Part shown: positions 1 through 40,625 of the stretch, piece by piece | Position numbering within the stretch: position 1 is the first letter of the stretch | Layout of the letters: every line of letters begins with the position of its first letter | From: a virus | Taxonomy: Duplodnaviria > Caudoviricetes | Virus record (IMG/VR): IMGVR_UViG_3300033508_000485 | Span: 1 to 40,625 of that record | Direction: 5' to 3' (one strand) | DNA length: 40,625 nucleotides | The notes under the pieces: generated by a model | The model's input: only the letters and a program-made list of their open reading frames with translations | Told to the model about the DNA's origin: nothing | Database searches by the model: none | Program-made: the position numbers and the translations under genes

Positions 1-530
1 ATTGTTGTTTGAATATATGCTAAAATCATTTGTTTTTGGACAATAGGTAATAAAAGAACTATTTTCAAAAATTGAGGGAGTAAAAATTCGTTTTTTATTT
101 GGAGTTTTGCACAGTTTTCTGTCAAAATAATTCTTTTTTCTGAATTATTTTTTTGTATCTGTGAAACTTTTAATTTTGCTTCGTCCTCGCATAATCCTTT
201 TTGAATCCAAAGTTCATAATTTAATATTGTTAATTTGCTTCCTGTACTTTTACCCAATTTAGCAATAGAAATAGCTTTTTTATGTTCTTCTGTAAAAGGA
301 TTTTTTTTACCAATTTTATCCCGACTATAACATAATTGTGAACAATATTTTCTATTTCGTTCTTTATACTCGACAGCAAAGTGTTTTGAGCAATAGACAC
401 ATGTTATATCTATTGAAATATTTCTATTTTCTTTATTCCTAGCAGAAGTAGAACAAGAATGAGAACAATATTTTTGATCCTTTTTATTTGTAATAAAACT
501 ATTATTACAATATAAACAATCTTTATTCAT
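1..530 (-). CDS. Putative free-standing homing endonuclease (Zn-ribbon + NUMOD3-like), runs off the window edge
   Basis: Not in ORF track. Manual translation from ATG 530 (SD GGAG) is open to base 1: MNKDCLYCNNSF...KYCSHSC...CVYCSKHF...KYCSQLC...FTEEHKKAISIAKLGK. Four Cys pairs plus a NUMOD3-like motif; catalytic domain not visible in the window. Confidence 0.6.
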   Translation of the reverse strand, partial: MNKDCLYCNNSFITNKKDQKYCSHSCSTSARNKENRNISIDITCVYCSKHFAVEYKERNRKYCSQLCYSRDKIGKKNPFTEEHKKAISIAKLGKSTGSKLTILNYELWIQKGLCEDEAKLKVSQIQKNNSEKRIILTENCAKLQIKNEFLLPQFLKIVLLLPIVQKQMILAYIQTT

Positions 531-532
531 TT

Positions 533-572
533 ATTTCTCCTATAAGATTTATCTTTCTCTTATAGGAGAAAT
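533..572 (-). promoter_or_regulatory. 15-bp perfect hairpin masking the RBS of the endonuclease ORF, AAGATAA motif in loop
   Basis: Arms 533-547 ATTTCTCCTATAAGA and 558-572 TCTTATAGGAGAAAT; on the minus strand the loop reads GAAAGATAAA and GGAG lies in the 3' arm. Confidence 0.75.
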
Positions 573-579
573 TGTTGTA

Positions 580-1068
580 TTACCCGGAGATGTTTTCTAC
601 AAAGAAAATATCATCATTTTCTGTTAAATCTTGAGCAAAAATAAATCCTTTATTTTTAGTCATAATTTGACATTTTTCAGGAATTGTATATTTTTGATCC
701 CCTAGATTAAAAGTAATACAATCATATTGAAAATTAGTTAAATCTGAAGTTGTAACTTCATTATCAAACAACAAAATAAATTCTTTTGCTTTTTTTTCAT
801 TTTGATTAATAACTTTAACGGTGGTATCCTCATGAGCACATTTTCCACTTCCCGGGTCGCCCGAAAATAATATCACCCGGCCCATTGGGAGACCTTTATA
901 CATATCCTTAGAAATAATCCAATTTAGGGCATAGTTACCTGTGGTCATCCAACCAGGAACTTCTGCCATTAGTGACTCATCCATCTGTTCCAGGGGGGAG
1001 TCGGGAAAATCTTTATTAAATTGACTGATAAGATCATCTTTAAGCTTATCCATGTTATCTTTAGCCAT
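580..1068 (-). CDS. recA: RecA/UvsX recombinase N-terminal fragment fused to an N-terminal intein half
   Basis: TGNYALNWIIS...GLPMGRVILFSGDPGSGK (RecA/UvsX Walker A region, 76 aa), then C-AHEDTTV intein-like start, stop after 86 aa. Confidence 0.85.
   Translation of the reverse strand: MAKDNMDKLKDDLISQFNKDFPDSPLEQMDESLMAEVPGWMTTGNYALNWIISKDMYKGLPMGRVILFSGDPGSGKCAHEDTTVKVINQNEKKAKEFILLFDNEVTTSDLTNFQYDCITFNLGDQKYTIPEKCQIMTKNKGFIFAQDLTENDDIFFVENISG
583..840 (-). mobile_element. Putative split intein N-half (IntN)
   Basis: Begins with Cys right after P-loop GK; ends MTKNKGFIFAQDLTENDDI, typical of the end of the N-terminal splicing region; no C-terminal HN before the stop. Confidence 0.7.
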
Positions 1069-1083
1069 GTATCCTTCCTTTTT

Positions 1084-1527
1084 TTATTTTAATGTTTTGT
1101 TTCTACCAATTCTATATTCTCTCTCACTTTCAAGAATTAAAATGGCTTTGTCTAAAATTGCCAAATCTAAAGCTTTTGTATATTGTTCAAGAAAGTAATC
1201 TACGTCGTCAACGACGCTTTGAACTGTATATTTTTCTTTATCATTATTTCTTTCTTTTATTATAGAGTTACGTATAACATAAAATTCTTCAATAGTTTTA
1301 TCAAGATCATTTTGATCTACAAAAACACCAAAATGTTTTAGCAATACCTCTCCAATCTTTGTGGAGTAACCTTCTTTTTCCTGGAGAGATACAGCTTCAT
1401 TTAATGTAGTATATGTTATATATCCTTTACTAATTAGGAATTGACCAAATAAAATTTTTTCAGCAAGTGTATCTTGAGACTTTTTTTTAACTAATTCACT
1501 TACCGATTTCATTTCAATTGGTTCCAT
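1084..1527 (-). CDS. Protein with MshEN-like (c-di-GMP-binding type) N-terminal motif
   Basis: LFGQFLISKGYITYTTLNEAVSLQ...KIGEVLLKHFG resembles RLGxxLxxxGxIxxxxLxxALxxQ-(x)n-RLGExL. Confidence 0.55.
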   Translation of the reverse strand: MEPIEMKSVSELVKKKSQDTLAEKILFGQFLISKGYITYTTLNEAVSLQEKEGYSTKIGEVLLKHFGVFVDQNDLDKTIEEFYVIRNSIIKERNNDKEKYTVQSVVDDVDYFLEQYTKALDLAILDKAILILESEREYRIGRNKTLK

Positions 1528-1529
1528 AA

Positions 1530-1814
1530 TTATTCCTTCTCTGTTCCAGCCTTAACAATCTTAATAGAAATGTCTTCCTTACCATGACGCATAGCTGTTA
1601 CAAGAATCTTTGTCTTTGGTGGGAAAGCCTGCTCAAGCATTGTCTTAAGACGCATGAGCTCAGCACCAACCAAACCGCTCTTGTCTTCTGGGATATCACC
1701 AATCTCGTAACTAGCAATAACCACATCACTCTCTGTCAAACCCTTGGTCTTGACACTTCCAATATTAATTTCACGTGTTTCACCATCATCTGTCTGAAAC
1801 AATAACTTAGCCAT
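1530..1814 (-). CDS. Hypothetical protein
   Basis: 94-aa ORF with SD AGGAG, in operon. Confidence 0.7.
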   Translation of the reverse strand: MAKLLFQTDDGETREINIGSVKTKGLTESDVVIASYEIGDIPEDKSGLVGAELMRLKTMLEQAFPPKTKILVTAMRHGKEDISIKIVKAGTEKE

Positions 1815-1848
1815 ATAAAACTCCTTTTGTGTATATTATTACCACTAT

Positions 1849-1857
1849 TAAATATGC
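1849..1857 (-). promoter_or_regulatory. GCATATTTA promoter-like motif
   Basis: Same 9-mer upstream of gene starts at 7510-7518 (-), 12117-12125 (-), 36319-36327 (+); variant at 11014-11022 (-). Confidence 0.5.
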
Positions 1858-1892
1858 ATTTCCACTTGAATAAAATGCTATAGTGTTAAAAA

Positions 1893-2195
1893 TTATTTTT
1901 TGTAATTATCATCAATAAGAATTAGTTGTGTAAGCCAATCTTCATATGGAAAGTTGACCTGGTCTGGAACATCATCAAATTCAATAAATGCATTTAATTC
2001 ATTGAGCATCTTTTGGAGAGTTTGGTGATTGATATCTAATTCAGTTATTTTATTGTATAGATCTTGATTAAATTCTCTGCCAAGTTCAATATCGGAAACA
2101 AGCTCCGCCACCAATGGGCGAAGCTGTTCCACTGTTATTTCTGACTTATGAGAATTGATATGAGTTATTTTATTGGTAACTCTTATCGGATTCAT
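1893..2195 (-). CDS. Hypothetical protein
   Basis: 100-aa ORF coupled to the upstream gene. Confidence 0.65.
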   Translation of the reverse strand: MNPIRVTNKITHINSHKSEITVEQLRPLVAELVSDIELGREFNQDLYNKITELDINHQTLQKMLNELNAFIEFDDVPDQVNFPYEDWLTQLILIDDNYKK

Positions 2196-2196
2196 C

Positions 2197-2496
2197 TTAT
2201 GCCTTGGCGGTTAGCTCTGCTTCAATAGCAGCAAGAAGCTGTTCCTTAATGGCGATAAGCTGAGTACGATTAGCCTCGACTCCCTGTACAATTGGACGGA
2301 TGACCGCAACAACTGCATTACCCTGAAGGGTGAGGGTGAGAGGATCTTCGGTTGTATCAGCAAGATTAACAATCTTAATATTCTTATCCTTAAGAATTTC
2401 TGAACAAGCATTTTCTGTAGCTCTCAAAGAATTGAGATTAGCATTTACCTGAGCAAGCTTTTCCTGAAGAGTGAGTTCCTTTACTTCGTCTGCCAT
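2197..2496 (-). CDS. Hypothetical coiled-coil protein
   Basis: 99-aa ORF with SD AAGGAG, helical composition. Confidence 0.7.
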   Translation of the reverse strand: MADEVKELTLQEKLAQVNANLNSLRATENACSEILKDKNIKIVNLADTTEDPLTLTLQGNAVVAVIRPIVQGVEANRTQLIAIKEQLLAAIEAELTAKA

Positions 2497-2520
2497 TTTT
2501 TTCTCCTTATGGTCTTTGTT

Positions 2521-2763
2521 TTACATTCCAGGGACATTATTACCACCAACTGATGGTTTGCCCTGGGTTTTTCCATTTGTTTTTTGGCGATTAGCTATCT
2601 GGGCATCGATCGCCGCTATTTGTCTTTGCATCTGCTGTTGCAGAGCAAGTTTTTTTTGTATAAGAGAAGCAATTAGTGGATCACTCAAATCTTGAGTATC
2701 AATTACTCCTGCAGCTGGTACTTGACCAGGTGCAACCTCTTTTAACAACTTTTTCAAATTCAT
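2521..2763 (-). CDS. Hypothetical protein (likely start MNLKKLLKE at 2763)
   Basis: SD GAGG before ATG 2763; Gln-rich coiled coil. Confidence 0.65.
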   Translation of the reverse strand: MNLKKLLKEVAPGQVPAAGVIDTQDLSDPLIASLIQKKLALQQQMQRQIAAIDAQIANRQKTNGKTQGKPSVGGNNVPGM

Positions 2764-2770
2764 AAATACC

Positions 2771-3457
2771 TCACATGAAACCTTCATCAGGATTATCACT
2801 TACCACTGGGGCAGGTTTAACCACTGGAGCTGGCTTTGCAGCTGGCTTAGGATTATCTTGTGTAGGCGTAGCGATAGTTTCAATTTTAACTGCAGGTTTT
2901 GTTACAACTTCTGCTGGTTTGGTTGTTGGTTCGACAGGCTTTGGAGCTGCTGGCTTAGGATCAACGGTCTTGATAACTACAGGTTCAGGTTTCACATTCA
3001 CCGGATTGGTTTTGTCGGCCGGTTTGACAGGATCTGTTTTAATCTCTGCTTTTGGAGTTGGTATTGGTTCAACCTTTGGAGCTGGTTCTGCCTTTGGAGT
3101 TGGTTTTTCAACAACTGTTTCAGGTTTTGTCTCAATAACCGGTGCCGGTACAACCACTGTTTCAGGTTTTGCCACAACCGGCACAAGTTCTGGTACAACA
3201 ACTTTTGGTTCATCAATAACTCTAACAACTGGTTCAACTTCAGTCTCCTCATTTTCAGTCATACGAGCTGAGAGTGTATAAGATGTCATTAGATTTTCAA
3301 GAGCTGTTTCCTCCTTTAAATGAACAGTTTCTGAGCCAAGCTCAATTGAAACTATACCTCTAGTCAAACCAATAACTTTACATACTACCTCAGAAGTACC
3401 AAATGCCGTCTTCAGTTTATTTGATAAATTATACTTCTCACCAACATTAAGTCTCAT
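2771..3457 (-). CDS. Hypothetical protein with long Pro/Lys/Glu/Thr/Val-rich low-complexity tail
   Basis: About 65-aa globular N-terminus followed by KPETVV, PKAE and KPAPVV repeats. Confidence 0.75.
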   Translation of the reverse strand: MRLNVGEKYNLSNKLKTAFGTSEVVCKVIGLTRGIVSIELGSETVHLKEETALENLMTSYTLSARMTENEETEVEPVVRVIDEPKVVVPELVPVVAKPETVVVPAPVIETKPETVVEKPTPKAEPAPKVEPIPTPKAEIKTDPVKPADKTNPVNVKPEPVVIKTVDPKPAAPKPVEPTTKPAEVVTKPAVKIETIATPTQDNPKPAAKPAPVVKPAPVVSDNPDEGFM

Positions 3458-5843
3458 GTTCTTTCTCCTGTGCTATCCTTGAAAATCCGTCACTCTCTTT
3501 CACAATAGCAATGTTCTTAAAAGATGGATAATCTTTAAAGTTATCTTTATGATCTATTACGAATATTGAGTTATTTCCGCGATCAATCATATCTTGTAAT
3601 ACTTCAAGTACTGAAGATATACCCTTATCATCCAAGTAATTAGACAATACTTCATCCAAGAACATAATATTCATCTTCGATGAAACATTTGTCTTAACCA
3701 AATCATTCAGAGCGAAGAGGATGGCAAGATTAAGTCTTCTCTTCTCACCACCAGAGAACATATCGTAAATTCTTTCCTTACCGTTACTATGGATGACTTC
3801 ATTTAAATCATTATCCAACTGGAGAGATACACTTCCCTCAAAGAAACGGTCCAGGTAATATTTAATCTTCGAATTGAAGTAACCAGTGATGTTGTTGATA
3901 CACCAACTCTTCATACTATTCTTTTTAGAGGAAAGAGAATCTTCCCACCACTTGGTAATAATAAATGTTTGCTTCAATGTCTTCAGCTCTTTACTATACT
4001 CTTTCTTATCCTTAGAGTATTGTTTCGCTTGATTCATCAATGATTCGAGATACTTTTTATCAACGAAGTCTTGAGCTTCCTTTTCTCTAATCTGTTGTTC
4101 CAACTCTGTCTTCTTTTCATCCAAGCGGTTGAGTTCTTCTTCATCCATTGTCTCATCAATCTCTATAGCCTCATAATCTTTTTTGATACCTGAAGCCACA
4201 GTTCGCTGCGCATCAATCTTTAAATTGAGTTTATCTATTGATTTCTGTAGCTCTGTCTTCTTTAGATTCCAGGAGTCAAGATTTTTCTTGTTATCAGCAA
4301 TCTGTATTTTCTTGCCCTTAATTGTTTCTTCAACTCTCTCAGCCAATTCAGTCTGAGCAGCCTTCCAATTTTTAAATTTATCCTCATTAATCTTATTTTC
4401 ACAAATGGGGCAAGAGTCTGGATTTTCATGAGCATGTTCCAATTCTTTTGAAACTCTCTCATACTCCTTCTCCTCTCTTACCAATTCTTTATCGAGTATA
4501 GAAATACTCTTCTCAGCATTTTTGATTAAACCAGCATATTCAGATTGAGTAGATTCTATTGTCGATTTTTCATTCTTCAATGATTCTACTTTATCAGCCT
4601 CATGACGGTATGACACCATCATATCCTCTCTCTTCTTTACAAGACGGGCAACAGCTGCAATCTTCTTTCTCTCGGCATCAATATTTGTCTGATTTATTCT
4701 ATTTAAATTATCTTGTAGAGCTTCTATCTCAAGCTTACTCTTTGTCTTTTTGTTATTACAAGAGTTGACATACTCTTGCATTGCCAACTTGGTATTCTCA
4801 ACCAACTGATCAACACTCTCTTCCTTTAATTTAACTTGCTCGTATTGTTTACGGAGAATCTTTCTCTTCTGTTGTGCAACCCAGTGATACTTTGTAAGGA
4901 TGTTGAGCTGAAGGATGTTTTCAATAATCTCCTTTTTCTTGTTTGAGTCAGCCTGAAGGAAACCAGAAATTTGTTCCTGTGTCATCATGACCGCATTAAC
5001 AAATGACTTGTAGTTGAACTTTATAATTTCGTTAATCTTGAGCTGAGTATCACCTTTGTTAGAGTCTGAGATGAGATTTTCCTCTTCCTTATTATCCTTA
5101 TAGAGGAGGAGTTTATCATAGTGCTTCTTCTGCTTCTTCCATCTCTCAACAATGTAGTTTACACCATCTGCCTCAAACTCAAGCTCAACCATACAATCCT
5201 GGTCAATTTGCTCATTAACAATCTGAGGGATATTTACCTTCTTTGTGACCTGTCCAAAAAGTGCATATGAGATGGCGTCAAAAATTGTTGAGTTGTGACT
5301 CAATATCCCATTTGAAAAATACCTTTTATTGTCTATCACCTGAATATCATAACAGTTTTCTATACGATTTAGTTTTTTAATTGATTTAATTTTTGATGTT
5401 GTCAACTCTTTATTTACAACAATTTCATCATTTTCTTCTAAGTTTTTTAATTTTATCCAACCCCGCTGCGTCATTACACGATGATCTTCTGAGGCAATAA
5501 GCTTATGCCCTGACTCTGTTTCAAGTTCATAAAGTTGCTGTAATTCTGTTTTCCAAAAACATTCAACTTTTTTCCAACCTTCATCAGTCATAACATGTAA
5601 CTCTTCGGGTATATAGAAATTGCCCTCTTCTGGGTTATCAACCAAAGAATCGATATTAATCTCTCCCAATTCTTTGGTTATAATTTTTGTTCCAGCTGCA
5701 ACACACTTTCCTGCTCCATTACTTGAACCAGTAACGTGATTATGTCCTGTGATGAGATACATTCCTGGCTGTGATAGGTCCAGTTTTTGCATATCTGGAC
5801 CAAATGAAAAGAAGTTTTGAATCTTTATGTTTTTAAATACCAT
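3447..5843 (-). CDS. sbcC: gp46/SbcC/Rad50-like recombination ATPase with mini-intein
   Basis: Walker A NGAGK|S split by an intein, coiled coil, CPIC zinc hook, FSGGEKRR signature, MFLDEV Walker B, IDH switch. Confidence 0.95.
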   Translation of the reverse strand: MVFKNIKIQNFFSFGPDMQKLDLSQPGMYLITGHNHVTGSSNGAGKCVAAGTKIITKELGEINIDSLVDNPEEGNFYIPEELHVMTDEGWKKVECFWKTELQQLYELETESGHKLIASEDHRVMTQRGWIKLKNLEENDEIVVNKELTTSKIKSIKKLNRIENCYDIQVIDNKRYFSNGILSHNSTIFDAISYALFGQVTKKVNIPQIVNEQIDQDCMVELEFEADGVNYIVERWKKQKKHYDKLLLYKDNKEEENLISDSNKGDTQLKINEIIKFNYKSFVNAVMMTQEQISGFLQADSNKKKEIIENILQLNILTKYHWVAQQKRKILRKQYEQVKLKEESVDQLVENTKLAMQEYVNSCNNKKTKSKLEIEALQDNLNRINQTNIDAERKKIAAVARLVKKREDMMVSYRHEADKVESLKNEKSTIESTQSEYAGLIKNAEKSISILDKELVREEKEYERVSKELEHAHENPDSCPICENKINEDKFKNWKAAQTELAERVEETIKGKKIQIADNKKNLDSWNLKKTELQKSIDKLNLKIDAQRTVASGIKKDYEAIEIDETMDEEELNRLDEKKTELEQQIREKEAQDFVDKKYLESLMNQAKQYSKDKKEYSKELKTLKQTFIITKWWEDSLSSKKNSMKSWCINNITGYFNSKIKYYLDRFFEGSVSLQLDNDLNEVIHSNGKERIYDMFSGGEKRRLNLAILFALNDLVKTNVSSKMNIMFLDEVLSNYLDDKGISSVLEVLQDMIDRGNNSIFVIDHKDNFKDYPSFKNIAIVKESDGFSRIAQEKEHET
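5292..5705 (-). mobile_element. 138-aa mini-intein (no endonuclease domain)
   Basis: CVAAGTKI start, ASEDHRVMT block B, CYDIQV...NGILSHN end, +1 Ser. Confidence 0.92.
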
Positions 5844-6069
5844 GTTTTCCCTTTATCCATAATTTTTGTGGATATATTCTACCACTATTTGTCTTATTAT
5901 TAGTCCGTGATAGTGGCAGATGAACAATACCACTATTAAATGATAGACACGTTCCGTACTCCTCACTATCTTTCTGCTGAAAAGATGTACACATATTCAT
6001 TTGTCCGATAAAGCAGTTATTGCAAGTCTTACCCAAAAGAACACGTTTAGCTGCTATTACAGTTGTCAT
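5833..6069 (-). CDS. Small Cys-containing hypothetical protein
   Basis: 78 aa, CNNC...C...C; overlaps both neighbours. Confidence 0.55.
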   Translation of the reverse strand: MTTVIAAKRVLLGKTCNNCFIGQMNMCTSFQQKDSEEYGTCLSFNSGIVHLPLSRTNNKTNSGRIYPQKLWIKGKHGI

Positions 6070-6371
6070 ATGGGGTAGCCATATTCCAGCTTCAATTCAT
6101 CGCTAAATCTTTCAGGTCCCCACATAGGTTCAAATGTCAATTCAACCTCAACATTATTAACATTGTTTACTTTCTTTAGTACACGCTCTACATCTTTTAT
6201 TATTTCAGGACCAAGAGGACACTGGGGTGAGGTGAGGGTGAGAAGAACATGTACATCCATATTTTCATCCTGGGTAATATCATAAATTAAACCAATATCA
6301 ACAATGGATGCATTAACTTCAGGATCCTTAACCTCTCTTACAAAATCAATCAATTCGTCATAAGTATACAT
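6066..6371 (-). CDS. sufT: SufT/DUF59 (MIP18/PaaD-like) Fe-S cluster maturation protein
   Basis: VKDPEVNASIVDIGLIYDI...LTLTSPQCPLG...VELTFEPMW matches the DPE-x-T-x-C DUF59 signature. Confidence 0.9.
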   Translation of the reverse strand: MYTYDELIDFVREVKDPEVNASIVDIGLIYDITQDENMDVHVLLTLTSPQCPLGPEIIKDVERVLKKVNNVNNVEVELTFEPMWGPERFSDELKLEYGYPI

Positions 6372-6381
6372 TTCAACCTCT

Positions 6382-7461
6382 TTACGCTAATAATTCTTTG
6401 TCTTCGTCTTCTGGCTTCCAACCAGTAAGATCTGCATCTTTAATTTCATTGAAGACCAACATAAAGTCTTCCTTAGTTAGGACATCGTCATCCAGAAGAG
6501 CTTGTATTTCAGCCTCAAACAGCTGGTTGTCTTTAACATTATCAAAATAATCGGATGCTAATTCATCCATACTACCCATAGATAAATCCTCAATAACATT
6601 TAACTCACCTTCGTTCTCTTCCTTCTCGAAAATGAAATCAACTGTTTGGGCACCAGCATCCATAATCATTTGTTTAATCTGGTGGAGGTCGGCATTATCC
6701 TTATGTGTCTTAATACGCACAAAGTTGCCCTTCAAATCTTCTACTTTATAATCATTAATATCAACTTCTTTAAACTTGGGTGCTGATTCATAAATATTGA
6801 AGTTCCAATCACCACTAGTATCAAAGAAGACATAACCCTTGTCATCATATCTTTCAGAGTAACGAGTTTGGTAGGGTGAACCTACATAACAGATGTTGCC
6901 TAGAGATTGGTGTTTGTGGAAGTGACCTGAGAAGACCTGATCAAACTTCTTAAAGTCATCACGCTCAAATCCTTCCCTACAAACTATGCCATCCATGGAG
7001 AAATTGAGAATGTCGAGATGTCCCATTAGATAATTTTTGCCATTTTTAGTATATTCAAAATCTGGTAGCTCATTGGTGTAGGAGAGGAGGTGGATTCTAT
7101 CTCCGTCAATATCAAACCACTCATAATCCTTAACAACTTTACCAAATGGAGAGAAGGAATGGATGATGGAAAATTCAGTTGTATTAAGAAGGGGCATGTC
7201 ATGATTTCCAATAAGGAAGGTCATCTTCAAACCCATCTTCTTCATGTATTCCAGCGCCTCCATGGAACGGATGTAGGCTGGAACGAAAATCTTTGATTTA
7301 ACATGGAAGAAATCACCCAAAAAGATGACGTCTGTTGTATTATTCTTCTTACATGAATCAGCAAAGTCATAAAGGAATTGAACTGCTGTATCTTCAAAAA
7401 CTGTTCTGGAAAGATGCTTATAAATATGGATATCGCCGTATATAGCATAACGCTTAGACAC
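6382..7461 (-). CDS. sbcD: gp47/SbcD/Mre11-like metallophosphoesterase nuclease
   Basis: GDIH, LGDFFH, GNHD, GH, SGHFH, YVGSPYQ motifs; near gp46. Confidence 0.93.
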   Translation of the reverse strand: MSKRYAIYGDIHIYKHLSRTVFEDTAVQFLYDFADSCKKNNTTDVIFLGDFFHVKSKIFVPAYIRSMEALEYMKKMGLKMTFLIGNHDMPLLNTTEFSIIHSFSPFGKVVKDYEWFDIDGDRIHLLSYTNELPDFEYTKNGKNYLMGHLDILNFSMDGIVCREGFERDDFKKFDQVFSGHFHKHQSLGNICYVGSPYQTRYSERYDDKGYVFFDTSGDWNFNIYESAPKFKEVDINDYKVEDLKGNFVRIKTHKDNADLHQIKQMIMDAGAQTVDFIFEKEENEGELNVIEDLSMGSMDELASDYFDNVKDNQLFEAEIQALLDDDVLTKEDFMLVFNEIKDADLTGWKPEDEDKELLA

Positions 7462-7582
7462 TATTTACCTCGTTGAGTTGATGTTGAATGTGTGTCAATG
7501 TGTTTAATATAAATATGCTTTTGTTTAAGTCTATCCTATGACAATACCGCAAGCAATCACATCTAACTATGCGATCAGGAAT

Positions 7583-7609
7583 AAAAAAGCTGACCTTTCG
7601 ATCAGCTTT
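7583..7609 (-). terminator. Intrinsic terminator after gp26/gp51-like genes
   Basis: AAAGCTGA...TCAGCTTT stem with T-tract on the minus strand. Confidence 0.7.
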
Positions 7610-7618
7610 ATTGCACCC

Positions 7619-7870
7619 TTAACGTTTGCGTACGGACGAACTATGAGACTTGGCCTTAATTTTTGAAGCTTCAGCATCTTGTACCTTCTTCTCAGAATCA
7701 AGCTGCTCAATCAATAAGCTGTATACATAGTTACGTTCGTTTATTTCCAATGATGAAGCATACTCGGGAGAAATACGCCCGAAATACGCAAGTTGAAATA
7801 TCTGTTTTGTCAGAGACTTGCGTTGTTCATTCAGCACCTCTTCAGCATTTTCATCATTCAGTGACACGAA
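7619..7870 (-). CDS. gp51-like baseplate hub assembly protein, possibly made as a +1 frameshift extension of the upstream gene
   Basis: QIFQLAYFGRISPEYASSLEINERNYVYSLLIEQLDSEK resembles gp51-like proteins following gp26 in T4-like phages; no ATG or SD; overlaps gp26 at TTT TTT CGT. Confidence 0.55.
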   Translation of the reverse strand, partial: FVSLNDENAEEVLNEQRKSLTKQIFQLAYFGRISPEYASSLEINERNYVYSLLIEQLDSEKKVQDAEASKIKAKSHSSSVRKR

Positions 7871-8717
7871 AAAAGTCTTCGGTGATTGGGATTGACGTCT
7901 CGAATGTATAACCACTTCTTGGGTCTACAACCTTAATATCTTCAATACCGCAATCAATTCTATCAATTTCCTTTCTAAAAGCAGAAGCATCCCTAGCAAC
8001 CAATGAGTTAATAAAAGCATCATATTGAGCAGCTGGAATTTCTACTCCATCCTTCTTATAAGCTTTGATTATTATGGATGAGAGACGCTTAACAATAGTC
8101 TCGTCTGTCTCTTCCGCTCCCTTTGGAGCATTATTCATCTTAATAATTTGTAACTCATCCTTTCCTCTTGGAAGACGAAACAAAATCTTATATCCAGATG
8201 GAAGAGTAACCTCAAATGGTTCCTGGATAGTGGCATCATCAAATTCCTTAATTGGGTGGGCTTGTAGGTCAACTTCCCACTGGAAACGACCTGGGTTGGC
8301 TGGGTCCTGGGATTGAAGCCAGAATTTATAAATGTTACCATAGGAGATGGAACGCAACCAGAGCATGATATACACACGGTCTGAAGAAAGAAGTTCACCC
8401 GGGTCAATATCACTCTTGATACAATTGCGGAAGATGAGGTCAAGAGCCTGACCACTTCTTACGAGACGAGATGTTGTTAGAATTTTTTCTTCAGAAACTG
8501 TCATTGGACGAATACGTAAACTTCCTCTCTCAATAATATCTGCATCAGTTGTTACGTTTTTATATAAATAACCATGTGACGGTATCTCTACCAACTCAGC
8601 ATTAGGTTCAAAAAGCATATTAGATGCTGATGTATTTTTATACGTCTTGGCAGCACCGGGCTTTGAATTTGCAACATTCTCTATACCCAACTCTTTAAGT
8701 TTATCCTGATCATTCAT
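7854..8717 (-). CDS. T4 gp26-like baseplate hub assembly protein
   Basis: VEIPSHG...IRPMTVSEEKIL...DRVYIMLWLRSISYG...VTLPSG...DFF C-terminus. Confidence 0.75.
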   Translation of the reverse strand: MNDQDKLKELGIENVANSKPGAAKTYKNTSASNMLFEPNAELVEIPSHGYLYKNVTTDADIIERGSLRIRPMTVSEEKILTTSRLVRSGQALDLIFRNCIKSDIDPGELLSSDRVYIMLWLRSISYGNIYKFWLQSQDPANPGRFQWEVDLQAHPIKEFDDATIQEPFEVTLPSGYKILFRLPRGKDELQIIKMNNAPKGAEETDETIVKRLSSIIIKAYKKDGVEIPAAQYDAFINSLVARDASAFRKEIDRIDCGIEDIKVVDPRSGYTFETSIPITEDFFRVTE

Positions 8718-8761
8718 TTTTTACTCCTCTTTTTAATTTATTAAATACAAAAACATGCACA

Positions 8762-8926
8762 TCATTTTTTAGGCTCAACCTGCTCTCCTTTTTCATAATT
8801 GTCAATGAGCTTATTTATGATTTGACTGATTGTTTTTGCATCTTCTTCAAGCTTAAGATAATTAAGCTTACGCCAAACTGTCTTTTTAATTTTTATCGTT
8901 TTGAAATCATCCTCTTCGTCACTCAC
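8762..8926 (-). CDS. Small ribbon-helix-helix-like DNA-binding protein (54 aa)
   Basis: Below ORF cutoff; GTG start with SD GGAG; KTIKIKKTVWRKLNYLKLEEDAKTISQIINKLID fits the RHH pattern. Confidence 0.6.
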   Translation of the reverse strand: MSDEEDDFKTIKIKKTVWRKLNYLKLEEDAKTISQIINKLIDNYEKGEQVEPKK

Positions 8927-9822
8927 ATAGTTTCTCCTTTTTCAATCTTTCTACTATATCTTCAAAATAATTAATTCTAATTATACGAATATTATTTTTT
9001 GTACAATACTTATTCTTTATTAAATCATTATTTTTTTATATATTCCAATATTTTATCTCCTCCAAAATACTCTACACTCTTAAAGTGCTGCATTCCATCA
9101 TATTCGACACATATATTTAAATCTGATAAGTAAAAATCAAATGGTAGAAGATTTTTGTTTCTGCAATCATCAAATGTTTTTTGTCTTTCGAATTTTATAT
9201 TATTTTTAAATAATATCTCACTTATTATCTTTTCGCCATGACTTTCGCCACAGTGTGGGCATCCATTTTTGAAATTTATATGATTATTTGGTATTTGTTT
9301 AAATTCTCCATGTTCTGGACAAGTTATAATAACTTTTTTAAGTGCTCCAATATAAATTGTTTTAGAATAATCATATTTACTTTTATGAACTTGTTTGGCT
9401 CTTTCAATAAAAATATTTGTATCTAATCTCATAATATTAGAATGACGTTCAGATGAACACTTCTTACAAATTTGTCCAAATAAATGACTTCCTGGAACTT
9501 GTTCAAATACACCATGTTTTGGACATATAATTTTTACCTTAGTATATGAATTCTTATATTCAATAAGAGAATAATCATATTTATTATTGTGTACCAACTT
9601 TGCCTTTTCAACAAAAATTTCTGTACTAAGAGCTTTAGCCTCATCGGAACACTTTGGACAACCCTGCTTACAATTTATGAATTTACTATAAACCTTTTCG
9701 AATTTACCATGTTTTTCACATATAATATAAAATCTGGACCTCGATGTTATATTGGTAGGAACAAGAGAATAGTCGTATATATTACCATAAATATTTTTAG
9801 CTCTTTCTAAAAAATCATTCAT
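8919..9822 (-). pseudogene. Homing-endonuclease-like gene (repeated YDYS...CPxHG...GCPxC Zn modules + PD-(D/E)xK/Vsr-like domain) with frameshift at A7 tract
   Basis: ORF 9028-9822 stops after GGDKILEYIKK; the +1 frame continues NNDLIKNKYCTKNNIRIIRINYFEDI...*, matching the C-terminus of paralog 11023-12111. Confidence 0.75.
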
Positions 9823-9841
9823 ACATTTATCTTTGTATGAA
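9818..9841 (-). promoter_or_regulatory. 8-bp hairpin masking the endonuclease ATG, AAGATAAA loop
   Basis: Minus strand: TTCATACA-AAGATAAA-TGTATGAA; ATG 9822 is in the 3' arm. Confidence 0.65.
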
Positions 9842-9861
9842 AGTTCAAAATTTACACTTTT

Positions 9862-10278
9862 TTATTTGTATTTCCTCATATTTTCTAGAGAGCCGCTTAT
9901 ATAACTATTTGCTCTTGGCCATCCTTTAGTAAATATAAGCTTGAGATATATTTCACACCACTCTGGTTTTTTCCATGCAGCGTACTTGGCAAATAAAACT
10001 ATTCCTTCGGTAAAACCTTCATCGCTAACTGCCCATACGTTGACATAATTTTTACCAGTTGTTGGGTTAATATACCATGGGTCAGCACCATTCTGTATAA
10101 GAAATTCTACCATATCCCAATTATAAGACTCAACAGAAATAATTAGAGGTTTATCCTGATAATATCCACCACCAGCATTAATATCAGCACCAGCTTCAAG
10201 AGCGTCTAATATCTTTTTCTTTTTTATTTCATCACTATCTCTAGAAGAAATAATATTATAAATTACAGGTTCACTCAT
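9862..10278 (-). CDS. Ankyrin-repeat-like protein
   Basis: LEAGADINA...KPLIISV...MVEFLIQNGADP. Confidence 0.7.
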   Translation of the reverse strand: MSEPVIYNIISSRDSDEIKKKKILDALEAGADINAGGGYYQDKPLIISVESYNWDMVEFLIQNGADPWYINPTTGKNYVNVWAVSDEGFTEGIVLFAKYAAWKKPEWCEIYLKLIFTKGWPRANSYISGSLENMRKYK

Positions 10279-10299
10279 AGTTTAATACCATATACACTT

Positions 10300-10725
10300 T
10301 TAATCAATTGGTTCCTCCGGACCCCGAGGGGTTATATTCCACCAATGACCACTTAAATCACGGGCAACAATTTCACCAGCAACATTATCAAACTTATCAA
10401 ATTTTTTACTTCTGTTTAAGGAACGACCATACTCATCAAAAAATATAATATCATCATCTTCAATATCTGAAATATTTGATATCTGTAAAACATCTTCCTT
10501 CGGTGCTTTATTGGGTTGCCAATAAGCTTCACCAATTTGCCACCCAACATAAAGAATATTATATTGCTCATCGAATACTATACTAAACTCTCTAACATTA
10601 CTGTATAATTGAGAATCATATACTAAACACATAGTATGACTTGTCCAATCATTTGGACCCCAATATTCGAGAGTATGAGCTATAACTTCTCTTTTAATAA
10701 TCTCTAATTTATCTTTTGATATCAT
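10300..10725 (-). CDS. Hypothetical protein
   Basis: 141-aa ORF; AAGATAA at 10764-10770 upstream. Confidence 0.65.
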   Translation of the reverse strand: MISKDKLEIIKREVIAHTLEYWGPNDWTSHTMCLVYDSQLYSNVREFSIVFDEQYNILYVGWQIGEAYWQPNKAPKEDVLQISNISDIEDDDIIFFDEYGRSLNRSKKFDKFDNVAGEIVARDLSGHWWNITPRGPEEPID

Positions 10726-10780
10726 AATTTATTTATATAGTAGATAATACAATATTCCTGATATTATCTTTATTGAAAAT

Positions 10781-10807
10781 AAAAAAAGCAGTCATTTACG
10801 ACTGCTT
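10781..10807 (-). terminator. Intrinsic terminator
   Basis: AAGCAGTC-N6-GACTGCTT stem followed by T-tract on the minus strand. Confidence 0.65.
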
Positions 10808-11008
10808 CTTAATGAAGTATAATTTCCAATCTATTAATTTGTGCATCCATGTTAGTTTTAGCATACAAGCAAAATAATGGAGCATTTCGTGCGGCAAATA
10901 TTTCCACATTGTTAAATATATAGTATTACTGTAAGGATGATATGCAGCTTTATCCGACTCAATAATCCACTGAGGAAGTTGTCTACACTTTACTATTCTT
11001 AATTTCAT
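10796..11008 (-). CDS. Small protein with HExxH zincin-like motif
   Basis: AAYHPYSNTIYL...LPHEMLHY. Confidence 0.5.
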   Translation of the reverse strand: MKLRIVKCRQLPQWIIESDKAAYHPYSNTIYLTMWKYLPHEMLHYFACMLKLTWMHKLIDWKLYFIKKQS

Positions 11009-11022
11009 ATATTTAAATAAGC

Positions 11023-12111
11023 TTAATCGAATAATTTAGTCAATCTTTTTTCTATATTTTCTGTATAGTTTATTCTCACAAGAGGTATATTATTCTTCAA
11101 ACAATATTCCGTCTTCAATTTATCCTTCAATTGTATCAAATCAAATTCTTCTTTTGTATGAAAAAAATCATTCCAAACAAAATGCTGCTCACCATCATAT
11201 TCAATTGCTATATTCGTTTCGGGTAGATAGAAATCAAATGGTAAGACATTCTTATATTTACAATCTGCCCATCTCTTCTGTCTCTTATAACTAACATCAT
11301 GTTCATCCAACCATTTGGCTATTTCCTTTTCACCCTTACTTTCATTACATGACGGACATCCACTTCCCATATTAATATGAATACGTGGTGATGTTAGAAA
11401 TTCACCGTGATAAGGACAAATAACTATAGATTTTTTATCAGCCCCACGATATTCAAATTTACTGTAATCGTACTTGCCGTTATGCTTTACACGAGCTCTC
11501 TCAACAGCTTCTTCGGTAGTCCAAGGTGCAATACCAGCACATTTAGCACAACCTTTACCCTGGAGATGATTGTTGGCATATTGTTCAAACTCACCATGTT
11601 CTTGACAGATAATTATAGATTTTGTTTCGCCACTTTCATAAATAAATTTAGAATAATTATATTTATTATTGTGTTTTTTATTAGCTTTTTCTATAAACTG
11701 ATCTTGGGTTAATGCTAGTTTTTCGGCATTTATTATCGAGGCGCACCTTCTACATCCTCTCTTATGAAGAAGATGTTTAGAGGGTGTTTGAGTAAACTCG
11801 CCATGTTCTGGACAGATAATTATTAAACGATCATCTGCTCCAGAATAATTAGATTTTGAATAATCATATTTATCTCCATGTATCTCCCGTGCTCGTTCGA
11901 TGAATCTACCTATACCTTGATTTTTATTATGTTTATTACATTCTTTACAGCCAGAACCAAGAAGATGATATCTGGATTTTTGTAAAAATTCACCGTGAAT
12001 TGGACATATAATTTTTATACAACTATCAGATGATTTGTATTTTGATAAAGAATAATCATATCTATTGTTATGTATTCTATTTGCTCTTTCTATAAATTGT
12101 TTTGTATCCAT
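11023..12111 (-). CDS. Homing-endonuclease-like protein (four Zn-module repeats + PD-(D/E)xK/Vsr-like nuclease)
   Basis: Four F.E.A...H..KYDYS...IICPxHGEF...GC..C repeats; SKGE...LPFDFYL...IEYDGEQH...D..K..YC..NNIPLVRI. Confidence 0.8.
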   Translation of the reverse strand: MDTKQFIERANRIHNNRYDYSLSKYKSSDSCIKIICPIHGEFLQKSRYHLLGSGCKECNKHNKNQGIGRFIERAREIHGDKYDYSKSNYSGADDRLIIICPEHGEFTQTPSKHLLHKRGCRRCASIINAEKLALTQDQFIEKANKKHNNKYNYSKFIYESGETKSIIICQEHGEFEQYANNHLQGKGCAKCAGIAPWTTEEAVERARVKHNGKYDYSKFEYRGADKKSIVICPYHGEFLTSPRIHINMGSGCPSCNESKGEKEIAKWLDEHDVSYKRQKRWADCKYKNVLPFDFYLPETNIAIEYDGEQHFVWNDFFHTKEEFDLIQLKDKLKTEYCLKNNIPLVRINYTENIEKRLTKLFD

Positions 12112-12136
12112 ATATTTAAATATGCTTTGGATAAAT

Positions 12137-12164
12137 AAAAAAGCAGCATTTCTGCTGCTTTTTT
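12137..12164. terminator. Intrinsic terminator after tail tube gene
   Basis: A6-GCAGCA-TTTC-TGCTGC-T6. Confidence 0.8.
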
Positions 12165-12222
12165 GTAAAAATATATTAAGTACGGCGGTGTATGTTGAGC
12201 TATTCCGCCGCTACAACTATCA

Positions 12223-12768
12223 TCATTGCGGTATGCCCCCATTTCCCGAATCTGACTGGAGCACTCCATAGTCAAATCTTAAAGAAACTTCAACCTGTAG
12301 AGCTTCAGTTCCTTCATAAGATAAGTCCTGCCAGTTTATTGATTCTGGGAAGCAACCGAAGAGGTCCCATATTTCAATAATCTTACCGTCAGGTCCAAGC
12401 ATTACAAGAGTAGCATTTGTCTTATAGACAATAGCATAACCTTGACCACCCGTAAGTGGATTATAAATTGCTGTAAACCAGTGATAAAGAATTTGTGATG
12501 CAGAATTTGTTCCCTTATCATAATCGTAAAACACACAAGACATAGGTTCCCAAGTAGGTTTTGAAGCAAAGTAGAACTTTTCGTTCAATCTGCTCATTTC
12601 AATAGGTTCTACCGAAACCGAAGGTCTTGATGCCGATAAGATGTCAATGGCGAGTGCTTCAGTAGCAGGACCGCCTTTATTTGGTACACGATCAAATTTT
12701 AAAATCCATCTATTCTTTCTTTTTGGTTCTCTAAAACTGTGCTCAGCCGAGCTAAGAACAATAGCCAT
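12223..12768 (-). CDS. Tail tube protein (T4 gp19-like)
   Basis: EPKRKNRWIL...SASRPS...KPTWEP...YDY...W...YK...L.MLGPDG..IE.W.L.GCFP..I.W.DLSY...V.LRFDY. Confidence 0.88.
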   Translation of the reverse strand: MAIVLSSAEHSFREPKRKNRWILKFDRVPNKGGPATEALAIDILSASRPSVSVEPIEMSRLNEKFYFASKPTWEPMSCVFYDYDKGTNSASQILYHWFTAIYNPLTGGQGYAIVYKTNATLVMLGPDGKIIEIWDLFGCFPESINWQDLSYEGTEALQVEVSLRFDYGVLQSDSGNGGIPQ

Positions 12769-12952
12769 GTTTATTTACCTCCAACAACTGTTGTTTTTTT
12801 AATGAAGAATTGTATTCATCCCAATACTATCCACACAATTATCTTTAACAATATGTTTGAAAAGCATTAATTTTATTTGCTTTTCAATTCATAATTATCT
12901 TTTATAGAATAATGTTTTGTTGCGTATTTTCAAAAGATAATTATATATACAA

Positions 12953-13501
12953 TTGGAGTTAATCTTGATTTTAGAACAATTTATCTTTACAGCTGTCTTA
13001 GTCTTCTTTTTGAAAATAGGTATTGACATACTTGGCTATTTTAAAAATGATGCATTCAACAAGGGTAATAAAATATACTTCATTCTCACAAACCTAACGG
13101 AGGCACTATATTGGGTTTTGCTCTATAAGACCATAATTGAGGCTATTAATAAGGATTGGATATTCCTCATAATATTCGGTGTTGGAGCCATCTTGTCAGC
13201 ATTCTTACAAACCCACTTCAAGATGAAATTGGATGATAAAATTCATGGACAGAGAAAGTTTTTTGCTCGTATAACTATTGTTGATGATAACAGGGTAGAT
13301 GAAATAGTTGATGCTCTATCTGAACATAGATTTGAGTTGGCAATAACAAAAAACCAGGTTTATACAACAGGCAGAATGCACACGGTTATAACTGGTTCCT
13401 TAGAAGATAGGAAGAGAATGAATGAGTTGAAGGATGTATTAAGAAATAAAACTGGCTTCCATGTTGTTATTATGAGAGCCGAAGATATATTTATGTTTTA
13501 A
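12953..13501 (+). CDS. Membrane protein, DUF5698/DUF2179 (UPF0316)-like
   Basis: Three hydrophobic segments (KIGIDILG...KGNK...EALYW) plus a soluble C-terminal domain; TTG start. Confidence 0.55.
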   Translation: MELILILEQFIFTAVLVFFLKIGIDILGYFKNDAFNKGNKIYFILTNLTEALYWVLLYKTIIEAINKDWIFLIIFGVGAILSAFLQTHFKMKLDDKIHGQRKFFARITIVDDNRVDEIVDALSEHRFELAITKNQVYTTGRMHTVITGSLEDRKRMNELKDVLRNKTGFHVVIMRAEDIFMF

Positions 13502-14898
13502 CCGACAGAACCTTCCATTTCCAATTCAATAAGGCGGTTTAGTTCAACTGCATATTCCATAGGAAGTTGTTTAACCAGAGGGTCGATAAAACCATTGACA
13601 ATCATCATACTAGCCTCTGCTTCATCTATACCACGGCTCATCAAATATAGTAACTGGTCCTCGCTAATTTTTGAAACTGAAGCTTCATGTTCCATACTGG
13701 CATCGTCTGATTGTATGTCCATAACTGGATAAGTATTTGTTTTTGATTCTGGGTCCAGGAGAAGGGCATCACACTCAACCTTAGAGCGGATATTTCTCAA
13801 ACCAGCGGTTGCCTTAATCATTCCTCTATAGGAGGATATACCACCAGCCCTTGATATTGATTTGGCGGTAACAACACTTGATGTATCATCTGCAAAGTGC
13901 ATAATCTTTGTTCCTGTATCTTGCTCCTGTCCTTTGTTTGCAAAGGCAATGGACATAACTTCACCATGAGCACCCTTACCCATAAGGAAGATGGCTGGGT
14001 ATTTCATTGTTACCTTTGAGCCAATATTACCATCAACCCACTCAACAGTTGCTCTCTCATAAGCAAACGCTCTCTTTGTAACAAGATTATACATGTTGTT
14101 TGACCAGTTTTGGATGGTTGAGTACCTAACTCTAGAACCTGGAAGTGCAACAATTTCGACAACGGCTGTGTGTAAACTATCCTTTGTGAAGACCGGCGCC
14201 GTGCATCCTTCAATGTAGTGGACAAATGCCCCTTCATCAACAACTATAAGTGTCCTTTCAAATTGACCAAAACTTTTAGTATTAACGCGGAAGTAAGCCT
14301 GGAGTGGGATGTCGACATGTACTCCTTTAGGGATGTAGATGAATGAACCACCAGACCAAACAGCTGTATTGAGCGCAGCAAACTTGTTATCTGTATGTGG
14401 TATAACGGTTCCAAAATATTGCTTGATAATATCTGGATGATTGATAATAGCATCTTCTGGTGAGGAGAAGATGACGCCCTTGTCGGTTAATTCTTTCTGT
14501 AGGTTATGATAAACCATTTCACTATCATACTGTGCACCAACACCAGCTAAGAATTTCTTCTCAGCTTCTGGGATGCCAAGTTTATCATATGTATTTTTAA
14601 TATCTTCAGGAACATCATCCCACGAAGTTGCATTTTCAGTTGATGCAGAAGCATAATAATAAATGTCATTGAAATCTACACTATCAAGATTTGCACCCCA
14701 CACTGGCATGGGCATTTTATAAAAAGTTTCCAAGGCTTTAAGTCTATAAGCCAACATCCAAGAAGGTTCATTCTTTGTGGCACTTATTTGTCTTACAGTG
14801 TTTTCACTTAAACCTTTTTCAGATTTTATGAGTGATTTTTCTGGAGTAGAAAAACCATATTTATAACCATCACTAAATCCATCCAATTCTTTTGACAT
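13498..14898 (-). CDS. sufB: Fe-S cluster assembly scaffold SufB
   Basis: GVGAQYDSE, DNKFAALNTAVWSGGSF, GQFERTLI, YIEGCTAP, YSTIQNWS, TMKYP, ECDALL, EHEASVSKI, EMEGSVG; likely start 14898 (SD AAGGGG). Confidence 0.97.
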   Translation of the reverse strand: MSKELDGFSDGYKYGFSTPEKSLIKSEKGLSENTVRQISATKNEPSWMLAYRLKALETFYKMPMPVWGANLDSVDFNDIYYYASASTENATSWDDVPEDIKNTYDKLGIPEAEKKFLAGVGAQYDSEMVYHNLQKELTDKGVIFSSPEDAIINHPDIIKQYFGTVIPHTDNKFAALNTAVWSGGSFIYIPKGVHVDIPLQAYFRVNTKSFGQFERTLIVVDEGAFVHYIEGCTAPVFTKDSLHTAVVEIVALPGSRVRYSTIQNWSNNMYNLVTKRAFAYERATVEWVDGNIGSKVTMKYPAIFLMGKGAHGEVMSIAFANKGQEQDTGTKIMHFADDTSSVVTAKSISRAGGISSYRGMIKATAGLRNIRSKVECDALLLDPESKTNTYPVMDIQSDDASMEHEASVSKISEDQLLYLMSRGIDEAEASMMIVNGFIDPLVKQLPMEYAVELNRLIELEMEGSVG

Positions 14899-14946
14899 AG
14901 TTACCCCCTTATACATTACTGTATATGTAGACTATATAACTATGCT

Positions 14947-15216
14947 TTATCTTTCTTGGTAGTAGGTTGCTGTATTGATAAGTGCAGCTCTTACACTCTT
15001 GAGGTCATCACTACTATTTTTTACAAATGTAGCTACATCTCTAGAAAGGATGTCTTTAGGATATTGAAGAAAGAGTGGATCACTCTCAAGAATTTTGGTA
15101 ATACTTTCTACAAGTTTATTCTTTTCTATAGAAGATAATTCTTCTTTTTTTACTCTACCATCACCAGTTGACTTTTCATTCTTATTCATTTCTAATTGAT
15201 TTAACACATATCTCAT
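14947..15216 (-). CDS. Hypothetical protein
   Basis: 89 aa, SD AGGGG. Confidence 0.65.
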   Translation of the reverse strand: MRYVLNQLEMNKNEKSTGDGRVKKEELSSIEKNKLVESITKILESDPLFLQYPKDILSRDVATFVKNSSDDLKSVRAALINTATYYQER

Positions 15217-15249
15217 TTTTATTCCCCTAATATATCTTTCTTCTATAAT

Positions 15250-15513
15250 TTAATATGTCACGGTAAATACTTCACTAATTGCCAGTTTGAAAAATTTGTA
15301 CATACTCTCTGGAACACCATTGGTAGCATCCCACCATCCTCTGTTGTCCCAGCCCGATTGGCGAAGACTTTCTTGGGCTCTTATCCCATTACGATTTATT
15401 AATCTATAACACATAAAACCTTCAGCATCCCTATAGATAATATATATCTCACCAAGTTCAGGTTCAGATAGGATGAGAGGTAAGGATTGTTTTTTTACTT
15501 CTTCATATGTCAT
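15250..15513 (-). CDS. Small hypothetical protein, IxxxF-tail family
   Basis: ATGA overlap; C-terminus KLAISEVF. Confidence 0.65.
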   Translation of the reverse strand: MTYEEVKKQSLPLILSEPELGEIYIIYRDAEGFMCYRLINRNGIRAQESLRQSGWDNRGWWDATNGVPESMYKFFKLAISEVFTVTY

Positions 15514-15791
15514 AACTCTCTCCTAAACATATCTTCTGCATTAAATAGATTAATTATATTTTGTCTCAAAACATGTTTTGAAAAATTAGAGTCTAACTCT
15601 TCGTAAGTTGCGTCAAAATCTGTAAAATCCCATTCTCTAGGATCTAAAAGTTTTGCAGAAGAGACTTTTTCTATACCAAAAGTGATATAATACATCCAGC
15701 CATTTCTCTTGTAAACATAGTAGACTTCGTCTTGAGAAGAATCAAATGTAATAAACGGCCCAGACCTTGAGGAAGCCTCTCCATATGTCAT
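15510..15791 (-). CDS. Small hypothetical protein, IxxxF-tail family
   Basis: Resembles 15250-15513 (MTYxE); RQNIINLF. Confidence 0.65.
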   Translation of the reverse strand: MTYGEASSRSGPFITFDSSQDEVYYVYKRNGWMYYITFGIEKVSSAKLLDPREWDFTDFDATYEELDSNFSKHVLRQNIINLFNAEDMFRREL

Positions 15792-16153
15792 AATTTTGGT
15801 TCCACACCTTCAAACGTAAACTTCATTATAGCTTTAAATATTCTATGACTCTTCTCTGCTTCATTTATTAATAGAGTTATTTCTTCTTTTATTCTAGAAC
15901 TTAATTCTTTTGATTTTATCATACTCTCTTTCTTTGTTATTTTCAATTTACCAATAGGTATTTGAATTGATGGCTTGTACTCATTATCTGAAAAAGTAGT
16001 AAATATAAAAAATATATGTACTAGATACATACCATCTTTTGTTGGCTTTGGTGATACAAATGCCCTGATGGGGCCAGGACTTTTTTCTACGAACTTAAAC
16101 GAATCACTTTTCAATTCAAAATATTCAGAATAATGATGTTTTATTTCGTTCAT
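15788..16153 (-). CDS. Small hypothetical protein, paralog of 16150-16470
   Basis: KSDSFKF...AEKSHRIFKAIMKFTF. Confidence 0.65.
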   Translation of the reverse strand: MNEIKHHYSEYFELKSDSFKFVEKSPGPIRAFVSPKPTKDGMYLVHIFFIFTTFSDNEYKPSIQIPIGKLKITKKESMIKSKELSSRIKEEITLLINEAEKSHRIFKAIMKFTFEGVEPKL

Positions 16154-16470
16154 TTGAAAGTCCTATCTAAAACTTGTTTAAAGAGAGTATGACTCTTTTC
16201 CGCACTATAAATACAACTAAATACATCTTCTTTAAACTTTGTATCTGTGGGGTATCTTTCATCAGAAAAAATTATACCAGCTTTAACTCTTATTGCTTCG
16301 CCGGTTGTCAAATCATAATACACAGTATATATATTGAATATATACTTCCCAATTATATTTCTCTTACGAGTTGAGTCAATATAAAAAACACCGCGGTCTT
16401 CCTCAAAGAATTTAAGAGTATCAGATTTGAAACTTATAAATGAATTAGAGAATTCATCAATTGTAATCAT
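16150..16470 (-). CDS. Small hypothetical protein, paralog of 15788-16153
   Basis: KSDTLKF...AEKSHTLFKQVLDRTF. Confidence 0.65.
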   Translation of the reverse strand: MITIDEFSNSFISFKSDTLKFFEEDRGVFYIDSTRKRNIIGKYIFNIYTVYYDLTTGEAIRVKAGIIFSDERYPTDTKFKEDVFSCIYSAEKSHTLFKQVLDRTFK

Positions 16471-17051
16471 TCCACAACCTTATAATCAATCTTCAGATCA
16501 TCCAATATTTTCTTTGCCTTAACCCAATGCTGTTTATACATTTCAAACAGCGCATATCTTGAAGACCTGGCCTTAACTCTTATATAGATGGAATCTGGTC
16601 TTACTTTTTCTTTATTCCAAGAGTATTGTTTATACCATTCTATTTTTGCAGGTATATCTGATATTCTACTAATTTGGGTTGTTATCTGCTCACCATAAAC
16701 ATCTTTAGTGGCAACGTATTTTAACTTAGGAAAGACTTCTATCATGAGAGGGAAAAACCAACTCTCTTTAGCCCTCATTGCACTCTCTAAATCTTCATCC
16801 TTATATTGCTTACTTGTCAGCCATAGGACAGTATAATCAAATTGACCGCTTTTGTAGAAGAGATGCGATCGTGCGTATTTACCGCACACCAACTCAACAA
16901 CATCACCTGGGTCTTTATCTTTTTTGTAATCTCCAATAATTCCGTACCGAGAGAGATTGAGGAGGATGGAGAATGATCCATTGTTTCTATCTTTATAATT
17001 GAGCATATACTCTAAACCACCACCAAATATAAAGTCAAATGCTTCTTTCAA
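16467..17051 (-). CDS. Hypothetical protein
   Basis: 194-aa ORF coupled at both ends. Confidence 0.65.
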   Translation of the reverse strand: MKEAFDFIFGGGLEYMLNYKDRNNGSFSILLNLSRYGIIGDYKKDKDPGDVVELVCGKYARSHLFYKSGQFDYTVLWLTSKQYKDEDLESAMRAKESWFFPLMIEVFPKLKYVATKDVYGEQITTQISRISDIPAKIEWYKQYSWNKEKVRPDSIYIRVKARSSRYALFEMYKQHWVKAKKILDDLKIDYKVVE

Positions 17052-17377
17052 AATTTAAACTCCTTTATACTTTCACCCTCTTTGGATACTTCTGCAAACC
17101 AAACCTTACCGGTTGAATCACACATTATTTCTAAATCCTCTATATCATCATCTTTAATATTAATTAATTTGAAAAGGATTTTTATCTGTCTATCAATTAT
17201 AAAATATTCTACAGTATTTGATAGTGATGTTTCATATCCTAATTCATTTTGTATACTATCAATAATAAAATCTTCTAAAGAGAAATAAGCCCTCAACTCC
17301 CATCTTCTATCACCTATAGGTTTTAATGAGAAGGCAAACTCTATCAACTCTTGTGCTAAGTCAATCATTCTGCCCAC
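17048..17377 (-). CDS. Hypothetical protein
   Basis: 109-aa coupled ORF. Confidence 0.6.
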   Translation of the reverse strand: MGRMIDLAQELIEFAFSLKPIGDRRWELRAYFSLEDFIIDSIQNELGYETSLSNTVEYFIIDRQIKILFKLINIKDDDIEDLEIMCDSTGKVWFAEVSKEGESIKEFKF

Positions 17378-17646
17378 CTAATATTTTCTTTAAACAATTT
17401 ATCTATTGTCACCCTGTTTAATCTTTTACCATCATTTTCAACTTCAATTGGTGAAAATGCTAATCTTTTTGAATGATCAAATATTATCATTTCATCTTCT
17501 TCACCGCGATATATAACAACAGCAGAAACATTATAAAGAAGAGGATCATTACTAATATTTTTTGACACTGGACCTGAGTAGTCAAATACCATAACATAAT
17601 AGGTTGGAAAAGGACTGTTTTGATACCAAGTATTGATATATTTCAT
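17365..17646 (-). CDS. Small hypothetical protein, IxxxF-tail family
   Basis: AAGATAA-N4-ATG start; RVTIDKLF. Confidence 0.65.
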   Translation of the reverse strand: MKYINTWYQNSPFPTYYVMVFDYSGPVSKNISNDPLLYNVSAVVIYRGEEDEMIIFDHSKRLAFSPIEVENDGKRLNRVTIDKLFKENIRWAE

Positions 17647-17714
17647 ATATTTATCTTATGATTTAAGCATATTTGTTGCTACTAATAAGCATATTTTTAG
17701 AAGATAAGGAAACT

Positions 17715-18140
17715 ATGATAATAAACACAGTGGAAGATGTCTTCCAAGAAATACACAGACAATATCTCTCAAAATTTATACAATTTGATAAAGTGAATGG
17801 AAAAGATTGGGATGTTTTTAGAAAACATATTGAAACACACAAATACCTCCTCAATGAAAAATACAAGACAGAAATACCTCTATCAGCCGCATATGAATCT
17901 TGGGCGGAGTATGTTATGACTCCATTTATTTCAACAATTATAAAATATGATATTATGAGGTATACAGAATTAAATATTATAGATTTATTTAAAAAGATAA
18001 TGTTTGATTGGGATGAGTTGAAGAAAAAAATACCAAAAAATAAGAAAAATATTGGTGTTGCCGAAACAATGGAAAAATATTGTATTGAACTTAAGAAATT
18101 TCCAAAAACAAAGAAATTTATTTTGAAATATTTTAAATAA
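17715..18140 (+). CDS. DUF4032-like protein
   Basis: HIETHKYLLNE...EIPLSAAYESWAEYVMTP...DLF..I...W..LK pattern; ATG 17715 with SD AAGGA. Confidence 0.5.
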   Translation: MIINTVEDVFQEIHRQYLSKFIQFDKVNGKDWDVFRKHIETHKYLLNEKYKTEIPLSAAYESWAEYVMTPFISTIIKYDIMRYTELNIIDLFKKIMFDWDELKKKIPKNKKNIGVAETMEKYCIELKKFPKTKKFILKYFK

Positions 18141-18206
18141 TATTTTGGGATATCCACACCTTAGTATATAATATCTATATAAGCGCAAAGCGCTAAGGAG
18201 CAGAAC

Positions 18207-18398
18207 GTGAAACGAAGCAAGGAAGAGCGATTGGTAAGTCAGCAGAATGCCAAGGTTACCCAGGACATTATCAAGGGTAACACGGAGATTTACAAAAATC
18301 GTTTTAAGAATGGTGGCCATCGTCCCCAATTCAACCCCAATATCAAGGATATTGATGATGAGTTCATTGATATTATGGATGAGGTTTTTGCCGATTAA
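18207..18398 (+). CDS. Small hypothetical protein
   Basis: GTG start, SD AAGGAG, followed by terminator. Confidence 0.6.
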   Translation: MKRSKEERLVSQQNAKVTQDIIKGNTEIYKNRFKNGGHRPQFNPNIKDIDDEFIDIMDEVFAD

Positions 18399-18414
18399 TC
18401 TAAGTTAAGTTTAT

Positions 18415-18443
18415 AAAAAAGCTCCCGAAAGGGAGCTTTTTTT
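18415..18443 (+). terminator. Intrinsic terminator
   Basis: A6-GCTCCC-GAAA-GGGAGC-T7. Confidence 0.9.
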
Positions 18444-18465
18444 ATTATCTCCATAAGATAATCCT

Positions 18466-19356
18466 ATGGATAAAAACTCATTACATGTAGCCATCTTTAG
18501 CGCATTCATTGGCCGTCAATATGAAGAGATTATGGGCTTTGTTGTTGATAGCTTTAAAAGAATGGATAAAGAAACTCTAGAGTATGCCGCCAACTCCAAA
18601 ACATTTATGCTCCCCGACAGTATTCTAATTCGTAATGAAACTATAATGATATCTCCCCTTTTATGGCTTATCAATAATGATAAGTCAGTTGACTACCGTC
18701 TCTTCTATCGTAATATGAAACAAATAAAAGATGAAGATATCATCTCCACACTATTTGAGAAGAGAGTCAACGGTAATAAAAAGGCATTCTTCAACTTCCT
18801 TCTCGATAGAGGTTTGAATGTAAATAAGAAGATTAATAAGTGGACACCACTTGCTTCAGCCCTCTCTTTTGACGATGACAACTATCGAGGATGGTCAAAA
18901 ATACTTCTTGATTTAGAGGGTATTGATGTTAATGTTCTAAGTCAGAATAATACTACACCTCTTGGTATTGTTGTATCCAACTCCTCACCTGGTAATAGAT
19001 ATCAACGCGGTGAAGATGATATTCTTATGTTTAAGAAGCTATTGAAAATGGGTGCTAATCCTAATATTCAAGAGAAGGGAAATAAACATACTATTTTACA
19101 CGACATGGTTATGTTTGAAGTACCACTTGAAATGTATTCTATAGCTATTAAACATGGAGCCAATCCTAATATAGCAAACAAATGGGGTGATCTGCCACTA
19201 TATTATGCTCTTCTTTATTTACAAGAATACCAACCCAAGCATGTACGTCTTTATTATGAGCAGGTGGTTGATTATCTCATTCCCTTAACTGATCTAACAG
19301 TTAAAAATAAAAAGGGTGAAGACGGAAGATTTTTACTCTCCAAACCAAGAAGATAA
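18466..19356 (+). CDS. Ankyrin-repeat protein
   Basis: LLDRGLNVN..WTPLASA, GIDVN..TTPLGIV, LLKMGANPN..TILHD, KHGANPN..GDLPLYYA. Confidence 0.85.
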   Translation: MDKNSLHVAIFSAFIGRQYEEIMGFVVDSFKRMDKETLEYAANSKTFMLPDSILIRNETIMISPLLWLINNDKSVDYRLFYRNMKQIKDEDIISTLFEKRVNGNKKAFFNFLLDRGLNVNKKINKWTPLASALSFDDDNYRGWSKILLDLEGIDVNVLSQNNTTPLGIVVSNSSPGNRYQRGEDDILMFKKLLKMGANPNIQEKGNKHTILHDMVMFEVPLEMYSIAIKHGANPNIANKWGDLPLYYALLYLQEYQPKHVRLYYEQVVDYLIPLTDLTVKNKKGEDGRFLLSKPRR

Positions 19357-19379
19357 TCTCTATATAAAGGAGAATAATT

Positions 19380-19886
19380 ATGTCATTTCCAACTAATCCA
19401 ACAGATGGACAAATCTATAAAAATCATATCTATACAACAACGACATCATCATGGAAGAAAATAGACAATACAAACAAACCAGCTTTCCAAGCATATGGTT
19501 CTGCCAATGGAGGGACTACAGGGCAAAATTGGATTTTCAATAATACTCACGTAAATGTTGGTGGTTGTTATAGTACTTCAACAGGCAGGTTCACTGTACC
19601 AGTGGCTGGAAACTATTATTTTTCTTGGGCTAATATCGGAAATACTGCAAATGATGTTTATAGATATATTATTAAAGTGAATGGTATTGATTTTGGAGGC
19701 TATGAATTGAGAATAGATACAGAAGCGGCCAATGGTGTGATTGCAGAATATGGAAATAGTGCGAATAGAAGTATTATACTGTCTCTCAATAAAGATGATT
19801 ATATTAATATCTATTTCGCATCAGATCATGGTAGTGTTAGTTATTCGTCTGGCCAATACCCAACATTTTCTGGATATTTAATTTAA
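19380..19886 (+). CDS. C1q-like domain virion/fibre protein
   Basis: PAFQAY...FNNTHVNVGGCYSTSTGRFTVPVAGNYYFS...L.LNKDDYI...FSGYLI. Confidence 0.75.
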   Translation: MSFPTNPTDGQIYKNHIYTTTTSSWKKIDNTNKPAFQAYGSANGGTTGQNWIFNNTHVNVGGCYSTSTGRFTVPVAGNYYFSWANIGNTANDVYRYIIKVNGIDFGGYELRIDTEAANGVIAEYGNSANRSIILSLNKDDYINIYFASDHGSVSYSSGQYPTFSGYLI

Positions 19887-19896
19887 GGAGGAAAAC

Positions 19897-21768
19897 ATGT
19901 CATACCCATTAACACCCACAGACGGTCAAACTTACGGGAACAAGAAATACAACTCAACTAAAGGTTTATGGACGGATTATGATAGTGGATCTTCTATTGT
20001 TGGATCGGTATATACCCAATATGCTGGGACTCAAGATCCAGCTACTCTGTTTGGTGGAACCTGGACTGATATATCTGCCTCCATCCCTCAAGCTGCTAAA
20101 GGTGGAATATACGAATCTGGATCAAATGCTAATGGATCATATGTAAAATACGCAGATGGTACTATGGAATGTTGGTGGGAATCGCCTACAATAGTAAACT
20201 GTAATGCTGGAGTACTTGGAGCAACAAGATATTCTGCTGCAATATCTAATATTCAATTTCCTCAACCATTTATTTCGATACCACTTGTATCTGGGCTTAA
20301 TGAAAGAACAAACAACTTTATTTCTACTCAGTTTTTCCAATTATCAGCAACTCAAATAGGAAGTCTAACTTTGTGTGACATGGGTAGTGGTATCGCAGAA
20401 GATACTGCACAAGGTGTTCCTGGTTATCATGCCATCGGCAAGTGGTCTAATACAGCTTACTCTCCTTCTACCTTCTGGCAGAAGACAGACAACTCCGGTG
20501 CTACTCCTGGTACTCCAACTCTCATCCAATCTTCCATCTATGATTCAGGATCAAATGTTAACGGTAGTTGGGTTAGATATACAGACGGTACTATGCAAGT
20601 GTGGAAGAATATTACATTTACAAACTTAGCGCTCACAAATGTGCAAGGCGGTATGTACTACTCAACAGTACAAAATTTGGGGCCATGGCCAATTGCATTT
20701 ATTGGCGACCCAACTGCTACATGTACTATAAAATCAACTTATGATATTTGGGCTACGTGTACACTTGCACAAGGCCCAACTGCAACAAATGCCGGAAACT
20801 GGTATCCATGGACTAATACTTCTAGACCAAGCGAAACTGTAACTTTTATGGTTCAAGCCTTGGGTAAATGGTCAGCCCAGACAGTACCAGCCCCACAGGG
20901 TGGTATTATGATGTCTGGTATCTACGATTCCGGAAGTAATGCTAATGGGTCTTGGATTAGATATTCAGATGGGACGATGCAGGTGTGGTTCAACGTAACA
21001 ACATCTATAGGTTCTGCTACAGGGTTACCATCTCCAATTTTATATGAAGGTAGTTACACTTGGACTTTCCCTCAATCATTTATTTCACTACCGTCAATAT
21101 CTTCACCTACCATAAATGCTCCTAGTGCTCACACTGTAAGCGGTAGAATTTGGGGAACTCCATCTACCACTTCAGCTATTATTGGTGGTTATGCTAGTGT
21201 AGCTGCCAACTACCCAATTACAGTTTCAGCCATTGGTAAATGGTCTAATACAGCTGTTCAGGCTACCACCTCCTTCCCTGAAGCTACTCTTTCCCCTACA
21301 GTACAGGATCTAACTATTCTGGGAGATGTTACTAAAAAATTGGTAAGAGTTAATGCTAGGGGAAATAGCGGGCAAGCCTTCCCTGGAGATGGCGTTGCAA
21401 GAGTAGTAATCTTCCCTGCTGAAAATGAAGATACTCATGGCTGTTATAACCCAACAACTGGGGTTTTTACTGCGCAGAAAGATGGACTTTATATGGTGTC
21501 AGCCGGAGTACTTGTCAATTGGGGTGGGAATGTTGCATCCGATTGCGCAGCTGAACTTGTAGCTGGAACAGAAACAATTACAAATTATTTTTCTGTTGCA
21601 ACAGCTCAAAGCTACGTGCATTTTAATGTTTCTGGAGTAATTAGAAGAACAGTTGGACAAACAATAGAATTTAGAATAATGCAGAATTCATCTGTTGCTA
21701 AATCTATTTTCAACGCTCCTACAAACTCATATCACTATTTAAATATTACCCAATTGTTGGGAACATAA
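19897..21768 (+). CDS. Tail fibre-like protein with three tandem SGSNxNG...DGTM domains and C1q-like C-terminus
   Basis: DPATLFGGTW, three YxSGSNxNGS(Y/W)xxYxDGTMxxW...A(I/L)GKWS repeats, YNPTTGVFTA..DGLYMVS. Confidence 0.8.
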   Translation: MSYPLTPTDGQTYGNKKYNSTKGLWTDYDSGSSIVGSVYTQYAGTQDPATLFGGTWTDISASIPQAAKGGIYESGSNANGSYVKYADGTMECWWESPTIVNCNAGVLGATRYSAAISNIQFPQPFISIPLVSGLNERTNNFISTQFFQLSATQIGSLTLCDMGSGIAEDTAQGVPGYHAIGKWSNTAYSPSTFWQKTDNSGATPGTPTLIQSSIYDSGSNVNGSWVRYTDGTMQVWKNITFTNLALTNVQGGMYYSTVQNLGPWPIAFIGDPTATCTIKSTYDIWATCTLAQGPTATNAGNWYPWTNTSRPSETVTFMVQALGKWSAQTVPAPQGGIMMSGIYDSGSNANGSWIRYSDGTMQVWFNVTTSIGSATGLPSPILYEGSYTWTFPQSFISLPSISSPTINAPSAHTVSGRIWGTPSTTSAIIGGYASVAANYPITVSAIGKWSNTAVQATTSFPEATLSPTVQDLTILGDVTKKLVRVNARGNSGQAFPGDGVARVVIFPAENEDTHGCYNPTTGVFTAQKDGLYMVSAGVLVNWGGNVASDCAAELVAGTETITNYFSVATAQSYVHFNVSGVIRRTVGQTIEFRIMQNSSVAKSIFNAPTNSYHYLNITQLLGT

Positions 21769-21784
21769 GATAAAGGAGTAAGAC

Positions 21785-22249
21785 ATGGCATTCCCAACTA
21801 ATCCAACTAATGGACAAATTTATAGCAACAAAAAATACAACTCTACTAAAGGAGCTTGGGTTGATGCTGCGTCTATAGATTCAGATACTTGGCACTATAT
21901 AGGGCAAGCTGGCGAACCTGGCTTTCAAAACGGTTGGATGGATTATGGTCAATCTTGGGGCCGATCGAGGTTTAGAAAAGATTCTAATGATATAGTTCAC
22001 ATGGATGGTCTTGTTGCTGGTGGAACACCAGGGTTAGTTGTATTCACTCTTCCTCCGGAATACAGACCAGGCAACCCTAATGACAGCGGACTGCATATTC
22101 CGGTTGCAGACTCGAATTGGAACGTAACTGCTGCAGGCATACCAGCTCATGCTATTATATACGTAGGGAAAGATGGTAAAGTTTATTTTGGTGCAGGGGG
22201 TGGATCTGCGTCTTGGGGTTCTTTGTGTTGTTCTTTTGCTGCTACATAA
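21785..22249 (+). CDS. Small fibre/receptor-binding-like protein
   Basis: FQNGW...RFRKD...VHMDGLV.GG...FTLPPEYRP, typical of phage tail-tip domains. Confidence 0.7.
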   Translation: MAFPTNPTNGQIYSNKKYNSTKGAWVDAASIDSDTWHYIGQAGEPGFQNGWMDYGQSWGRSRFRKDSNDIVHMDGLVAGGTPGLVVFTLPPEYRPGNPNDSGLHIPVADSNWNVTAAGIPAHAIIYVGKDGKVYFGAGGGSASWGSLCCSFAAT

Positions 22250-22262
22250 ATAGGAGGATGAT

Positions 22263-23648
22263 ATGAGTCTTTCACCTGGTAGTGTTATAACAGTTGCCGA
22301 TATTGCAAATGAATTTGATAAACATTGGCTATCACCACCAGTTGGTTTTAAAGGATTAATTAGCGATAGTGTACTAGAGAATACATTAGGTTTTGATGCT
22401 TTTCCTAAAGGATCACGTCTATTAGTATCAAGTATATCAACAGCCTTAAATAATAAGGTGTCTTCATTCGATAGTGCCAAAACTCTACCTGGTGGTGATG
22501 GATCAGATGGAGATTTAACAATGAATGGTTGGTTTATACCAGAAAAAGATAGAGTATATCAATTTAATAATCTCACTCTTAACGTTGGTATACTTCCCAT
22601 CAATAATGGTTGGTTAACCTCTGGATCTAGTGGAAAAATTATAATTCTTGTCAAAGAAACTCTTACTCTGGGTCCTGGTTGTGTTATACATGTAAGTGGT
22701 AATCCGGGTAATATCGGTGCTAGGGGCGGGGACGGTGCTGATGGTCAATTCAGTCAACAAGGAACGTATACCCATCAAACTGTTCGTAGTCAATCGAGCG
22801 GAGGTTATTATGGATATTATGGAGAAACCACCACTAACATAACAACTGCCTCTGTTGGTGGTTTAGCCGGAGCAGGAGGAGCAGGCGGATCTGGTGGAGG
22901 CGGAGCTGGTCAAAATGGCGGAGCTGGTGGTAATGGTGCTAGACCAAAAATAGACTCGAATGATCCAGGTGTTGATGGCAATCCAGGTCAACAACCTTTT
23001 GGAAATACTGCAGGTTCTCTAGCGGCGGGAGGGGATGGACAACCAGGACCTCGTTATCCTAATACTTCAAACTTTGCATTAATAAGTTCTCTCCAGATGG
23101 GATCAAATCTTAGATCAAATCAGGGTACACCGGGAATGGGTGGTGCTGGCGGCCATGGTTATGCAGGTACGTCAGGAGGTCATACTCCATCTACTTCCGG
23201 ATTTTACTCCACCGTCCAAACAGAACAGGGTGACTGGGTTCAAGTATATAATGATGATGACTGGGGTACACCTGGAGGAGGAGGATCTGGCGGAAGTGGC
23301 GGTGGTGGGGGTGGAGAAGGTGGTATTGGTGGTAATTATGGAGGAATTATTTATATTGAAGCAAAAAATATAAATTCAGGTGGTGCCTATATTATAGCAA
23401 ATGGTGGTAGTGGTGGTCGCGGCGGTGATGGTGGATGGGGCGGACAATCTAATCAGAGTTATCAACAAGGTCTTCCATTTCAATGGGTAGAGGGTGGTGG
23501 TAGTGGTACACCAGGTGGACAGGGTGGTGGTGGTAATGGTGGATTAGTTGTTGTCAAATACAAAAATTTAAATGGAACGTTACAGACTGAAGTCAATGGT
23601 GGTAGTCCAAACGGATTACCTGGTCATGCTATTTTTATAAAAAGATGA
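22263..23648 (+). CDS. Glycine-rich virion-associated protein
   Basis: GGDGSDGDL start of domain, long GGxGG runs, GGIIYIEA, GGLVVVKY. Confidence 0.7.
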   Translation: MSLSPGSVITVADIANEFDKHWLSPPVGFKGLISDSVLENTLGFDAFPKGSRLLVSSISTALNNKVSSFDSAKTLPGGDGSDGDLTMNGWFIPEKDRVYQFNNLTLNVGILPINNGWLTSGSSGKIIILVKETLTLGPGCVIHVSGNPGNIGARGGDGADGQFSQQGTYTHQTVRSQSSGGYYGYYGETTTNITTASVGGLAGAGGAGGSGGGGAGQNGGAGGNGARPKIDSNDPGVDGNPGQQPFGNTAGSLAAGGDGQPGPRYPNTSNFALISSLQMGSNLRSNQGTPGMGGAGGHGYAGTSGGHTPSTSGFYSTVQTEQGDWVQVYNDDDWGTPGGGGSGGSGGGGGGEGGIGGNYGGIIYIEAKNINSGGAYIIANGGSGGRGGDGGWGGQSNQSYQQGLPFQWVEGGGSGTPGGQGGGGNGGLVVVKYKNLNGTLQTEVNGGSPNGLPGHAIFIKR

Positions 23649-23682
23649 TCAAGTTAAATAATTATTTATTAAAGTTTTTAAT

Positions 23683-23713
23683 AAAAAAGGAGCCCTTTCG
23701 GGCTCCTTTTTTT
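23683..23713. terminator. Bidirectional intrinsic terminator between convergent fibre and sheath genes
   Basis: A6-GGAGCCC-TTTC-GGGCTCC-T7. Confidence 0.9.
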
Positions 23714-23725
23714 AAATAAAATCTT

Positions 23726-26551
23726 TTACTCAGTAAATGAAACATCACCAGAAGCATTAATCGTAAACTCAACTTCGATAAATTCGACGGTTTTTGTTGG
23801 TGACACAAAAATCTTACCAGCCATGATGTTCTGATTAATAAGATCGGATGTGTTGGTTGAAGCATCACACACAACTTGGTATTGATACAAACCTCTTCTT
23901 TGGCGAATTGGTTCAAGGATGGCGTTAGCCTGACGAGCAAATGCTGCCCAGTTGGCTGCATCATTTTGCTCGAATAGGAATCCACGAGCCATCTTGGCAA
24001 TTAACTTTTCAGCGTAAATCATCAATCTACGAACATTGATTCTGTCAAGAGCAGATTTTGTTCTTTGGCCAGTTTTCTGACCCCAAATTGCAATTCCCTC
24101 TCCAACAAACTTAACAATTGGGTTGATAATATTTGTATCACCGTAAAGGATGTCTCTCTCGGAGTTGGTAGGTGAGTACTCAACATCAAGAGCTGTAACC
24201 TTACCACGACTAAGACCGGCAGTTGCAAACCAAGGATCTGCAACATTATCAGTATAAACCATTTGCGTAAGAGCGTAAATTGATGGTGGAAGCCAAATGT
24301 ACTGTTTATTATCAGCATCATAATCCTGGAGCCAAGGCCAATAAGCACCAACATATGAGGAGACAATATTCTCGTTCATACTATTGATTTCAGATACATG
24401 GTTGAGTTTTTCTTTAACTCCCAGACCAAGACCAAATGGAGCAGCATCAATAATACCGAAACAGTCATGACGAGCTTCACAAAGATTCTGGATTTCATTC
24501 TGTACAGAAGAAGCTGCACCACCAGGAGCTGCAACCAAATTAAAGTCATAAACTTCTGGATTATAAACCTTCTTAAGAGCATTAATTAAGTCAGTATCCA
24601 TAGAAATAATAACACCATCTTGATTTTCAGTCCAACCGTTTGTTCCAACACTATAATCAATAACATTTGCCACAAGTGAAGATACACCCTCTGGTAGATC
24701 AGGTGTTCCAAGAATCCAATCGCCATCAGGGAGACGTTCAAGAATAAAGTTTCCATCCTCATCTTCTGCTTCCATATGGATATAAGAATCAGATGCGAGA
24801 ATCTTAGGAATAAATTTTGCGTTTTCAGAATCACTCCAATTAATTCTCTGATAGACAGAAACTTCTTTACCGTCAAGGAGAACATAAACATTATAAAATT
24901 CTTCAACAGTTGATGGTCCAGTTTGTTGTTTCTTGGTCTCTGTACGAAGAACAAGCTTATTGCCATAAGAACCTTTTTCAGCTGCCTGAAGAGTAATAAC
25001 TGCTTCGCCAACCGGTCTTTCTTGAACACCATCTTTAGGGAGATCGAGTCCAATAAGATCAATAAGTGAATTGGCAGATGAGTTTTTAACTCTCACCATA
25101 GCTCTATAACCCTCTGCGGCTGTTGTACGTGTTGTTAATTTAATTTTACCAGATGAAGCATCAATTTCTGCTTTTGCTCTAATTGGATTAGACTGATATT
25201 GCGTATAACCAGCTGTCAAGATAGTCTGAATTTGAGTAGCAATATTTGCAAGAGCCCAAGCACCAGAAGCGGGGGCGGTTACGACAACATCAATTGGTTG
25301 TTCAAACGACTCAACACCTGCCTCAATTGATCCCTTCTTTGTGAGAAGTACGTTGCCATCGAATACTTGACCAGCAACATCATTTTCAGAATGGAAAAGA
25401 CCGAAAATTGTATCAGCGTCCTTGTATTCTTTAGGAGAGAGACCAAGAGCTGTTGCGCCTTCAGATATTGGAAGAGTAAATCCAGTTGTGTTAACTGCAG
25501 CAACTACAGCTGCCTTTCTCTTAATACCAACATATGATGTGCCGTCTTTTTTAGTAGTCATAACAAACGCTTCTATATCGCCGGTGAGGTCAACAATGTT
25601 TGCTGTACTCTCGTCAACAGCTGCAGTTAGTTTTGTATTAATATGCGAAACAATTTCAACTGCTGATATTGTTTTGAGATCAAGTGTTACAACATAGTTT
25701 ACGTTGTCAAGGAAGAGTTTAAATTCTTGAGGAGTTACGTTCCAGTCAAATCCAACTTTTCTATCTACATTACCAAGAGCTGTAGCTGTATACTCAGCAT
25801 TAATAAATGTATAACGACTTTTACTTTCTGCGTATACACCGTTTTTCGCGTATGAATAGACGGTTGATGTTACTTTGGAACCTAATGAATCACCAGTTTT
25901 TGAACCGAGCCCACCCTTTTCTTCTGTAAAAGAACCAGTAAGATTCTCTTCCTTATAGTTAACCTCAAATGTCTTATCACCAAGCTTGGAATAAGCAATT
26001 TTTACAACTAAATCTTCAGTATCACCAGCTGGAGAAGCAACACCCAGACCATTTGATAGTTCATGAGTTGTTACACCCCATGTTTCAACGAATTTTGGTT
26101 CTACAAATGCTCTATGATCAGCAACAACCTTAAAGCCAAACTCTGCTCCTGGTGCAAAAGTACCAGCGGTAAGAGCTGTTGCACGGGTAAAGGACTGACT
26201 TCCTGCTGATGCTGCAATATCCTTCTCACCAAGTCTTACCTTTTTTGATGCATATTGAGCAGCCATTGGGTAAAGATCTGGATCTCTATTATCGCCAGCT
26301 CTTACCACTAAAAGTGATTGACCTTGTGAGAAATATTTATAAGCAGCTTGAGCAAGATATGGTGTATCCCCCAATGTTTTACCATAAACCTGGTTAAACT
26401 CTTGTGTACTACTTGTAATTCTTGGTTCGAATGGACCTTTTTCGGCATAACCGACAATAGCGGCGACATTTCCGACTGGTTGTGTCGTGGCATATTGTGA
26501 ATTATCAACCTCTCTAGTCACAACGCCTGGACTTAAAAGAAACCTAGCCAT
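23726..26551 (-). CDS. Contractile tail sheath protein (T4 gp18-like) with large insertion domains
   Basis: SPGVVTREVD, GYAEKGP, YWPW, PWFATAGLSRG, INPIV..GEG..IWGQKT, DRINVRRL, FEQND, PTKTVEFI. Confidence 0.96.
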   Translation of the reverse strand: MARFLLSPGVVTREVDNSQYATTQPVGNVAAIVGYAEKGPFEPRITSSTQEFNQVYGKTLGDTPYLAQAAYKYFSQGQSLLVVRAGDNRDPDLYPMAAQYASKKVRLGEKDIAASAGSQSFTRATALTAGTFAPGAEFGFKVVADHRAFVEPKFVETWGVTTHELSNGLGVASPAGDTEDLVVKIAYSKLGDKTFEVNYKEENLTGSFTEEKGGLGSKTGDSLGSKVTSTVYSYAKNGVYAESKSRYTFINAEYTATALGNVDRKVGFDWNVTPQEFKLFLDNVNYVVTLDLKTISAVEIVSHINTKLTAAVDESTANIVDLTGDIEAFVMTTKKDGTSYVGIKRKAAVVAAVNTTGFTLPISEGATALGLSPKEYKDADTIFGLFHSENDVAGQVFDGNVLLTKKGSIEAGVESFEQPIDVVVTAPASGAWALANIATQIQTILTAGYTQYQSNPIRAKAEIDASSGKIKLTTRTTAAEGYRAMVRVKNSSANSLIDLIGLDLPKDGVQERPVGEAVITLQAAEKGSYGNKLVLRTETKKQQTGPSTVEEFYNVYVLLDGKEVSVYQRINWSDSENAKFIPKILASDSYIHMEAEDEDGNFILERLPDGDWILGTPDLPEGVSSLVANVIDYSVGTNGWTENQDGVIISMDTDLINALKKVYNPEVYDFNLVAAPGGAASSVQNEIQNLCEARHDCFGIIDAAPFGLGLGVKEKLNHVSEINSMNENIVSSYVGAYWPWLQDYDADNKQYIWLPPSIYALTQMVYTDNVADPWFATAGLSRGKVTALDVEYSPTNSERDILYGDTNIINPIVKFVGEGIAIWGQKTGQRTKSALDRINVRRLMIYAEKLIAKMARGFLFEQNDAANWAAFARQANAILEPIRQRRGLYQYQVVCDASTNTSDLINQNIMAGKIFVSPTKTVEFIEVEFTINASGDVSFTE

Positions 26552-26669
26552 GTAATTCCTCCTGTATTAAACTTTTATATTCTTTTCTTTTTTTATATAA
26601 TAAGAAAACAAATTTTAAATTGTCTTACACTACATATTTTTTGTAGTATAATTTTATTTCTTCATATTA

Positions 26670-26828
26670 TTATTTCTTAATAATCTGAATCAAACCTTTT
26701 GCCTTAAGAGCAATCATTTGTGTTGTTACGTCTTCAACATCTACGGCCTTACGACCAGGTACTAAAACTGTGTTATCATCGATAAGCAACGCAATCGGTT
26801 GATATGTCTTATTCTTAATCTTTACCAT
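26670..26828 (-). CDS. Small hypothetical protein (52 aa) upstream of sheath
   Basis: Below cutoff; SD AAGGAG; MVKIKNKTYQPIALL...LKAKGLIQIIKK. Confidence 0.6.
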   Translation of the reverse strand: MVKIKNKTYQPIALLIDDNTVLVPGRKAVDVEDVTTQMIALKAKGLIQIIKK

Positions 26829-26845
26829 ACTTATTCTCCTTAAAA

Positions 26846-27874
26846 CTAAAGTCTATTAATACGATCCTCAATGTGTTGTTCAAGATTTATGTCTCCGATG
26901 TATGGTTGTTCTCTTTCGAACGGTAGAGCCATGAACGCATTATCGAATCTGAATGATATTTCAGTTCTAATCATACGTTGCGCGTTTGCGCCCGGTTCTA
27001 ACTCAGACGCATCCGTTACACCCTCAAATAAGGCGTGTGCCCACTGACCATGATGTTCTCTTTCATATCTACAATTATCTGTACCCTTAGTATATTCAAA
27101 CCCGTATCCAGCATCTTCTGTACCAAATCCTGGAATCCAAAAAAACTTTTCAGGTGCAAATTCAGATTGAATCTGATATTGTAATATAGACATATAAGAA
27201 CGATATGGACTCCAAATATTTATACTATATGTGAGTTCATATTCTTGGAGCGGTGGAACTGCAGAAGAACCAATCTTATTTCCATCTTTATCATAATAAC
27301 GCCTAGTATAATAATTTTCTTTGGGACGCATTCCTTCTTTAGGTTGTGTATCTGAAAGATAGAAAACTACACCTGGTGTTACAACTAACCCATTTCTTAA
27401 TGGTGAAGCAACACGTGCAACTGCTTCCTGCATATCACCGTAAATAACATTAACAACTTTTCTCAATCTACCACCCGCTTCTGGTTGTTCAACTGTTAAT
27501 TTTTTATATACCTTATCTAAAATTATAATATTATCCTTTACAGCCTGAATAACATACCACTCATCATTTGTTTTTGTTATAGCTTTGTCTCCTGTACCTG
27601 CTATTATTTTAGTTGTATCATATAGTTTAAATGCTTCAGTTGGTTTTAAACCATGTTTTGTTGTATCCAACCAAACCTCATGTTGATCTTTACCATCTGT
27701 TGTTAATGTTTGGTCTCCAGATTGTCCAATTGTTGCAACAGTTGTACCACGAAGAGTAATTCTTGTAATACCAAAATCTGAATTTACTAAATTTGGTAGA
27801 TCGACAAGATTTCTCAACCATAGTTGAACTGCGAGGCTATATTCTCTAAATACTGGATAATAACTAGTTGGCAT
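26846..27874 (-). CDS. Putative tail terminator/sheath stabiliser (gp15-like)
   Basis: Position before sheath; P..YELTYSINIWS...ILQYQIQSEF...RMIRTEISF. Confidence 0.55.
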   Translation of the reverse strand: MPTSYYPVFREYSLAVQLWLRNLVDLPNLVNSDFGITRITLRGTTVATIGQSGDQTLTTDGKDQHEVWLDTTKHGLKPTEAFKLYDTTKIIAGTGDKAITKTNDEWYVIQAVKDNIIILDKVYKKLTVEQPEAGGRLRKVVNVIYGDMQEAVARVASPLRNGLVVTPGVVFYLSDTQPKEGMRPKENYYTRRYYDKDGNKIGSSAVPPLQEYELTYSINIWSPYRSYMSILQYQIQSEFAPEKFFWIPGFGTEDAGYGFEYTKGTDNCRYEREHHGQWAHALFEGVTDASELEPGANAQRMIRTEISFRFDNAFMALPFEREQPYIGDINLEQHIEDRINRL

Positions 27875-27895
27875 TTTATTTTTTACTTCTCTTTA

Positions 27896-28507
27896 TTATT
27901 TTTTTAATTCTTTTCTTAAGTCTTCAGATAATCTTGACATAACTTCAGCACCTTTTTCATTTATATAATAATCTCTAATTGCATCTGCACCTTTTTGTAA
28001 GATGTTTTCCCTAACACCAGGAGTTGGATTTAACATCATTATTTCACCGTCAATATCTATTTCACCGCCCAGAAAAGTTTTTTTAAGAGCATCATATATT
28101 TTTTCAGCATTAACTCCACCACCTGGAGTAAATGTTATAGTTGTATGTATATCGTTTGAACTATATACATCAGTCGGTGATTTATTTTCGGAAATAGAAA
28201 CCATAGTAGAAGTTCTAAAATTGTCGTCAGCAAATTCACTACTTGTCTTAATAATTCTACTAATAATCTCCGGTATTTCTCCTATTGCTTTTGGTGCCTC
28301 AATTGCCGAAGCAACAACTATACCAATCCAACCATTATCTTCTAAATCCCAATCACGTATACTCATACTTTGACCATAAAAATTCTTCATTGTACTATCC
28401 ATATCTTCACGGATTAACTCAATAAAATTATTACTAATGGCTTTAGTAAAGTCTTTAGAAGCTTTTTTACTTTTTAAGAATTTTAGTAAATCTGTATCTT
28501 TTGCCAT
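27896..28507 (-). CDS. Hypothetical protein
   Basis: 203 aa; AAGATAA-N5-ATG. Confidence 0.7.
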   Translation of the reverse strand: MAKDTDLLKFLKSKKASKDFTKAISNNFIELIREDMDSTMKNFYGQSMSIRDWDLEDNGWIGIVVASAIEAPKAIGEIPEIISRIIKTSSEFADDNFRTSTMVSISENKSPTDVYSSNDIHTTITFTPGGGVNAEKIYDALKKTFLGGEIDIDGEIMMLNPTPGVRENILQKGADAIRDYYINEKGAEVMSRLSEDLRKELKK

Positions 28508-28697
28508 ATATATTATCTTTTAAAAAAAAATGCATAAATTCACAATATACGAAAATTTTTATAAAAGATATATATGTAAAAGTTACCCAGTTATAACCCA
28601 AACACAAACTAAATATACAAAAGTGTAAAATTATTCTCCATTAAAATATGCTTTTTGCTATGAGCTTTATAAAGATAATGATAACTAGGAGAAAAAG

Positions 28698-31226
28698 ATG
28701 ACAGATCTACAAATCCAGATACAACAGCAACTAGATAACGCAAAACAAACCGATATAATTCAACTTCCTCAACAAATATTAGACTTTCCACTTATTATTT
28801 CAAAACCATGTACGGTTGTAGGTAATGCTACTACAATTGATGTTTCTGCTTCTAATATTGAATACGCTATTACTATAACAGCAGATAACGTAACTTTATC
28901 TGATATGGTAATAAAAAATAAAAATGAACCTGGATTTAATGCAGTTTATATAAAATCGAATCAAGCATCTCTTGAAAGATTAATTCTAAATTGTGATTTA
29001 GGTTTATTAATAGATCAAAGTAATAATATCGACCTAATTGAAGTAAAGACATCAGCTACAACTGGCATAAGAATTAAGAATAGTAGTAATATTGATATAA
29101 GTGCTTGTGAAATATACAACTGCTCTGTTGGCTTGGATATTGTTGGCTCATCATCTATATCTGGTAATATTGATTCATACCAGGGTTTTGGTCTCAATAT
29201 TCAACCAAATGATATAATACCTCTAACAGCAGATGAAGAATATGAATTTAAAGTTGATGGTATGCTTTTTTCATTTAAAGCTGTAACAGGTATGACGTAT
29301 CAAGGTGTAATTGATACAATAAATTCTATAATTGGATTTAACCCAACATATAAAGCTGAAATTAATAATAATGATATTATTATAAAAACATCAAACACAA
29401 CAATACTATTAGAACAAAAAAACAATTCAAGAAGTTTATTTGGAGATTTAAACATAACACCACTTTTACCAATTAATAATTATTCTTATTCTTATGTTAA
29501 ATTTGGTCTTAATATAGTTGAAACAGCAGTAACAAATCTTGAAAAAAATGTTGTTTATACTTTTTTACTTGATGGTACAGAAATACAATTCTTCAGCCCT
29601 GATACAGACGGTACTACATATCGTGAATTAGTTGGTCTTATTCAATCAAAAATATCACCTCTTGGATATATGATCGATATTATATCAGGTGATATTATTA
29701 TAAAGAAAATTTCATCACCATCAATTAATTTGATGAATGGTACAAGGTTTAAAAACCTATTTACTGTCTTAGGAGCTACTCTACAAAAATCAACATTAGT
29801 TGTTGAATCAACTCAAAAACTTGGTTTAAGTATTACGCCTGATCAACTAACACCACTACTTAAGTCTCAATACACATTTATAGCTAATGGCGTTGAATAT
29901 ACGGTTAATAATATTGTAGACAACTTGTCTTATGGACAACTTATTACCTTATTAAATAATAATATATCATTTAAATCTAAATTTACAGCTTATCTTGATA
30001 ATGGCGATATTGAAATTCTTACAAGTGCACCATCGATTTTACTAGAAGCAACAAAGTTGAGTGTATTTACAACACTCGGAACAACACCACCACCCCCACA
30101 AACTGGAAGTGAGGCGAGCAGAACAGATAGATCACACCGCATAAATATCATTGGATGTTTTATTCACAATAACCAAATTGGTGTTCGTCTCATCAACGCT
30201 AACGATATTTTCTTCACTGGTGAAACCAAAGTATTTATGAATACCAATATTGGTATCTGGCAACAACCATCTTCCTACAACATCAAATTCCGTGGTGAGA
30301 TTTATAGCAATACAAACTTTGGTATCCGCAACACAGATAAGGGTGCGTCTAATCATGATATAGATGCTATGGATAGTTGGTGGGGAGACAGAACAGGACC
30401 CTCAATGATGGGACAGGGTGAGGGTGATAAAATATCATCTGGTGTTAATTGGAAACCACAGCGTCAAAACGGTACCGTCCCTGATCTCACTTACCCAAAA
30501 ACAAGAGAATATATACTTGGTATGCTTGGTTATCCTCTAGTTAAGGTTGAAATGACAGATGAACAGATTGGAATGTGTATTGACCGCTCCATCTATAAGT
30601 TTATGCAATATAGAACTCCTGAACCCATCTATAGATATATAGATGCCAAAGCTGGTAATGCATTTACAAAACTACCAATTGATATGCCAAAAGAAAATAT
30701 TATTGAAGTTACTTATTCACCTAACGCTGATATCTTTGCTCAACTCTCTGGTTCAGGCGAATCTTTCTATATGACTTATTATATGAATCAGGGTGGGAGC
30801 AGTGGAGGTAGCAACACCTTTTTATCAGATTTTTATGTTGCAATGTCATATAGAGAAACCATGGAGACAACACTTGGCTTACGTCCTACATATGAATTAG
30901 TATCGGGTAAGGATACAGATGGTACTTACTGTGATTATATTCGTTTTTCTCCCATTCCAGAAAGGAGTTTAAGAGTTGCAATTCTCTATTCCCGCCCAAT
31001 GACTGAAGCTGAAGTTGATGGAGTTGATTGGGTTAAAAAGTATGCACATGCTGTTGCTAAGGAAGTATTAGGAAGAATCAGAAGCAAGTATGCAAGCGTA
31101 CCTGGACCTACAGGGGATATTGTTACTGATGGATCTACTCTCTTAGCAGAAAGTCAGCAGGAGATAGAGAAGTTAGAACAACAACTTATAGATCAGGGCC
31201 AACCGCTCGCGTTTAGTGTTGGATAA
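28698..31226 (+). CDS. Neck protein (gp13-like C-terminus) fused to N-terminal beta-helix with three inserted ~105-aa repeats
   Basis: C-terminus YILGMLGYPLVKVEMTDEQI...WVKKYAHAVAKEVLGRIRSKY..PGP...DG..L..E; N-terminal parallel beta-helix and IDAMDSWWG...GP cap. Confidence 0.75.
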   Translation: MTDLQIQIQQQLDNAKQTDIIQLPQQILDFPLIISKPCTVVGNATTIDVSASNIEYAITITADNVTLSDMVIKNKNEPGFNAVYIKSNQASLERLILNCDLGLLIDQSNNIDLIEVKTSATTGIRIKNSSNIDISACEIYNCSVGLDIVGSSSISGNIDSYQGFGLNIQPNDIIPLTADEEYEFKVDGMLFSFKAVTGMTYQGVIDTINSIIGFNPTYKAEINNNDIIIKTSNTTILLEQKNNSRSLFGDLNITPLLPINNYSYSYVKFGLNIVETAVTNLEKNVVYTFLLDGTEIQFFSPDTDGTTYRELVGLIQSKISPLGYMIDIISGDIIIKKISSPSINLMNGTRFKNLFTVLGATLQKSTLVVESTQKLGLSITPDQLTPLLKSQYTFIANGVEYTVNNIVDNLSYGQLITLLNNNISFKSKFTAYLDNGDIEILTSAPSILLEATKLSVFTTLGTTPPPPQTGSEASRTDRSHRINIIGCFIHNNQIGVRLINANDIFFTGETKVFMNTNIGIWQQPSSYNIKFRGEIYSNTNFGIRNTDKGASNHDIDAMDSWWGDRTGPSMMGQGEGDKISSGVNWKPQRQNGTVPDLTYPKTREYILGMLGYPLVKVEMTDEQIGMCIDRSIYKFMQYRTPEPIYRYIDAKAGNAFTKLPIDMPKENIIEVTYSPNADIFAQLSGSGESFYMTYYMNQGGSSGGSNTFLSDFYVAMSYRETMETTLGLRPTYELVSGKDTDGTYCDYIRFSPIPERSLRVAILYSRPMTEAEVDGVDWVKKYAHAVAKEVLGRIRSKYASVPGPTGDIVTDGSTLLAESQQEIEKLEQQLIDQGQPLAFSVG

Positions 31227-31238
31227 TTATTTATCTAT

Positions 31239-32216
31239 TTAAATGTAATTAGAATAATCCTTTACATCCAACAAAAATAAAAATTCCTTATTTATTAAAG
31301 CTGCATACTCTTGTGCAGCTTTATTTTTAGCGTCTATCTCTCCTGACTCTAGAGCCTCATAATAATACTGATGTGTTGCTTTTATTTCAATAATAAAACC
31401 ATTTGTTTCAAAATCACAATGATACACATGCTCTTTTTCGTTTAATAAGTATTTGAGTGTTGGCCCGTCAAATATCTTTATATCTTTTTCCTCACACGTC
31501 TGTATAAATCTTAACTCATCTTTAGATTGGTAGTGTATTTTATCACCAAATTTTGTATAATATATTTTTATACCTAATCCAGATTTTATTTTAATCTGTT
31601 GTTTTCTAAACAACTCTGGAACCTGAGCAGGATGTTTAGCACCGTATTTTTTAAATAATGAATCTCCTTGTTTATCTCTTACGCTTTTTAAATCCATTAC
31701 ATGATTTACACCATATCTTTCTTGAACAGTTTTTCTTCTTCTATCTACTACCTTTTTATTGTATTCTTCATCTTTTAATTTAGCTTGATACTTCTCATGA
31801 ATTGTTTCTTTTACTTCTGGTATTTGAAAAGCATTATTAACACCATACTTCTTCTGCATCTTCTCTTCCTTCCATTTCTGGTTTGACAATAAACATTCTA
31901 CTCCATATTTTTCCTTCATTGTTTGCTTCAACTTATTCTTACTTATCTCAGAATACATTGAGTTTGTCACACCATACTTGTCCATACAACTACTTTCTAA
32001 TTTACATCTTTCACATAAAATTTTTTCTGGATTAAAATTTTCATAAAATATAATATGTTCTTTATTGCAGGATGAACAACTAAATTTTATTTTAGTTTTA
32101 TATTTGTTAAATCTAATATTATTATAATAGTGGTTAAAATATCCTTTTCTTGGTTCTACATTTTTATATAATTCATGATTATAATCTATCCATTCATTAT
32201 TTATTTCTATTTTCAT
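31239..32216 (-). CDS. Homing-endonuclease-like protein (KYGV repeats + PD-(D/E)xK domain)
   Basis: CxxC pair, five (K/R)YG(V/A) repeats, YQSKDE...HVYHCDF...IIEIK. Confidence 0.65.
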   Translation of the reverse strand: MKIEINNEWIDYNHELYKNVEPRKGYFNHYYNNIRFNKYKTKIKFSCSSCNKEHIIFYENFNPEKILCERCKLESSCMDKYGVTNSMYSEISKNKLKQTMKEKYGVECLLSNQKWKEEKMQKKYGVNNAFQIPEVKETIHEKYQAKLKDEEYNKKVVDRRRKTVQERYGVNHVMDLKSVRDKQGDSLFKKYGAKHPAQVPELFRKQQIKIKSGLGIKIYYTKFGDKIHYQSKDELRFIQTCEEKDIKIFDGPTLKYLLNEKEHVYHCDFETNGFIIEIKATHQYYYEALESGEIDAKNKAAQEYAALINKEFLFLLDVKDYSNYI

Positions 32217-32334
32217 ATATTTTAATCAACTCCTTTATCGCTTCTCCCATTGTTATATCACCCATTTCTAAAGCAATTTTCTTCAACATTAATCTCACTC
32301 CTCTCTCAACTTGAATTGTTGTTCTTTCTTCCAT
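32197..32334 (-). CDS. Small RHH-like DNA-binding protein (45 aa)
   Basis: Below cutoff; SD AAGGAG; MEERTTIQVERGVRLMLKKIALEMGDITMGEAIKELIKIY. Confidence 0.6.
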   Translation of the reverse strand: MEERTTIQVERGVRLMLKKIALEMGDITMGEAIKELIKIYENRNK

Positions 32335-32345
32335 ATCAACTCCTT

Positions 32346-32388
32346 TTATGTATATAATGTATCTTATGTATTAAATTTAAATAATGTT
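32346..32388. repeat. 9-bp-phased T(T/A)ATGT repeats upstream of RHH gene
   Basis: TTATGTA 32346, TAATGTA 32355, TTATGTA 32364, TAATGTT 32382. Confidence 0.5.
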
Positions 32389-32427
32389 GTTTTCATACAA
32401 AAATTGTTTATTTACAAAGATAATTAT

Positions 32428-32697
32428 ATGTTTAGAGTATTAACCCGCTATACACCAACAACTATAGTTGTTGTAGACCTCAGTAGAAGAAAATCTTTTA
32501 AAAATATTCCAGATGAATATCCAACTCTCACCTATGGTAAGTATTATGATTGGAAATGGAAGTTTTACTCTAGTGCATTTAATTATTTTGAGGATGCTTA
32601 TTCCGAAGATGTAGACCTGGAGTTGAGTGATATGAGGGATGCTATTAAAAAGTTGTTTTGTATAGATGAGAGAGAGTTGGAGTTTTTTAGAAAATGA
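32428..32697 (+). CDS. Small hypothetical protein, IxxxF-tail family
   Basis: Start moved to ATG 32428 (AAGATAA-N4-ATG); RDAIKKLF. Confidence 0.65.
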   Translation: MFRVLTRYTPTTIVVVDLSRRKSFKNIPDEYPTLTYGKYYDWKWKFYSSAFNYFEDAYSEDVDLELSDMRDAIKKLFCIDERELEFFRK

Positions 32698-32921
32698 TTG
32701 TTAAATTTACGCATGAGTATGTTGTTATAGAATTTGTAAATAGTGAGAATGAGTTTCTGTTACTTGCACCAGGAAATATATCTGGTAAATATCAATGGGA
32801 AGTTGGTTCTGGATTTATTCAAGGTTCCAGTAAAAAACGTCCTCCAAATTTTTTAGCTAAATTAGCTATTAAACTTTTATTTAATGCAGATCAAGATATT
32901 TTAACAAGATTGAGGAAATAA
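32694..32921 (+). CDS. Small hypothetical protein, IxxxF-tail family
   Basis: KLAIKLLF; ATGA overlap. Confidence 0.65.
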   Translation: MIVKFTHEYVVIEFVNSENEFLLLAPGNISGKYQWEVGSGFIQGSSKKRPPNFLAKLAIKLLFNADQDILTRLRK

Positions 32922-32924
32922 ATA

Positions 32925-33194
32925 GTGGATTTAACATTTAGAAAAGTAAACAATATTACGGCTTATATACTTATTGAAGGAACTGATATTGGTGTTGTTG
33001 TTATGAAGGATAATGTTGGTGATACAAATTGGCAATTCCGTTTCCTCACATCCAATACTTCTAGCTTTGGCAATGTGCATTGGCATTTTGGTAAAAGAAT
33101 AAACTATATCGACCAACCAAATGTTGTTGTAAAAGATGTTGAGACATTCCTTCTCATAAACTCAAGATACATCTTAGATAGGATATTTGAATGA
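32925..33194 (+). CDS. Small hypothetical protein, IxxxF-tail family
   Basis: RYILDRIF. Confidence 0.6.
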   Translation: MDLTFRKVNNITAYILIEGTDIGVVVMKDNVGDTNWQFRFLTSNTSSFGNVHWHFGKRINYIDQPNVVVKDVETFLLINSRYILDRIFE

Positions 33195-33436
33195 TTTTCT
33201 ATCAACTTAAAAATTTACAAAAACCAAATGGTGTTCTTTTAATGTATAAAGATAAGTATATATTTTTTTATATAAACCAAGCTAAAACTTACTGTACAGA
33301 CATTAATATTGGTGTGGCTAAAAATTATAGAAAGAAGATTGATAAACCTAATGTTGGTATTCCAGATGATTTTCCTAAGAGGTCTATGATAGATATGATT
33401 TTTAAAAGAGATTGGCAATTTGAGAAAGAATTATGA
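33191..33436 (+). CDS. Small hypothetical protein, IxxxF-tail family
   Basis: RSMIDMIF. Confidence 0.6.
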   Translation: MIFYQLKNLQKPNGVLLMYKDKYIFFYINQAKTYCTDINIGVAKNYRKKIDKPNVGIPDDFPKRSMIDMIFKRDWQFEKEL

Positions 33437-33699
33437 TTATACTTAAGATGCAAAAGAGAGAAACAGACATTTATTATAGGTTTGTAAATTTAATTCGCTG
33501 GTCTGGTGATATTGATGCAATATTAGTTAATAGTGATATGAAAACGACACATGTTGCTATTAGTATTTTGAATATATGTAAACAAATAGTCTTAGATACA
33601 GCATCTTTTGATATGAACCGTTTTGAGGAAAAAGACGAAGAGTATATGGTTTTTATTTTAAAATATCTATTTGAGGAGATGAAGGTTCAATATTTATGA
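33433..33699 (+). CDS. Small hypothetical protein, IxxxF-tail family
   Basis: VFILKYLF. Confidence 0.6.
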   Translation: MIILKMQKRETDIYYRFVNLIRWSGDIDAILVNSDMKTTHVAISILNICKQIVLDTASFDMNRFEEKDEEYMVFILKYLFEEMKVQYL

Positions 33700-33920
33700 T
33701 TAGAGAAACATTAAGACTTTTAATTGACGCAGCCGACTCTGATAATTTTTCTATAAAACCAGAGAGATGTATAGATGATAAACACTATAGGATAAGACTT
33801 GATAGTAAGAGAAGTGCTCTCTATATTAAACAACACCAGATTGATAGTATAGAGATATATTCTCTATTAGGATGTGAATCAAAATATTATGATGATTTTC
33901 CAAAGTTGTTTATAATATGA
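33696..33920 (+). CDS. Small hypothetical protein
   Basis: Coupled ORF. Confidence 0.55.
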   Translation: MIRETLRLLIDAADSDNFSIKPERCIDDKHYRIRLDSKRSALYIKQHQIDSIEIYSLLGCESKYYDDFPKLFII

Positions 33921-34273
33921 AGAAGATAACACTAAGACAATATTACAAAACTCAGCACTGGGCCGACCTACATAAGAAATGGGCTTATAACGATGATACT
34001 GCATGCCAAATCTGTGGAGCTCAAAGATTTGGATTTTATAAAGTTGGGAAGAATAAGGGTAAGAGAAAGCCAAAGGCTGAAAATCACATCCACATCCACC
34101 ACAAACATTATGATAGCATGTTTAATGAAAAAAGAGAGGATGTAATGCTTCTCTGTGATTCATGCCATAAGCTTAGCCACCAATTAGAAAGAATGCAAAA
34201 TCGTTCTCCCTTATACAAACAAATGTACTTAGACTTCAAAGCTAATACAGGATGGGAGTTTAAGAAGAGATGA
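33917..34273 (+). CDS. Small HNH endonuclease
   Basis: CQICG...HIHHKHY...EDVMLLCDSCH..SH. Confidence 0.8.
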   Translation: MKKITLRQYYKTQHWADLHKKWAYNDDTACQICGAQRFGFYKVGKNKGKRKPKAENHIHIHHKHYDSMFNEKREDVMLLCDSCHKLSHQLERMQNRSPLYKQMYLDFKANTGWEFKKR

Positions 34274-34554
34274 AAATCGGCGAGAAATACTATGTAGTTA
34301 CTGGCTCATATAACAACAGTAGATTTGCTCTTGTTCAATTACTTTCTAGAGATCTTTCATTTAATAAAGTTATAATAATAGACAACATAATTTCTTTTCC
34401 ACTTTCTCTTAAATATAATGATGTATTTAATCCCGGTAGTAAAAGTTTTTATGAAGATTATGAACATGCGTTCCAGGAATTTGCAAGAATAAATAATTTT
34501 GAACCAACAGAATATGGATTTATAAAATTCTTATTTACAAAGGCAGCAGTATGA
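34270..34554 (+). CDS. Small hypothetical protein, IxxxF-tail family
   Basis: MKIGEKYYV; YGFIKFLF; resembles 35116-35454. Confidence 0.6.
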   Translation: MKIGEKYYVVTGSYNNSRFALVQLLSRDLSFNKVIIIDNIISFPLSLKYNDVFNPGSKSFYEDYEHAFQEFARINNFEPTEYGFIKFLFTKAAV

Positions 34555-34871
34555 AATTTAAACAAGTTAAAGAAGAATTGGAAATTGGTGATGCTATTCT
34601 CATGGGCAAGTTTAGAAATAAAAAAGCCATCATCAAAGACTTTGGTACAGATAAACTTGGTCAACCAACAGTCAAGACGGATAAAGGTGAGAGGGCGATG
34701 TATGCCTTCCGTGTTCAGAAGTTGATGACTGGTCCATCAGGTCAGGATTTGTATCATGCCTTCTTTAAGAAGAAATTGGAAGAGTATGGTATCACCTCTC
34801 CTAAACATCTCTCAAAAGAAGAAGCTAAAAAGTTCTGGTCTGAAGTAAAAAAAGAATGGAGTGATAAATGA
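34551..34871 (+). CDS. Hypothetical phage protein
   Basis: IGDAILMGKFRNKK domain plus FFKKKLEEYGITSP...KKFW domain. Confidence 0.7.
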   Translation: MKFKQVKEELEIGDAILMGKFRNKKAIIKDFGTDKLGQPTVKTDKGERAMYAFRVQKLMTGPSGQDLYHAFFKKKLEEYGITSPKHLSKEEAKKFWSEVKKEWSDK

Positions 34872-35119
34872 TTACTAAAGATATGTATAACAATATATAT
34901 GATCTTGATTTCTATAAACTAAGTGATTCATCAAAAGCAAATATTTTTGCAGGTATATATAGTGGCTATACTAATATAATTAAAACAAACAAATCTGATA
35001 GAATGAATTTAATTTTGTTTTTATTTTCAGATAATGATTATATGTATGGTCATTTTGACAAAAGATATAAACAAAATTTAACTTCAATAAAAAATATAAA
35101 TAGGTATAAAAATAGATGA
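34868..35119 (+). CDS. Small hypothetical protein
   Basis: Coupled ORF; NLILFLF. Confidence 0.55.
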   Translation: MITKDMYNNIYDLDFYKLSDSSKANIFAGIYSGYTNIIKTNKSDRMNLILFLFSDNDYMYGHFDKRYKQNLTSIKNINRYKNR

Positions 35120-35454
35120 AATTCCAACCTGGTGATATAGTATATGTTGGTAGTGGCAATGGTACCTACTGTACATTAGCTAAAGTAAAGATTGTAAGTA
35201 TTACTGGTTCACCACAAAATCAATATTATGAAGTTGAAATGCTTGAGGATATTTTTCATATCTGGGGAAGGAATAACCGAGGACAGGATGAAATATTCAA
35301 GGTTGGCAGAATTGAAAATGCACTTGAGAATACTACATTTGAAAATTATGCAGATGCGGAAGAGAATGTATTTATAAAAATGAGTTCAGATAAATTCAGT
35401 ATTCGAACATGGAAACAATTTATCATCTTCATGTTTGTGTATTGGCATACTTAA
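35116..35454 (+). CDS. Small hypothetical protein, IxxxF-tail family
   Basis: MKFQPGDIVYV; KQFIIFMF. Confidence 0.6.
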   Translation: MKFQPGDIVYVGSGNGTYCTLAKVKIVSITGSPQNQYYEVEMLEDIFHIWGRNNRGQDEIFKVGRIENALENTTFENYADAEENVFIKMSSDKFSIRTWKQFIIFMFVYWHT

Positions 35455-35723
35455 GGCTTATCGGCTGCTGGTGTTTTATCTGTTGAATCTGGAAGAAATT
35501 TCTTCTCCAACAAGTTGATACCAAGATAGGCAGCACTTAATGTACCAGCAATACCTACAATTATCTCTAAAGGTAGATGAATAGTTATTCCCAACCATGA
35601 TAATAAGGATTGAGTTACTACAGCAGTAGCTGCCAACCAGTTCCAAAATAGAGTAATTCTATATTTACGAGATTGAAAATTATCCTTAACGGGTGATGAC
35701 TTTTCTTTTTTAAACGGCCACAT
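35451..35723 (-). CDS. Two-TM membrane protein, holin-like
   Basis: SRK followed by two hydrophobic helices and a charged tail; SD AGGAG. Confidence 0.45.
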   Translation of the reverse strand: MWPFKKEKSSPVKDNFQSRKYRITLFWNWLAATAVVTQSLLSWLGITIHLPLEIIVGIAGTLSAAYLGINLLEKKFLPDSTDKTPAADKP

Positions 35724-35732
35724 TATAAACTC

Positions 35733-35906
35733 CTATTTTTTTAAAAACTTTATGACATCCTCAGCTGTATATTTTAATTCACTAATCATATATGAAACTT
35801 CATTCCTTGTACGTCCATGTCCCTCAAGGTCTTTAATCCTTGCTATATGTTCGTTGAATATTGAATTTACTTCTGATATTATTAAATCTATATCTTTACA
35901 GTCCAT
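35733..35906 (-). CDS. Small hypothetical protein (57 aa)
   Basis: Below cutoff; fills the gap between mgsA and the holin-like gene. Confidence 0.5.
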   Translation of the reverse strand: MDCKDIDLIISEVNSIFNEHIARIKDLEGHGRTRNEVSYMISELKYTAEDVIKFLKK

Positions 35907-35908
35907 GA

Positions 35909-36307
35909 TTATACCAATAGTGGAGATGTAATAATCATATCTGCTGTAGCTCTATTCAGGGCGAGTGGTACATTCTTGTTGACACAAGCTCTTTCAAGAG
36001 CATGAATGTCGGCTTGATGAGGATGGACATCCATAGGATCTATAAAGAATATAACAGCATCAATATTACCCTTCAATATTTCAACAGATAAAATAAGGTC
36101 TCCTCCAAGGGGCCCTGAAGCAAATTCATGCGGTTCCAATACATCTACTGTAAGACCACATCCTTCATTAATCATTTTTGCAGTTGTAGCAGTTCCTACT
36201 AACTTAAATTGAGACAACTTCTCTCTATTGTTGGAATAGTTTATCCAAGAGAGAATGCTTGTTTTTTTGCCATCGTGAGCTATTAGAGCGATTGTCCTGT
36301 TTTTCAT
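35909..36307 (-). CDS. mgsA: Methylglyoxal synthase
   Basis: IALIAHDGKK, GTATT, SGPLGGD, FFIDP...PHQADI.AL.RAC...NVPLA.NRATAD; start placed at ATG 36307 (AAGATAA-N4-ATG). Confidence 0.92.
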   Translation of the reverse strand: MKNRTIALIAHDGKKTSILSWINYSNNREKLSQFKLVGTATTAKMINEGCGLTVDVLEPHEFASGPLGGDLILSVEILKGNIDAVIFFIDPMDVHPHQADIHALERACVNKNVPLALNRATADMIITSPLLV

Positions 36308-36345
36308 ACCCTTATCTTGCATATTTATAGATGTAGGAGTAATAC

Positions 36346-36540
36346 ATGTATAAATTTTATTTAAATGATCAGCAGATTATTAAATTTGAAAAATGGAAGA
36401 AAACTCTACCAAAAACTCCGCCAACAGCTATTGGTGGAGCATATACCTTCTCATTCATACCAACAAGCATTGGTATCTCTACATGGGTTAGGTATTATAA
36501 TGGTGAAGAATTGGATTTAACAGAATATGAGAGCTGGTAA
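36346..36540 (+). CDS. Small phage hypothetical protein
   Basis: AIGGAYTFSFIPTSIG...LDLTEYESW; SD AGGAG. Confidence 0.7.
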   Translation: MYKFYLNDQQIIKFEKWKKTLPKTPPTAIGGAYTFSFIPTSIGISTWVRYYNGEELDLTEYESW

Positions 36541-36552
36541 TAGGAGGAGTAT

Positions 36553-37264
36553 ATGCAAATAAATAACTATGAAGAATTTCTTAAAAAAGGTCATCTGAAG
36601 GTATTGGGTATAGATGAGAATGGTTAGCTTCGGCTAATCATATAGGAATAAAATATCAAGTAAAGGTACTCTTGCCGGTCCATTGGTTATTACAGGTGTT
36701 GTCTTCAAGGACGGATTTGATGATGAAGTAAAGAAACAAATTAAGGATAGTAAGAAGCTATCAGAGAAGAAGAGAAATGAGTTGTACAACTATCTCCTCA
36801 AAAATACCTATCATTCGGTAAAAATTAAACATGCTGATAGAATAGACCAAATTGGTATTACTGGTTGTTGGACTGAAGCTGTCAACGAAATTTATAAAGA
36901 ATTATCTGGTAAATTTGATATTGCTCTTCTCGATGGCAATAAAGACCCCGTTGAGAGACCAAACTTTCATACCCTCATTAATGCTGATAATTATGTCAAA
37001 GAGGTGGGTGCAGCCTCCATCATTGGTAAGGTTGTACATGATAAGTTTATGTATGAGTATACCAAGAAATGGCCAGAATATTTGTTTGAACAGCACAAAG
37101 GTTATGGAACTCAACTACATCGTGATTTAATCAAAGAGTATGGTAGATGTCCCATCCATAGGAAGAGTTTTAAGGTTAAAGGTTTGGATGATGATCCTTA
37201 TACCCAACGTCTTAAGGAAGAGGCTCGTGTTAGGGATAGGATGAAGAAGTTACACTCAGATTAA
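36553..37264 (+). CDS. rnhB: Ribonuclease HII, interrupted by a 37-nt coding gap (36625-36661)
   Basis: Part 1 (SD AGGAGG, ATG 36553): ...KVLGIDENG*; part 2 in +1 frame: KGTLAGPLV...IKDSKKLS..KR...LDG...AD...AASIIGKV..D...HKGYGT..H...G.CPIHRKSF. Confidence 0.9.
36620..36667 (+). other. Candidate translational bypass (ribosome hopping) element
   Basis: GGT-TAG inside a 9-bp stem ATGGTTAGC-TTCG-GCTAATCAT; landing candidates AGT 36659-36661 or GGT 36665-36667. Confidence 0.7.
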
Positions 37265-37506
37265 TGTCTTCTAGATCTGAAGATTAAATTGATGATTTGT
37301 GGGTAGAAGATAGGATCTAAATCTTCTAATTCAAATATCCTGTTTTTGAATGCTGGGTCAAAGAAGAGATGATCATTTTGTTCTCTCCACCAATACTCAT
37401 GATTCATATCATCATATTTGAAGAATGTACAATGAGTATCACTGTTAAAGAGTTTAATAAATCTTATTTCCTGTGTTGGATAGATTTGGATAAATATTTT
37501 ATTCAT
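37261..37506 (-). CDS. Small hypothetical protein, IxxxF-tail family
   Basis: YPQIINLIF. Confidence 0.6.
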   Translation of the reverse strand: MNKIFIQIYPTQEIRFIKLFNSDTHCTFFKYDDMNHEYWWREQNDHLFFDPAFKNRIFELEDLDPIFYPQIINLIFRSRRH

Positions 37507-37721
37507 ATTTTACTAAACATAAAAGTTATTGCCTTTCTATATTCTTCTGCATATAGCCTTTGATACCCTTCTAGTGTTGATAATGTGTTTATATCTTTAA
37601 AACTTCCGCTATATACACTTCAACTTGGTTTTAGAGTTGTAAAATAATGATATCCATCTTCCAACTGAACAATCATTCTAAATATTTTTCCATTTTCATA
37701 TTTGATCAATGTATTTACCAT
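37503..37721 (-). pseudogene. Paralog of 37715-37945 with in-frame TGA at codon 34
   Basis: MVNTLIKYENGKIFRMIVQLEDGYHYFTTLKPS*SVYSG...EEYRKAITFMFSKI; overlaps both neighbours. Confidence 0.65.
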
Positions 37722-37945
37722 TCATCCAACCTATTAAAGAATAGAAATTTTATTGCAGCAGGATATTCTGTATTATGCAACTCTTCATAGAAATCAATAT
37801 TGGTCATTTCCTCGGGTCTAGGGCTTATATCAGCTATAAATGTATTCTTATCATTAGTCCAAAAGAAGTAGTAAAAACCATCCCCACCTGGAATGAGCAT
37901 TTTAACTATTTGTAAGCCATTATATCTAACCAATATCTCATTCAT
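37715..37945 (-). CDS. Small hypothetical protein, IxxxF-tail family
   Basis: EYPAAIKFLF. Confidence 0.62.
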   Translation of the reverse strand: MNEILVRYNGLQIVKMLIPGGDGFYYFFWTNDKNTFIADISPRPEEMTNIDFYEELHNTEYPAAIKFLFFNRLDEW

Positions 37946-38160
37946 ACTAAGTCCTTATACTTATCATAAGCACTATTAAGTTTTTCGACATACACACTAT
38001 TACCAAATAGGAAGTTAATTATATAGTACATATTGTCTTTATCAATGTTAACTATTATACAATAATCGCATGCTATCTTTCCGAGCATAGACATACCAGA
38101 TGAAATGCCCAAGTCTCTAAATTCGAATGTGTGTTCTCCACTTGGATCTTTTACCTTCAT
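37942..38160 (-). CDS. Small hypothetical protein, tandem paralog of 38157-38378
   Basis: TFEFRD...SSGMSMLGKI; YYIINFLF. Confidence 0.65.
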   Translation of the reverse strand: MKVKDPSGEHTFEFRDLGISSGMSMLGKIACDYCIIVNIDKDNMYYIINFLFGNSVYVEKLNSAYDKYKDLV

Positions 38161-38378
38161 TTTATATCCTTATATTTATTATAAACACCACTAAGTATAT
38201 TTATTGAATCACTATTTTTAAAAATAAATCCAAATATAAAACGCATATTGTTTTCGTCAATCTCAATGATAGTATGATATCCACACAATATTTTTGCCAA
38301 CATTGACATGCCGGATGATGTACTCATATCTTTAAATTCAAATGTTGCCAAATCGTCATTGGCGTTTCTTATTATCAT
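38157..38378 (-). CDS. Small hypothetical protein, tandem paralog of 37942-38160
   Basis: TFEFKD...SSGMSMLAKI; RFIFGFIF. Confidence 0.65.
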   Translation of the reverse strand: MIIRNANDDLATFEFKDMSTSSGMSMLAKILCGYHTIIEIDENNMRFIFGFIFKNSDSINILSGVYNKYKDIK

Positions 38379-38794
38379 AAATACATCTCCCGTGGAAGAC
38401 GTTTAATATGACCGTCCAGAGAGACATGAGCATCAATTTCATCCTCTTCATCATCAAATATTGAAACCCACAAAGTAGTCATTGTTTGGTCAGTCCACAT
38501 TGGATCTTGAGTTAGAGTTATTGGTAAGACATTTCCCTTATCAGCATTTATCAATATCTCCTCATCATCCTGTCTTATTGTATTCCTATCAATTATAGTT
38601 TGTCTTGACCCATACAACATATTCTTCATCACACCAAAATCATTTACAACTGTTACCAACAATCCTTTATAGAAGAGCATACAGATGTCAAGACGTGAGA
38701 TGTCTATATAGGTGATGTTTCTCACCTCTCTTATATAATCACCATCTTCAAATATTCCTTGGAAGATGATAAATAGTTCATCAGTAGACATCAT
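38375..38794 (-). CDS. Hypothetical protein
   Basis: 139-aa coupled ORF. Confidence 0.6.
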   Translation of the reverse strand: MMSTDELFIIFQGIFEDGDYIREVRNITYIDISRLDICMLFYKGLLVTVVNDFGVMKNMLYGSRQTIIDRNTIRQDDEEILINADKGNVLPITLTQDPMWTDQTMTTLWVSIFDDEEDEIDAHVSLDGHIKRLPREMYL

Positions 38795-39062
38795 TTTCTC
38801 CCAATTCTAATACTTCAATATTAAACTCAAATATCATCCTAAATAGTTGTATTAAGTGTTTCTCATCATTCCCACAATATTTATATGTAAAAAAGGTTAG
38901 ACTCCTTCTCTCCCAATCAACAGCCGGATGTTTTATTGTGACTATATTTTCTCCATCATAAAAAAGTGCTTTGAAATATTTCTCCTTCTTTTCTACAACT
39001 AAATATTTTCTGTGAAGAACATCATCCATCCAGACCATTTCTTTTACTTCATTGTACTTCAT
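38781..39062 (-). CDS. Small hypothetical protein, IxxxF-tail family
   Basis: MKYNEVK; IQLFRMIF. Confidence 0.6.
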   Translation of the reverse strand: MKYNEVKEMVWMDDVLHRKYLVVEKKEKYFKALFYDGENIVTIKHPAVDWERRSLTFFTYKYCGNDEKHLIQLFRMIFEFNIEVLELGENDVY

Positions 39063-39343
39063 CTCTCTCTCCAGAAGGTATACCAGAATCCTTTACTTAA
39101 TGTTTTACTCCTACTCCATAGATATGATGAGTAATCTCTCCATATTTCTTTTTCAACATTTTGTAAACTTTCTCTATAGTAAAAATTACCTGGATCAAGA
39201 CCAAAATTTATTCTAAGCATTTTACATAAATCATCTTCTACAGAAATGATGATGGCAATATCAAATCTATCACCATCATTAAAACCGCTGTTACCCTTTA
39301 ATTCTAATATCATACCTGGATATAAATCTTCAAAAAATGTCAT
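39059..39343 (-). CDS. Small hypothetical protein
   Basis: Coupled ORF. Confidence 0.6.
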   Translation of the reverse strand: MTFFEDLYPGMILELKGNSGFNDGDRFDIAIIISVEDDLCKMLRINFGLDPGNFYYRESLQNVEKEIWRDYSSYLWSRSKTLSKGFWYTFWRER

Positions 39344-39639
39344 CCTAAAACCTCAAACAATTTAATGATAATAAATGTATGTCTATCAGAGAAAGGTAAA
39401 TCATTAGCTTGACTTTTACAATTATAATCCCACAAAAAATTATCAACAAATCTAGAACGCGAATCAAATTTAACAACCTTTTGATAGATAAAGTCCCAAC
39501 ACTCTATAGTGTCAGAATTAACATCCATATACGTTCCGTCTCTCCACCCTTCATATTTTCTTATAACCTGTAGGACATCAAGTCCCGGTACTTTGTAATA
39601 AATCTCTCCAGGTTGTCCGCTTTCTAAATATTTCTGCAT
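39340..39639 (-). CDS. Small hypothetical protein, IxxxF-tail family
   Basis: TFIIIKLF. Confidence 0.6.
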   Translation of the reverse strand: MQKYLESGQPGEIYYKVPGLDVLQVIRKYEGWRDGTYMDVNSDTIECWDFIYQKVVKFDSRSRFVDNFLWDYNCKSQANDLPFSDRHTFIIIKLFEVLG

Positions 39640-39914
39640 TACAAATCTCCAAATACTGATGCAATAAGATTATATTCAAGGGAGAGGTATCTTGTCTTCT
39701 TTAAATCATCTGGCCAGTTGTCAATTATCACCTTATCATTTTCTTTATAAATTGTCCTCCCTACACCTTGTCCTAGAGGATTATCCATAATATAAACTGT
39801 GATGACTTGAGTAGGAGTGGAGTATGCAGTTCTGTCTGTCCATATTTTGGCAAGATGAACAAGCATGTGGTGATAAACGTATATTTCTCCCTGCTTCAAA
39901 TCTTCTCTAGTCAT
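39639..39914 (-). CDS. Small hypothetical protein, IxxxF-tail family
   Basis: YNLIASVF. Confidence 0.6.
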   Translation of the reverse strand: MTREDLKQGEIYVYHHMLVHLAKIWTDRTAYSTPTQVITVYIMDNPLGQGVGRTIYKENDKVIIDNWPDDLKKTRYLSLEYNLIASVFGDL

Positions 39915-40291
39915 TTACACCTCAATACCAACATTTCTTTCTTTTCATTCCATGCTGGATTTTGTTTAATTAATTCCCACCACTCAAGCTTCCGTTCTTC
40001 TTGCAACCTGGAAAGCATTTTATACATTGTCTCTTCAAATAATTGAGCGTTCTCCAATTCATCCAGATAATGCTGTTGTTGATGATATGAATAACTTTCT
40101 TGTGGTAGAATTTCGGTAATCAAACCTCTCCATTCAAAACCAGGTTGCCAGAATGTTTCAAGGAATGCTTCTCTAATAACAGATGCAGCTTTCATGTCGG
40201 GATATATTTTCTTTTTGACAACTTCTTTACGTTGTGCTGTTGCCTGTCCATGATTCTGACCAAATTTACTATTCCTATTCTTCCTACTCAT
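39911..40291 (-). CDS. Hypothetical protein
   Basis: 126 aa, SD AGGGA. Confidence 0.65.
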   Translation of the reverse strand: MSRKNRNSKFGQNHGQATAQRKEVVKKKIYPDMKAASVIREAFLETFWQPGFEWRGLITEILPQESYSYHQQQHYLDELENAQLFEETMYKMLSRLQEERKLEWWELIKQNPAWNEKKEMLVLRCK

Positions 40292-40357
40292 ACTTCCCCT
40301 ATTATTATACTTTGTTTATGCTAGATCTATTTGATCTATATATATCAGTCCACCTTA

Positions 40358-40418
40358 TGAACACTAGCGTTCACTGGGTGAACATGCTGTTTACTCTATG
40401 AACATCCACTAGATGAAC
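40358..40418. repeat. Cluster of TGAAC repeats in intergenic region
   Basis: TGAAC at 40358, 40379, 40399, 40414; inverted GTTCA at 40369 and GTTTA at 40389. Confidence 0.5.
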
Positions 40419-40419
40419 A

Positions 40420-40625
40420 CTATTTACTATATTTCTTTTTAAACTGTTCTACTAAATCATCTAATTTAACTTCATATTCTATTGATTGATGCGATATAAT
40501 TTTTTTACCAACATCTAATTCATATTCTTCATATATTCTTTGTTGACCAATTGGTGTTTTTGTATCATATGATTTAACAATGGCTGTAATATTTTTAATA
40601 TTTTTATTTAAAACTTTTTTAACCA
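40420..40625 (-). CDS. Partial hypothetical protein (start outside window)
   Basis: Open frame ...VKKVLNKNIKNITAIVKSYD...VEQFKKKYSK* ending at TAG 40420. Confidence 0.55.
   Translation of the reverse strand, partial: VKKVLNKNIKNITAIVKSYDTKTPIGQQRIYEEYELDVGKKIISHQSIEYEVKLDDLVEQFKKKYSK

Follow-up and report, generated by a model that had tools for sequence, protein, structure and literature searches.

Gene 60 of phage T4 is the textbook single case of long programmed ribosomal bypassing in bacteria. Its 50-nt gap (AF158101, 2803-2852) interrupts a topoisomerase II gene from GGA to GGA, with the Gly take-off codon and a UAG in the 5' arm of a UUCG hairpin, an AU-rich 3' spacer holding a Shine-Dalgarno (SD)-like run 6 nt from the landing codon, and an insertion point at an invariant Gly that follows an acidic motif for metal binding. 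The mechanistic papers describe folding of a hairpin in the A site, an EF-G-driven start of sliding and re-zipping (PMC7026636, PMC11194080), and a nascent-peptide signal acting 25-30 residues from the P site (PMC5009743). According to a preprint, ribosomes facing a spoiled T4 landing codon divide between a GGU 6 nt further on (40%) and a GGG back in the hairpin (60%), resumption occurs at a low level without good pairing, and the SD effect is stronger at weak sites (bioRxiv 10.1101/2024.12.09.627546).

In MobA elements, such a cassette and a homing endonuclease form one mobile unit, whose cassette may persist after the endonuclease has been exchanged for another or has disappeared. The available sections of the preprint by Manning and Atkins report dozens of cassettes, exclusively in Topo2L and with same-tRNA codon pairs, from a search limited to Topo2L; the gaps span 20-50 nt, the SD of MGS2 lies 12 nt from landing, the 5' stem-loop and the 3' barrier are poorly conserved, and RNase H has 0 mentions in these sections (bioRxiv 10.1101/2022.08.31.505936).

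The byps of Magnusiomyces capitatus mitochondria, as described in two papers and in the same preprint, are short mobile inserts of 27-55 nt found in many genes, and they have a take-off hairpin, an AU-rich 3' part and several imperfect landing codons, like the inserts described here (PMC5009743, PMC7026636). However, they act on yeast mitochondrial ribosomes with relaxed decoding, place an unused sense codon in the A site and occur in many copies per genome, whereas our case concerns bacterial ribosomes, UAG and one copy per phage. The bypass that Streptomyces phage Hau3 has in its terminase gene is likewise short and outside the topoisomerase genes, and its junction peptide was shown in E. 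coli, but as described its gap is far shorter and lies at a UUA codon, which is rare; its signals are 5' of take-off, and it has no UAG-in-UUCG hairpin (PMC10732093). The literature searched, with subscription papers mostly outside it, contains no report of a gene 60-type cassette in an RNase H, a phosphoesterase or a glycosyltransferase.

We analysed a stretch of 40,625 nt of phage DNA (IMG/VR record IMGVR_UViG_3300033508_000485), here called the window. Its RNase HII gene (rnhB) is divided into two open reading frames, and the interruption falls inside the RNase HII active-site motif of a giant phage. The features are the following:

36542..36547, + strand: Shine-Dalgarno AGGAGG, 5 nt before the ORF1 ATG (from the sequence)
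36553..36627, + strand: ORF1, the first 24 RNase HII codons plus UAG (translation, alignment to intact relatives)
36591..36617, + strand: weak predicted stem region (z +1.32, not significant)
36613-36618, + strand: catalytic D-E in strand 1 of RNase HII, within ORF1 (alignment)
36620..36641, + strand: take-off stem-loop, 9 bp of which one is G-U, closed by a C(UUCG)G loop (fold)
36622..36624, + strand: GGU, predicted to serve for take-off; it encodes the G that opens the G-[RK]-G motif (role by analogy with gene 60)
36625..36627, + strand: UAG stop, the first codon of the insert (sequence)
36625..36661, + strand: 37-nt coding gap (intact relatives P0002-P0005, P0121, P0123)
36632..36634, + strand: GGC within the stem-loop, in the +1 frame and with UAA next to it; ribosomes may land back here unproductively (by likeness to T4 GGG 9-11)
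36644..36647, + strand: AGGA, SD-like, 11 nt before the predicted landing codon (sequence)
36659..36661, + strand: AGU, the predicted landing codon, whose first base does not match tRNA-Gly GCC (it ends the insert)
36662..37264, + strand: ORF2, the remaining RNase HII, 200 codons in the +1 frame, starting with AAA (no indels or stops)
36665..36667, + strand: GGU encoding the other Gly of the motif; a competing, matched place to land, use of which would delete K-G (sequence)

The preliminary description of the locus had named the SD, the 24-codon ORF, GGT, TAG, the hairpin, AGGA, AGT and the second GGT, and all its coordinates hold. ORF1 ends GAT GAG AAT GGT followed by TAG (...GIDENG-UAG). ORF2 matches the RNase_HII domain (Pfam ID PF01351) from profile position 8 with an E value of 1e-25 and scores above the cut-off for NCBIfam ribonuclease HII. 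The hallmarks of the enzyme, among them the DEDD carboxylates and the Tyr that reads the junction, are divided between the two frames, with D-E in ORF1 and DSK, DGN, AD and HKGYGT in ORF2. Readthrough is ruled out as a means of joining them by further frame-0 stops in the gap (at nt 19, 25 and 37), and a single plain +1 shift by a stop in the +1 frame at nt 11, inside the hairpin; take-off from the Asn codon is ruled out by stops together with missing landing triplets. In the resumed frame, no ATG, GTG or TTG is met until 7 codons after the resume codon; 3 codons upstream of the resume codon there is an ATA.

The closest full-length intact relatives, at 76-78% identity, read GIDENGKGPLAGP or DENGRG(T/P)LAG at this position. 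The relatives thus read DENG-K/R-G, so that the insert has exactly 37 nt, lies between G and K and ends in AGT, although its boundaries can be slid by 2 nt over a repeated GT. The clean 37-nt insert expected from an alignment with related phage rnhB genes was therefore found, the comparison being one of proteins against empty alleles. The motif was measurable in 117 of the 125 RNase HII proteins fetched, and in 117/117 six residues separate DE from AG[P]. None of 15 candidates in IMG/VR was a relative of the window rnhB with DNA (the best of the 80 matches kept had 38% identity), and a metagenome scan gave, among the matches listed, only bacterial-type genes at 38-48%; 155 of these 160 listed loci have an unbroken motif, the other 5 being short or edge loci. 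Five protein calls that lack the N-terminus (P0122, P0124, P0008, P0249 and P0251) may represent additional split alleles or else genes cut by the end of a contig.

The take-off hairpin, taken as a 22-mer, has a predicted energy of -9.6 kcal/mol (z -5.57; 0/200 shuffles as good), and in its 71-nt context it is not exceptional (z only -1.32). In its outer 5 bp, bases of the insert pair with coding bases of the host gene. It agrees in 21 of 22 nt with the hairpin of a topoisomerase II cassette (L205), and the window holds no other copy within 1 mismatch. Likewise, a generic scan for stops in hairpins returned the rnhB site as its sole match in the window, as it did in a 388-kb relative, G003. 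However, the hairpin core is a common terminator: none of 6 matches in bacterial genomes splits a gene, an identical 22-mer occurs at a bacterial intergenic site (L285), and gene-splitting cassettes make up 12 of 179 unique viral hairpin matches in IMG/VR. The hairpin alone is therefore not diagnostic, since most matches are not gene-splitting.

Beyond the hairpin, the window insert shares with the T4 gap the Gly take-off codon and UAG in the 5' arm, the AU-rich 3' spacer with an SD-like run (82% AU, against 66% AT in the whole window), and the position at an invariant Gly preceded by acidic residues of a metal-binding motif. It differs in its host gene, its length of 37 nt, its +1 frame and its predicted path from GGU to AGU. 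Its AGGA lies 11 nt from the landing codon, where T4 has 6 nt and most topoisomerase cassettes 5-7 nt, and in this it resembles the MGS2 exception. The preliminary description had likened the start of the insert to that of the T4 gap; past the hairpin the likeness is no better than chance, 4174 of 5000 shuffles scoring as high for the spacer, and for the whole insert it is modest (53/5000). The flanking stems are weakly predicted (5' stem-loop z +1.32, 3' forward barrier z -0.30). The T4 peptide signal cannot be present, since the leader has 24 codons (11-15 in the shortest cassettes); a nascent-peptide stimulator at the T4 distance was not found, and a KKYK-type signal at that distance is impossible in a 24-codon ORF1. 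The N-terminal F-L..H-L-K shared by the window and the second split RNase HII described below was considered as a signal carried by the element and rejected: 411/5000 shuffles score as high, which is not significant, and 3 of 121 unrelated N-termini score equal or higher. The yield of bypassing without the T4 peptide signal may be low.

A sequencing run from another study bears on whether the insert is real and maintained. A 151-nt contig of run X2 spans 36627-36777 without gaps and with 6 differences; it starts past the take-off codon and carries 35 of the 37 insert nt joined to ORF2. Since the contig covers this region, the insert is not an assembly slip, and the preliminary description's call for confirmation by reads is answered by this contig for 36627-36661, the take-off codon lying outside the coverage. 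An assembly artefact might have been suspected, as the window's own protein call was seen on one contig only, but X2 refutes it for the 3' junction (the 5' junction lies outside its contig) and a second phage has the same design, which makes such an artefact practically negligible as an explanation.

Of the insert differences in X2, 36657 C>T lies in the spacer and 36639 C>T in the 3' arm, where the new base still pairs with G36622 as G-U. The T at 36639 could also pair with an AGU take-off codon, a codon beyond the X2 coverage. Over 36662-36777, 4/4 coding differences are synonymous, an outcome with a probability of about 0.002-0.006 under neutrality; by one of them the matched GGT at 36665-67 becomes GGA, and AGU is unchanged. 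Divergence is as high in the insert (2/35) as in the coding sequence (4/116), which fits inheritance since the strains split. Among all differences listed, 12/12 are synonymous in X2 and 12/15 in X3, of which 8/8 of X2 and the 12/15 of X3 come from other pieces and are not linked to the insert; run X1 matched 169 nt of ORF2 exactly, and X1 and X3 lie outside the insert. To judge from these comparisons, the insert looks maintained and ORF2, free of indels and stops, looks to be under purifying selection.

The same data weigh on the reading that a homing-endonuclease shield or terminator-like hairpin killed a dispensable rnhB, leaving a gene that is dead or nearly so and still undecayed. The phage host has its own RNase HII, the hairpin core is frequent as a terminator, the T4 helper signals are missing and the insertion in the second phage is recent, all of which would suit it. 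However, no U-tract of an intrinsic terminator follows the stem on either strand, and strains that differ at 2/35 insert positions while ORF2 differs silently at 4/4 point to selection after insertion. We consider the death of the gene unlikely.

The second split RNase HII (L423) is in the related phage G003 and is broken at the same glycine by a 36-nt insert. It reads ...LGLDEVG(GGU)-UAG-CC-UUCG-GG-CUA, followed by an A-rich spacer with GAGAG, AGU and R-G-S-L-A-G-P; the stem does not extend past 6 bp, SD-like GAG runs lie 10 and 12 nt before AGU, and the gap is in frame 0, with in-frame stops at nt 1, 13 and 28. The codon homologous to GGU 36665 is GGA. An intact allele 98% identical to L423 exists (P0246), and the insertion is therefore recent. 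A 295-aa ORF with PF24308 and a PHROG homing endonuclease match overlaps the 5' end of L423, so that the locus shares the upstream endonuclease layout of MobA elements, with an endonuclease of a different family.

The RNase HII proteins of the window and L423 are 40% identical. In a tree of 36 downstream halves, each split gene nests among intact alleles, and a joint clade of the two is rejected (p-AU 4.6e-101, 36 rows). The tree thus rejects one origin, and the same codon was therefore invaded twice by cassettes of different sequence; we infer from this that RNase HII received a cassette at least twice. Both inserts end in AGU, the chance of a spacer-like triplet xGU or xGC being 0.037 for each. 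A distant ancestor of the element may be shared by both cassettes, in which case the two AGUs would not be fully independent. A targeted scan for D-E-x-G-UAG-C gave no third RNase HII case, with one of its 2 matches real; the other (L448) was a chance match on a non-coding strand.

It is quite probable that some bypassing takes place at the window rnhB. As to its course, our analysis leans, with rather less confidence, towards a T4 gene 60-type bypass that lands on the near-cognate AGU and gives full-length RNase HII with D-E-N-G-K-G intact. The ribosome would pause when GGU occupies its P site and UAG its A site, where the top of the hairpin would fold and bar the release factor, and EF-G would pseudo-translocate the ribosome off GGU. 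The hairpin would re-zip behind the ribosome and drive it forward until anti-SD pairing with AGGA holds it close to AGU; there the anticodon would pair through two of its three bases, and decoding would go on from AAA. Some ribosomes would be lost to termination or drop-off, or would resume at GGU 36665, and the by-products would be short chains or proteins lacking K-G; the two sinks seen with T4 are present here, and by-products are therefore expected. The yield would probably be well under that of T4.

The preliminary description had named both AGU and the matched GGU 36665-67 as landing sites, and the evidence favours AGU. Mainly landing on GGU, over a 43-nt gap, would leave out K-G and give little or altered activity. 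It would have the advantage of a perfect match: tRNA-Gly GCC pairs with AGU at two positions and with the GGU six bases further on at three, T4 mutants use a GGU 6 nt on, and the published cassettes are matched. However, six residues lie between DE and AG[P] after AGU landing and four after GGU landing, so that only AGU restores the G-K-G loop and the spacing seen in 117/117 proteins. In T. maritima RNase H2, D18/E19 are catalytic and G-R-G reads the substrate 2'-OH (PMC3025331), a loop that GGU landing would break. The GGU is GGA in both X2 and L423, and in the window as in L423 the insert closes with AGU exactly where the homologous junction falls, contrary to the same-tRNA landing rule. Landing mainly on GGU therefore appears improbable, and the AGU product would be the one under selection; the AGGA tether would be within reach of AGU, not of GGU. 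The predicted junction peptide is VLGIDENGK for AGU and VLGIDENGTLAGPLVITGVVFK for GGU landing. The window has no tRNA gene; in G003, 59 tRNAs were called, and those for Gly have the ordinary anticodons GCC and UCC.

The odd AGU would also be explained if the insert were removed from the RNA, by a nuclease and ligase or by RNA polymerase skipping the hairpin, as sliding the boundaries by 2 nt makes a G + GU Gly codon, in L423 too. This is highly unlikely: an Rfam search of 35800-37600 gave 0 matches at E<=1, a self-splicing intron would have to be longer than this insert, the predicted fold does not bring the two junctions together, and the homologous T4 cassettes are described as unspliced. 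A split enzyme is equally improbable; here the peptide would be released at UAG, ORF2 would start at AUA 36653 behind AGGA, and the chains would assemble. The AGGA lies 5 nt before this in-frame ATA, an initiation-like spacing, and the MobA preprint describes split phage enzymes (bioRxiv 10.1101/2022.08.31.505936), but L423 ORF2 has no start for 78 codons and no ATA, ATT or CTG near the junction, the phosphoesterase and GT9 cassettes lack a start before the resume codon except for an ATT in one (L350), and UAG in a hairpin and the terminal AGU would go unexplained.

The bypass reading would extend to other genes. The search for the cassette in further split genes, which the preliminary description had suggested, found 13 cassettes of the form GGN-UAG-C(C)UUCG(G)G-CUA in IMG/VR: 4 in topoisomerases, 7 in phosphoesterases, 1 in a GT9-like glycosyltransferase and the second RNase HII. 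A pattern drawn from T4 and the window gave 2 matches, both in topoisomerase II broken after DxDG. Among the loci of the hairpin scans, cassettes are at least 1 of the 120 listed, 3/50 and 9/82; four loci that passed the cassette filter (L189, L198, L243 and L264) are left out of the counts. The earlier claim of a bypass cassette in a new gene family is supported by the near-identical L205 hairpin and by L423; the L205 and L283 records contain no RNase HII, and homology of their spacers to that of the window is not significant (719/3000 and 1893/3000 shuffles).

The four topoisomerase cassettes, which may be among the metagenomic cases of Manning and Atkins, have gaps of 47-51 nt. The 7 phosphoesterases are broken after DxH[FL]G, six by 22 nt from GGU to GGU and L350 by 26 nt from GGU to GGA, a third-position mismatch; the glycosyltransferase is broken after GAFG by 21 nt from GGU to GGC. 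The motifs hit are thus DxDG, DExG, DxHxG and GAxG-D. Each of the 13 gaps restores the motif of its family at the exact spacing: the motif is present in 98 of 120 phosphoesterase homologs, where DxH and I-I are always five residues apart, the remaining 22 being calls truncated past it, and 16/16 GT9 homologs among the matches listed read G-A-x-G then D. In all 13 cassette-bearing genes other than the window rnhB the downstream frame is open and the triplet for landing, placed precisely at the junction, is Gly-like, and 4 of the 7 phosphoesterase loci keep the cassette without an endonuclease; both speak against the reading of an insert that killed its gene.

Across 11 cassettes, 96 of 99 stem cells are paired, a figure inflated by search patterns that required the inner stem and mostly a Gly codon; 3 pairs have two-sided changes (0/500 shuffles), which follow the third base of the take-off codon. 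A scan with the first two take-off bases free gave 20 matches, and 9/9 gene-splitting ones have GGU. The six 22-nt cassettes differ by 0-2 bases, and the sequences downstream have dS 0.8-3.6 and dN/dS 0.07-0.17 (14 of 15 pairs, one being saturated), low values that may come from recent homing into diverged alleles as well as from long selection. One cassette copy was found in each of 5 records searched, and no non-topoisomerase cassette in cultured phages among the records listed (8 of 8; 40 of 63).

In 3 of the 7 phosphoesterase loci, the ORF directly upstream is endonuclease-like and contains NUMOD3; these three ORFs are 43-71% identical to each other. The idea of a mobile element aimed at catalytic motifs thus stands as regards the four motif types and the endonucleases upstream of L423 and of these three loci, but not as regards the window copy. 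Here, no endonuclease was found adjoining rnhB, unlike the gene 60 arrangement, and the upstream ORF of 64 aa has no endonuclease assignment. The cassette would have arrived with a homing endonuclease whose target it disrupts, the endonuclease being lost here later, as in many topoisomerase cases. As its sequence presents it, the window locus is one that would work like gene 60 but is not a MobA element. Its host gene is RNase HII and not the large subunit of topoisomerase II with CTE/NTE tails, and the new cassettes as a group differ from MobA in lying in three other protein families, in making no split into two genes, in ORF1 lengths of 11-24 codons, and in first-position (AGU, 2 cases) and third-position (L350) mismatches.

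What is new here would be gene 60-type cassettes in three non-topoisomerase families and, in RNase HII, a mismatched landing codon. It is likely that ribosomes hop over the whole family of such inserts. With confidence a little above even, we propose further that the gene 60 hop is a portable module of 21-51 nt, used by unrelated homing endonucleases at conserved glycine motifs and working without the T4 peptide signal, and that the RNase HII branch kept a mismatched AGU landing through two acquisitions, favouring an SD tether 10-11 nt upstream over codon match. If this is true, hop cassettes suggest a fourth way for homing endonucleases to occupy active-site motifs, beside introns, inteins and split genes.

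The family also provides natural variants that separate the gene 60 signals: their gaps measure 21-37 nt and fall in each of the three frames, their leaders have 11-24 codons, and mismatched landing codons occur among them. These variants bear on whether an A-site hairpin suffices without a nascent peptide, and on what decides the landing site, be it position (through the SD tether and re-zipping) or the match between codons. For annotation, such split genes are called N-truncated with their catalytic residues lost, and the 22 of 120 phosphoesterase homologs truncated at this point, as judged from protein calls, are of this appearance.

The window is part of a large myovirus-like phage with a tail sheath and a T4-type tube, and 13 of its 58 ORFs of at least 80 aa match G003, at 39-74%. 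It also encodes an intein-bearing SbcC-like gene, SufB and several endonuclease-like ORFs.

In phage phosphoesterases (phrog_547), the cassette breaks the gene after DxH[FL]G at seven loci of the IMG/VR pattern scans, being 22 nt long in L345, L375, L379, L391, L410, and L411 and 26 nt long in L350. The take-off codons of two of them lie as follows.

L375 1218-1220 (-), take-off codon of a phosphoesterase cassette
L350 1201-1203 (+), take-off codon of a phosphoesterase cassette

These cassettes represent the minimal form, with an upstream leader of just 11 to 14 codons, and the landing GGU of the 22-nt cassettes sits within the stem, paired at the base of its 13 bp. For assaying bypass in its minimal form, they are the most suitable loci.

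A glycosyltransferase and topoisomerase II are also interrupted.

L373 1201-1224 (+), 21-nt in-frame cassette in a GT9-like glycosyltransferase
L205 1501-1552, 49-nt topoisomerase II cassette
L283 2503-2552, 47-nt topoisomerase II cassette
L311 1201-1251, 48-nt topoisomerase II cassette
L365 1167-1220 (-), 51-nt topoisomerase II cassette

The GT9-like gene is broken after GAFG (GGU to GGC), with no endonuclease upstream. The four topoisomerase II loci may or may not belong to the metagenomic cases of the preprint by Manning and Atkins (bioRxiv 10.1101/2022.08.31.505936).

The related phage G003 contributes two features.

L423 1184-1222 and 1230-2117 (-), near 88976 of G003:C1, second RNase HII gene that is split, overlapped by an endonuclease-like ORF
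L464 864-935 (-), predicted tRNA with anticodon CUA (ARAGORN, among 59 tRNA calls)

The overlapping ORF belongs to PF24308 and shares 35% identity with the window ORF 31239-32216. The predicted tRNA could suppress amber codons, and the cassette of this phage begins with UAG.

A further candidate passing the filter, on the reverse strand of L198 (near 994), combines a 7-codon ORF and a hairpin with a GGG take-off; GGA follows 23 nt on, inside an open frame of 292 codons. Additional cassettes may be hidden behind N-truncated calls in the RNase HII and phosphoesterase families (proteins P0122, P0124, P0008, P0249, and P0251, and 22 of 120 phosphoesterase matches).

The window itself carries intein-associated and host-like genes.

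580-1068 (-), UvsX-like recombinase N-terminus (phrog_97)
3-530 (-), endonuclease-like ORF
3447-5843 (-), SbcC/gp46-like gene
13498-14916 (-), SufB, profile match above cut-off
6066-6371 (-), SufT/DUF59-like protein, match below cut-off
35909-36322 (-), methylglyoxal-synthase-like domain

The ORF of the recombinase N-terminus runs through an intein-like stretch to a stop, and the endonuclease-like ORF comes next; by eye, the arrangement resembles a split intein in a gene that has been fractured. The SbcC/gp46-like gene holds a mini-intein (PF14890) at its Walker A motif; the last three features are the host-like genes of this phage DNA.
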